Made by a program: the position numbers and the translations under genes. This document shows positions 1 through 64,000 of a stretch of DNA of 64,000 nucleotides, one piece after another; the stretch's first letter is position 1; each line of letters begins with the position of its first letter. The stretch comes from Selaginella moellendorffii. Its lineage: Eukaryota; Plantae; Lycopodiophyta. The stretch lies in NCBI RefSeq assembly GCF_000143415.4, contig NW_003314320.1:1067231-1131230 (forward strand). The letters run 5' to 3'. Under the pieces are notes generated by a model. It did not search any database. It saw only the letters and a program-made list of their open reading frames with translations, and was not told the DNA's origin.

Positions 1-2641
1 TTACGGGGTACCTTTACACAAAACGGGTGTTGCGTTGGTCCCTGATGCTCGTTCTGGGGTAGTGCTGAAGTGGACGCTAGAAAATGCAGTAGAGAGGAAC
101 GGGGAGCTTCTTCTGTTCCATGTCCGATCTGTTGTCCGAACAATTACAACTCCTGGTAAGTCACTCTTTAGAAACATCACTTGCATCTAACAAATTGTGT
201 AAGTTGGGAGAGTACCTGTATCGCAAGTTTCGAAGGAAAAACTTGCAGCGTATATGGTAAGCAAGGAGGCCAAGACAGCGGACTTCTCTCAGGAGCTGCA
301 AAATGTCTGCAGACGTTATGAGGTCCGATCGGCTTGCTGAAAACTCAAAGGAAACACTTGACTTACAGGTGGAAGCAGAATTCGTTCTCGTAGAGAGCGA
401 CGATGTTGGTAAGTCTTTGGTGGAGCAAATTGAGAAGTACCAAGTGACAACATTCGTTCTTGGAGAGTCCCGAACAAACCTTCTGTAAGTAAGCAAGCTT
501 GTTTCCTGCAATGTGACACACAGTTTTAGTTCCTTTCATCAGGAGATTGAGGTCGGGAGTTTCAGACTACGTTCGGAAACATGCTCCAGATTACTGTACT
601 GTACAGTGCATATCGAAATCCTCGAAATTGGCATCATTCAGGAATGCTTCACCACCGCACTCATTCCCTCGTACAAATTCATCTCCTGCTCGTCCGAGTG
701 TGGCGGACAAATTCATTTTCCCCTTATCTCCGTCTCCATCCTCTAGCTGGCTGGAAGCTGACGCTTTGAATCGCGAAATTCTCATGGTATCGACCTCTCC
801 GCTGAAAAGTCACCTATCAATGCGAGGAAGTGACAGTAAGGATGAGATTGCTGAAGGAAGCTACCAACCTCAAACGCCGGAACTAACAGTTGTGCCACCA
901 GCCTTTCGCACTGAAGAAGAATTCGGAGAGTCTTCGCCCAGTAGTATCATCAGCGAGCCCCTGCCTGCGGATCCCAAGGTTAGATTTACAAGAACAGCAT
1001 TTTGTTCTGACTCTCTCGTGCAGGCTGTAGATCTGGAGCAAATAAACATGCTCAAGCAGCAGTTACAAAATGCCATCGTGGCTGCAAACAAAGCAAAAGA
1101 ATCTGCCGACGCTGAAACACTACGGAGCCAGGAAGCTCGCGAGAAGGCTGATTGGGCTTTAAAACGGGTAAACTGGAGATGCTATCGTCAAAAGTCTTAC
1201 GATTTCATGGCATTCCAGGCGGAAATATTGATGCGAGCGGTCGAGGAGGACAATCAGCGAGAGTATAACACAGCAAAGAAACTGGATGAGGAATCGCAGA
1301 AACGTGCTGAAGCTCTCACGCTTGTCAACACAATGAAAAAAGCACTGGTAGACGAAATCCGAAGGAGGAAGGAAATGGAAAACAGGATAGAGCTCCAATG
1401 TAAAGCAGAAGCTGAGAGAGAGGCCAACAGGCAACAACTGCTCAAGTACACACAATTCACGTTTGAGGAACTCCGAGACATCGCAGACAACTTTTCTGAG
1501 AACAACAAAATAGGAGAGGGATCATACGGTCACGTCTACAAAGGCACTCTCCACAGGACCAACGTAGCAGTCAAGGTTCTAAGACATGATAGTTGGCAAG
1601 GACCACAAGAGTTCGAACAAGAGGTACGTAAACTCACTCGAATTTCTAAAATCTCTAACGAGCATGGGAAAATAAAGGTGGAAGTGCTGAGCCGACTACA
1701 CCATCCTCACATCGTTCTACTGCTAGGCGGAAATCCGGAAAAGAAATGCCTTGTCTACGAGTACCTGGAAAATGGGAGCTTGGAAGATCGACTGTTCTGC
1801 AAGGACGACTCGCCGCCAATCTCATGCCTCACGAGGTACCAGATTGCGGTGGAAGTCGGCACAGCGCTCCTCTTCCTCCACAAGGCAAAGCCACAGCCGA
1901 TCGTGCTCCGGGACCTCAAGCCTTCCAACATCCTGCTAGACAAAAACTACAACAGTAAGATCAGCGACGTTGGGTTGGCAAGATTCATGCCAGGCGACGA
2001 GACAAGCGTGAGGAGCACATCACCTGTGGGAACTTTCGCGTACATCGATCCGGAGTACCAGCGGGAAGGCAGCTTCAATGCAAAGTCCGACGTGTTTGCT
2101 TTCGGGATCATCCTGCTCCAGCTCCTCACCGCGACGAGCCCGGTTGGAATCATCCACAAAGTTTCCACTGCCGTGGATCAGGGACACCTGATGGAGATCC
2201 TCGACACTAGCGCTGGAGAGTGGCCGCTGGCAGCCGCGACGCAGCTGGCTTGCATTGGTCTAAACTGCGCCGAGGTCCAGAGGAAGAACAGGCCGGAGCT
2301 GGAAAACGTGTTGCAGATGCTCGAGACGATGAATCATCTGTTTCGCAGCGAGGAGCGACCGAAATCCGCGGCTCCAACGCTCTTCCTGTGCCCGATTCTC
2401 CAGGTAATCATCCTGGAATTCCTCCATCCTCTTGAAATATTTCTTCGTCTTCCAGGAGGTGATGGAATACCCTGTGATCGCGTCGGACGGATACACGTAC
2501 GAGTATGACGCGATCATTCGCTGGCTCCAGAAGAGCGATGCGTCGCCGATGACGAATTTGCCGCTGGAGAACAAGAACTTGACACCGAATCGCGTCGTGA
2601 GGTCGGCGATCTGCGAGTGGAAAGCGCCAAAACTACCCTAG
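1..2641 (+). CDS. U-box/Ser-Thr kinase with N-terminal USP-like domain (PUB33/RLCK-IXb type), 5' end outside window, multi-exon
   Basis: Kinase motifs IGEGSYGHVYKG, VAVKVL, LRDLKPSNILLD, ISDVGLAR, GTFAYIDPEY. U-box FLCPILQ|EVMEYPVIASDGYTYEY...SPMTN is joined by the GT-AG intron 2404-2455. Other introns at 979-1023, 1168-1218, 1624-1677. Confidence 0.92.
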
Positions 2642-3165
2642 GATCATCTACCTGGATTCACGCGCATTTCTTGAATTTCTTGCATCCCTCGTGTGATCAT
2701 ATGTGGAAAACACTGGACCTTGTAAACATGCTGATGAACCGCCAAAAGGAGTACCATATCCCACACCCTTATCAACATTCTCAAAAAGAAAACTGCATGG
2801 ATCGAGCCTAGGATGCCACAGCAAACGTGTGTGGACTATTGTCTGTCAAGACTTGTTACCCACCTCTCTAAGTCTTTTTACCTCTCTTTGATGGATGTCA
2901 TTATGGCATCCTTAACTACATAATAAATAAGATTGTTTGCTCATGTGAGATGAATATCCAAAATTTGATTATGAAAGAAGATTATATTTTCGAATATCTA
3001 ACATTTTTTTTCAACCAACCTATGTAAATACTTTTCCAAAAGAACTAAAAGAATGTCAACAGGCTTCTTGAAAATCCTTCCTGCACTGTATCTTCCTGGA
3101 CAGATCCCCTCTCTCCTCGTTTCCCCTTTCCTTGAAGCAAGCCCTAGGCCCTAAATCCGCGTAAT

Positions 3166-3247
3166 GACACGTGGCAAATTGACACGCGTTGACACGTGGC
3201 GACCGACTTTACTTGAATTTACGCGGCATTCCCTACCCTTTATATAG
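3166..3247 (+). promoter_or_regulatory. ABRE/G-box - CE3-like - ABRE - DRE-core cluster with TATA box
   Basis: GACACGTGGC at 3166 and 3191, GACACGCGTT at 3181, ACCGAC at 3202, TTTATATAG at 3239-3247. Confidence 0.7.
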
Positions 3248-3397
3248 GGCGACGATCGTCCCCTCCGAATTCGATCGATTCGTTTCATTCTTTTGGGTGG
3301 TCTCTTCGATTGGAAGCTGAATTTTTCGATCTAGTTTCTGGGCTCTTGCGAATTTGGGCGATTCTTCCTTGTTCTTCAAAATGGCGAAACACCACCA

Positions 3398-4681
3398 TGA
3401 GGAAAAGGGGCACGGACACCACCATCAGCAGCCAGTCTATGGCTATCCCCAGCAAGGTAAGCTCTCCCAAAGGATCAATCTCTCTTTGGTCCCTTCTAGT
3501 TCTTCTAGATTGAATTAAGTTCTATTCTCCACAGGTTACTATCCACCGCCACAAAACTACAAGCAAAAGAAGCGGTCAGGGGGGTTTCTCAGAGGCTGGT
3601 GAGTGCTAGTTTCTATCTTAATAGCTTGTAATTTTTGCTGAGTTTTCTCATGGTGAGTTTTTCCTTAACAGCTTGGCTGCGCTTTGTTGCTGCTGCCTGC
3701 TTGATCAATGCTGCTGCTGCTGCGATCCAACCATACTTTGTGGCTGCTAAAGAAAATTCATATTTTTATTCATCGGGGATGTAGATATTTCGTTAGTAGA
3801 CAGCATGTAACTCTTATCCGAAGATTGACATCTGCTCAATTTAATTTATTTTTTTCAAGTAGAGCTACATGGTTTAGCAACTTATTCTCGCAGAGGGTGT
3901 AGAATTTAGTATACCTTGAATTGTCCATGGTAATCTTGGCACCCAGATTTTTATAGAAATCTGGGATCATTTGGATCAAGGGATGGGTGAATTTAGTCAA
4001 CTGGCCTTGTATAAAACCCGAGAAAATGTCATAGATAAAAGCATCAATCCATTGATTCGTCAATTCTTCTAAGAAATGGCAGTGTTCTTGTCAGCTGTGA
4101 ATTCTCCTCCTTGTGTTTGTTGTCAGCTAATGCTAATCTTCTCATAAAGTATAGTTCCACCACAGTCGAGGAGAACAGCTTCCTCCCCCTTGCACATCAC
4201 TGACAGGGCTCCCACTATTAACATCCAAGGATATGGCGACCGCCGCGGCATCAACATCACACATCCTTCATACTTTTCAGTGGTGATGTTCACCTGGTTG
4301 GACATGATTGGATTCCAATTCTATGAGTCCTACATCACCTACTGGGTTGCAAGCATTCCAGCAGGCAGCTTTGGTAAGATTGACCACATTTGATTTTGTA
4401 AAGAGTTTTTGAGTGGATTGGACTCTGATTGTGATGGATTTGGCTTTGCAGGACCTGGGAAGGGTAACGTTGTCTTGCCTTACATGTCTCCTTTAGCCAC
4501 CAACAAGTTTTTGCAATTCAGTGAACAGAACAACTCGTACTCTTTTGCGCTTGTTCCACAGGGAAGTAACTTGGTGGGGCAAATCGTGGACAACCGCATA
4601 AACCCCGCGCTGGCAAAGACACACTGCACTGGAGAGTTTATTGAGATCATCAACTTCACCACCTCGACACCTCAAAACTAA
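3398..4681 (+). CDS. Putative small spliced orphan gene of unknown function
   Basis: ACCACCATG at 3398 downstream of the TATA box. GT-AG introns 3456-3534 and 4374-4450 join readable exons (MRKRGTDTT..., ...RAPTINIQGYG...SF|GPGKGNVVLP...PQN*). The middle junction is uncertain. Confidence 0.4.
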
Positions 4682-4921
4682 ATTGTTGTTAATTCATTCG
4701 ATTATTAATAATGTTTCAACTTCAAGAAATCACACACACTAGGGACACCAACATGTTAAGTCCATTAGATCGACAAGTTTCTTGAGAGGTCCGCCCAGTG
4801 ATTCCACCTCTCCATTCAATCTAAGAGGATTTCCTCGTCGTGATTATATGAAGAAGGGCGCCTTGGTTGCCACCAGTGACAATGGTGAACTTGATTACTA
4901 GCTAGACATAACAAAAATCAG

Positions 4922-6219
4922 CTATCTCAACCACTTTGCATACTCCCACAACTTCGCGTAAGGAAGATACTGGTCTTCGTCTGAATCACAGTCTTTTTTG
5001 GTGTTGTAAGCTTGTCTTGATCCCATGAGAACAAAGCTGACAACCTGTGGCGCAGTACAAAGTTTAGGAAAAACCATGTAAAGGAAGACGAGGGCGGATC
5101 AAACCTGTTCTAGCAACAGTGGCCTCAGCTTGTGCTCCTGGAAGTTTTTCTTGCTGCACTGGTTGGCAAAAGTTTGCAAGCAAAGCTCCGATGACCAAAA
5201 CGTTGCCTTGCAAGTCAAGCACTGGGCCCTTGTGAAGAGATACAAAAGCTTTGGCGAACCTGGGAAGCAAAAATATATAATAGTAAGACACAAGAAAAGC
5301 ACTAAACGAAACAACTCACGGAGAACTGCGATCTCGAAAGCCTTCTTCCAGCAGCCTATTTTTTGGATCGAAACATCCTTGACTCTCAGAGGAGCACTGG
5401 AATCATCATCACCCAGCTCAAAACCAGCGAGCTGCAAAACTCTAGTAGGATCAAAACTCGTGTTCTCAAGAACAACCGTGAAAAGCTTCTGCCAGAGGTT
5501 TGCGTCTTTGTACTCTGAATTCCAAGACCTTCACAAAACAAGATGAAACCTGTCACATTTGTTGGAGCAGAAATCGAGATTAAAATCAAAACCTGCATAC
5601 GCAGCCAGCAGTAGCCAGCGATATGGGATCCAGGAAACTGAAAACGTGAACAAGAACATCCATCGGAAGCAGGCAGGATTCTTCACGAGAAAAAAAAATT
5701 GAAAACATAGTCAGAAAGACGAAGAAGAACAGTCTTACAAAACCATACCGTCTAGCTCGCTTTGATTCTTGGAGCTCCTTTGCAAGGAAATGGCAGCCTT
5801 TCTAAACTCCCCAGCCGCCAAGCCCTTCTTGTGCTTCGGCAAGACGGAGTCAGAAGCTTGCAGCAAAGCACTGGCAGCGGAGAAATCACCAGCCGAGCAC
5901 CATGGACAACTAGAGAAAAAAACACAAAGAACAAAGGAAAAAAAATGAGAGAAATCACGAAAGCTTTCAAAGAAGAGATTCTTACTCCTGGAGGATGCGA
6001 AACGCGGCGAGAAGATCCTGGAAGAGAGCCGCCTGGAGAGACTTGGGGGCAATTCCATAGGCCTGTTTGAGCAGCACGGCGAGCTCCTTGCAAGCTCGGG
6101 CATAGTCGCACCTAGACAAGCAAATCGATGGAGTAAATCGAGAATGTAAGCCAGTGCTAGTCTTAGTACCTCCTGTTGAGAGCCTCTCCCAGCCTTAGAG
6201 AAGAATATCGCGCCTCCAT
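4922..6219 (-). CDS. F-box protein (At5g52880-like), multi-exon
   Basis: Spliced reading MEARYSSLRLGEALN..CDYARACKELAVLLKQAY..SLQAALFQDLLAAF, F-box LPMDVLVHVFSFLDPISLATAGCVC, C-terminus DSDEDQYLPYAKLWEYAKWLR*. Confidence 0.85.
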
Positions 6220-6333
6220 GGCCTGGCATGGCTTGCTAGAAATGGTCGCCCTACATCACTCTCTCGAATATGCGTTTAGGGGGTCCCGGGTTCGACATCT
6301 CTTTCACCCCGCTGGAAAGAGAGAGGCTCTTGT

Positions 6334-8100
6334 TTAATTCACACCGGCCAAGTCGATGAGCTTTTTCGAGTGTAAATTCGAGATGGATTCAGCGATGACA
6401 CCAGCACTGCTTCTCATGTATCCTCCTGGAACAAATAAAAAAGGAAAAAGAATCACTGTTCTAGCAGCTGGAATGGAAGAAGATTAAAAAATGTTTACCA
6501 GACGTGAGCATGACAATTGGGATGTTTCTCTGGCGAGCAAAGCTGAAAACAATTTCGTCACGCTCCTTCACTCCTTCCGGTGAAACCTGCAAGGACGAGA
6601 CTGAGAAAACGCTCGAGAAACTTGAAGCAAACCTCCAATCGGCCGAGAGGATCTCCTTCCAATATGTCTGTGCCGGCGTTGTAGACCAAAAGATCTGGAG
6701 CAAAGGCTTGGAACGCCCCCTGCAACTTACGAAGTTGCTACAAAGATGCTACAAAGAGAAAAACAAGTATACAAAAGAGAACCTCAAGCTCTTGCTTTAA
6801 ACGCGTCAAGTAAGAGTCAGTCCGTGTTCCACTCTACGTGTAAGATAACACGCTTTGTTGAGAAACAATAAACAAATACTGCTTACGGAAATTTCAACTC
6901 GCCGATCAATCCAGCGTTTTGCTTCATAATCCTGCAAAGCAGTGTACATGAACATGACGAAGAAACTTACAAGTTCGTACCAGTGGATATATATCTCGAT
7001 TATACATGTCAAAGATAAACACTCGATCTGCAAGGAGTTCGCGACGATTAAGTCAAGTGGCAAACAGGAAAAGGAGCTCTACAAGTGAAAAGTACCAGAA
7101 AGAGTTACCATCATCTGCAAAATCCCTTTCATGACCATTGCCTTGGTGAGCATCAAGATCAACAATCATCGCCCTGCAATCGTTTCATGAAAACGAAAGC
7201 TCTGGAAATATGATCTCTTAAAAGCACATACCGGCTGATATTGAGATTTGCGAAAGCGAAGTGAATGCAGAGTGTTATGTCTGCATACACACAAAAACCA
7301 CCGCCTCTATAGCCACAACAATGGTGAAATCCCCCTCCAACATTTATAGCCCATCCCCGTTCATAAGCAACTTTGCCTGCTAGAACAGACCCTCCCACCT
7401 TGAAAACAACGCAAAAGAACATAAACAAGGGAAACTACCTGTTTCCAAACTACCTGTTTCCGAAATGGGACTAAAACTTTAGAACGAATGATGCAATAAG
7501 GCAGCAAAGCCACAGGGGGAACCTGTTTGATCGAGCTCAAGAAAGAGATATAAACACAAAGATTGAATATTTCTACCTCCAATATGGAGGCAGCAACATA
7601 ACTCCGCTTTAAGCTCTCCAAGTATTCCGGTGTGTGTACCTAGAAATGGAAAAAAGAAGGAAACCAAGAGAATTAATCTCCGCTTGAAGTTAAATAGTCT
7701 AGAACATACCACGAGAAGATCTTCTTTTGTAGCTTCTCCAGGCTCCATAATTCTACGTGACTCCAGCTCGCCTTTCTGGATCAGCAGCTCACACACTCTT
7801 CCCCACTTGGAAGAGTCAAATGGATGGCTGGGAGTTGAGAGACGCTCTTTAGATTCAATGCGAGAGAAAGAGCCAATCTATTTACAGTTTCTCCAATCCC
7901 AGGAACGCGATATTATACACTGCGGAGTATATGACTGGAACCTAGGCCGGAAGAACAGAAAATTGGAATTGAAATTAGCAACGGCGGGCGCCTACCTTGC
8001 CAGGAGATGCATTGGAAACGTAGAGCTTGCTCGCTTTGATCCTCGCCAAGCGCTGGGCGTCGTAAAGAGCACCGCCACTGCTGCTAGCTTGCTTCGCCAT
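6334..8100 (-). CDS. HDA2: Class IV histone deacetylase (HDA2/HDAC11-like), multi-exon
   Basis: GWAINVGGGFHHC..GGGFCVYADI, DLDAHQGNG, YNAGTDILEGDPLG, MLTSGGY across many short introns. Confidence 0.93.
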
Positions 8101-8189
8101 GCCACAAACCCTACATTTTCAGTCAAACAAGATGACACGTGTTTATCCGATAGCCCTAATTGTTTAGGTGACACGTCAGCCCGCGCCCT

Positions 8190-8236
8190 ATCCCACATGC
8201 CGTGGCACAGGATTGGGGCCTGCCCATAGTATATAA
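8190..8236 (+). promoter_or_regulatory. Plant snRNA promoter: USE + TATA with Pol II-type spacing
   Basis: ATCCCACATGC (USE consensus RTCCCACATCG) at about -73 and TATATAA at about -33 from the U2 start. Confidence 0.85.
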
Positions 8237-8262
8237 CGAGAGGGCTGGGCCACGATAATTTC

Positions 8263-8454
8263 ATACCTTTCTCGGCCTTTTGGCTAAGATCAAGTGTAGT
8301 ATCTGTTCTTATCAGTTTAATAGCTGATATGGGGCCACGTGCCCCAACGCTATTAATCTAATTTTTTGTGGGAGGGGAGCCACCGGTAGCTTGCTGCCCG
8401 GCTCTCCACGTGTCGCTTTGGCCTTACACTACCGCCTTAGCCTGGCACAACCCA
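8263..8454 (+). ncRNA. U2: U2 spliceosomal snRNA
   Basis: ATACCTTTCTCGGCCTTTTGGCTAAGATCAAGTGTAGTATCTGTTCTTATCAG, branch-pairing GTAGTA, Sm site AATTTTTTG, 3' stem-loops. Confidence 0.97.
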
Positions 8455-8615
8455 ACCCCCTAAATTTTAAAACTAAGAAGTATTATAGTTATGGAAGACC
8501 AGAATAAATGATTTTAAGACGGATACTAACTAAACTCCTTTAAATGTTTGAATGGTCCTGGGTCCAAAATAAAAAACATTAAAGCCTGGGGTTTTAGGGT
8601 TTGTAGTAAGGAAAG

Positions 8616-9759
8616 ATGGAGGAAGCGAAGATCATCCACCTGGTAAGACACGCAGAAGCCTTTCACAATGTCGATGGCGATGTGAGCCTCCATCGCCTCT
8701 TCTTCCGGGGCGAATGGCGCCATCTCTCTCCGCGCCTCCTCATTCGCGTGTTGCGGCCATTCTGGCGCCACTTCCAAGCGTGGCTGCTCTCCTTCATTGG
8801 CAAGGCCTCTCTCAAGCAAGCCCGCGCTCGCGACCAGAACTTCTTTGATCCCAAGCTCACTCCCAATGGCTGGGAACAGGTAAGAGCTCTCATTCTCTAT
8901 CACTCGCGTTTTCTTCTCATATCGCAATGCTCGAATCAGATTGGAAGGCTCCGCAAGATCGTGGGAGAGAGTGGGATTGATCGTCGCGTTCAGCTGGTTG
9001 TGGTTTCTCCGTTGACTCGGTGAGAGTTTTTTTCTATTTCTTCTTCTTGTTCATCGTTCAGTTTTTGTAGAACTTTGCAAACGGCAGTCGGTGTGTTTGG
9101 AAGCGGAGAGATCGGCAGTCCGCCTTTTGTTGCACAGGAACTGTGTAGAGAACGGATGGTATGTTTTTCTTCTCGTCCTTTTTTCTTCTTGATCTCGTCT
9201 CGTTTACGTGTTCTTTTTCTTTTTTGGTGCAATCCACTTAGAGCGTTCGATCGTCTGACAAGAGACGGGCCATTAGCAACTATGCGCCAATGTTTACAAC
9301 AGTCGATTTTTCGCAGGTGTGTTTGTGTTTTCATGAGATGCAAGGTGTGCAACATTCATTGTGTTTGTTCTCTTAGATCGAAGACGATGACGATAAAATG
9401 TGGAATCCAGACACTCCCGAGACAATGAAAGAGCTGCAAGAACGAATCACTCTTTTTCTGCAATGGTAAAGTAAAAAAAACAGAAGCTTTCCAGTTTTTT
9501 GTTTCCACAAGTATTGAATGGTGGCTTTCTTAACGAACCAGGCTTTGGGATCGCAAAGAGACGGAGATCGCTGTGGTTTCGCACAGCAGCTTCTTGCGCA
9601 ACATGCTTAAGCGCGCAAATCTATTGTAAGCCTTACAAACTTTCCATCTTCCATCTTTTTTCTGAACTGGGAATGGATTTTTACAGGCTCCCGAACTGTC
9701 AACTCACGACAGTCCGACTGACAAGATCAGGATGCGATTTCAGATTTTCCGACGCTTGA
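8616..9759 (+). CDS. Histidine phosphatase / phosphoglycerate mutase-like protein, multi-exon
   Basis: IIHLVRHAEAFHNV, FFDPKLTPNGWEQ, VVSPLTR|TLQTAVGVFG, ELCRER, EIAVVSHSSFL. Confidence 0.88.
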
Positions 9760-9815
9760 ATCTGTGTCAGCCACCGCAAACGTTTTGATACAAGGTATTT
9801 TTCAATTCCAGGAGA

Positions 9816-12734
9816 TTACGCTTTCTTGTCAGCCTCGCCCAAGAGCGTGACAACTTGTTGAGCAACAGCGTTGAGAGGATCGAGCTCGAGGATTCTCTCA
9901 GCTGCCAGTCTCTCTCGATTCACATCACCATGCCTGCGACACCATCCCAGCAAGCTCAGCCACATCGCACCTCGAAACTCCATCGCCATCTTGGAAATGA
10001 TCCTCTCCGCTTCTCCCAGCTTTCCTTGTCGTCCCAAGATCTCCACCACGCCTCGAAGGTGCTCCACGCCAGGAACCAAGCCATGATCGCATAGCATCGA
10101 TTCAATCCAGCGATAAACTTCGGTCGCTTCCACGGAACAGTTTATAATGCTCGCAAAGGTGGTGGCGTTTGGCTTGCTACCATCCTGTTGCAGCTCCCAC
10201 AGAAATACCACAGCCTCTTCTCCACGGCCGTGCTGAGCGAACGCCGAGACGAGAGAATTCCAAGAAACCAAGCTCTTCACTGGAACTGCACGCAGGATCT
10301 GGCGAGCGGTTGCTAAGTTTCCGAGCTTTCCGTACATGTCCCCCAGGGAGGTCTTGACGAACGCGTCCTCGAAGAGTCCACACTCTCTGCAAGCGCTGTG
10401 GACGAGATGGCCGACCCGAGAAGTGGACTCCATGCGGCAGGCCGCAAGCACGGTGATGAAGCTCACTTTGTTTGGAGTGATCCCTTCGAGCAGCATCCGG
10501 CGAAACATTGTCACCGCCGTGGCGTGCTGGCCGTGCTGGATGCAAGCTCCGATGAAGTTGTTCCACGAGACGACGAGAACTTTGCGATGATCTTCGAGCC
10601 GATGTTCTTGCTCGATGGACGTGAGCATCTTGTACGCGGTCACCAGGTTTCCACACCGTGCGTACATTGCTACCAGCGAGCTCGCCACCGCCGAGTCCGA
10701 TTCCAGACCACTCTCCAGAACTTGCGAGTGGATCTTCTTGCCTTGGTCCGAGTTGAGAGCTCCGGCACAGGCACCGAGCATCGCAGCAAACGCAACTCCA
10801 TCCGGCCTCACGCCCTCCACTCTCATCACCGGGAGGAACTTAAGAGCTTCTTCGTGCAAGCCTTTGTCCACCAAGCCTGTGATCATCGACGTCCATGCCA
10901 CAACGTTGTTATGCTTGTGGAGGATCACTCTCTCCAAAGCTTGCTCCACGAATCCACTCCTGGCGAGCATGCTCACGAGTGCGTTTGAGACCTGAGCGTC
11001 CGATCCCCAGCCCGACTCCATAACCAAGCTTTCCACCATCGCTCTACACGGCTCGTCCTCACACGCAGCCAAGACTCTAGACAAAGTTACCGAGTTTGGC
11101 GACGCCGCGGCCTCCAGCAGCATCATCCGGAAGCTCTGCATGGCCTCGTCAAAGCAGCCATTGTCTACGTACGATCTGATCAACTCGTTCCACAGCACTA
11201 CGTCGAACGAACTGTTCGTCCTGGTGATCGTGTCGTCGAAGATCTCTCGAGCTCGAGCTGGACATCCACACTTTGCGAACATATTTAGCATGGCGATGCC
11301 GAGAAGAGAGTCGTGCTGCAGCTGCAACTTCAACTCCGTGTTGGTCCACTCCAGGATTTTCGTCCCCAGTGACAAGCACCGGCAAGCGTCCAGGAGTGAG
11401 GTCAGTGTAAACTTATCCGCCGCAAATCCTTGGAGCTGCATCTTTCGGAAGAGCAGCACGGCGCTATCGGCACAGTCGTTCTGGACGCAGGCTGAGATGA
11501 TAGAGTTCCACGACAGAAGGTTTGGACGATCCAGCCGCAGGAAAACCTCGCTGGCTTTCTCCACTTCCCTGCTCCTCGAGTAGAAAGTTATCAAAGCATT
11601 GGACACGGCAACATCGGCGTCGAATCCACCCTCCTCGACGCAGCCACGGACGAGACTCGAGAACTTCTCCCCGCAATCGCAGCTAAGAACACCACCCGCG
11701 AAGGAATTCCCATTGGGAGAAACTCCTTCCAGCAGCATCCGACAGAAAAACGCGATAGCTTCTTCACTGCAGCCGTTCTGAGCGTACGAAGCAACCACCG
11801 CATTCCAGGAGCTCAAGTCTCTCACCGCCATTGTTTCAAACACTTCCATCGCGCGCTCCACCTCGCCAAGCTTCCCGTAAGTTTTCACCAGCGCGTTTCC
11901 AATCGAGACATCGCTAGAAACCAGCCCGCTCTCACAAACTTGCCGATGGATCTCGTCAGCCTCTCGCAAGGAGCAGCACGCATGGAGCGCGGTGAGAAAA
12001 CTGGGAATGTTGTGCCGCAAGCCATCAAGCAGCATTCCCCGGAACAAATGCAAAGCCTCGAAAAAATGCCCGTTCTCGGCATTTGCTGCAGCCATGCTAG
12101 TCCAGCTCGCAGTGCTCTTGTAGCTGATCCCAGAAAAAACCATCTTGGCCTGTGGCAAATCTCCGCACTTCCCATAGAAGTTGACAAGAACATTACCCAC
12201 GACGAGATCGGTGTGGAAGCCCAGCTCGGTGGCGAGCGAGTGAACTCGGTTGCCCGAGCTCCAGTCGGCACAAGCTCCGAGCACCGAGATGAAAGTCACA
12301 ACGCTGGGGACCGTCCCCTCGTGCAGCATCCGGCTGAAAGCGTGGAGCGTGGCCTGGAACTCGCCATGATCTGCCAGAGTTGCGAGCATGGCGTTCCAAG
12401 TGATGACGTTCTTGAGCTTGAGGCTCTCGAAGGCTGCGCGAGCTTCGTCCAAGCTGCCGCATTTGCGATACGCACCGACGATGAGATTGCCGATGAAGAC
12501 GTTGGTTTCCAGGAGTCCTGGGCTGCCGCGGAGGATCTCCTGGTGCAAGAGCCTAGCTTGGGGGAGATCTCGGCACGACTGGAGACGGTCGCCATACTCT
12601 GCTGCTACTGCTGCTGCATCGAGCTCGTGATGATCGAGCGGAGGTCTTGCTGCAAGATCGCAGTGAAGGAAGCGCTTCCAGCAGTGGCTTCTTGTGCTGG
12701 TGATGCGAGCAGCGCGAGCAGCGAGATCAAGCAT
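9816..12734 (-). CDS. PLS-class PPR protein with E-type C-terminus (organellar RNA-editing factor type), no DYW
   Basis: 972-aa intronless ORF with repeated YGKCG/WN..I motifs. E-like tail EHLRGVVEILGRQGKLGEAE...WLSLLGWC. Confidence 0.92.
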   Translation of the reverse strand: MLDLAARAARITSTRSHCWKRFLHCDLAARPPLDHHELDAAAVAAEYGDRLQSCRDLPQARLLHQEILRGSPGLLETNVFIGNLIVGAYRKCGSLDEARAAFESLKLKNVITWNAMLATLADHGEFQATLHAFSRMLHEGTVPSVVTFISVLGACADWSSGNRVHSLATELGFHTDLVVGNVLVNFYGKCGDLPQAKMVFSGISYKSTASWTSMAAANAENGHFFEALHLFRGMLLDGLRHNIPSFLTALHACCSLREADEIHRQVCESGLVSSDVSIGNALVKTYGKLGEVERAMEVFETMAVRDLSSWNAVVASYAQNGCSEEAIAFFCRMLLEGVSPNGNSFAGGVLSCDCGEKFSSLVRGCVEEGGFDADVAVSNALITFYSRSREVEKASEVFLRLDRPNLLSWNSIISACVQNDCADSAVLLFRKMQLQGFAADKFTLTSLLDACRCLSLGTKILEWTNTELKLQLQHDSLLGIAMLNMFAKCGCPARAREIFDDTITRTNSSFDVVLWNELIRSYVDNGCFDEAMQSFRMMLLEAAASPNSVTLSRVLAACEDEPCRAMVESLVMESGWGSDAQVSNALVSMLARSGFVEQALERVILHKHNNVVAWTSMITGLVDKGLHEEALKFLPVMRVEGVRPDGVAFAAMLGACAGALNSDQGKKIHSQVLESGLESDSAVASSLVAMYARCGNLVTAYKMLTSIEQEHRLEDHRKVLVVSWNNFIGACIQHGQHATAVTMFRRMLLEGITPNKVSFITVLAACRMESTSRVGHLVHSACRECGLFEDAFVKTSLGDMYGKLGNLATARQILRAVPVKSLVSWNSLVSAFAQHGRGEEAVVFLWELQQDGSKPNATTFASIINCSVEATEVYRWIESMLCDHGLVPGVEHLRGVVEILGRQGKLGEAERIISKMAMEFRGAMWLSLLGWCRRHGDVNRERLAAERILELDPLNAVAQQVVTLLGEADKKA

Positions 12735-12842
12735 ATCTTTTGAGTTCCCACATATTTGGAAGAACAGGCTTAGTCAACCTTTTGGTCAAAACAATACTCT
12801 AGTTAGATTTTTTGTAGATCTTTGCAAAGATTTGGGTGTTGT

Positions 12843-15248
12843 TTAATGTCGGAAGTGACGAACATCTGTAAAAACCATTGCGACGCCATACTTGTTGCAG
12901 CAGTCGATCGCATCTTGGTCCCTTATGCTTCCACCCGGCTGGACTATGACGCTCACTCCAGCCTTGCACGCTTCTTCCACGGCGTCGTTCCAAGCTGCGG
13001 GAGACGAAAAAATCCACCGCTCAGTCGAAACTAGAGAGCTTTGAGATTCATCACCACTCACCAAAAGGAAAGAATGCGTCGCTAGCAAGAGCAGCGCCTT
13101 TGACAGCGCTTCCAGCCTTTTCAATCGCGATCTCCAGGCTCTTGATACGATTTGGCTGCCCGCTGCCCATTCCAAGCATGGAGTTATCCTGGAACTCATT
13201 CGACGTCAGGAACGCGAAGAAACAACGATTCAGAAAAACACAGACCTTTGCGACCACGATCGCGTTGCTCTTGACATGCTTGACGCACACCCATGCGAAC
13301 TTTGCGTCGGTCATTTCCGCCTCTGTTGGGACTTTCGTTGTGCCGACTCTGAAAGTGATGTCGTCCGGTGTAAGATCGTCGGCATCTTGAACCAGCCAGC
13401 CTCCGCCGACTTGTCTCGCGCTTCGACGGCCTTTCTTGATTGGCTGAGCTTCGAGTATTCGCAGTGCTTTCGACTTGCCTTTCAAGACCTGGAGTCCCTT
13501 CTCGGTGTACTTCGGTGCCACCACAATCTCGTAGAACATTTTGGTTTGGTTTTCCTGATACCGCTTTGCTATGTACTCTCGTATCTCCCGTGCCAGTGCC
13601 TGCGAAATAGAAAAGCCCGTGTAGACGTTAAAAAGTTGATATTAAAGCAAACCTCGTCAACTTCGCAATTGAAGGCTACTATACCGCCGAATGCACTGAC
13701 GGAGTCTGCTTCAACAGCGAGGCGATAGGCCTCCAAAATGTCGGGCCGCGACGCCACCCCACATGGATTTGTATGCTTGACTACAACGCATGTCGGTTCT
13801 TTGAATTCGCAGACGCAATTCCAGGCGGCATCAGCATCAAGATAGTTGTTGTAAGACATTTCCTGCAAAAGGAGCACGCTAAAACTGTCAATAAGAGGTG
13901 AATAAGTAGATTCACTACCTTTCCGTGGTGTTGCACAGCAGTCGCAATTCCTCCAGCATCAACTTCTGAGATGGATTTATCGACATAAAACGCGGCCTTT
14001 TGGTGTGGGTTCTCTCCGTATCTTAAAGACGATTTTAGTGCCAGTGGTATCGTAAGCTCTGATGGAAACTGAGTACCAGAACCATCTGCCAAACGCCAAC
14101 TTCATGTCATGTGGATCAAAGTGAGAAAACAGCTAAAAACTTACCACCATTGTTTTCCTTCCAAAACCACTCCGACACGGCCGAGTCGTAAGAGGAGACG
14201 TGCTGAAACGCTTTCCAGGCGAATTTCCGTCTGATCATTTCGTCATTCTCCAGTTTACCTTGCAGACTGTCTAAAACCGTAGGGTAATCTGCAGGATCGA
14301 CGACTACAAGTACGTGCTTGTGGTTCTGCCATGAAAAGAAAATTCAAAATTCAGTAACCGCAAAGAACAAATGAAACATGAAACCTTGGCTGCAGCTCTG
14401 ATCATTGCAGGACCACCAATATCTATATTCTCAACACCTTTCTCGAACGATGCTCCTCCGGGAGCAGTGACAGTGTCATAGAACGGGTAGAGATTGACCA
14501 CCACAACGTCTATGGTTCCTGCCTTCACAGTACAGACAAGGAGCAACTAAAGATTAGCGCAACTATGAGCACACCTATCCCGTGCGTGTCGAGAGCGTCC
14601 ATATGCGAGTCTAAATCACGCCTTGCAAGAATGCCTCCGTGAACCGCAGGATGCAACGTCTTTACTCGACCATCCAGCTGCAAAAACAAACATTTCACAA
14701 TCAAAGTTCCTCCAGAGAGAAAAAGAACACAACCATTTCAGGGAAGTTCGTCAGTTCTTCCACTCTTGTAACTTCGAAGCCCGCAGTTTCCAGCGCCTTG
14801 GCGGTACCACCAGTGGAAATCAGCGTATATCTAGTCGACAACTTTCAGCATACAACTTTCTTTTTGTGAAGAGAGCATAGAAACTTACCCGAGTTCTCTA
14901 AGACCAGTAGCAAGAACATCAAGGTTGCGCTTGTCGGACAGCGAAAGAAGAGCCTTCTTAGAGCCTGCCGATAAGAAGAAAATGAGAAAACACATTAGAA
15001 AAAGTTCGAATCATACCTGGAGCTGGTGTCGATCTTGGCGTGGATACGACAGTCTTCACGGCAGAAGACTCCGATGCCGCCATTCTCACCACTCTGGAGC
15101 TCTCCAATCGCGAGAAGCCGGCGGTGGAAGGAGAGAAATGCGAGTAATGCGAGGCACAAAGAGGCAGCGGATGAGCAGCAGCACCGATCCTGGAGCGATG
15201 CGACGACGGAAAGGTGTGGAGCGCAGCGCAGAGGCGCACCACTGCCAT
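12843..15248 (-). CDS. purH: Bifunctional AICAR transformylase / IMP cyclohydrolase with transit peptide, multi-exon
   Basis: [80 protein letters not shown]...RHFRH*. Confidence 0.96.
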
Positions 15249-15447
15249 CAAAACCCCGGATAAACCCTAATCCTCTCAAGCCAGAGCGTGGATGGATGAA
15301 ACAGAAGTGGGAGAGGGATCTTCTTCCCTGTAGACACGATCGCGATGGATCGATCGCCCCAAAGAAGCACGCCTTCCTCCTGCCAAAATATTTCTCCTCT
15401 CCTATGCGATAGGGTTCTTGGCATTTTGATATCTCGCGTGGAATGGA

Positions 15448-18400
15448 ATGTTGGGGCGCCTTCGCCGGAGGGGCAAATCCGACCGCCTTCTCGCGCGAGG
15501 CATCGCGTCCTCTCCTGCTACTGCGCCGAGAGGCAAGAATCTCCTGTCGCGAGAGGATTTCCAGGGTCTGGAGCGAGTGACGAGCCTCCTGGAATCCGGC
15601 AATGCGGGTGAAGCGAGGCGCGTCTTCGATCACGAGGTGAGCCACTTGGACGTACGAGTCTGGAATGGTGTAATCGCCGCCTTCTCCAGGCATCACCATC
15701 GGTGCGAGGAAGAAGAAGATCGAGATCTTCCCTCGGTAGCGCTACTCCATTGCATGCTCCACGAGGGAATCCGGCCCAACGCCACGACGCTGGTGACCAT
15801 CCTCAAGGAATGCAGTACCGACGGCAGCAAGAAGAGGGGGCTGTGGATTGCCAGCGCAGGGAAGCTGATCGAATCTTTAGTTCGCGACGGTGGCTTTGAC
15901 ATTGAAGATCGCATTGGCACCAGTTTGGTAAATATGTATCGCATCTGCGGCAGGCTGGAAGACGCTCGCAGGATCTTCCGCGAGTTCCACTCTCCGAGCA
16001 ACGTTGTGACATGGACTGGGATCATCACAGCAAATGCCGAGAGCGGGCATTTCTCCGAGGCCATCGATCTCTTCCACCGGACGCAGCTCGAAGGTGTGTT
16101 GCTCGACAAGACGAGCTTTCTTGCTGTTGTGAATGCGTGTGCTGATTGTGGGAACTTGGTGGCTGGCAGGTTGGCTCAGAGGCTCGTCAGAGAGGCCGGG
16201 CTTGAGGCCGACGTTGTTCTTGGCAACACGCTCGTCAACATGTATGGGCTGTGCCACAGCGTGGACGAGGCTTGCAGCGTCTTCGACTCGATCCAGGAGA
16301 GGACCTCCGTGAGTTGGAACGTTATGCTCTCGGCTCACGCGAGGCAGGGGAACTTCCAAATGTCGCTCATCGTCTTCCGGCTGATGCAACTCGATGGATT
16401 CAAGCCCGAGGCCATCACTTTCCTGGCCGTGCTTGAGTCGTGTGCCGCGGTGGGATCGCTTGAGACGGGGAAGCTCGTCCATTCCAACATCCAGGAACAG
16501 ATTGGGGAGCTGGATCCGCAAGTTGGCGATGCGGTCGTCAACATGTATGGGAAGTGTGGAGCGGTGGAAGAAGCTGCCAGAGTTTTCGACGAGCAGGGAC
16601 ACAGGAGGAGTGTGGTGTCGTGGAACTCGATGATCGCCGCGTTCTTCCTCAATGTGTTGCTCGAGGAAGCATTCCGGTGTTTTCGGACGATGCAACTCCA
16701 AGGTTTCCATCCCAACTTTGCGACGTTTGTCAACCTTCTTCACGGGTGTACCGATCTAGAAGCTCTTGCGGAGGGTGATGCTGTCTACGGGATGGTCGCC
16801 GAGACGGAGTTCCATTCCGAGCCTGGGATAGAGATCGCGCTCGTCAACATGTACTCGAGCTGCGGGGAACTTGATGCTGCTTATCAGATCTTGCAAGGCC
16901 GAGACGACGTGTCTCTACCATGGAGCAGTTTTCTTCGTGCAACTGCGAGATATGGCTATTCGAATGAGACTCTTGCAGTTCTTCGACGGATTCAGCTCAA
17001 CGGGATCTTTCCGAACACCACTGCTCTCGTCTCTGGTCTCAGTGCCTGCGTTGCTCCAGGGTTCCTAAGAAGCGGTACCGGGATTCATGAGCTGGTTCTT
17101 GAGGCTGGAATACAGCATCACTTGGTCGTCGCCACAGCACTCTTCGTCATGTATGGGAAGTGCAAGAGCTTGGACCATGCTCGGCTCTTGTTCGACGGAA
17201 TGGTACAGCGAGACTCAGTTGCCTGGAACGCGATCATGTCACTCTACTCCAGCTATGGCCGCCACGAAGGAGTCATCGAGCTTTTTAGGAGCATGCTGCA
17301 AGAGGGTGTGAGATTCAACAGGGCCAGCTTCTGCATCGTTCTCTCGTCTCTGGTCTACCCGGCAATGCTACTGATCGGGGAGAGTGTCCACTCCATGGCC
17401 AGCCAGAAAAACTACGACGAGGACGACGTTGTAGCTGGTGCATTGGTGACCATGTATGCCAGGCTTGGCAAGCTTGAGAAAGCTAGGGAAATCTTCGACC
17501 GGGTGAGCGCGAAAGAGCCGAGCACAGCTCTCTGGACAGCCATGATCTCGGCCTGCGTCGAGCACAGAGAGTTTGCCGACGCGCAGCTACTATTTCGACG
17601 CATGCAGCTGGAAGGTGTGCTCCCGGACAGCTTCACCCTGGCTTGCGCTGCCGCCGTAGTAAACTCGCTCGAGATGACGCTGCTTAACGTTGCTGCTCGT
17701 CAGAGAAGCCTGGACAACAACGTCAGGCTTTGCAACGCTCTTGTCGAAGCCTACGGGAGCAAGGGAGAGCTCGACAAAGCGCTCGATATGTTCGAGAGCA
17801 CGGAAGAGAAGACTCAAACAAGCTGGAGCCTGGTGATTACGGCGGCCACGGAAAATGCAAGACACCACCAGGGACTAGCTCTCTATCACCAGATGCTGCT
17901 CGAAGGTTACCGACCGGACAAAGTCTCGCTGCTGGCAGCTCTGGGAGTTTGCTCCAGCCTCGCCTCTCTCAAGTCGGGACGCAGGATCCACGAACAGGTC
18001 GTGGAAGCCGGGCTCGAGCCGGACGAAGTCGTGGCCAGCGCCCTGGTGGACATGTATGGGAAGTGTGGAAGCTTGGAGGCTTCACGAGCAGTGTTCCAGA
18101 GGTCCGAGAAGCAGGATCCCGTGCTTTGGAACTCACTGCTAGCGGTGGAAGCTAGATGTGGAGGGGACGCATTGAGACTCTTCCACTGGATGCAGCAAGA
18201 TGGTTTGAGGTCCGACGGTGCTTCGTTCGTCAGCCTTCTCGCGGCGTGCAGCCATGCTGGGGTGGAAGACAAGGCCTGGGACTACTTCGCAGCGATGAAG
18301 TGGGATTTTGGTGTGGTGCCTGCTTCGGAGCACTTTGGTTGCATGGTCGATCTGCTGGCGAGAACCGGGAAGCTTGAAGCTGCGGAGGAGCTGATCTTCA

Positions 18401-18645
18401 AGTCGAGGCTGAGGCTGGATTCGAGGCTGTGGATCACGCTGCTGGCGGCTTGTAACGCGAACGGGGACGTGAGCAGGGGGGAGCGAGCAGGGATGAACGC
18501 TCTGGTTTTGGATCCACAAAACTCTGGGCTCTATGTGACGCTTGGGAACATGTTTGCGGCGGCAGGGAGGGAGCAAGATGCTCGAAACATGAGAGCGGCC
18601 TTGGATGAGTTGCGAGCTTTGTCCAGCAAAGACAAAGAAACTTAG
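15448..18645 (+). CDS. PLS-class PPR protein with E domain, no DYW
   Basis: 1065-aa intronless ORF. E domain EHFGCMVDLLARTGKLEAAE...WITLLAAC...LDPQNSGLYVTLGNMFAAAGR. Confidence 0.93.
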   Translation: MLGRLRRRGKSDRLLARGIASSPATAPRGKNLLSREDFQGLERVTSLLESGNAGEARRVFDHEVSHLDVRVWNGVIAAFSRHHHRCEEEEDRDLPSVALLHCMLHEGIRPNATTLVTILKECSTDGSKKRGLWIASAGKLIESLVRDGGFDIEDRIGTSLVNMYRICGRLEDARRIFREFHSPSNVVTWTGIITANAESGHFSEAIDLFHRTQLEGVLLDKTSFLAVVNACADCGNLVAGRLAQRLVREAGLEADVVLGNTLVNMYGLCHSVDEACSVFDSIQERTSVSWNVMLSAHARQGNFQMSLIVFRLMQLDGFKPEAITFLAVLESCAAVGSLETGKLVHSNIQEQIGELDPQVGDAVVNMYGKCGAVEEAARVFDEQGHRRSVVSWNSMIAAFFLNVLLEEAFRCFRTMQLQGFHPNFATFVNLLHGCTDLEALAEGDAVYGMVAETEFHSEPGIEIALVNMYSSCGELDAAYQILQGRDDVSLPWSSFLRATARYGYSNETLAVLRRIQLNGIFPNTTALVSGLSACVAPGFLRSGTGIHELVLEAGIQHHLVVATALFVMYGKCKSLDHARLLFDGMVQRDSVAWNAIMSLYSSYGRHEGVIELFRSMLQEGVRFNRASFCIVLSSLVYPAMLLIGESVHSMASQKNYDEDDVVAGALVTMYARLGKLEKAREIFDRVSAKEPSTALWTAMISACVEHREFADAQLLFRRMQLEGVLPDSFTLACAAAVVNSLEMTLLNVAARQRSLDNNVRLCNALVEAYGSKGELDKALDMFESTEEKTQTSWSLVITAATENARHHQGLALYHQMLLEGYRPDKVSLLAALGVCSSLASLKSGRRIHEQVVEAGLEPDEVVASALVDMYGKCGSLEASRAVFQRSEKQDPVLWNSLLAVEARCGGDALRLFHWMQQDGLRSDGASFVSLLAACSHAGVEDKAWDYFAAMKWDFGVVPASEHFGCMVDLLARTGKLEAAEELIFKSRLRLDSRLWITLLAACNANGDVSRGERAGMNALVLDPQNSGLYVTLGNMFAAAGREQDARNMRAALDELRALSSKDKET

Positions 18646-18951
18646 AAGCTTGTACCATTGTTTTTACAATCAAAGACAGAGGTCTCTGACTTGATCTTTC
18701 GTTAATTCCCACACTCTTTCCAAATGACCATTGTGTCCCAAAATCTATAACTTCCAGCGATGCGGAGGAATTCCGTCACGGCTTCCACTGCCAGGATCGA
18801 TGATGATTTTAATGCCACTACTCCTGTAAAATAAATAGTCGAGTCTATTCGTACAAAGCCAAAAGTACCATTTTATTTTCTAAGTCAAGGGTTAGGTTAT
18901 AATCTTTCTCGCTTGGATTTTTCTATTGTCGAAGCTCTCGTCAGGTAAGCT

Positions 18952-19725
18952 ATGGTCTCTCGCGCTCACGCCGCCCCAACGCTTGCCCGCCAAGCTCCAG
19001 CGCCCTGGCATGGCGGCCATCACCGAGCTTCACACCCGCGAGCTCCAGCTCCAGCTCCAGCACATCCACCACACCACCATGGACACCATCCTCGAGGAGG
19101 CCACGAGCCAGCGCCAGCTTTAGCTCCAGTTCTTCAAGGTGACGCTCCAGTTCGAGCCCCAGCGCCAGCTGCTTTCGTTCACCCTGCTCGCGGCCACCCT
19201 GCTCATCTAGCTCCAGCGCCTGATGCTCGCCACCACGATCCAGCTCCAGCAGCAGCAGTGTACCATCATCATCACGGTGATGGAGCTCCTCTGGTTGTTC
19301 ACCACCATCACCATGGTCACCACCATGGTCACCACCATGGAGGACGCCACAACCACCACCACCACCACCACCACCACCACCACCATCGTCACGAGGGTCA
19401 CGACGCAGCAGTGGGCACACCAACACCCGCAGCAGTAGTTACAGTGGTTCGGAGGACGCCGTGGTCGCTGCTCCAGCTTCTTCTCTGGGTTTTGGTTGCG
19501 ATCTTGGTGCTGCTCGCATGCTTTTTGCTCGTGCGATGGATGTTCTCTCGAAGGAAACAGCGCAGTAATGCTATCTTTCAGGATCCCGGGTGGCAGATCG
19601 AAGTTGTGGTGGACGATTCTCTGACTGAGAAGAAACAGCTGGAAGCTCACACTCGTGGTTCGCACAGCAATGGCACTCTGGGATTCTCCTCAAAGTGTCC
19701 TGCCAACACTGGCAGTGACGCGTAA
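18952..19725 (+). CDS. His/Pro/Ala-rich (AGP-like) single-pass membrane ORF, possibly a chimeric or truncated RLCK-V-like gene
   Basis: APAPAP repeats, long poly-His, hydrophobic LLQLLLWVLVAILVLLACFLLV followed by basic RRK. Confidence 0.5.
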   Translation: MVSRAHAAPTLARQAPAPWHGGHHRASHPRAPAPAPAHPPHHHGHHPRGGHEPAPALAPVLQGDAPVRAPAPAAFVHPARGHPAHLAPAPDARHHDPAPAAAVYHHHHGDGAPLVVHHHHHGHHHGHHHGGRHNHHHHHHHHHHHRHEGHDAAVGTPTPAAVVTVVRRTPWSLLQLLLWVLVAILVLLACFLLVRWMFSRRKQRSNAIFQDPGWQIEVVVDDSLTEKKQLEAHTRGSHSNGTLGFSSKCPANTGSDA

Positions 19726-20179
19726 GTCAGCATAGTGCATGCGTTGGCACATGGAAGATTGTGTACAAACAATCTTCAAGGAGATGAAGTTGCAGAGCAA
19801 GAAGACAGCAGGGTCTTGCTCACGGACGGTGAAGATCACATACAAGGGTCCACTGGTGGAAGTCACCAGACTTGGAAGTTATTGCACAGCTGGCTCGGAA
19901 CATGGACTGGAAAATAGAGCAAGAACCTACCAAGTTTCGATTTGACTGAGCTATCCTCTAGAGGTGACGGGGGAGCAAACGTTAGTGCACCTCCAAAGGC
20001 CAGAGAAGTTGCTTGAGACGAAAGGTTTGAGAAAAGGTAACGTACTACTTTTGCTCTCTGTTCTTGCAGGTGCTCAAATCTCAACTTCAATGAGAAGAAG
20101 CAGAGCAGGGCATAGCGGCCAGATAAGTTTCTCCAGAGTCAAGAGCATCATAAGCCGGGAATCAAGCAAGTGCAAAATT

Positions 20180-20610
20180 GTGGCAGTATGGTCGAAGTCT
20201 ACACTGCGGCTTGCAACACAGGTTGTTCGACAGGATGGGACGAAGAACAGGATAGGTTGGTCTACCTTGCAAATTGTGAATACGAGGCCGATGCATTCAT
20301 CACGTGGAAGTGTTCTGGAGGACGAAGAAACACGACGTTGGTTGCCTGGAACACGAACGTGCACGTCTTCTATCAGATGCAACGAGAAGCTGGCCTGCCT
20401 CCAAACGCTGAGACTTTGCATGGAGCAGCAAAACGTCGTTTCCTGGGATTTGCCGAGAACAACCTTTGCTCTTGAGTGCTACGAGCAAGCCGCAGCCAAA
20501 CGCTCAGACTTTCATGGTGGCGCTCAAGGCACGCGGCGATTTAGCAGAGAAGAGGCTCCACTCGCAGATCTGGGAGAGAAATCTGGAGGGAATCCACTCC
20601 TCAGCGTGCT
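20180..20610 (+). pseudogene. Decayed PPR fragment (inverted copy at ~22460-23030)
   Basis: LFDRMG, VAWN..FYQMQ..LPPNAET, PNAQTFMVALKA. The copy reads SLITFYRKCGDVAASQEVF. Frameshifted. Confidence 0.7.
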
Positions 20611-21269
20611 CGCTCCACGAGAGAAAAGCTTTTCTTGGGAGGTCGGTAAACTTTGCAAGGAAAGAGTGGCATGCAAGGTTGATGGAGCTGTCAATCAAAG
20701 ATGGTACCTGAAAAGACGCGAAAGGATCTTAGCTGGCAGAGACAAAAAAAATATGAGAGACAATACTTATCTCTTAATTAATTTGCTGTCATTGAGTAAT
20801 TTAATTGATTAATAGTTATAAACATAGTTTAGACTAATATTATAGTAGAATAAACAAAAATATACTAGAAAGTGTTTATAGGGAAGTTTATAAATTATAA
20901 TTAAAAAGATTAATCTAAATGAAAAACAGCTATTAGATATTAAAATATCCTAGAATCTCCAAGCATAGTTTAAGTATATTCAATAGTTTGCTGAAGCAAA
21001 CCAATTATGGATCTATAGTGTTTGGTCACTTTAAACCTATAGAAGCTTATTCACAAACCTATTTACATTATTATATAGAACTTTTTCCCCAAAACTTCTG
21101 CCATATTAAAACTTGGGACTTAAGTTTCTTTGAGATTTTGTTGTTGATTAGATGTTATATTTTTCTTTCAACCATGCTCTGTAAAAATATACAAACTTTA
21201 TAATTGTAATTCAAGTTCTTTAAATCTTTTTTAATTTCATATTAGTAGATGAGAAACAACAAACATATA

Positions 21270-21660
21270 AACATTGGTCAAAGGAAGCAAAGACAACATA
21301 CTCAAAGGCATTATAGTTAAAAGTAAAAAATAACCATCAAGCAGGACCATCATTACGAATATATAATTTTCAGGTATGGAAGTGATATTATAAATGGGAA
21401 GCTTTACAACATCATAATCAACTAATTCCCAAGTTGCAATTACACATAATTCTTTAAACATTAAAATTCTGAAATGTTTCATCTTTTGCATAGGATGGAT
21501 CCAAATGTTAAAGTTTGGATTCATCATAACATCTAAACATGAGGTGATAAAAATAGATATTGGTACTGTATTTGAAACTAAAATAAACTTTATCTATAAA
21601 TTACACTGAAAACAATATAGGGCATTTCTTATAATTACACTCAAAGAGAGAGTTAATTCT
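21270..21660 (+). repeat. AT-rich dispersed repeat, direct copy at ~24740-25140
   Basis: Shared blocks GAAGCAAAG.CAACATACTCAA.GGCATTATAGTTAAA, GGATGGATCCAAATGTTAAA.TTTGGATTCA, TTACACTCAAA. Confidence 0.75.
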
Positions 21661-24360
21661 TCAATAGAAGAAAAACGTGCAACCATCACGAAACTTAAAT
21701 GTATCAATGACCTTGTCTAGATCAGTGGAAAGAAGGCACAAAGAAACTTGTCAAGCATCAGCAAGACAAAAGCACATAAGTTACTTTGGACAACTCTCTA
21801 TGACGAAATCAAAAAAGATTAAAGAACTTGAATCATTGTTACAAAGTTGTACATTTGTACAGGACAGAATGTAACATTTAATCTACTTGGAGAAGCTTGA
21901 GTCCCAAGTTTTCAAGTTAAGTTTAAGTGACCAAACACCATAGATATATAATTTCCATCCGTGAAATATGATCCAGAGCATGATTGTCTCTGATATTTTT
22001 ATCTTTTGACCATGGTGTGCCCCCTAAGATCCTTTCGCCTGTTTTCACATACCATCTTTGTTCCGGTTTCGTTTATGGCTCTGTCAATCTTGCATTACAC
22101 TCTTTCTCCATTTTCCTCACAAAGTTTACCAACAAGCTCCCGAGATGAGTAACACCTCCTAATACCCTCTCCACAATAAGATTGTATGTCCATTCCCGTC
22201 CCTGAAAGAAAAAGATACTTACCATGTGTAAGGAGATAAGCTCCAGAGCCTTCACAGCTTTTCATGAAACTGCCAAGCTTCAGTTTCGCCTTCACAAGGA
22301 GGTACTTGGTTTACGTGATGCTTTGGTCGAGTTAGTTAGAAGTCCCTAACTTCAAGCTGTTTTAGCTATAAGATGAAACAAAAAAACTATGAACTAAAAA
22401 CTATAGTACCTACGAACATCATGCTTCGTAAGGCACTCTCCAGGTACTTCAAATGAGTAGTGCAAGAGGAAGTGCCAGAGTAATACTGAACTCGGGGCGG
22501 AAAACTTCTTGAGAGGCAGCCACGTCTCCACACTTCCTATAGAATGTGATGAGTGAGCACGCAAGTAGTGGATTCCGTCCAGATTTCTCTTCCAGATCTG
22601 CGAGTGGAGCCTCTTCGCCTAAGTCGCCCCGTGCCTTGAGCGCCACCACGAAAGTCTGAGCGTTTGGCTGCCGGCTTGCTCATAGCGCTCGAGAGCAAAG
22701 GTTGTTCTCGGTGTATCCCAGGAAACGACGTTTTGCTGCTCCATGCAAAGTCTCAGCGTTTGGAGGTAGGCCAGCTTCTCGTTGCATCCGATAGAAGAAG
22801 TGCATGTCCCATGACGATCGTGTTCCAGGCATGTTTCTTCGTCCTCCCGAACACTTCTGACGCTTCCACATGTCCACGAGGCTGCTTGCGACAAATGAAT
22901 CTGCTTCGTATTCACAATTTGTGAGGCGAGAGTGTTGCTTTCCAGGTAGACCAACCTATCCTGTTCTTCGTCCCATCTTGTCGAACAACCTGTGTTGCAA
23001 GCCGCAGTGTAGACTTCGACCATACTTTCACAATTGCACTTGCTTGATTCCCGGCTTATGATGCTCTTGACTCTGGAGAAACTTATCTGGCCACTATGCC
23101 CTGTACTGCTTCTTCTCATCGAAGTTGAGATTTGAGCGCCTGCAAGAATAGAGAGCAAAAGTAGTACGTTACATTTTCTCAAACCTTTCGTCTCGAGCAA
23201 CCTCTCTGGCCTTTGGAGGTGCACCAACGTCTGCTCCCTTGTCACCTCTAGAGGATAGCTCGTAAATCCTTCATCAAATCGAAACTTGGTAGGTTCTTGC
23301 TCTGCCTTCCAATCCATGTTCCGAGCCAGTTGTGTCATAACTTCCAAGTCTGGCGACTTCCACCAGTCAACCCTTGTATGTGATCTCTGGGTGAGATCAC
23401 CGTCAGTGAGCAAGAACCTACTGTCTTCTTGCTCTGCAACCTCATCTCCTTGAAGATTGATTCTACACAATCTTCCCTGTGACAACACATGCACTGTGCT
23501 GACTTACGTGTCACTGCCAGTGTTGGCAGGACACTTTGTGGAGAATTCCAGTGTACCATTGCTGTGGGAACCACGAGTGTGAGCATCCAGCTGTTTCTTC
23601 TCAGTCGGAGAATCGTCCACCACATCTGCCACCCGGGCTCCTGAAAGATCGCATTCCTGCGCTGCTTCCTTTGAGATAACATGCATCGCTCAATCACGAA
23701 ATGCTCTCCACAGTATAGGTATGATATTTCAAAAAGAGAAATGGATATCTTTCCAATCCTAATGTCCTACTTGCAGTGACACGCCACTTTGCATACTTTG
23801 AATAACGAAACTCTTTTTTTCTCGTTTTTCAACTTAGCACTCATTGAATGGGATCATGGAGACACAAGCCATCAGCGTGCACAAACTACTTCCTCTGCAG
23901 AAAACTGGGGAAAGAAACACGAGATAAATATCTATCCATTGCTGTTTTGATAGTCTCACGGTGCCCAACTGAAAGCATGAGACTGATAGATGCAAAAATG
24001 CAAGTTGGATTATCTTTGTCATGTAGATGGCATCCTTGTTGTCTTCACGCTCCTGCCTACCAGTATTCTTTTTCTCGGCCGGTGGAGGTCTCTTATTATG
24101 GTTGCCTCTATTGCAGACACAACATATCAAAGTAGTTTCCATAATGTCAGAGGCAAAAGCAAAAGAATTAACCCATCTGGGTACTGGAATAAAAGCCAGT
24201 TTGTCACAGACGGTAGAGCAGCAATCCAGTGACCCAACAGTGGAGGGAATTAGCACCATCCGGTTTTACTTCTTCATCGTGGATCCTTAGCTCCTCAAGA
24301 GGTCAACCATAGTCAACACCAGTAAAATCGGTCAAAACTCTTGGAATGATTGAAAATAGT

Positions 24361-24433
24361 TGGAGATGCTAGGTATCAATCCCGGTGCCTCTCGCATGCT
24401 AAGAAAGCACTCTACCATCTGAGTTACATCCCC
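24361..24433 (-). pseudogene. tRNA-Ala(AGC) pseudogene
   Basis: GGGGATGTAACTCAGATGGTAGAGTGCTTTCTTAGCATGCGAGAGGCACCGGGATTGATACCTAGCATCTCCA. Mispairs in the anticodon and T stems, T4 terminator downstream. Confidence 0.85.
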
Positions 24434-26104
24434 TTAGCATAGAAACAAAAATGCAAGGCTTTTCTCTTCACCAGTCTAGTACTCATCCTTGGAGATTCTG
24501 GTGTCTTTTGTCGCATTTCAAAAGTTTTTTGATTGATTCTAGAGCTCTCAGTTATGCTGTGTAGTGTTAGTTATCCGGTTAGTTGGGTAAAATTGATGTA
24601 TTTGGAGTCTTAAACTTTAGTTGAAAGAAGCTTTAAATTTGAAAAGGACACTTTACAACAATAACAACAAAATAAACATTAGCACTTTCTCAAGAAATTC
24701 TAAAAATGAGAAAAAATAAATATGTGAAAATTACAAATGCATAATTATATGAAGCAAAGGCAACATACTCAAGGGCATTATAGTTAAAGGCAAAAGTTAA
24801 AAGTCTTAACATTATACCATCATTACAAGTATATAATTCTCAATTATAGAATTGATACTATAAATAAAAAGATTTACAACATCACAATAAACTAATGCCT
24901 ATACATATACTACTTTTGGTGAGTCTTTAATCCCTTATAAACATATGCATTTTATATATTTTATGGTTTTTGGGATGGATCCAAATGTTAAAATTTGGAT
25001 TCACTGCAATATCTTGATATGAGGGGTTTATGATATTGAAAAAGAACTAGATATTGGTATTGTATTTGAATTTGATATATATTTATAAATAAACTTTTAC
25101 TTATAAATAACAAAGGACATTCTTTAAAGTTACACTCAAATGGATTTTATAATAGTAATTGTATATTTAGTAATACTAAATATAGTGAATTTATTCTTTA
25201 AATTACAAAAATATTGCCACTCAGATATAAATATTATTTAAATTTCAGTTTTTAAAAAAAATACCTGTTTAATAAAAATATTGCCACAAAAAAATTAAGA
25301 AAATATCCTTTCGTGTACCAGAATATTTTTAAAATGTTCTTAGTGACTCCTTTTGCTCTCTATATTATCAGATCTGTATAGGACTACATTAAGTTGTACA
25401 TTCTTGAGGTCAGTAGGAAGGCATTGATTTGCTTGTTACAACTTACAAGTTCCAAATGCATTAGTTTGGTTTTGGTACAAGATCCAGGCAGGACAACATG
25501 CTTGGAATACAAGGAATGGAGAGAGGCCACCTTGAAACAAAATCCATCACCTAGCAAGCTTTTAATAATTAGTTTCTTTGAATTGATCAAGCATGCCTAA
25601 TATCTCTATTTGTTTGTTCAGAAAAGCAAATGCACTTAAATTTTGAAAGAATGTGAAGGTGACGTTTCCAGTTTTGAGATTTTGTAAGAATAAAAAGTTA
25701 CTCATTTTAAAAGACTTTTAGCTATACAAATATGTAGCTAAATATGTTTACTAGCAAACCAAAATACCAAATAATATTAGTGTTTAGGCAATTTGATTGG
25801 TACAAAAGACCATTTTATATTGTGTTGGTTTTACCAATTGCTTTACTCATCCTCTTGCATAACACTGCAAAGCAAAACACTATCCCTTTTCCTCCTCCTC
25901 TTGTGAATACTATTACTATATTATGTATTATTATTATAAGCATTAGTAACATTCTTCATGGTTGCCTGCAGATTCAGCTGCTTGGCTATAGAAACTTGCT
26001 GGAGATGGTGGTCTTTCCAAAGCTCATCTCTCAAAAGGCTCTTGAAATGCAACAAAAGCTGCCAGAATCTCCAAGGATGAGTATTAGCAAATCTTCAGGT
26101 GGTG

Positions 26105-26545
26105 GTGATGGATCATCAAAATGATGCTTACTACTAATAAACGGTATTAGTTTTCATGTGTGGTTGCTTTGCTATAGTGATGTTAGCAGATGAAAAGCCT
26201 CACTCAATGCCCGCTCGCTCGTAAACACTGTAACCAAGTGTAGCCACGGTAGATTCGCCTAACGATGGCAAGGCCATGTCCTGATCGGAAAGACACTTGT
26301 GACGAGAACGTAGGGAACGAAGGCTAGCTTTTCTACTTAATTCGATTTGTTCCTACTGCCTCTGATGGCCGAAGTGACCTTACTTAGGATCACGCTTCTG
26401 ACAAAGTCTATTTCTTTTTCTCTTCTCTCACTGTTTGGCGTATCACAGCGATTTAATCCTGCTTCGATCGTATCCGCATCTGGACGTCACCATGACATTT
26501 GAGCTTGATCTTACAGAAGGCATGATCCTCGTCATTCCTCCTCAC
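26105..26545 (+). repeat. Degenerate block duplicated with deletions at ~31595-31860
   Basis: Shared GATGGATCATCAAAATGA, TAGTGATGTT.GCAG, ATCCGCATCTGGA.GT...CATGACATTTGA..GATCTTACAGAAGGC.TGAT..CGTCATTCCTCCTC. Confidence 0.75.
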
Positions 26546-28044
26546 TGAACTTGTCGTAGCCGACGCAGTAAACAACGTTCCACCACAAGCACGTCTTGAG
26601 ATCATTGAGCAGAGCAGATCTGATGTCTTGCTCTTGATTCCCGAGGCTTTTGGTAGCTACGTTGATCTGGATGAGACTTCTCTGGGAAGTCTTTGGAAGC
26701 CTCTGGCACTGCGTTGTGGAAACGCTTTTCCTGCTGCCTTGACTTTGGAACCGCTTCGCTGGAGCTCTTCGTTGCCTCGCCATCCTCAGTCGCTGATGTC
26801 GGAGGCTTCAGCCTTGATCTGGTCCGCGTTTTTTGCTCGTGACGTATTCCTTCGTCTCCACAAGCTCGCAAATTCTTCCCAGGACCAGGAAATAAGCATC
26901 GTCTGCATAGTCGAAACAATGTAGAGCATCAAGAGGATGGAAGTCACGGCCGTCTTGGCCGTCTGTGTAGCTGCTAGTGGCGAGTAGAGATCGTACGCTG
27001 CTTACTTTGTGATGTCCGTTATCTGGGACGCGAACTTCTCTCCTTGATCCTGGGAAGTCAAGCTCTCGAGAACTTTGATATCCAGGTGTGAGTTCAGCTC
27101 ACTCATGTTTGGATCGTGAGCACCGGTTCCTCTTCTCATACTCTAGTGTCCATTTCCGCTTTATCCTCGCGCCAGCACCTCGTACAGTGAGAAGAACTAA
27201 AGAAAAGAACAAGAGAAACTTACATTGCATTCAAGTGTGACTTTTCCACCACAGAGAGCTCCAATCGCGTCCTTCAAGCCTCATTAATGTGTAAAACCAG
27301 CTTCTCGCTTCTCTTTGGTTCGTACATTGGCAACGAGTAGCCGGAAAAAAAAAATTCCCCGCGTTCCTGGGAGCCATTTAAATAAACTTTGGTCACTAAC
27401 GAAGCTCGTAAAGCTTACTCTATCAGACGTGTCGCAGTCCCAAGAAGAGCTTCCTGTCGTGAGGTAAAAGACGAAGAAACCATGGTCGTCGTGGCTCAAA
27501 CTTCACACTCTAAAAGCCTGAAAGAAGAAAGTGACCAGGAATACTCCACTCAATCGTACCGCTTCGTATAAATACTGCTGGTCGGTAAAAGAAATCAGCT
27601 GAGCAGTCCGCCACCTATCTCGGCTTTGCTGCTCGATTCGTTCTCGTCGAGCTTCCGGAATCCGGACAGTGTCTCCCCGGCAGCACCGATCTATCCTTGC
27701 GTAGGGGACGTCCTGGAAATCAAGTGCCACAAGAACGCAAAGATCCCAAAGGGACAGACTACGAGAGCTGGAGAAGCTCTCGCCACGGTCTGGGCTAAAG
27801 ACTAGAAAAGGAAAACTGTTACCGGAGAGAGCGATCCATCGCCGGAGGCTTTTCTGGATTGGAAGATGTCGGCGATCAGTCACTGGAGGAGTACAAGAGC
27901 GTATATTTCACCTGCATTGCCCCGATCGAGCGCGCTTCAAAAGAAAGCCGAGACCTTTCCTCCGGCAGGGTAGCCGCGCTCCCGGCGATCAAGAAAACGC
28001 GCTCCCTTGCAGAAATCCCTAAAAAGAAAAAAAAAACCACGAAC

Positions 28045-28069
<25 letters not shown>
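28045..28069. repeat. (GA)n microsatellite followed by GAGAAT repeats
   Basis: Directly visible. Confidence 0.9.
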
Positions 28070-28077
<8 letters not shown>

Positions 28078-28078
28078 A

Positions 28079-28934
28079 ATGAGAATGAGAATGAGCTTCG
28101 TTTCTCTCCTGCTTGTGCTTGCTTCTGGGATTTCGATTGCCCGGATTTTCGTGGAGAGCATCGTCCCCAGCTCCGTCTTTGACCAGGCTCTTTCTGTCTC
28201 GCAGCCTCCGACGTGGGCTTACTGGATGGGAATCGCATCGACCATCGTCTCGTTTCTCGCAAGCTTGCCGGTCGTCTTGGTTGCTTTCGATGAATTTCCA
28301 GCCCGCAGTCCAAGCTGAGGAGGTCGAAAATCCAGTGCCAGTCGGATCGGTGGCAGTGCTAGCCACGAGCACGCTCGGATTTTTCCACTTTCTTGCGACC
28401 AGCGAGAAGTGGATGTTTACCAAATCTTCGTGGTCACAGCTCGCGCGATGGGTCTCGACTTTCACTGCTGCCCTCTACGGGATCTCTGCGTCACAGCTTC
28501 CCATAGCCAAGGTGATTAAAGTTGGTGCATCTCTCTTTCTTTACGCCACGGCGGCAGTGGCTTCCCCGATTTTCGCACAAGACTTTGCTCGGGATGTGCA
28601 CGGAGCTTTCACAGCGTTGGTCTACACTTACGGACTGTTCTGGGGCGTTCCTTTTGTGCTGAGAGGACTGCTTTCGTTTCACCACTGCTTCGGGACCATG
28701 CTATCCCGAGTTTTCGAGGTACGTTCGTTCGTGAAGCCCACAGCACAGCTTGGTTTTACCACAGAGTGGCGATTCATCACGAGCAGTGCGTTAAGCACCT
28801 TGTCATCGCTTATGTGGGTGTTCTATAGCTCGTTTGAGGAACATCACCATGGACACTTCGTTATCTCTATCGTTGCTACTGTCTGCGGAGCGCTGCTTGG
28901 TGTGTGGCAGTTTCTACAGAAGAGTTGGAAGTAA
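28079..28934 (+). CDS. Highly divergent SWEET/MtN3-like membrane protein with a frame change at ~28270-28315
   Basis: MGIASTIVSFLASLP resembles SWEET TM1. SALSTLSSLMWVFYSS...ISIVATVCGALLGVWQFL resembles TM6-7. The two halves lie in different frames (28007 and 28113 ORFs). Confidence 0.55.
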
Positions 28935-28971
28935 AATATCGATTAATGACATAACTATAACAAATACAAAT

Positions 28972-29271
28972 CTATAAGAAAGATTCCTTAAAGGGATCAT
29001 CTTTCTTTGAAGACCATCCTCGATTCTTATTAGACTTTTGATCTTGGATTGTCTCGATTATTATTGTCACAGTTTCTAGCTTTGACCTAGGAAGTTTTAC
29101 TATATCACCCCAAGTCCAACCTTCCCTGATTTTCACGTTGTTTATAATCAATACATCGGGCTCTTTGAAGTTGAAACTCTTTTTGATCCTTGCAATATCT
29201 ATTTTCCAGTCTGGCCAAGCAATAAATCCAAATTTCTTGCCTTTTTCTGAAACTAACCAGATTATGCACAT
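28972..29271 (-). CDS. 99-aa single-domain protein sharing its domain with the N-terminus of ORF 57662; decayed copy at ~31890-32080
   Basis: ATG-to-TAG ORF. IIWLVSEKGKKFGFIAWPDWKIDIARIKKSFNFKEPDVLII aligns with AVWVKGNGEEARLFRLHNSKYLMLCSIAAHWGFDPDTLLV. Confidence 0.45.
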   Translation of the reverse strand: MCIIWLVSEKGKKFGFIAWPDWKIDIARIKKSFNFKEPDVLIINNVKIREGWTWGDIVKLPRSKLETVTIIIETIQDQKSNKNRGWSSKKDDPFKESFL

Positions 29272-30468
29272 CTCTCTCTGAAAAGTCCTTTGATGATCTA
29301 GTTTTATACCACAAAAATAAGTATATTCTAGAATCTTCGAAGGAACCTATTTTTGGATTAATTTATTTGGTAAGAAAAATAAAGTCCTGATTTTGTTAAT
29401 AGTTAAATATCAGCATTTCTTCAATCTGAAACTTTGACTCTTACATTTCCTTCCTTGTCTCTTATGAGTGTTCAAGGTGCATTGGTTAGTTTTGTAAGAC
29501 ATTAGCTTTATAGCCTATAATTTCTAGCTCCAAGTTCCTCCAAGTGAGCTTACCTGAATAGATACTTCCACCATGCTATGGAGATTCCTCAAATGGAGCA
29601 CCTTGAGTGTTTTGACAGTTATCTCAACTATAACTGGATTGAGAACTTTGGAGTGGCTCATGGTCAATTCCTTTTGTTTCAGCATAGGATTAGGCTGAAT
29701 CACTGTTACTATTTGAGAAGGTTTCAATTGATGTATTGGTGGACAATTTTCAGCAAAAGAGGTTTGGTGAGGAGAAAATAGATTACCAACTCCACTCCAA
29801 GCTTTTTGCATTCTGACAACATCATCAATAATCTGTAGTAGATTATATAGTCAAATTTAAGAAGTGTTGGAAGCTATGCTTGGCCAAGAGTATTGCGACA
29901 TACAAGAAGCTTATCACCACAACTTTCATGCAAAGGTCGTAAGGTCGTAATCTCCGAACAAAGAATTTTCTTCACTATTTCACTGAGGGGGCACTCTGGA
30001 TAAAAAAAAGAGAGAATCAAAATCAAAAGAGAACTTTCGTAAATGTCTGGAAAACCTCTCTTTGTTGTGGAGCAACATCTGTGACGAGAAAGAGGAGACT
30101 TCAGTACATACCCACCGTATTCAAGGTCTTCTTTCAGCCTTGCAAGTTGATCCGTGATACTGGCTATTCGCCTTGTTGCCGGACGTGGAGGATGATAAGC
30201 CAAGCTGCTTCTCCTCGGATCGTGGAGCTCAGCCTGGCACTTTGAGATCTTCCACCCGCTTCTCATGCGCGAAAAAGAGAATCTGCAAAGCAGTCTGCAG
30301 AGAAAATCTTCTTTCCATAGGATTGACCAACTTCAGCATAGGTGTATATGATATGGCGTTTCGTATTCAACTGAATATTCGGAAGCTTTTTGGATCAAAC
30401 AAATTTGCTTGGCGGCGGCTTGACGCATCCAAGCCAGAAAAATACTCATGAAACATTTACAAAGTTCA

Positions 30469-30535
30469 TGACAGCTATGGGACTTGACCCCACGCCCTTG
30501 AGGATTGGAGCCTAAGACCACTCGGCCAAGCTGTC
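30469..30535 (-). pseudogene. tRNA-Leu(TAG) pseudogene with internal deletion
   Basis: GACAGCTTGGCCGAGTGGTC/TTAGGCTCCAATCCTCAAGGGCGTGGGGTCAAGTCCCATAGCTGTCA. About 13 nt (3' D-stem and 5' anticodon stem) are missing. Confidence 0.82.
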
Positions 30536-32759
30536 ATATATTTGGCAAATCATTCTATTCAATTAACAACGCTTCAACGGGAAGAGCTCACATCTTGTAA
30601 TCACCAAAATCATTTCCCTGGTTTTTGTTCTAGTTGCTTCGTTTTCTTTCCTGGCCTGGAGCTTTCAGCCTCATCCTCTTCCTCCAGGTGAGCAGGAAGG
30701 AAATATCTTCTTTCAATCTACAGATGGATTCTTCAGAAGTTCGCGGATCTTCGGTCTTGATCGGGCGATGTCACTGCACCATGTCCAAGCTCCCACCATA
30801 AACTCCACGATCTGATGGAGTTTCTGAAGGGAGAGGTCTGTTTCCTCCTTCCAGACAACTGGAAAAACTAATAAGCACCAGAAAGACAGCTCCAACATAC
30901 GCAGGTAAGAAAATTGAGCACTCAAGATATTAGATGCGTCGATGCGTATCCTCCAAGCGTTGCTTCAGAGATCGCCACTGCGATCACGATGGTGCTCAAA
31001 GGCGTATCGTCTTTGAGGACTGTAAGCGGCACCTTCAAATTTACTGGCTTAGAGAAAACTCGTAAATGCAGAGGTATGCGTACGCTAGGGAGGTGAGACG
31101 CTCAGATTTAAAACTAATGGCTTTTCAAGTTCCTGAGCGATTTCGATTTTCTTGTTTCTCGACAGATCAAGGACGCGAGGAAAGTTGGAAGAGATGTTCT
31201 AAAACACACTAAAGAATCCGGAAGCTTTTGCATAGGTTTGGATTTCCTCAATCTCATGGTTTTGTGCCAGCAGGCATCAAATTAGCATTCTTGGCCTATT
31301 TCGAAGGGTGTGAAGGAGAACAGGTGCGCAGCTATCTACATGGAACTTGTGAATTTAGTGCGATATTAATATCTATATTTAGTTTAAAATTTCAATATAT
31401 ACAGATTTTGGAAAAGGCATCATATTAGGTTATTAACAATGACATCATGCATCCTATGGGTTCTTGCGGGCTGGGAGATGGAGTCACAAAAGGAAGCTCG
31501 CAAGCTCAGGGAATCAGCACAAAGGTCGAAAAGAAAAACAGGATGGCTTCTCCGAGCGTTGCTGTCATTGTCGCAGAGGATGAGAAGAAAAGGCGATGGA
31601 TCATCAAAATGATCAATTGTGGCTAGATTTTTTAAAGGATTGAATCGAGCGATGTTTTTTTTTATGTCTGTCTATAATGGTAGTGATGTTGGCAGCTGCT
31701 GGATTGTCATCAAAGAGGCGTCACCACCAGATCCATGCCCGCGTGCTAACGCAGGGAACAAAGGTGTGTTTGTGTAGCTTTATCCCATCCGCATCTGGAT
31801 GTTGGCATGACATTTGACATCGAGGATCTTACAGAAGGCGTGATTCGTCATTCCTCCTCCGATGCCATAAGATCCATTGGCTATAAGGTTTAAAATTTAG
31901 ATTAATGAAATAACTCTTTAAAGGGATCATTGATTGAACCATCTGCACAGTCTCTATCTTCGACTGAGGAATTCTATAATATCATCACACATCCATATTC
32001 CACTTTTCTGGATTTTTAAATTGTTTATAATCAATATTTCAAACTCCTCTTTTTGGTTTGCTTAAGCAAACTTATGGAAATATTCTTGGATATTCTAGAA
32101 TTTTTTACCATCTAACAGTTGTTATTCATTTAGATTAATTTCGTATTTATAATTTATAAACATGTTTATAATCTATAAAATTTCTTAATCACTTTCTAGT
32201 ATATTCTAGTTTATTCTCCCATCTAATGGTTGATTAATCTTGTGTTTATAAATTATAAAAATGTTTATAATTATAAAGTTCCACTATAAAGCAAACCATG
32301 GAACACACAGCAAATTATTCATTTTTGCAGTCGATTTTCAGATTATACACCGAAAATAACTAGTTTTAAACTTTATTTAAATATTTGCCTCTAGTCGTCA
32401 GTTTTAACAGTTGCGTATCGGATGCCGTTTTGATGCCCGTCAAATCTGACGTGTTTGTGACGTGCCAGACGGGCTGGTGTCAGGAACGCTAGAACAACAA
32501 AGTCTTGAAAGGCTGTTCACAACAGAGGAAGAGAAAGGCTTTTGACAACATTGTTCTTGAGTTGGCATTATGCTTCTCATTTTATCTTATCATTATTATT
32601 ATATACGAATTATGGTTCTTTATTTTGTATATTTTAATAACAATATAACTAGCACCTATCAATGTTTCTCTTATTAGAGATATGATATTATTTTTTCCTT
32701 CTCATCAATATTTTGTACATATTTTATGGCACTCTGAGAACACTCTGTCATTCTCAACT

Positions 32760-33150
32760 CGGATTGGTCTTCGAAGATTTTAGCTGAATTTTAGTCCCAT
32801 CCTACGATCGCAAAATCAGGCGTAATCAGCACGGTTGAGAGAAGGAAATACATGAAATCTGTATATAATTTACCAGCATGTCGCTGTTGGACAAGTTATC
32901 AAAGAGCGAACCCTCTACGACGAGCCATCCTCCGAGATTTACAGCATGAACCGGTGCCTGGCCTGTGACGAGTATGACTGTATCTCCTGAGAGAGCATCG
33001 ACCAAAACCATAGAGGAAGAATCATAGAAAATTTATAGAACAGGTCTGCAATGCAAGCAGAACCAACAAGATGAGAGGTGGAGACATTTTCCTAATGATT
33101 CTGCTAAAGATTGTTCGTTTATAATGGGAATGACCGTGAAGGACCATGAG
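32760..33150 (-). pseudogene. GH5 glucan 1,3-beta-glucosidase 5' fragment
   Basis: VHAVNLGGWLVVEGSLFDNLSNSDML|DGTKIQLKS. Inverted homolog of 36420-36700. Confidence 0.75.
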
Positions 33151-33159
33151 CTATAGACT

Positions 33160-34075
33160 GACTCCCACTACTTTTCTAATTGACTTACTAAACCTGCTTC
33201 ACGCCTTTAGAAAAAGCCATGAGAATACCTGCTTCCTGGCCTCTCTCCTGCAACGCATTGAAAACAAAGCAGTAGGAACCAGCGGATCAAACTGCAAAAT
33301 CCCGCTGTCCAAGATACTACTGTGGATGATCTTTGTTGCAACAATCTTTTCCTGACGCCCATTTCTCTAAACACTCGCACTTGCATCTCTGAAACTCCCA
33401 TGTTAGCTGTAAGCAGCGATCATTACCGTCCAAGTTCCCAGTTCTTTTTTGAGGCAGCTTGTGAAACACGGCCTTTGCTCTTCCTTCTGGGAAAATTCGA
33501 TGGACAGAGAGTTGATAGTCTTATGTTATCTGTAAGCAGCGATCATTACCGTCCAAGTCCCCAGTTCAAACACGGCCTTTGCGCCTTCCTACTGGGAAAA
33601 TTTGATAATCAGAGACTTGACAGAAGCGCCACTCCACTGGGGCATGCTTAGAAAAATCCCCATTGCGCGATCAAGGAAGTTTTCCTAGGATATGCTTCAA
33701 AGGTCTTGCAAGCGTCTTCAATCCTTCCACTATCACCATAAACTGATACCATTGCGATCCAGGCAGATGAATCCCTCTGTGGCATCGGCGGCATCTTCTC
33801 AAACACTTCAGCCACCTCGCAACAATTCCCATGTTGGCCATATAGCACGGCAGGAGATTAGTTTTCTCCAGAATCTTGGGCTTCGTCACACTGGTGATAA
33901 TCTCTGTAAGCTCTTAGCAAAAGAGTACTAGACACTACATTTGTTAATACTCTCAAACGCTTGGGACATATACACACTGATCAATGGTTGCTTTGTTGGA
34001 CACAACCCTGGATCATCAAATTACAAGATGCCAGGAAATACTGCTCTGCAGCATCTTGTCAAAGACACTGGCTTG
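33160..34075 (-). pseudogene. Deletion-riddled tandem copy of the 3' half of the adjacent PPR gene (34150-35230)
   Basis: Shared ACCAGCGGATCAAACTGCAAAATCCCGCTGTCCAAGATACTA and ACTCCACTGGGGCATGCTTAGAAAAATCCCCA; peptide AEVFEKMP..QRD.SAWIAMVSVYG. Confidence 0.88.
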
Positions 34076-34123
34076 TGACAAGATCATCTTGTCAAAGATG
34101 ATCACCAGAGCAGTATTTCCTGG
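34031..34123. repeat. 93-nt fold-back with a perfect 18-bp outer stem
   Basis: CCAGGAAATACTGCTCTG (34031-34048) / CAGAGCAGTATTTCCTGG (34106-34123). Inner CATCTT/AAGATG and ATCTTGTCA/TGACAAGAT pairings. Confidence 0.9.
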
Positions 34124-34229
34124 ACAAATCCTGAAATGAATTTAAAGGTCTCCCACTGGAATTTGCAAAGAATGAATAATTTATGGCCTTTAGTGTGTAA
34201 GAGAGTACTTTTCGAATCATCTAATTACC

Positions 34230-36296
34230 TTACTGAACCTGCTTTATGCCTTCGAGGTGCATTCTCTGGAAGAGTTTCAAAGCCTGTCTCTTGTGCCCGT
34301 TTGCAGCAAAAGCCGTGACAATACCAGACCATGCTTCCTGGCCTCGCTCCTGCAACCCATCGAAAACCAGCATTGATTCCTCGAACTGCTTGTAGCGAGC
34401 ATACATCTCGATCAAAGCAATAGCAACCAGCGGATCAAACTGCAAAATCCCGCTGTCCAAGATACTATCGTGGATGATCTTCCCCTCGCAGGCGCTTCCA
34501 CAAGCCTCTAAGATCCTCGCGAACGCCACTTTGTCGGGCTTGACGCCCTCCAAGTCCATTTCTCTAAACGCTTGCATCGCATCTCTGAAACTCCCATGTT
34601 GGCTGTAAACAGTGATCATTACCGTCCAAGTCCCCAGCTCTTTTTGAGGCAGCTCGTTAAACACGGCCTTTGCACCTCCAAGATCTCCCTTCTGGGAAAA
34701 TGCGATGATCAGAGAGTTGACAGAAGCGGCACTCCACTGGGGCATGCTTAGAAAAATCCCCACTGCGCGATCGAGGTGCTCGGCTTGACAGTACGCTGCT
34801 ACCATCCAGCTCCAAGCCAGAGAATTTTTCCTGGGAATTTCTTCAAAGGCCTTGCAAGCGTCTTCAATCCTTCCATTCTCACCATAAACTGATACCATTG
34901 CGATCCAGGCAGATAAATCCCTCTGCGGCATCTTCTCAAACACTTCAGCCGCCTCGTAAATATGCCCATTTTGGGCATATGCGTCAACCATAGCACTCCA
35001 CGGCAGGAGATTCTTTTTCTCCATGCAATCAAACAGTTCTTGAGCTTCGTCACACAGGTGATTTTCTCCGTAAGCTCTTAGCATAAGCGTGGTAGACACT
35101 GCATTTTTCACAGGAATACTCTCAAACGCCAACGCTGCTTGGGGGATATACCCGTTTTGGGCATATCCCTGGATCATCGCATTACAAGATGCCAGGAAAT
35201 GCTGCGGCATCTTGTCAAAGACACTCCCGGCTTGGAGGACAAATCCCGACCGCACGTATGCCTGCACCAGTGTCGTCCAACACACGGCATCTCTCCGAGG
35301 AACGTGGTCGAAGATATCCCGACATGCCTGGAGATTCCCAACCAGAGAATATCCCGAGATCAAGTGTGTCCAGGTGATGATATCCCTCTGGGGAGCGTCG
35401 TTGAGCAAACAGTGCGCCGTTTCTACCAGCGATAGACGACAGTAGCCACCGATGAGCGCATTCCAGGTGATTAGATCTCGCTGTGGCATCCGATCGAATA
35501 GGAGCTGGGAATAATCAAGATGCCCGCTGGAGGCGAGCGATTGTAATACTGCATTCCAAGAGGCTTCGTTCTTGGCAGGCATCGCGTCAAACAAGACTTT
35601 GGAAAATTCAGTCCCCAGATCCCCGCTGTCGGAATATGCAGAGATCATAGCGTTCCATGCAACAATATCACGAAATGGCATTAGATTGAAAAGGTCTTCG
35701 GCTTCGATAGTCTGGCCGTCTTGCGCAAGAGCTTTGATCATCAAAGTCCAGGTAATAACGTCCCGAAGATCCATTTGATCAAACACTCGCTTGGCATTGA
35801 CAACATGCCCGTTTTGGGCATATGCTGCGATCATCGTGTTGCAAGAGATAGTGGTGGGCTTCTTAATCTGAAAGAACGTTGCGAATGCACTCACCACGTC
35901 CCCGAAATTTCCATACATCTGCACAAGATGGTTCTCCAAAAATGTGCGATCGCCTCGCCAATGCTGGAGAATATGGCCGTGGACGCACTTCCCCTCTTCT
36001 AGCGATTTGGAGGCTCCACATTTCTTGAGAAGATTTGCGTACGTTGCTGCATCCAAGGGAATGTTCCAGCTCTCGAGCGCCTGGATTGCATCCTTGAGGC
36101 TTTTGGAGTGCAACTGAGATGGATCTAATTCTACTTGGCAATTGCCACTGAGGACTCTACTGGCCAGTGTGGACCAGATCTCCCACTTTCCATGTCGAAG
36201 TGTCTCGCTCATCCATCGCAGGTAGCTTTCTGGAAGGCTACCAAGTGGTTTTCCAATGTGATGTCCAAAATCCAGCACCCGGTCTTTAATTAGCAT
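34230..36296 (-). CDS. PPR protein with a long tandem array of ~31-aa (S/SS-type) motifs and an N-terminal DUF3820-like domain; no E/DYW
   Basis: 688-aa ORF. N-terminus VLDFGHHIGKPLGSLPESYLRWM; repeats FD.MP.RD...W..MI..Y...G. Confidence 0.85.
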   Translation of the reverse strand: MLIKDRVLDFGHHIGKPLGSLPESYLRWMSETLRHGKWEIWSTLASRVLSGNCQVELDPSQLHSKSLKDAIQALESWNIPLDAATYANLLKKCGASKSLEEGKCVHGHILQHWRGDRTFLENHLVQMYGNFGDVVSAFATFFQIKKPTTISCNTMIAAYAQNGHVVNAKRVFDQMDLRDVITWTLMIKALAQDGQTIEAEDLFNLMPFRDIVAWNAMISAYSDSGDLGTEFSKVLFDAMPAKNEASWNAVLQSLASSGHLDYSQLLFDRMPQRDLITWNALIGGYCRLSLVETAHCLLNDAPQRDIITWTHLISGYSLVGNLQACRDIFDHVPRRDAVCWTTLVQAYVRSGFVLQAGSVFDKMPQHFLASCNAMIQGYAQNGYIPQAALAFESIPVKNAVSTTLMLRAYGENHLCDEAQELFDCMEKKNLLPWSAMVDAYAQNGHIYEAAEVFEKMPQRDLSAWIAMVSVYGENGRIEDACKAFEEIPRKNSLAWSWMVAAYCQAEHLDRAVGIFLSMPQWSAASVNSLIIAFSQKGDLGGAKAVFNELPQKELGTWTVMITVYSQHGSFRDAMQAFREMDLEGVKPDKVAFARILEACGSACEGKIIHDSILDSGILQFDPLVAIALIEMYARYKQFEESMLVFDGLQERGQEAWSGIVTAFAANGHKRQALKLFQRMHLEGIKQVQ

Positions 36297-36489
36297 GTAT
36301 TCAAATGTTTTTAGCCATCTTACCTTTTCTGATTAAGAAGGCATTTTTATAAACATAAATATGTTTGTGATCTATATACACATTAATTATGTGAAAGGCT
36401 AGACTTGTTTCAAAAGCTGAGTTGCTGGTCTTTCACGGAGCCAATTAAAGAACAGCCTTCAGCAGAACCAACACCAAAAAACAAAAAGT

Positions 36490-38190
36490 CTCGCATCTTG
36501 TTTGTGCTCGCTCTTTGCATTGCAGGCTTGTTCTATACATCCTCTATGATCACAAACTCAAGCTTTTTCTTAATCCTCGGGCATTAATACTTGTCACAGG
36601 CGAGAGACACCAGTTCGTGCTGTAAATCTCGGAGTATGACTTGTCGTAGAGGCTGGATGCAACCATCTTTAGTAACTTGCCCAACGGCGACATGCTGGTA
36701 TTTTAGATTTCCTTTTTTGTTCATATCCTCAATTTTCTTGGGCGAATCTCGTAGGATGGGACTATAATTCAGATAAGATATTTGAATACCAATGCATACA
36801 TTCGAGTTCAAAATGACAGAGTGTTCATGGGCACGACATCCAGTAGCTTCAGAGTAGGCCATTTCTTTCTTATGGCTTTTTCACTTGAATTTGTAAGTTT
36901 AGGTATGGCGCGTCTCTCGTACAACGTTCCAGCTACGAAAGTAAAAGGAATGGAAAATTTCTCAAAGCACGGAGGAAGCTATCTTGCAACAAGCCAAGAT
37001 GAAGAGATTGGGAGACCTTTACATTCATTCGCGGTGAGAATAACAAGGTCCATATCAAGGCATTCGACAATCTACACAGGCAAGTAAGTGGCTTTGTTTC
37101 TTCAATTGTGATTTCTCTGCTGTTCTCCATATCTTGTTTTGCCCCCCAGGCCACTGGTGATCAAGTGACTGCTGATTACAAAGGAGACCCAAGTTGGGAG
37201 AATTCCAATCCCGCAGTTTTCTACATGACCAAAACTGGGGATGCTCCACTTGGAGAATACCAGCTTAGCAATGCTTTCGATAGCCGTGCTGATGCATCTA
37301 GAGTCTTACAGGTGATATGATCAAGATGATCTAGCTGGAAATCAAACTCTCGTCATTTCAGGACCACAGAAACATGTTCATCAATTCAAATGATGTCTAG
37401 GAAGATCAACACAGTGAGGATTCTAGTGGGATGGTGGATTGGATCTGATCCAAGACCTCCTCCACCTTATGTAGCAGGCTCTCTTGCAGCTTTAGACAAT
37501 GCTTTTACATGGGCAGAGTAAGAAAATGATTAGATCCATCTTTTTCTTTTCTCGATTTATTTTATAGGAGCACTGGCATTAAAATCATCATCGATCTCCA
37601 CGCAGGTGAGGAAGCGCACAGTGACGAAACCTCAAAAACTGGAATCCCTCCGCATCGCTGGAAGCCATAGATTTTCTTTGCTAGGAATTGAGTTACTCAA
37701 CGACCCCAAACATGGGCCTGTGACCTTTGAAGCTCTGAAAAGCTACTGGTCAGGAAATATTCCAGGGACGTGAAGGTTATCTTGTGCCAGTTTGTTCCGG
37801 GAGATTCCAAGGATGTTTCCAAACTCATGCCACCGGGTGCTTTAAATGTGGTCTTGGATGTTCATCCTTATACTGCCTACAGCAAACTGAGTTCAACCCA
37901 GGCAAACATCAACCATGTCAACACCTACTTCAAGAACATAATATCTTCTCTGAGCGCTGTGAATGGAGCCCAAGTCTTTGTTGGTAAGAAGAGTTGTTTG
38001 TGATCTGATGATAATATGGTGTCACCCAGGGGAATGGTCTTATCTTCGGGAGACGGGAACGATGCTAACTACATCAGGCTGGGTAAGGCACAACTGCAAG
38101 TGTTCACCAAAGCATCATTGACTTACCAGTCGTTCAGAAACTTTGATTACAGAAAGCAGTGGTCGTTCGAAAAGAGCACTTTACCATATT
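36490..38190 (+). pseudogene. GH5 glucan 1,3-beta-glucosidase (fascin-insert type) pseudogene
   Basis: VRAVNLG, VTADYKGDPSW, GEYQLSNAF, NTVRILVGWWI...YVAGSLAALDNAFTWA, IIIDLHA, VVLDVHPY, VFVGEWS. Stops and deletions present. Confidence 0.85.
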
Positions 38191-38650
38191 GAAATCAATA
38201 GTTGTGATTATTATTATATTGTTTTAATTATAACTCGATAATTATGATTAGTTAAAGAAAGTTTACAAAAAGAAGAAAGCATATATGAAATATAGATATA
38301 TTATAAGCTTGACCGGTCAAAATAAATGTATGACCTTGTAGGCTTAGCGTGATCGATAGCAACTCCAACAGTGCCTATCATTCGATGAAAGAATGGGCAA
38401 CCATTGGGCGGTGGTGGCCTATTAAAACGCCGCCAAAGGCGAATCCTTGTCGCTTTCCTACGCGTACGAAAGACAATGGCACCACGCTCCGTTCGTACAG
38501 CGTGAGGTAAGTTCTTTTTCCTTTCACCGTGGCCAGTTTCACATTTTTCGATATCTTTCCCGCCTCCTTCTGGCGCGCTTCATTGATCTTTAGGTCTTTT
38601 GGAGGCACCTCCATTTCTCTCGCCAAATCGGATCTGGCTCCTCTAGATTC

Positions 38651-40267
38651 ATGGAAGATCAGTCCAAGAGCGCAAGAAAGAAGATCGAATCGATCAACAG
38701 CAGCAGCGCTGCCAGCGCTACTGCAGCCAGGAGTAGCAGCGGCGGCGGCGGCAAATCGTCCCGGAAGATCAAGAACAGCACCAAGGCGAAGAAAGAAGGG
38801 CGGTATCGCGGCGTGCGCAAGCGGCCGTGGGGCCGATTCGCGGCGGAGATTCGCGACCCTCGCACCAAGGAGCGGCGATGGCTGGGGACATTCGACACGG
38901 CCGAGGATGCGGCCCTGGCCTACGACATCGCGGCTCGATCGATGCGCGGCGCCAAGGCGCGCACCAATTTCTCGCACTACCAGCAGGAGGATAGCGTCCT
39001 CACGCTCGGCCTGGCGTCGTCGATGATCCAGTCGCTGGATAATCCGGAGATGATCAAGAAGGCCTCCTCAGCCTCCTCGCAGGGATGGGATCTTTCGCGC
39101 CTCAACGGCGGCGCCGTGGAGCTCACGGAGCTCGATCTATCGCCGCCAGCTCCGGCACCGCAGCAGCAGCGATCATCGCCGGGCAAGCGCGACTCCAAGC
39201 CGGCGCAGGCTGCTCTTCCCAAGCAATGGCGCATGTACCAGAGGCTGTGCGCTCAAAGGCTCTTTGGCGATGGCGATCACCAGGTCAGGAATTTCAACAC
39301 GACGATCGACAGCAGAGATGTATCGCCCTCCCCGCCCAAGAGGATGCGATCGAGCAAGGCCTTGCCCCTGGCGGCGCAGCCGGCTAGCGGCGATCGAAAT
39401 ATCGCCGCTAGCCAAGAAATGGGAACGAAGTCGCCGCCAGCGCCGGCGATATCACTGTGCCCACTCTCGGAGATCCTGAGCTGCAGCGCCAGTAGCAGCA
39501 GCAGCAATCACCACCGCACCGACGTTCTTCTTCCGCGATTGGAGCAGCCGAGCGGGGGATCCTCGCTGCCCACGTCCGAGGTGTGTAGCCCCGCGAATTC
39601 GTCCGATCGCCACCACTACCACCACTCCCAGGAGCAGCAGCATTCTTCCTCGCTGCTGTCACAGAGCTTGTACGAGGTTTGCTCTGCCGCCATCGCTTGG
39701 AATTCCCCCAAGCCCAATCCCGCGAGGTTTGGAGGAGTGGAGTCCTCCTCGGCAGTAGCGGTTTCGTCCGAGGTTTCCAGCCCGGCGAGCTCCGAGATCC
39801 ATCACAAGCGCGACCGCGATCACGAACGCAATCACTACCAGGTTCTCGGGAATCACTACTCTTCTACATCCTCGCTTGATCATCATCACAGCGTCGCGGG
39901 TATCAGTCACTCATCGCTCCATCATCCCGGTTTCTTCGCGAGCCAGCTCCACCATCAAAGTCCAGTGATGATGGATCATCAGGCCCAGCAGGCTCACGGT
40001 TGGGATCATCATCATCATCAGCAGCTCAGCGATCTCAACAGTAACAATCTCCATCGCGATGATCACACTCATCATCACCACCACCACCACCACCTTTTCC
40101 ATCATCAGCAACATCACCAGCTCCACCAACAGCAACAGCACCACGATCTGGCACTGCTCCTCGCGGACATGCCACCCATCCCCGAGAATTTGCTCCACGA
40201 TCTCCAGCTCCTGCCCGATCTCGATTTCTCGTCGCCATCGGCAGCATCCAGATTCCAGTTTCACTAG
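38651..40267 (+). CDS. AP2/ERF transcription factor (group VIII-like, DRN/ESR/LEP type) with His/Gln-rich C-terminus
   Basis: [57 protein letters not shown]. Confidence 0.92.
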
Positions 40268-40980
40268 CTCGAATCAAGCTCTTGACAAGGAGAGGAAAAG
40301 AAAAAAGAAGCAAAGAGGTTGTAACAGGCTCAAAGTTTTTTGCGCCACCATTCAAAGTTTTCTGTTTTGCTCTGTTTCGCGTAATTTTTTTAAATTTAGG
40401 GTTCTTGCTAAACTAGGTCTGGCCACTTTAATAAATTCCGCACCACCACCTTTCTTTTTCAAAGCAGTCAAACTGAAAGAAAAAGAATGCCTTGATTGTT
40501 AAAACAGTGGGAGTTCTCTGCAACAAACTATAACCCACTGTCTCGATTCCGTTGTTACCAGCTTCTGGCCCAGTGAGAGAGAGGAGAACCTTCTCATTCA
40601 TGGTGCCGAAATCCCAAGAACAGGAACAGGCAATTAATTCCCTAGAAGAGAGTGAAAGAAACAAAAAGAAAAAAAAGCTCGTTTTCGCTATCTTGAAAGA
40701 CAATAACTTCGCAAATTCGCTGTGTGTCGAGCTGTTTGCTGCGAAAGAGAACCTCGAGATGGAAGCAATGGAGAAAGAGAGAACTTGCCTTTCGCTGGCT
40801 CGCTGGCTGGTCTTTCGGGAGTAATAAATCAATCGTTGCGTCGCCGAGGAGAGAGAGAGAGCGAAGAACTTGTCGTCGTGTTGGTGATGGATTTGATTGG
40901 ACTCTTTTCAATCGGTCGCTGATTCGTAGCTGTTCTATCTCCCCGCGCGAACTATTTTTTTTGTCTTTCGATCTTTTCGG

Positions 40981-42302
40981 TCAGTTCTGGCATCGGACTT
41001 GGTGGTGTTGAGGCCTCAAAGTCGGCTGGTGCTGGTGCCGCGGCCGTTGCATTCGCTTGCGCCGAGTTACGTCGCCCCACAACCAAGTGTGCTGCGTTTG
41101 AGCCGCGGCGGCGGCGCTGCTGCTAGTACTCTGAGACAAACTCCTCGATTTCCTTGGCGGCGGCGGCGTCGCTGCTGTCGTTCTTGTCATCGTCTCAACG
41201 GCACTCCCGTTTGAATGCACCGACTCGCGCAAGCTGCTCCTGCGCGTCCGGGAGCACATCACCCCTTCTTCTTCTTCGTCGTCTTCTTCTTCGCTCTGTT
41301 CTTCTTCAACTTCTTCTGCCGCCACCACCTCGATCTTCTTCTTTCGCCTCCGCTTCTTGTAGTGCTGATGATCCTTTTCTTTCGTTGCACTCGACAGGGT
41401 CCGCTGGAACAGTGCCGCGATCGTCTTGCCTTTGCTCAGAGACTGATCGTCGTCGCTGACAACGAACTTCCTGCCAGACTTCGTCAGCTTCCCACCGCTC
41501 TGCTGCTTGAGCATCGTCACCACCGACTTGAAAAGCTTCAAGTCGGACACTCCAGGCTTGCTTGCACCCTCGACGTCGCGGTTCTTGCACAGCTTGACTG
41601 TCGCGGTGGAGCAACGAGGAGAAAAGCTGAGTAGAATTGTCGCTGCCCAAGTTATGGTGTCGCTGATAGTCACAAGGTCCAAAGAATCCTCCATTGACAT
41701 CGTCCTAGCCTTGCTTAATCCTACCTTGCTAAGTCCCTCCTTTGCCACCGAGTTGATCACTACTGAATTAGTTGTCGAAGCATCCTGGAGCTCGAGGTTT
41801 CTAGCCAAATCCTCTGTACACGAAGTCCCAGCTCCTAATACTCTGTTCTTCTCAGTAACCTTGCTGTCAATCTTCACTTCCTCGCCAACTTCGCTGCTGG
41901 TTTTTCTTCTACTCAACGATTTCTCGCTGTCGACGGCGTGAGTGATGTTGCTTACAATAGTGGCCGTATCGGGCTTTAGAGGTAGATTGTTCTCGACGAG
42001 AGGAGGCAGCGGCTTGCTGGGAATGTTGTTGGCGGAAGAAAACCACGAGGTTCTGGAGGAAAGGTTGCTCTGATTGTGGCCGATGAATGTGTTGTTCTTG
42101 AGGATTTCTTGCGTGATGTACGAGTAAGGCTGCCATGACGGTGCAAAGCTCTTTTCTACGCCAGCGTTTCCATTCGCGTAGCTTTTGGACGCCATAATCA
42201 TCATCTCAGGAATGGCCGCGAAAGAGTTGTAGCCATAGTTTTCTGCTTGATAGCTTTGGCCTGAACAAGAAACGACGGAAAAAACTTAGGCCAAAAAACA
42301 CG

Positions 42303-42343
<41 letters not shown>

Positions 42344-43118
42344 CTACCTGTAATCTGAAAAACGTTCCATGGATCACCGACTTGCGCTGTTCTTCCAAAA
42401 TTCTGCATTGACTAGACTTGATTAGTATACAGACATACAGACAAAGATACGAAACGCAAACAGGCATACCTGGCTGATCCATGACTGGTTTTGGTGCTGC
42501 CACTCCAGTCCATTCTTTGCTGCCGGGAAAGAGGCCCATTGACGATCATCCGAATCTTCCCTGCTGCGGGGAAGAGTTGGAAACAACGCCATCTCTTGCA
42601 AAGGCCTGGATGGCTGCTCGTCCTCCAGCTTAATTTCCCGCAAGTTTGTATGACTCGAGTCCCTTCCGGATTTCCCCGAGAAGTTCATCGTGGGATCAGC
42701 TGGGAGAGAGTTCCTCGCTCGAGAGGACGTATCGAACACGTACTCGGTGTCCTCGTCATTGTCGTCAGGAATTTGCTCCAAGTCAAACGTCTTTTGCCTC
42801 TTTGCTCGCCTACTAAAACCGCTGCTATCAATGCGATCCTCCTCTAGGCTGTGGAGGAGATCCCTTGTACCGCAGCGCTGATCCCGAGAAGGATTTATCA
42901 CTCCCATGTCCGTCATGAGAATTTTCTGCCTCTGGTACAGCCGATGCAATTCACGCACCTATCAAGAACATTCAACCAAAGAAAAAGAGGAAAAGAATCG
43001 CTCAAGAAAGGTAAAGAAAGCGGAAAAAAAGAAAAAAATTGGAGAATCAATGTACCTGCTGTGTGAAGACTAGCTCCTGGCGAAGCATCGTCTCTCGCAG
43101 AAGCTCAATTTCATCCAT
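40981..43118 (-). CDS. DUF863-family protein, multi-exon
   Basis: LRETMLRQELVFTQQ|VRELHRLYQRQKILM, FDLE motif, C-terminal WGDVTRRKRMQRPR. An upstream exon is possible. Confidence 0.75.
42307..42339. repeat. Intronic (GA/CT)n microsatellite
   Basis: Directly visible. Confidence 0.9.
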
Positions 43119-44053
43119 GGCTAGAGCAGCCAAATCTTCCTGCCAAGAAAAAAGAAAGGGAAAAAGAAAAGCAAGGAAGAACGTGAGAGAAAGAAAAGTC
43201 TAAAATTCTGGTCCCAGCCCCCAATTTGCTTGCAAAAGATCCAGAGACAAGAACTATGCCCAGGAAATCATGCGAATTTCAAGCCAAGCCACCACCGCCC
43301 TACCTCTGGAACTGGAATGCGCAGCGGCGGATCCACGCCGCGGCGCCGCTACAATCCGCCTCGATTCACGCCTTCTTGCGCTTCTTGGCGGCGATTCGCG
43401 GAGGAAGAAGAAGAAGAATCGAAGAGATCCCCCCAAAATCTCCGTCGCCGTCGTCGTCTGGCGCCGCAGGAGCCCCTGGACGGCATCTAGGCGCGGATCG
43501 AGCGCCCAGCAGCTGGATAAACAAGGCGAGGAGAAGATGCCACGAAAGATCTGAGCGGAGAGCGAGAGCGCTTGGCTTGCTTGTGTCAGTCAGAGAATTC
43601 ACCACAGTGGACAAGGGGCCACCACTCTCTACACGCAATCCTTGTTTATCAGCTTAATCCCACACCAGATTAGGGCTAAGCGCCCCCACGATTAGCGGGT
43701 AAGCCGAATCTAGGGGCATTCGCCCGACATCCGCTGCTGACGCGGCCTCCGCGCGGACGTGGTGCGTGACGTGTTTGCCAGCGAGGAGAGAGAGAGTGAG
43801 CGCTACTCAATCCCTTTTTTTTTGCCTTTTTTGTTCTCTCTATTTTTTTTTTCCTTCATTACAAAATCGCGACTTTCGATGGATCGCTTCTTTCCGTAGG
43901 GGCGGTGTTCTTAACGTACAAATCGAATCGATCGATTATTTGCGGAGATGGGATGATGGAATGGTGAGTTTTTCTCTCCTTTTTTTTTCGCTCTTTCTGG
44001 CGTGGTGTGATCTTCGTTGTTCGTTCGTCGTCGTTATCATCTTGCTTGCTTTT

Positions 44054-45818
44054 CTAGCTTTGTATAGCCAGCAGCTTTTTCATTTTCTCGTAGACCACGT
44101 AAGTGATGCTCGCGGCCGGAGCGACCTTGCACAGGTTTGGGACGAGGCCCTTGTAGAAGGCTGTCACGCCCTCGTGCTCGAGCGTTCTCTTAAATACGTC
44201 TTTCATGCCTTTGTACCGCATGGGAGAGTTCAAAGGCTGGGCCTGTAATCTACACCAAAAAGAGGAAGAAAGTTTCTCAGAAGAGAGAGCGTAGTGATTG
44301 CTTGCCTTGTGCGGATGAGCTGCAAAGGATACACTGATGTCGCTCCGATCGCTCCAGAGATTGTTCCACACGCGAGTTGCGTCAATGGACCCGGCTCTGA
44401 AACGCTGAAGCTCAGTAAGAAACGACACGAGGAAAGCATGTCATACTTGCGAATCAAACGCTCTCTAGCTTACCAGTGCCTTCCGGGAGTATCGATCTGG
44501 ATAAGTCCTTGAGTGTCTCATACATCGCCAAGTCGATCCCCGCGTAAGGGATGATCCCAACCAGCGACGGCACAAGACCCCGGTAGAACGACAAGAACCC
44601 CTCGTGAGCGTACATGTCCCGGACGAGGCTGCTCATCTGAGACTTCCGGGACAAAACTTGCAGCCTCGTCTTCACCACGTCCAGGGGATAAACCACCGTT
44701 TGAGCAATCGCACCCGCGGCTCCACCCGCAAAGAGCCTCCCGAGAGGACCAATCTCCGACTTTTGCTCCCCCTGGATCTTGGCGGCCACCTCTTTGAGCA
44801 TCTCAAACGCGTAGAACTTGACAGCGCTCTCTGGAGCGACCTTGAGAACGTTGATTCCGTTTCCAACGTAGAATCCAGCCATGCCACCCTCGGTGTATAT
44901 CTGCTTGAGGCCCTGGAAGAGATTGGGCCTAGCTCGTCTCTCGGTCTGGACCTGGAGGATAACTTTGAGCCGGTCGAGCGGAGCGGTGGCGGTCCGGGAC
45001 ACTGCTCCCGCAACTCCGCCCGCGATGAAGTACCTGGAAGCGTATAAGTGTCGGCTGATCCCTTCCGGGATGATGGCCTGTTCTCCGATATCAATCTGGC
45101 AAACCTTCTCCCAGTACTGATAAACTTCCGTGATCGTCCCGGCGTGAGGAGAGAGCAGCAAGAAATCCCTCCACTCCTCGAAAGTGATGATCCCGTTGTT
45201 GTCACGGTCGACGTGATCCATGAACTTGGAGAGGTTTCGATCGGAAAGATGGATGCCTGCGCAGCCAAGCAAAGCAAAGCACAAAGAAGAGTGAGAACAC
45301 TAGCCTGGGAGGAACTCACTCTTTCTTCGCTTACCTGCATTCTTAAGAGCGTCGCGAAGCTCTTCCGGATGGATGTAGCCATCGTTGGTCACGTCGATCT
45401 GCTGGAACATATGGTAGAGCTCCAGCTCCTTCTCGTCGATGTAGCGGCGAAACTCGAGGAAATCCACACGCCCGTCGTGGTTGGCATCGCACACCTGGAG
45501 GAGATCCTGCGCGAACTTGTAGTGCGAGGGGATGGACATGGTCTTGAGGCGCTGCTCGATCTGGCCGTGGTCCAGGAAGCCCGATTTGCTGGAATCGAAG
45601 AGGGCGAACAGATTCCGGATCCTCCCCTCGCGCTGCTCGCCAGTCTCGTCCAGGGCCAGCTCCACTTCCCTTAGGGTCACCGCGGGCGCTGGGAATTGTT
45701 GCTTCACCGATTGCGCTGGCGATGGCGCTGGCGATGGAGGATTCAGCCCGTGGACGCGGAAATCCTTGCTCGCCTGCTGGACCTCCGCCAGGCTCACTGG
45801 CTCGCTGGCCGCGGCCAT
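44054..45818 (-). CDS. Ca2+-binding mitochondrial ATP-Mg/Pi carrier (APC/SCaMC), multi-exon
   Basis: EF-hands [33 protein letters not shown]. Carrier motifs [30 protein letters not shown]. Confidence 0.94.
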
Positions 45819-46229
45819 AGCTTCGATCTTGCCCTTGCGGATCCTCCTGCGGGCTTACCGATCGACGCCGCGGTAGAGAATGCTCGATCGCTTCACGCCA
45901 TCGCCTCCATTCCCTCTCCTCGTCCTCTCCATACTGGTCCAGCCTTTCGCCAACACTCTCCCTTTTTCCAACACACGTTTAAAATTCGCCTTTTACCCCA
46001 AATTAAGCTCTCCGTACAACACCACCCTACCCGTACATGCACCGTACGTACGTATAACGCGCTAAGAGACCTCTGTGTTTTTTAAGCTGTTCATCATCTT
46101 TCACAAAAAAAACGCTCCCGAGAATGGAGAACGAGAACGGACGAACGGGACGAAGGAACGATTTGGCAACTTGGCGTCGCCGCTTCCTCGAAAACTTTTC
46201 GCAGTCTTTTGTTCGTCGTCGCTCCAAAT

Positions 46230-47344
46230 TCACATGAAATCGAACTCGTCGACGTCGTCATACGCCGTCGAGTAATTGTCCTCGTCGGCTTTGTCAACAT
46301 GGAGCTGCTTTTTCTTCGCTCCTGAAGAAGATCAAAGTTAAGCGTGTGAGAAGCTTCGCCGCTAGCAAAACTCGTGACTCGCTAGAGAGACTAGAAACTA
46401 GAGACTGTGAAAAAGAAAAGGCTTTCTTTTCCTTACCTCCTTTCTTCTTCCCGGCCGAGTCCTTCTCCGCTTTCAACTTCTCGTTAGCGATGACTGTCAC
46501 AGCCGACGCAACTTCCTTCACGTCGGCCGCCTTCATTGACGCCGTCGCGGTCTTCAGCAGCGTCTTGAGCATTGTCATGTAATGGTAACTCGTCTGGGAG
46601 AAAAGAGGACAAACGCGTGAGAAGACGAGAGAATTTCACACCGAAGGACGCACCTCATAATTCTTTAGCTCGCGAGCAACGAGATCCGCGTACTCTATAA
46701 AGTCCGCTTCCGATTTTGGGAGGAAGCCTTCGAAAGGCCGGCCCCGGCTTTCCTTGCCAAAGAGTTCTGTCGTCACTTGATAATCAGCCTCTTCAACAAG
46801 TCTACAGGGAAACCACAATCAGCAAAAGTAAATATCCATTTTTCCTCGAAAAGATCCAACCGAGAAAAAACAAAGCGAGAAGAGAAGAAAAAGAGCACCT
46901 TTGTTGTTTAAGCTTCTCGGCCAAAGGATCAGATGGCGCTTGTTCTTCTGGTTTTTGCTCTTGTGGAGCGGCGGGCACCGATTTCTTTCCTTTCTTGTCG
47001 GTTTTCTCAGCTTTCTCGGCTTTCTCGGCTTTCTCGGCCTTGGGAGGCTTTGGAGCTGGTGCCTGATCAAAAGGAATTCCCCTTAAGGACGATAAATCGA
47101 GAGAACACGAACAAACTCACCGGCTTTTCCTCCTCATCCTCCCATGATTCCTTCACTTGAGCTTCCTCCTCCTTGTCTTCGTCGTCCCACTGGGATTTCG
47201 GCTGCTCCCTGGAGACAATAGGCGGCGGCGGAACGAAATCTTCGGCGTCTGCGAAGGGAAGACGAAGAAGAAGATGATAGAGCTAGAAACGCGATCGATC
47301 TCATCGCGCCACGAGCAGAATCACTCACCCCAATCGTCATCCAT
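46230..47344 (-). CDS. eIF3j: Eukaryotic translation initiation factor 3 subunit J, multi-exon
   Basis: MDDDW|DDEDF..WDDED..VKESWED, DPLAEKLKQQR|LVEEADY, ANEKLKAEK, DDVDEFDFM*. Confidence 0.92.
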
Positions 47345-47467
47345 TGCGTCGACCCTCTCCCCCCCACGCGCGAAAGCCCGCCCTAGTTCTCCAAAACCCT
47401 AGATCACTCCCAACGATAAAACCATAGACCCGATATATTATTTTTTCTCAGAACTCCATCTCCATCT

Positions 47468-50400
47468 CTACCAGCCGCCACTGTTGACGCCCGCACCATC
47501 GCCTCCAGCGATCGTTGCTCCTCCTCCCCAGCCAAGATCTCGAGCACTGCCACTGGCGCCAGGAATTTCTCCAGTAGTTCCTCCTCCTCCCCAGCCAAAA
47601 CTGGAGCTTTCCTCTCGCTTCTTTGGAGAAGATCCGCCATCGCCATTCTCCTCTCCAGCGCCACCTCCTCCACAGCCGCCAGTGCTCGCGTTTCCTTTCG
47701 CAGGGACTCGATCATCTTCTTCTCCATTGGTGCCAAAACCGGAGCTTGCTCCTCCTCCATGCTCGTTTGTTTCACCACCAGCGTTAGCAGGAGTTTCTTC
47801 TCCGGTGCTACCACCCCGCGTAGCGTTTTGATCGCGAGTTTTTCCACTGCCCCAGCCATTTCCACCACCGTCTTCGGTGTTCCAGCCTCCGCCACCATTG
47901 TCGCCAGTGTTCCACCCTCCACCATCGTTGCTGGTAACTCCACCACCGTTGTCACCGCCGGTGTTCCAGCCTCCACCACCATCGTCAGCGTTCCAGCCAC
48001 CGCCATTGTCACCATTTTCCCGGGGATTTCTACCACCTCGAGGTTGTTGCAGTGCTGTACCGTCCAACGAAGCTATGATCTGTGCTTCCACTGCCGAAAG
48101 AAAAAAGATGTTACAAACAGAGAAATCAGGACTTGATGGACTTGCCTGTGACTTCTTTGAGCAATGCACGAAGAAAGACGTGCACGATGTTTCTGTAAGC
48201 GCGCACTACTCGGCCTTTCAGGCCTTTGTAGCTGCCTCGAGTAACTTTTACCTCTTTTCCAACCAGCTCATGCGTCTTCCTCGGAGGAGCACCTACAAGA
48301 ACGCAAGAAAAAAAACACGAGATGATTTTGCAGTCGAAGAGAAGACTGTGTGATTACCGGTCTTGAAATTCGCCATGAGAAAACCTTTCACCTGTTGGTT
48401 TTTGTAAGAACCCGGAACATCGAAGGAGATAAACGAGAATTTGCTACCTCTTCAAGCACGCAAGAGCGTGCATGAGCGCAGAAGTTCCCTTGATTATCCG
48501 CGTGGTCTGCATTGTGAACGAAAAGGAAGTCCTGGTAGATGTGTTTCACAGTGCCTCGACTTTCCTGAGAAAACCACAGCCCGCGCGAATCACGAATCGC
48601 AAAAAGAAGAGAAAAGTAAAAGGCTTTGTGGAACTTTACCGAGAGAGGACCCTCCTGTACGCGGACCATGCTGTCCAGGCGAACAATCTTCGAGGTAGCG
48701 TCTCTTGCTGTAGCATTTTCATCCACGAGTTTCTTTTGGATGTTCCTGGCCTTGACGTTCACCACTTCTTGTTCGATCTCTCCTTTCAGGATCTGATGAG
48801 CTTAGTTTGATAAGTTGGAAGAACAAAAGAGAAAATCACCTCGACTGAGTTATCAGCCCCCTCGATCTTAAGAATGATCCCGAAAGTGGATTGGCTGCAA
48901 GTAATAGAATCGATAAAACTTTGCGAAAACAAAATCAGCTAGCCTTACTCTATAAGCACGAGATCTCCTTCATTGAACTGTCCGGCGGATATCTCGGATG
49001 GCGTGAGAACTTCTCCAAGACATTTCCGTGGCACTTCGATCTGCATATCCATATCCAGCTCGAAGAAAAACTTGAGAAAAAGAGGAGAGAACTCACATTT
49101 TCCGTGATCAAGTCGCAGCGTAGCACAACGTGATCGCTTTCAAGCTTCACTATCATCCCCGTCCGGCCTTCGTGCTCCCCGGATGCTACACGGATGTGGT
49201 TCGCAACCTCGTACACTCTCTCGAGCTGGTTCTTGTGTGCTCGCACAAATTTCTGCTAGCAGAAAACTTTCAGAAAAAAAAAAGAGTGAAACAAAGACAT
49301 ACCCGATCATCCGCCAAGACGTAGACCGCATCGCCATCAACTTTGGTTACTCTTCCTATGGTACCTCGGAGTTCACCGTCGATCACCTGGACTTTCTCAT
49401 CCTTCTTAAGGCTGGAGTCATGGATTCTCGGTTCTTCGGGAACATATGCCTTGGATTTTCCAGCGTCGCTCCTCGCCTTTGCCTTTCCCTTCGACTTCCC
49501 AGCATCCTCTTTCGCCTTTCCCTTCGCAGCGCTTTTAGTCTTCCTGGCTTTCTTCTTCGGCCGCAAATCTTCCTCTTCGTCAGGCTCCTGGATTTGGTGC
49601 GGATCCATGAAGAAGTCGAGCTCTCTCTTCGTCGGCGTGATAGCAGTCACGGATTTGGACTGCACAAGCGTGATCAGATAGCCGTCCCAGAACTCCATCC
49701 TGGAAGATTTGCAGACTGTTCTTCCCTTCTCCCTCTTTACAGGGAAACCGAGTTTCCTGCGGAAAAAACACAAGTGTGAGAAAATGGTGGCGACTGAGAG
49801 GTCTTACTGGGCATGTTCCGGAGTGAAAAGCCCCGGCTTGTTCTTCTTGAGGTGAAAACCCTTCGTTTTGTACTGCAAGAGCAAGAAGATCACTGGTTTT
49901 GCGACACCAATGAACAAACTTACCTTGCAAACGTCGATCCTCGGCACCAGCTTGACACGAAGTTTTTTAAGATGGTCTCGAACTTCCACGACCTGGAAAG
50001 AAGCCTTAGTGTGGCTGACTTGTATCGGTTTTCTTTCTTCACCTGAGCAATGTCACCATTGTAAATCCCTCCCTTCACTCGCACCCAATCCTTCACGGAA
50101 AACTCGCAAGCGCTACGAGAGCTCTCGCCAACGAGTACTTCGCGATTCTCATTGCGGAGAATCTCTTGCACGGTTTCGTCCGAGACGGGAGTTATCTTCT
50201 TGAGAAGTAGCAAATTAAGGCCTTGGCATGCCTGGAAGAACAAAAGAAAGTATAGAAACTGATCTCAAACAAAAAAAAACTTACCTTTCGAATGTGTGCT
50301 TCGGACTCGGCCTCGATGATAACAATCCCTTCGCACGACTTATCAGGAGCGATGGCGCACTTGACGAGCACAGCTGTGCTTTCCGAGTCATTTATCTGTG

Positions 50401-50860
50401 CAAAGATCGAGGCCGCGGCATCCTCCGCCAACCCGTGCTGAAAGGAGAAGTAAAAGAACACCACACACAAGAAAAAAAAATCGAGACAAGAAGCTCACTG
50501 AGATATCAAGGAATCAGCATTACCTTGCATTTCACCGTCCAAAACCTGGGCTTGGATCTTCCATCCTCTTCTTCTTCATCATCGCTTTCGTCTTCCTCTT
50601 CTTGTTCTTCTTCCGGACTTCCTTCCTCTTGCCCTCTCTTCATTCGCTTGACGGCGCTAACGTCGATGAAGTTGTCGATCGATACTGCAAACAGGGAGCG
50701 CAAGAGCCAGCAAGCGAGAAATGCATCGATCAAAACCATGCAAGAAAGGACAAAACTTACTGCTCTGTTCTTCTTTTTCATCTTCTTCTTCTTCCGGTTC
50801 TTCCTCATCGTTGTCTGGCTCAACTGGGCTCTTGCGCTTCTCGAAGCCCACATACCCCAT
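47468..50860 (-). CDS. SPT5L: SPT5-like protein (acidic N-terminus, NGN, five KOWs, GW/WG-rich tail); KTF1/SPT5L-type architecture
   Basis: PRFWTVKCK, GIVIIEAESEAHI, WVRVKGGIYNGDIAQV, VKLVPRID, VQVIDGELRG, VASGEHEGRTGMIV, VKVTRGSYKGLKGRV. Tail of GGGWN/GWG repeats. Orthology to angiosperm SPT5L is untested. Confidence 0.8.
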
Positions 50861-51714
50861 GATCGCGATCGCGAGGAAACCCACCCAAAACCCCGATTCT
50901 CCAAAAGGCGAAACGAACTAATAAGCTATATGCCAAGTGACCAACAAGAACTCGATAGATGGTACGAGGGCGTCACATCAAAGGAGCGTTTCACGCTTTC
51001 CGGTGGAAGTCATAGAACAGACGTTTGCTCTTTCCTTTCCTTCTTTGTTTTCTGCGAGGTACTCTTTCTTCTCAGCAGCTGTTCTAGGAGGATTTGCTCC
51101 TCTCCTCGCACGCATCATGGCTACAAATTCATTGTAGTAGATCTTCCCGTCCTGTGAATAGTTTCACTCAATCCTGCGAGTGACTTACATTGTGTGTGAC
51201 CACTTCTTTGATGGTTTCATTCAAGTCCTGCGTGTTTGGATCGCTAAGAGCTTGCTCCAGTTCTTCGACAGTGATGTACCTGACCGATGAAAAAACTTGG
51301 AAAAAAAAAAAATGAGATCTTTACGCTGTTATCCTTGCCGAGACACTGGAAAGCCGAATTTTGTTGAGATGCATGGTCGCCGTGATAACCTCCGTGTAAT
51401 CGATTGAGGCCAATTTCAGCAGCGCCAGCCTAGAAGGACAAAATGAAAAACGAACCAAAAATACCCAGAAAGAGCGACACTAAGCAAACTTACGACTTCG
51501 TGATCCCAAGTTTACAAGTCCGGCTTTTAACTCGTCGTACGTGATCGAGATTTAAATTAGCCAAGGCTAACCATCATATCAGCTCGGCTTTCCTCTGGAT
51601 CTTCGAGGGCAGCCTTCCTTTCGGAGAAAACAAGCTTTTTCTTTGCTTTTTCACAGTAACCTCTGCACAAGCATATGCTACGTAAGATAAAACATTTCCT
51701 AGAGCTATACGTAC

Positions 51715-54700
51715 TGAAACGAATCGACTCGACTAGAGATTGAATTGATAACACGCTGTTATAATCTATCTCAGTCTAACTGTCGCGACCGTTGACTCTT
51801 CAGCTTGTCGGCATATTCCCCTGAATATTAACACTCCCACTCAAGCTGAACGTCGACGTTGCGTCAGTTCTTTGGCTGCACTCCAAGTGCCTGTGCATGC
51901 TGCTGGAACAGAGCTGGAGCAAGAGCTTTGGTGAAGATATCCGCCACCATCTCCTTGGTAGTGTAGTAGACCAGCTCCACAGTCTGCAGAGCAACCTGTT
52001 CACGTATAAAATGGAACTGAACCTGAATGTGCTTGGTCCTGCGATGGAACTTCGGATTTTTCGCCAATGCTATGGCTCCTTGATTATTGCAGAAGAGCTC
52101 CGTCGCTTCCTCCTGCTTATAGCTGAGCCCGTCCAGCAAAGTTCTCAGCCAAATGCACTCCTTGGTTGCTTGAGTGATGCCGATATACTCTGCCTCTGTG
52201 AGCTTTGTTACTCGAGTGGATCGACATAACGGTGGAGCTGAAACGGCAACCTCTCTGCCATCTGAAGCCTGCTGATCAAGACCCACTGCCTGATCACTCG
52301 CTTGAGAGCTCCCCCCCTGATCGGCCTGACTCCCACCCGCTGGTGAGATCGGATTACCGCCACCTGCAGCTGGAGGCTCACTAACTCCAGCTCCGATTGC
52401 TGAACCTGGCCCCAGATCACGCTGGCTCCCACTGGCTCCATGCCCTGTGGCTGAACCCTGCGTACCTGGCTGGCGTCCGCTCCTCGTTCTCCCATAACTC
52501 GCTGCCCTAACTTCTTCATCCGAGTTATCCGAGTCCGAGGTAACCTCGGGCGATACCAAAGTTGGCGGTGGTGGGAGGGCCCGAGTGCCGTAAGTTCTGG
52601 TCTCGTTGAAGATGACATCTCTGGCCACGATCAACTTCTGAGTCTCCAGGTTGAACAACTTGTAGCCTTTCATCTGTTCGGAGTAGCCGACGAGAACACA
52701 CTTCTGACTGGTTCTTTCAAGCTTGCTGCGATGATGTCGCTTTACATGAGCGTAGCAGACACTCCCGAACACTCGCAGATGGCTGATGTCTGGTTTACTC
52801 CCATACCAAGCTTGATAGGGAGTTTGACCCGAAACTGCAACAGTGAGCTGTCTGTTCCTCAGATAAGCGGCGGTCTCCATCGCCTCACACCAAAAAAACT
52901 TTGGAAGGCCTGAGTCTTCCAGCAGGGTTCTTGCTACATCTTGCAGCGTCCTGTTCATCCTCTCTGCTACACCGTTCTGCTGCTGAGTGTCTGGGATGGA
53001 GAATTGACGTTGTATTCCAGCTGAACTACAAAACTCATCAAATTCTCTCGACACAAACTCGCCACCGCCATCGCTCCTGAATGCCTTGATCAGCTTTCCT
53101 GTCTGGAGCTCCACCTGAGCTTTGTAGTCCTTGAACTTCTGGAACACCTCTGATTTCTTCCTCAGGAACTTGATGGCCACGATGCGAGAAAAATCGTCCA
53201 CGAACGTGACAAAGTACTGTTTCCTGTCTCTGGACATATTCGGCATTGTGCCAACATCAGAGTGAACCAAGTCCAGGATTCCCTTAGCTCGGTTAGTGGA
53301 TGCAGTTGGATGAGGGAGCCTGTGAGCTTTACCCAGTGCACACGGCTCGCAAAACGAGCTGCCACCTGCTGGAGGAGTTATGCGGAGGCCGATCACCAGC
53401 TCCTGCTTGCTTAGCTGCTTCAACGCCTGCTGGTTGGTGTGACCCAATCTCCTGTGCCAAGTCGCAGTGTCGACTGCCTTCTGGGCACCGGCGTAGCACA
53501 ACCGCTGTGGCTGGATCACTTCTGCATTCAGCCTGTAAAGGCCCAAGTACCTACGTCCACTGGCCAGCATCTTGTCATCTGATCCTTTGATCCTGCAGCC
53601 ATTGTTGTCAAACTCGACTTTAAGGCCATGATCAGCGATCTTCCCGACTGAGAACAGCGTCTTCGGGACTCCAGGAACATAGTACATGTTGTGAATGGGA
53701 ACCACTTGTCCAGATGCTAGCTGCACCTGAATTGTCCCCACACCTTTCACTTCATGAGAGTAGTCATTGCCTAGGTAAATCCTCTGGTCCTTGACTGGTA
53801 GCAGCTTGGAGAACAGCTCTCGGACGTGTGTCATGTGCTGGCTTGCTCCGGAGTCGACCCACACAACCTCTGCTGCTGTGGTACTGACTGTACTCACTCG
53901 ATCGGGCTGTGTCGACTGGTGACTCTGGTGCTTCTCTGCACTCACCCTCCTTGCCATGAACAGACTGTCATGGCACTCAGCTTCATCTTCATCTTCCTCA
54001 TCTGAAGTTGCTGCCTCTCTCTTCGAATGAGCAGATTTTGCATAGTTTGCCACCTGCTTCTTCTTGCCTTTCTTCGCCATCGCATCCTTCCTGGCCTGCC
54101 ATGCCTTCTTTGCCTCAGCATGAGTGCAGTCTCTGGCAAAATGACCTGGTGCTTTGCATGCGTTGCATCTGTCATCACGTTTGCTGCGCTTGCTCTTGCT
54201 GGTGCCGCCTTTGTCCACCTTATTCACTGGGCCCAGCCGATCCCACACTGTGGTTGACCGCTTGCCGTTTGCTGTGAACAGAGCAAGTTCTACCTTCTCC
54301 TCCTTGTTCTTTTCCTCGGGGCTGAGGAAGTTCTCAAGAGCTGAGAGTTCTGCAACAATCTCCTCAAAGGTGAGGTGAGAATTCATGAGATGGGCTCCAG
54401 AAACGAGTAAGGTTGTGGAGAGTCCCTTGAACAGCGCTGATGTGAGCTCGTCGTCACCGACCGGATTCACCTGAGCGTCAGTGATCTGCTGTGCAAGGTC
54501 CATAAGGCGACTGGCATAGTCATTTACTGAACTACTGCCCTGTTGACACCCGTTGAACTGGGTTTTCAGATCGATCAACCGTACCCTGCTGCATGTGCCA
54601 AAAACCTGGCAGATCTTCTCCCAATTCGCCTTCGCTGTATCCTCCATGTTCAGGTGGCTCCTGTATCTTTTTGCCAGAGCACGACCTAAGATGCCCAACG

Positions 54701-55119
54701 CCTTGTCGTTCTTGGCATCCCAATCCTTGCGCTTTGCTTTCAAGGTGTCCACCGGATCCTCATCCTTTGTTTCTTCTTCACCCTCCTTCGCTTTCTTCTT
54801 GGTCTGCCGGACTGGTGATGGAGGTCGCCGTTCCTTTCCCCTCACCACATTCCACAGATCCTTTTCCAGGAAGTAGAGTTGCATCTGAAGTTTCCACGAC
54901 GGAAAATCTTTGCCATCGTAGACTTCGAGCACTTGCGACGACGACGGAGACATGCTGCTGCGGGAAACTCGTCTTGATCAGAATCTCGGCTCCGATACCA
55001 TGAAACGAATCGACTCGACTAGAGATTGAATTGATAACACGCTGTTATAATCTATCTCAGTCTAACTGTCGCGACCGTTGACTCTTCAGCTTGTCGGCAT
55101 ATTCCCCTGAATATTAACA
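51715..55119 (-). mobile_element. Ty1/Copia LTR retrotransposon, RT-deleted, with identical 119-bp LTRs
   Basis: LTRs 51715-51833 and 55001-55119 (TG..CA), 5-bp TSD CGTAC, PBS TGGTATCGGAGCC (54988-55000), PPT GCTTGAGTGGGAG (51834-51846). Confidence 0.97.
51864..54953 (-). CDS. Copia gag-protease-integrase fused in frame to the RNase H C-terminal part
   Basis: CNACKAPGHFARDC knuckle, WVDSGASQHM, WHRRLGH, FRSDGGGEF, QQNGVAERMNRTL, then RSTRVTK|LTEAEY...MVADIFTK. No YVDD RT motif. Confidence 0.93.
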   Translation of the reverse strand: MSPSSSQVLEVYDGKDFPSWKLQMQLYFLEKDLWNVVRGKERRPPSPVRQTKKKAKEGEEETKDEDPVDTLKAKRKDWDAKNDKALGILGRALAKRYRSHLNMEDTAKANWEKICQVFGTCSRVRLIDLKTQFNGCQQGSSSVNDYASRLMDLAQQITDAQVNPVGDDELTSALFKGLSTTLLVSGAHLMNSHLTFEEIVAELSALENFLSPEEKNKEEKVELALFTANGKRSTTVWDRLGPVNKVDKGGTSKSKRSKRDDRCNACKAPGHFARDCTHAEAKKAWQARKDAMAKKGKKKQVANYAKSAHSKREAATSDEEDEDEAECHDSLFMARRVSAEKHQSHQSTQPDRVSTVSTTAAEVVWVDSGASQHMTHVRELFSKLLPVKDQRIYLGNDYSHEVKGVGTIQVQLASGQVVPIHNMYYVPGVPKTLFSVGKIADHGLKVEFDNNGCRIKGSDDKMLASGRRYLGLYRLNAEVIQPQRLCYAGAQKAVDTATWHRRLGHTNQQALKQLSKQELVIGLRITPPAGGSSFCEPCALGKAHRLPHPTASTNRAKGILDLVHSDVGTMPNMSRDRKQYFVTFVDDFSRIVAIKFLRKKSEVFQKFKDYKAQVELQTGKLIKAFRSDGGGEFVSREFDEFCSSAGIQRQFSIPDTQQQNGVAERMNRTLQDVARTLLEDSGLPKFFWCEAMETAAYLRNRQLTVAVSGQTPYQAWYGSKPDISHLRVFGSVCYAHVKRHHRSKLERTSQKCVLVGYSEQMKGYKLFNLETQKLIVARDVIFNETRTYGTRALPPPPTLVSPEVTSDSDNSDEEVRAASYGRTRSGRQPGTQGSATGHGASGSQRDLGPGSAIGAGVSEPPAAGGGNPISPAGGSQADQGGSSQASDQAVGLDQQASDGREVAVSAPPLCRSTRVTKLTEAEYIGITQATKECIWLRTLLDGLSYKQEEATELFCNNQGAIALAKNPKFHRRTKHIQVQFHFIREQVALQTVELVYYTTKEMVADIFTKALAPALFQQHAQALGVQPKN

Positions 55120-56180
55120 CGTACCTGGCCAACTGAAGAAGAAAGAATGGAGAGCCTTTCCTCCCTGTAAATCCTGTCTAAATCCGAGTTGCAACCTCAG
55201 ACAGACTCTCGGCAATCACCTTGATGAAAATTCTTGAAGGAATGCAAAACAGAGAAGAGCGTCACCTTAAAAGTGCAAGCTTCTTGAGCTTGTTCATGGG
55301 CGGAAAACTGCTTCATTCGTGACAGCACTGGGTTGTCCAGCGGACCTCTGGTGCCTCGCTATCTTCTTTGAGCCAAGGGAGGATTCGACGACGTGATCAA
55401 AGCGAAGCGTGCCCTCTCACCGTCTCGATATTCTAGAAATCACAAAGCCTGCTTAATATCCCGAGAAACATCTTACCAGTAGACACTCCTTCGGGTCTTG
55501 CGCAGCAAATCCTTGGCGATCAAAGGGCCGCGAAGAAATGCATCGAAAATTCCTTGCTGAGATTTCTCTTGGAGGTGTTTAAGATGATCTTTTACCAGCC
55601 CAAAGGTGGAACACCAATGTATACAATATGCACCGGCATAGTTGAGTCTAAGAACTGCCAGCAAGATCTTTGAAGGTCTCACCTGGAAGAAAGAAGGAAC
55701 AAAACTGAAAAAAGAAGGGAAGTGCCAGGTACAATATGATGAAGAACGAATGCGTTTTTTCCTGGAAGGAAAACGTTCTCACACAGGGAGGAAGATGAGA
55801 AACAACGAAGAAAAACGGACGAAGAAAGTAGGCGAAGGCATATACCGATCGATCGATCTAAGTTTGAGATTAAAGCATGGTTCCAGGAAGAAAAAGAAAC
55901 AAGAAGAGGAAAGAAGAAGATTTCCGAGATTTACGTATAGAATAGTAGGAACTGATCGCCAACAAAACGAAAGAAAAAATACTAGCAACTGTTTAAGCTA
56001 AGCACATTTTTTACAACCGGCATATTCCCAAAGGATACTATATTCATAGAAAGGAGAACATTCTTTATAAAAGGCAATTTTTAAAAAGATCTAGAACTAC
56101 ACGCGGCGAAATCCCAGCTATTGCGCACGCCTATATATCGAGGACTGAGGGAAAGGGTTTCGTCAAATAGACTTAGGGCA

Positions 56181-57215
56181 ATGGCGTGGTGGAAGAGCGT
56201 CATCGCCCCGTTCACGCGCAGGCCCCCGCGCTACTGGGACTTGCCTCACAGGTTCGCTGTCCTAGCCGCCAGCTCCCTCTTGTGGATCGGGCTCGGCAGC
56301 ATCCCTCTCTATGGCATGGCCAAGACGCCGGCGGCGGGCTGGGCATGGGTGCGCGAGGTGTTCGCATCCAGCCCAGGAACTCTCGCAGACCTGGGAGTGA
56401 TATGCTTGGTGGCTGCTAGTCAAGTCAGGGTGAGGCTCGGGTGGGATGTGCCCAAGCCCGAAGACAAAGTCACAAAGTTCGTGATGTTTGGCGTGTCGCT
56501 CCTCGTCCCAGTGCTGCCCCTTGCTGCCGGTCGCTATGGACGTGATCTCGGTCTTGTCAAGGCGCTGCTGCTCTATGCCCAGCTTGCCTTTGCGAATTGC
56601 GTCGCGTGTTTGCTCGTGATTGCCAACGAATTTCGGTTCTGGGGAGTAGGAGTTACCATTGCCGAGCTCCTCCCGGTGGCGATGCTGGGCAAGAGCTTGG
56701 TTGTCAAGGCTCTTGGCAGCGGCGAGGGGCTTGGCACTGGGAATGAAGTGGTGAGCTTGTGGAGCGTTCTTGCCACAGTCACCTTTGTGGCCGTCACGTA
56801 CAAGCTCCACAGGAATTCGATGTTCACGCTGTTTGAAGTCTCGGACTGGCTGCGTCCGGTACAGGTTCTCGCGTTGGCGGCATGGATCTCGAGCATCCTT
56901 TTTCCCAAACACTTCGCAACGCTGTTCGAGGGACGCGGCTTGATCTTGGTGCCGGTGGCGATGGGTTTACTGTTCAAGGCTTTTGCGGCGTGGGAGAGTT
57001 GGGAGCTGGGCTCGTCGGAGACGAATGCTTTTGCCGGGGTGGGGGCTGGAGTGCTGTGCGTGGTGGCGGCTGCCACAGGATGCGTGGGCTCGGCTTTTGG
57101 ATGGCTGATAGTTTGTCGTCTGGTCGTCGAACTTCAAGGCTCGGTGCGCTCTGCGATCATGTGCAAGCGGAGAATGGAGCAAGAGAAGGCAAAGGCATCA
57201 AATCAAACCTTGTAA
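56181..57215 (+). CDS. Highly divergent, intronless, shortened Sec61alpha/SecY-like protein (344 aa)
   Basis: SIPLYGM...WVREVFASSPGTLADLGV ~ QLPLYGI...WMRVILASNRGTLMELGI; GRYG.DLGLVKALLLYAQLAFA; VLATV; GCVGSAFGWLIV ~ GAIGSGTGILLA. TATA box at ~56132. Confidence 0.8.
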   Translation: MAWWKSVIAPFTRRPPRYWDLPHRFAVLAASSLLWIGLGSIPLYGMAKTPAAGWAWVREVFASSPGTLADLGVICLVAASQVRVRLGWDVPKPEDKVTKFVMFGVSLLVPVLPLAAGRYGRDLGLVKALLLYAQLAFANCVACLLVIANEFRFWGVGVTIAELLPVAMLGKSLVVKALGSGEGLGTGNEVVSLWSVLATVTFVAVTYKLHRNSMFTLFEVSDWLRPVQVLALAAWISSILFPKHFATLFEGRGLILVPVAMGLLFKAFAAWESWELGSSETNAFAGVGAGVLCVVAAATGCVGSAFGWLIVCRLVVELQGSVRSAIMCKRRMEQEKAKASNQTL

Positions 57216-57661
57216 CTTCAACGCGTTTGTCATTGCAAACTGAAACTCTACTGATCGACCGATCGCGAATATTTGTTTGTTTTTAAGTTTTTAATAGAAA
57301 GCAACTCTTTGCAAGTGGAAGAAACTTGTCCTTGATTAGCCATAGGATCACCTTTCGGGAACAATGGTGATAGCAATAAAAGCTTGTTTGTTTGGAGCGA
57401 TTCTTGTGAGTGTGTCTTCTTACCTTCCTCAGACATGACAATCTCCACAAACATTTTGTAAGTTTCAAGTTTGATGGCAAAAGCTTTTAAACTACTAAAT
57501 TGCAATAGCATAAGTCACCTACATTTTGGGGGACAAAAAAAGTCCACATTATCAATTCGAGCAAATAATGGCGTGAACCCCCAGGCCACGTGTTGTAGTG
57601 TTATTGGTCCACGTATGATTCGAGTGAGTTTATATTGTGTTTCTAGGGTTTCCAAGGATTA

Positions 57662-59187
57662 ATGGCGGTGTGGGTGAAAGGCAATGGCGAGGAGGCTCGA
57701 CTCTTCCGGCTCCATAACTCGAAGTATCTCATGCTCTGCTCGATTGCAGCGCACTGGGGCTTCGACCCCGACACGCTCCTCGTGGGTCGCTTTGCCCTCT
57801 CCATGGACAAAAGCGGCAACTCCGTCTCAGACGTGGACGAGATCCGGGCATACTCTGCAGCAGCGGGCGCGGGCGATGGTCTCACAGATCAGACTCCATT
57901 TGTCATCACCGGGAAGCCAGCACAAACGATCTGGACCAGTTCCTCTTCGAGGAAACCATCACTAGAGGAGACGTTCGTGGCTGCGGCAATTACAGATGAG
58001 GATTTCAAGAAGCTATCCTACACAGAGTCCAGGAGTGTGCGTCCATACAGGTCGCGCTTGGTGTATCAGCGGTTCAAGGCGATGAGGCAGGAACTCAACA
58101 TCGACGAGTCTGGAGTTCATCACTACATACGTGCGAAGGATGATTTAGGCAGTGCAGTTGCCCCGTTTGTGGGAGCTCTTCACATCGTCCCGAATGGATC
58201 AAGGTTCGATGGCAGTGCACGTCGCCCAGTTGGAATGGTATCACTGGTTCGCTGCGACGGTTACTGCTTGACTGCGGCTAAATGTCTGGAAGGTTTCGAT
58301 GGTGACGACAACACTATCTTCGTCAGCTTCCCACGGATGAGCGGCAGCGGGGATAATTCTTGCTTTTACGAGTGTAAGATTGCCAAGGTCGAAGAGTTTG
58401 TGGTGCACTTGGAGGCTAAAGAGCAACAAAGCTTCAAGACTTGCATGGCTACCCGATTTGGACCTGCGTCTGGCTCAGTTTTCATGTTCAGCGGCCCCAA
58501 CAGCACGCAACTCGTGGAGTGTCCGATGGTTGATTCGTTCGTATGTCCATTCGAGGGCATTGTATTGCCGAGCGCGAAGATCGACCACAAGCTTTCGCTG
58601 GGAGGTCCTGTTGTCAACTGTGTCGGCGAGATGATAGGGGTGATTATTGCACACAGCCTACTGAAGAAGAGCAGCGACTCGAGAGGAAAAGCGTGCGTGA
58701 CCCGGTTTGGAACCAAGATGAAAGTGCAAAGTGTTTCGGACTTGCAGGAGTTTCTAGATGATGCACTGAAATGGAAGAACGTCAACAACAAGCTGGGCAG
58801 CACTCGAGGCGATGCAAAATATGAGAGTTAAGCTCATTGGTCCATCTTTCTGGTTCTCATTCTTTCTTTCTTTTTTTCTTGTCTTTTAGTGTGGAAAAAT
58901 TGCTTGGAACTCAGGAGGTTGGTCCAGTGCACGGGAGCTGACTTCATTTCTCCCGCTCAGGAGTGGTATTCGCAGCATCCACTGTCAGGTTCTTAAACAT
59001 CTATCTGATCTTGTTGATCTAGTAGTTACCAATGTATTCCTTGCTTGCAGAATTTATCAACAGCGCTGTGACGGAGTTTAATGCTCCACCGCTTAAGCGT
59101 CCGAAAGTTAAATACGTCCCCATGTCCGAGGAGAAAATCCTGAAGTTTTACAAGGAGCAGGAGGCTGTCAGAGAGGTTTTTTTCTAG
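57662..59187 (+). CDS. Small N-terminal domain + trypsin-like pseudo-protease; probable two extra 3' exons
   Basis: DGYCLTAAKCL (TAAHC-like) and SLGGPVVNCVGEMIGV (SGGP-like). Putative exons ~58890-58988 and 59051-59187 with basic PPLKRPK. Confidence 0.6.
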
Positions 59188-59699
59188 ATCTTGTTGTCAG
59201 GATAAGCAATGTCTTTGTCGCATTTTTATTTTACTCCAAATGTGAATAGTCCTCAACCGATGAAGATGCTCTAACTTGCTGTCTACTCTTCTCCTTCGCT
59301 CTCTTAATTTGCTGACAGACACGGTCACTACAAGAAGACTGGCTTTTCCTCTCTACGATTCTAATCTTTGCTTGGACGTTTTATGTTTTACGCATGGATT
59401 CCAATGGCTCAGAGGAACTCACGATTTTGGACTCCGCGGTTCGATATAGGATACGGTGTTTTTCTTTCCAATGGCTCAGAGGGAACCTTGGAGGTCAGCA
59501 GTTCGATTTAGAATAGGGTGTTCTCTTGCCAACATTAATTTGCTGGGCACCTGTATGTCTGTTTTGTGAGCAGAAAAGATCCATAATTCCATGGGTTTAG
59601 AGGTTGGCAATTCAATTTATGATGACGAGTGTTTTCTTGTAATCCCATGGGTTTATTCATATTTCATCCTATTCTCATGAGTATCACTCTCTGATATTC

Positions 59700-62600
59700 A
59701 ATTATCCCTTTTGTTTTATACGGGTTACATTTGCCTCTTACACAAAAGTTTTTAAATACACATTTAATTCCTTAGGTTATTTCAACATTCATAAGAGGTA
59801 ATTTAAGGTATATTGCTTAGAGGACATGCATCCTTATATATATTTTGACCACTCATAATAATTAACTCTAATTTTAAATTCATGAGTACCATCTTTAATT
59901 ACATAAGGATAATCTTATAACTTCTTTATAGTATAGGAGTCCTTTTTGCTTCAAATGATCCCAACTACAGTTAATTACCATAATTATATTAAAGCCAACT
60001 TGCTAAATTTATACTCTTCATTATCATCTCTTCTTCTCAGCTTCCTCTTCGCGCTTTCAAGAAAACCTTTTATGATTCTTAAGATCCCAAAGTTATTCCT
60101 TTATCAACCCCCTTTCTACCTATTATAATACCCATAAGTTCATATACAAACTAAAGTGGAGAGTTATGCTTTCTTAACATGTTACTTGAGTTTAGCCACA
60201 CTTTTGGGACTTTTAGATGTCAATATCAAGTGGTAATATAATTGATTATTAATAAAAATTAGACTAAAGAATAACTCTAATACTAATTTATAAGTAATTA
60301 CATTTTTCATTTTACTTTAGTCATTTAACCATAGTTTTGACCACTTGGAAAAACCTCACTCACAACTCCCATAAGTCTTTATCACAAATTGAAGTACTTA
60401 CTAAAAGTATAAAGGTGGCCTCCAAGCTATATTCCTTCCAAATTTGGTCCAAATGCTTTATATGTTTGACTTTGACTTAGATTCCATCCTAAACTTGGTT
60501 TAGACTCAATCTTAGATACTTCCATATATTATGACATTTGTTATATGTTAGTTATTCTTTTGTCCTTTTTTAGAGACTCATTTATCAATCGTTTCATGTT
60601 CATTTTTCAAGCATTTCTTTAGGAGTTTCACTTTTGCTCTCAACTTTTCAAAAAAGAACTTTTAGTATGTTTGTTGGACTTTTGCTTTGTCCACTACGAT
60701 ATGGTACATATTTAGTTCCATTTTAGGAATTGTGTCTTATAGGTTGAAGATCAAACAACGAGTGATATTATAATGGTGATCAAGAGAGAGATTTATCAGT
60801 AGAAATGGAGTTTTTGATAGAGAAAAGATGTAGTGTATATGGTTTTTACCTAGTAAATCCAAAACCCTTGGATACATGGGCCAAGAGTAGGAGAGTGCAA
60901 CTTGAGTTTAGAACTTTGGGCCACTAAACGAAGAAACAAAGCTAAACTCCTAAACTTGGAACTAAGGAGTAAAAGAACTAGAACATGAAATGACTCTCAA
61001 GCGTATAACCCAAGAAGCAAAGGGATAGGGGCAAAAAGTAATATTGGAATAATCTTAAAGCATCAAACATTTGAACATCAAAACCAACACGTAAAATAGA
61101 GCTAAATGAAGTTTTGTGTTATTTCAGCTTACTGGTGGCCTAATGCAAAAATATGGGTACTCCACTAGCTAATATGGTATCGAATTTAGGCTTAGACCAA
61201 CTTGATATAGAACAAGGGGTTATATTGTGAATTTGGATATAGGAACAACACTATTGTATTCAGAAAAATCTCTACATTCCATATATATGCTTAATTAGCA
61301 AATTTAAACACTTTCCATAAATAGATAATAGGATTAAATGAAACCAACAAAGGCATGATAACAATAAATTATCACTTAATGAGTATTGAAGGACCAAGTT
61401 TAATATCACAAGGGTTATTGTCACTAATTAGTGTAAGATACTGTAGCGCATGTGATCATGGGATGAGATTTAGATATACTGTCACCGTGGATCCTTGAAA
61501 CCTTGGGGGATAAATGGGGATAAATGGGGATAAAGTAACCACTAAAAGCTCTCTCATCAAACAATTGCCCTTTTTCTAATTGGCTTAAGGGGAGAGAGAT
61601 AGGGTGTGTTACAGTTAGTATCGGAGCAAATGGCACGAGTTCGATTCCCATTAATTAGTGGCTACTTAAAATATAATATACCCTTGAGCAAGGTATATTC
61701 CTACCCCTAAATTTGAAAATCGTATGTATTGGGAATATAATATACCCTTGAGCAAGGTATATTCCTACCCCTAAATTTGAAAATCGTATGTATTGGGCAT
61801 CCATGGGTATCCACCGTGGGACTGCAGTACAAGTGGATGACTAATTGCCTCACATGGAATAACTGGTCTACACAATGGAAGGATTGGTAGAATCAGTGCG
61901 GAAATGGAAGTGCTGGTTCCCCTTAGCTCAGTAGGGGTTGTTAGTCAATAGTCAGTGCGGAAATGGAAGTGTTGGTTCCCTTAGCTCAGTAGGGGTTGTT
62001 AGTCAATAGTCAATGAGGACATTGACATCTCTGAAGGGGGAGTGAGTGTAGCGCATGTGATTATGGGATGAGATTTGAATATACTGTCACAGTTGACTTA
62101 AGGGGAGAGAGATAAGGTGTAGCATGGCTCAGTAGGGGTTGTTAGTCAATAGTCAATAAGGACATTGACATCTTTGAAGGGGGGGTAAGTGTAGCGCATG
62201 TGATTATGGGATGAGATTTGAATATACTATCACAATTGGCTTAAGGGGAGAGAGATAAGGTGTGCTACAGATACAATGAGATGCCTTATTAGATTAAGTA
62301 TGTTTAGTTTAAATTTTTTATCTTTATGCTCGTCTTGTTTAAATATACTCAAAATGCCCAGTTAACTCCACTAGCACAAAAGGGATTAACAAAGAGTTCA
62401 ATAATACCCAATAAAAAACAGATATTAGAAAGGACTCGCTAATAAGTAACTTTTGATATATTCTCCCCTCTTTAGGGAAGATTAACATCCTTGTCGATGC
62501 ATACTCTAGTTTAGACCACTGCCAAAAAAATAATTCCAGAAAAAAGTTTATGGTGTTCACACTTTATGAGAAATGTAAATGAATTAGGGGTAACCATTTT

Positions 62601-63060
62601 GTTTAACATAAATACACTACCACTCAAACATCTTTTGGCCATCATCGATAAGGAAATGAGCCACCTTTGCTATTCTAGGTATTATCCAACTTACAAAAAA
62701 TGATATACCCCTACTTGCAAATGATATAGAGAGAGAAGTTAAAGACCCCAACCTTCTTGAGTAAACAAAACAAACCTATTAATAAGGTTTAGATATTGTA
62801 ATTAGGCAGTTAGAGTTGTTTCCATGGTTATGCCTCTTTAATGGAATAAAGAACATCGAAAGAGATAAGGGTGATGTGACTAATCTACAATAGTTACTAT
62901 ACAGTTAAAGATTTCGTCATACACATAAAGTGCTAAAGTCAGTTTGTTTATACTAGCTCAAACCCAAAGATCAATAGATAGATAACAAACTAAAGAGGGC
63001 AAATTATTAGTGAATAAGTTTTAATTAGAATATAAAAGTATTTCAATTTGTGAGGGCCAA
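59700..63060. mobile_element. Heavily decayed Ty3/Gypsy pol remnants (mostly + strand from ~60600), interrupted by a TRIM
   Basis: Remnant motifs PTRKIEL (~61085), GKINILVDAYS (~62475), GNHF/IFWP/TCK integrase zinc-finger traces (62590-62720). AT-rich and stop-riddled. Confidence 0.45.
61442..62269 (+). mobile_element. TRIM-like non-coding LTR element with three LTR copies
   Basis: LTRs 61442-61613, 62047-~62123 and 62190-62269 all start TGTAGCGCATGTGAT. TSD GATAC (61437-61441 / 62270-62274), PBS TAGTATCGGAGC, PPT TGAAGGGGG before LTR2 and LTR3. Confidence 0.88.
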
Positions 63061-63061
63061 G

Positions 63062-64000
63062 TGTACGGTTATGATGCCGTATACTAATATTAGCGTAGTG
63101 GGATTTTGGTAACCGTCGGATTAGTTTCAATCTGGACCACTCGCTCTTGTATATAAGCTAGGGTTTTTGGGTTAATTAATATGCACATTTTTATATTCCC
63201 TTTCTATATTCCAAGCACTCACATTAGTCGAGATGAGGGGCACCTTTGATTGTCCTTGAGGAATGCTTGGATTTGGGATTTTGGTTTAGATCTAGCTTTT
63301 GCATTGTCTAGATCTAACTTTTTCCATTTCCTTTCTTTTGTTCTTTCTTTTTAGGGTTTTGGTTTAGATCTAGCTTTTTGCGTTGTCTAGATCTACCATT
63401 TCCTTCTAGCTTTTTGTTATTTCTCTTCTTTTGTTCTTTCTTTTTCGTTCATCTTCATGGCAGATCAGCAATCTCCTCCTTTAACTCTAGAGCAGCAGTT
63501 GGTACAATTGCTTGATGCTATGCACTTGCAATTGAACAACCAAATTTAGTTGATGGCGGCATTCATGGCATGTGGTACAACTCCTCCTGCTCTTGGTGCC
63601 AATCCTCGCGTTCAGCCGGAGTTCTTTCGTGGGAATCCTGGGGATGATGTGTACCATTGGTTCGATCACTTCACAGTGATTGCCACATATCATTCTTGGG
63701 ATGATGCTCGACGGTTGCATGAGTTTCCCACATGTCTCCAAGGGACGGCATTGCAGTGGTACAATGGTTTGAGCGCAGCCACTCGTGGGGATTGGAGTGT
63801 TCTCCCGGACGTCTTCAAACGCGCCTTCGGACATGCTGATGATTGTGATGATGCTTTCCAACAATTGCATCGTCTTCGCCAAGGGCCATCTGAGTCGGTG
63901 ATGCAATTTGGTGTTCGTTTTCGAAGTCTTTTGCTTCATGCGGAGCCAAATATGTCGGAGCAGATCAAGCTAGGAATGTTGTGACCAGCACTTCATCAAG
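63062..64000 (+). mobile_element. 5' end of a Ty3/Gypsy element: candidate LTR 63062-63223 and gag from 63457 with in-frame stops
   Basis: TG...CA unit with TATA box. Gag PEFFRG..D...WF..F...LQGTALQWY...W...FKRAF...LRQGPSESV; TAG at 63547 and TGA at 63982. Confidence 0.8.

Follow-up and report, generated by a model that had tools for sequence, protein, structure and literature searches.

The Selaginella moellendorffii gene A1 encodes a protein of 344 residues that, on the evidence of its sequence, is a genuine but very divergent paralog of Sec61alpha by descent; both of its ribosome-docking loops are cut, and the predicted membrane core is kept. We hold it on balance probable that the product is a functional, lineage-specific membrane protein which uses the SecY scaffold and does without ribosome docking. 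Sec61alpha is among the most conserved eukaryotic proteins, and the canonical plant Sec61alpha sequences retrieved here were 85-98% mutually identical. The appeal of A1 is that an almost invariant protein has been pared down far and cleanly; it is tempered by the low expression, by constraint that is relaxed, by broken neighbouring copies and by the lack of an ortholog beyond one species.

Locus and gene structure

A1 lies on scaffold GL377624.1, nuclear DNA of Selaginella moellendorffii, inside a 64-kb window (the whole stretch of DNA analysed). Its frame runs from the ATG at 56181 to a stop codon ending at 57215 and contains 344 codons with zero internal stops. An annotated hypothetical protein of S. 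moellendorffii has exactly the same sequence as the product. The intact, intronless 344-aa ORF described in the initial annotation was thus borne out by the translation and by this annotated protein. The features of the gene are as follows, with the method of assignment in brackets.

56132..56138, plus strand: TATATAT, candidate TATA box, 43 nt 5' of the A1 ATG (read from the sequence)
56181..57215, plus strand: coding sequence of copy A1, 344 aa plus stop, intronless, intact (ORF list, translation)
56247..56714, plus strand: N-terminal half, residues 23-178, with TM1, plug/TM2, TM3, TM4 and TM5 (hhalign, anchor intervals)
56715..56747, plus strand: remnant of the lumenal L5/6 hinge, a Gly-rich linker of about 11 residues (family alignment)
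56748..56804, plus strand: TM6, residues 190-208, with LATV (HMMER, MAFFT and hhalign to canonical TM6)
56805..56846, plus strand: remnant of cytosolic L6/7, residues 209-222 (anchor intervals, loop composition)
56847..56903, plus strand: putative TM7, residues 223-241 (hhalign, hydropathy)
56904..56942, plus strand: remnant of lumenal L7/8, residues 242-254 (anchor intervals)
56943..56996, plus strand: putative TM8, residues 255-272 (hhalign, hydropathy)
56997..57029, plus strand: remnant of cytosolic L8/9, residues 273-283 (anchor intervals, loop composition)
57030..57128, plus strand: TM9-TM10 hairpin, residues 284-316, with a G..GS..G motif (second HMMER domain, hhalign)
57129..57212, plus strand: basic C-terminal tail, residues 317-344, with 6 Lys/Arg (hydropathy and charge, pN/pS)

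The gene had been credited with its own TATA box. A TATATAT was indeed found and is kept upstream of the allele A2 on the other haplotype, but it is missing upstream of paralog C, and the element is a candidate only. The other large ORFs of the window encode three PPR proteins, a protein kinase, an AP2 factor and a Ty1/copia element. The copia element, at 51714-55119 just 5' of A1, is a haplotype-specific insertion according to synteny. No dedicated partner gene was visible adjoining the A1 locus. A giant-virus or other foreign island was considered and ruled out, given the ordinary plant neighbours and the syntenic position of the locus on both haplotype scaffolds.

Homology to Sec61alpha

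When the A1 protein was searched as a single sequence against the PDB by phmmer, only Sec61alpha/SecY chains were matched, the best with an E value of 1.4e-8 over residues 24-199. A profile built from the four intact family members reached Sec61alpha with an E value of 3.3e-13 and gave a second, weak stretch corresponding to TM9-TM10 (HMMER). Against an alignment of 19 Sec61/SecY sequences, hhalign assigned the TM1-TM5 region a probability of 98% (E 1.7e-13), and the C-terminal half alone a probability of 79% (E 1.6e-5), with TM6 to TM10 collinear.

Curated models behaved differently. Pfam SecY (PF00344) gave zero matches at E values up to 10 for all four intact copies, Plug_translocon (PF10559) scored 15.1 bits, below its cutoff of 22.1, and the NCBIfam SecY model scored 21-27 bits against a cutoff of 300. 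The Pfam- and HHpred-type check proposed for the gene therefore had a split outcome: the Pfam SecY and Plug_translocon thresholds were missed, but hhalign, phmmer and the profile search were significant. The sub-threshold scores in Pfam and NCBIfam explain why A1 is annotated as hypothetical. Standard domain annotation by Pfam overlooks such Sec61alpha derivatives entirely.

A1 is about 23% identical to canonical Sec61alpha and 132 residues shorter. It retains L43, G45, R58, A62, G66, T67, L71, G72, Q134, L135 and A138, and all 11 residues lie in columns that do not vary among the plant, protist and archaeal Sec61/SecY sequences. Motifs common to A1 and Sec61alpha include PLYG at the end of TM1, the plug motif R..AS..GT...LG, and QL..A in TM4. 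The Sec61alpha motifs reported in the right order were confirmed, and they fall in universally invariant columns. In TM2, V73 and V77 of A1 align to the yeast pore-ring residues V82 and I86 and are hydrophobic; the TM5 pore-ring positions carry a one-residue ambiguity between alignments.

Shortening of the loops

Loop lengths were taken as distances between motif anchors in common with one canonical plant Sec61alpha. In the N-terminal half, the successive intervals are 24, 34, 29, 18, 19 and 21 residues in the canonical protein and 23, 28, 24, 16, 20 and 22 in A1, so that every interval is within 0-6 residues of canonical; paralog C1 is similar to A1. The interval from TM9 to TM10 is 20 residues in the canonical protein, A1 and C1 alike.

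Between these two blocks the cytosolic loops are much reduced. From TM6 to the TM7 lead-in (L6/7), the distance is 36 residues in the canonical protein and 19 in both A1 and C1, i.e. about 17 residues shorter in A1. From the TM8 Trp to TM9 (L8/9), it is 44 in the canonical protein and 13 in both A1 and C1, about 31 shorter in A1. Counted as loops themselves, L6/7 has 17 residues in A1 vs 27 in the canonical protein, with 2 vs 5 Lys/Arg, and L8/9 has 10 vs 41 residues, with 0 vs 6 Lys/Arg. The L8/9 remnant of A1 is acidic (3 Asp/Glu), and the conserved basic PGHR region, whose Gly and Arg are the canonical near-invariants G405/R407, is gone. The claim that both ribosome-docking loops had been lost thus holds in the sense that each is cut and neither is found intact on alignment.

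The lumenal loops are trimmed too, as had been noted. L5/6, measured from the end of TM5 to TM6, spans 52 residues in the canonical protein, 21 in A1 and 64 in C1; A1 is about 31 residues shorter than canonical. Compared with paralog C, in which the canonical FEGA...AFY hinge survives, A1 lacks about 40 residues. In L7/8, the distance from the TM7 Pro to the Gly-Gly is 48, 26 and 25 residues in the canonical protein, A1 and C1, and that from the Gly-Gly to the TM8 Trp is 39, 18 and 21, respectively. Overall, L7/8 measures 87 residues in the canonical protein vs 44 in A1, with about 40-43 residues gone.

The residue assignment of TM7 and TM8 is insecure, since MAFFT shifts this stretch relative to hhalign. 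By hhalign, Pro226 of the putative TM7 falls opposite the invariant Pro in canonical MPIIL, A1 TLFEVSD is paired with canonical KLFYTSN, the longer A1 TLFEVSD..RPVQV with KLFYTSNMPIIL, and LFKAFAAWESW in TM8 with canonical LFSKTWIEV. The putative TM8 is identical across all four intact copies. The span from TM6 to TM9 amounts to about 73 residues in A1 vs about 160 in the canonical protein, and about 73 residues cannot fit two helices together with three loops of canonical length. Therefore, the loop loss holds whichever alignment of TM7 and TM8 is adopted.

Predicted topology and structure

Hydropathy analysis gave ten hydrophobic segments in the right order in A1; with the plug motif also retained, this agrees with the earlier view that the membrane core is kept. 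The charge distribution follows a positive-inside pattern, with 16 cytosolic vs 6 lumenal Lys/Arg in the canonical topology. Modelling was less informative. AlphaFold run from the four family sequences alone gave a useless model (pLDDT 37), and with Sec61 rows in the alignment the pLDDT was 52 and the pTM 0.49; in the latter model the N-terminal half is fair and the C-terminal half is poor (pLDDT 32-50). Foldseek with this low-confidence model retrieved exclusively Sec61/SecY structures at a TMq of about 0.6, a result that is partly circular as Sec61 rows had guided the model. A feature search of the ESM Atlas returned noise, with scores below 0.8. The prediction for A1 is a compact membrane protein of ten helices, with the canonical N-in/C-in orientation and a SecY/Sec61 fold.

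A tandem family that differs between haplotypes

Four intact copies were found, namely A1, A2, C1 and C2. C1 is an intronless, uninterrupted ORF of 393 aa on the same strand, about 16 kb downstream of A1 and beyond the window; it shares 70% protein identity and about 85% DNA identity with A1. Between A1 and C1 lie the degraded, frameshifted fragments of B1, 13.5 kb downstream of A1 and likewise outside the window. On the second haplotype, scaffold GL377658.1 contains the allele A2, of 346 aa, together with C2, which is intact and has 390 aa, and a further copy, D2. This last differs from C1 by 1.6% and is disrupted by a 143-bp frameshifting deletion, after which its gene model continues in the wrong frame. 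As D2 is broken yet only 1.6% diverged from an intact copy, loss of a copy is evidently tolerated.

Each haplotype thus has two intact genes and one broken copy, and the synteny comparison shows the two haplotypes to be unlike in copy number and in arrangement. The family is subject to birth-and-death evolution. ORF integrity across paralogs and haplotypes, one of the checks proposed, was found in A1, A2, C1 and C2. Frameshifted duplicates had been reported within the window itself; tblastn detected no further copy of A1 there, whole or frameshifted, and the broken copies are those 13.5 kb downstream and on the other haplotype scaffold.

Distribution and origin

No relatives outside S. moellendorffii were detected when 1.84 billion cluster representatives were scanned exhaustively with HMMER; beyond the Selaginella copies, only canonical Sec61/SecY was matched, at E values of 1e-6 or worse. 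A search of 90% clusters yielded two Selaginella clusters and nothing further, with SELMODRAFT_423037 as the closest kin and sole close relative of the A1 protein. A transcript-fragment search with a 161-residue piece gave zero matches. The suggested comparison with orthologs in related species accordingly came to nothing, as none were found in the cluster and HMMER searches. As far as the searched databases go, the family appears to be specific to Selaginella moellendorffii. A search of the literature for Selaginella together with Sec61, for truncated Sec61 paralogs and for Sec61 retrogenes found nothing relevant.

Plant Sec61alpha homologs are multi-exon. The most likely origin of the family is a processed (retroposed) Sec61alpha copy which has since diverged extremely, the absence of introns being the single ground for retroposition. 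Traces of a poly-A tract or a target-site duplication are not expected at such divergence.

Expression

RNA contigs match the genome collinearly across 56459-56971 and 57089-57219. This collinearity, together with the continuous frame, ruled out an annotation artefact in which the loops would be concealed in introns. The assembly of run X1 holds a 513-nt contig identical to A1 (56459-56971), and that of run X2 holds contigs with exactly the seven A2-specific variants. The two assemblies come from different studies, total 26-30 Mb of contigs and cover gene bodies and not intergenic DNA. They were taken as RNA because of this lack of intergenic coverage and because one of them contains a GT..AG-spliced contig of a neighbouring gene.

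In the raw stranded RNA-seq runs X21 and X22 (2026), a few reads fell on the gene, and their mate orientation was like that of a plus-strand neighbour. A pile of reads at 56942-57100 had overhangs that match C2 exactly, and therefore the paralog is also transcribed. Expression is very low, with a depth of about 1 in 12% samples of two 10.8-Gb runs, and the first 270 nt of the A1 coding sequence are covered by zero contigs and one read. The RNA-seq check thus demonstrated transcription of both A alleles and of the paralog, but at a low level and with the 5' third barely supported.

Selection on the family

Pairwise dN/dS was estimated by codon-model maximum likelihood, with an LRT against 1. 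The value was 0.55 for A1-C1 (p 0.0015), 0.64 for A2-C2 (p 0.023) and 0.31 between the A alleles (p 0.038); that of 0.51 for C1-C2 was not significantly below 1. Ratios of 0.55-0.64 are high by the standard of membrane channels. Along the protein, pN/pS was 0.41 in the helices plus plug vs 0.85 in the loops plus tails (Fisher p 0.004), with values of 0.08-0.27 in TM1, plug/TM2 and TM3 and of 0.13 in TM6. The most conserved helices are TM1, TM3, TM6 and TM8-TM10, and the C-terminal tail (pN 0.44, pS 0.56) is the most variable part between paralogs. Since pS is very low in TM8-TM10, gene conversion probably contributes there and blurs the selection estimates.

The reading frame itself points in the same direction. 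Every one of the approximately seven indels that separate A from C keeps the frame, for which the chance is (1/3)^7 = 5e-4, so the statement that the deletions preserve the frame was correct. After 85 random substitutions a frame would escape stop codons with a chance of 0.067 per lineage, and the joint chance of a stop-free frame in both lineages is about 0.0045 (0.067 squared), with indels uncounted. Between haplotypes, the divergence of the A coding sequence is 1.2%, and its single indel, of 6 nt, is in frame; the 5' flank is about three times as diverged (3.2-3.8%) and has 15 gap events per kb. A neighbouring expressed gene differs by 1.1%, and the coding sequence of A is equally conserved. 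Finally, the stem branch joining the family to all other Sec61/SecY measures at least 2.4 substitutions per site and exceeds the archaeal-eukaryotic distance within the same tree. No frame stays open across such a distance unless it is selected for, so the lineage was under selection for most of its history.

Purifying selection is therefore real but weak, of modest strength and concentrated on the membrane helices. The initial annotation had read the frame-preserving deletions as a sign of selection for a ribosome-independent channel, insertase or decoy; selection was upheld by the A1-C1 ratio, the contrast of helices and loops and the in-frame indels, but it is weak and accompanied by broken sister copies.

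A rival explanation is that the genes are decaying relics: young, unneeded duplicates of an old retrocopy, in which residual or recently relaxed constraint, along with gene conversion among the copies, accounts for the open frames and the moderate dN/dS, and the loop deletions are tolerated damage. The dN/dS of 0.55-0.64 with loops and tails near 0.85, the broken B1 and D2 in the cluster, the differing copy number, the very low RNA level, the restriction to one species, the absence of any Pfam domain above threshold and the low-pS region fitting gene conversion would all suit it. Processed pseudogenes and retrogenes are likewise intronless, with their own non-parental promoter region and, as here, broken sister copies near. 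Yet a disabled frame, the trait of a processed pseudogene, is found in B1 and D2 only. The other four copies have intact frames, A-C indels all in frame, the low joint chance of escaping stops, a dN/dS significantly below 1 and transcripts; their helices are more constrained than their loops, and the coding sequence shows a third of the divergence of its flank, on par with the neighbouring expressed gene. Moreover, the helix pattern and the universal invariants survived the long stem, and the divergence of A1 is far past what an unconstrained frame survives. We thus regard decay as possible, though doubtful. If the family is a slowly dying set of retrocopies, it is a mere curiosity of Selaginella genome turnover.

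Proposed function and relation to known translocon subunits

The reading that we prefer, a functional membrane protein on a SecY scaffold, would unfold as follows. A retroposed Sec61alpha copy would have diverged extremely and given rise to an intronless tandem family, of which A1 is one member. In-frame deletions have taken away the L6/7 tip, almost the whole of L8/9 and the greater part of the lumenal L7/8, and the A lineage has additionally lost the L5/6 hinge. The predicted ten-helix core and the plug motif are kept, as are several helix residues that are invariant in all Sec61/SecY. The product might then serve as an accessory or specialised conduit, or as a partner-binding regulator, on a SecY scaffold devoid of ribosome docking; an insertase or a leak channel is also conceivable.

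L6/7 and L8/9 sit at the ribosome exit site, L6/7 also lies at the Sec63 FN3 domain, and in other contexts both loops also dock SecA and Sec63. As docking normally takes place at these two loops, we infer from their shortening that the A1 protein should be unable to bind translating ribosomes in the canonical manner. Loop 8 and the C-tail have been reported to be required for ribosome binding, and loop 6 for the translocation-promoting activity (PMC2185549).

Compared with canonical Sec61alpha (PDB 8dnv, 6n3q), A1 shares common descent, the same succession and spacing of helices in TM1-TM5 and in TM9-TM10, the plug, PLYG and QL..A motifs and the predicted N-in/C-in ten-helix topology. It differs in its low identity, shorter length and sub-threshold Pfam scores, in having no L6/7 tip, L8/9, L7/8 or L5/6 hinge and an acidic L8/9 remnant, and in being intronless, species-restricted, weakly expressed and under relaxed constraint. 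The A1 family hence represents a natural deletion experiment on the translocon, which shows the parts of the SecY scaffold that can be kept without ribosome docking.

Specialised paralogs are known elsewhere, including yeast Ssh1, mammalian SEC61A2, plastid SCY2 and the bacterial accessory SecY2, which has diverged strongly and handles a narrow set of substrates post-translationally. Like them, A1 arose by duplication of a SecY-family channel subunit and has since moved away from the housekeeping gene. To our knowledge, all four keep the cytosolic loops for their motor or ribosome partner. Ssh1 (PDB 2ww9) binds ribosomes, whereas A1 has both docking loops removed. It is conceivable, though unlikely, that A1 is a minimal ribosome-independent SecY-fold conduit, i.e. 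a eukaryotic counterpart of the SecY2 type, or a SecY-derived insertase, with the loops stripped and the core and plug kept. If the protein is made, structural and mechanistic studies would have in it a SecY-fold protein of minimal size.

Instead of conducting, the protein might act as a decoy or regulator that competes for Sec61beta/gamma or for translocon partners and thereby modulates secretion, possibly in a tissue- or stress-specific manner. The most conserved helices (TM1, TM3, TM6 and TM8-TM10) speak for it, as some of these contact Sec61gamma and Sec61beta in published structures of the canonical complex; the missing docking loops and an expression level low enough to suit a regulator are in line with this too. 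For a pure decoy, however, the kept plug motif and the hydrophobic pore-ring positions V73 and V77 in TM2 would be needless, and we consider such a role quite improbable.

A foreign origin, by horizontal transfer from a virus, symbiont or parasite with a reduced Sec61/SecY, is scarcely credible: the protein is extremely diverged and scores about equally against plant, protist and Asgard-archaeal sequences, and this, the uninformative tree and the intronless gene could be read that way, but A1 is surrounded by ordinary plant genes (PPR, kinase, AP2, copia), its locus keeps its syntenic position on both haplotype scaffolds, the best single match is a plant Sec61alpha, and no donor-like sequence occurs among the 1.84 billion representatives. 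The tree placement of the family is uninformative in that its very long branch is drawn to another long branch. P0008, a divergent Sec61alpha of 475 aa from a Logan contig (run ERR4329564), was considered as an intermediate, and it passes Pfam SecY.

A divergent full-length Sec61alpha and two broken sister copies

Protein P0008, encoded on a Logan contig (L005, run ERR4329564), was examined as a possible intermediate form. It is a full-length Sec61alpha of 475 aa, sharing only 46% identity with plant Sec61alpha sequences. Of its two cytosolic loops corresponding to the ribosome-docking sites, L6/7 contains zero basic residues and L8/9 lacks the conserved PGHR motif. P0008 may be a further example of a Sec61alpha paralog with changed ribosome-docking loops.

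Two broken sister copies of the compact Sec61alpha-like gene were located outside the window:

L001:7287-8562, B1, fragments across three frames
L004:11245-12262, D2, copy with a 143-bp deletion

The protein identity of the B1 fragments ranged from 36 to 79%. The first 615 nt of D2 were 98.4% identical to C1, the intact 393-aa downstream paralog, and the deletion follows thereafter; D2 is annotated as a portion of the chimeric 615-aa gene model SELMODRAFT_427691.

Genes and insertions flanking the compact gene

The compact gene is flanked within the window by the following features:

51714-55119, Ty1/copia element, whose gag-integrase ORF of 1029 aa (51864-54953, minus strand) is intact
57662-58831, continuing to about 59240, plus strand, 3' neighbour gene, first ORF of 389 aa

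The Ty1/copia element occurs on the haplotype scaffold to which the window belongs and is precisely missing from the second one, which makes it a recent insertion; it lies upstream of the compact gene, at a distance of about 1 kb. RNA reads of opposite mate orientation were observed at 55301-55600, mapping only in part. They skip 117 nt at 55378/55496, with ends that lack GT..AG, and their overhangs are consistent at both sides. Their source is probably a related sequence elsewhere or an unannotated antisense transcript.

The downstream neighbour is clearly transcribed and spliced, with a GT..AG joint at 58985/59048, and no Pfam domain was found in its 389-aa first ORF. It is 98.9% conserved between haplotypes, and its counterpart on the second haplotype scaffold is modelled as a protein of 533 aa.

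PPR genes

Three long intronless PPR genes were found in the window, one of which carries an E motif:

9816-12734, minus strand, PPR gene
15448-18645, plus strand, PPR gene
34230-36296, minus strand, PPR gene

Such a set is typical of Selaginella, whose PPR genes have undergone a large expansion.
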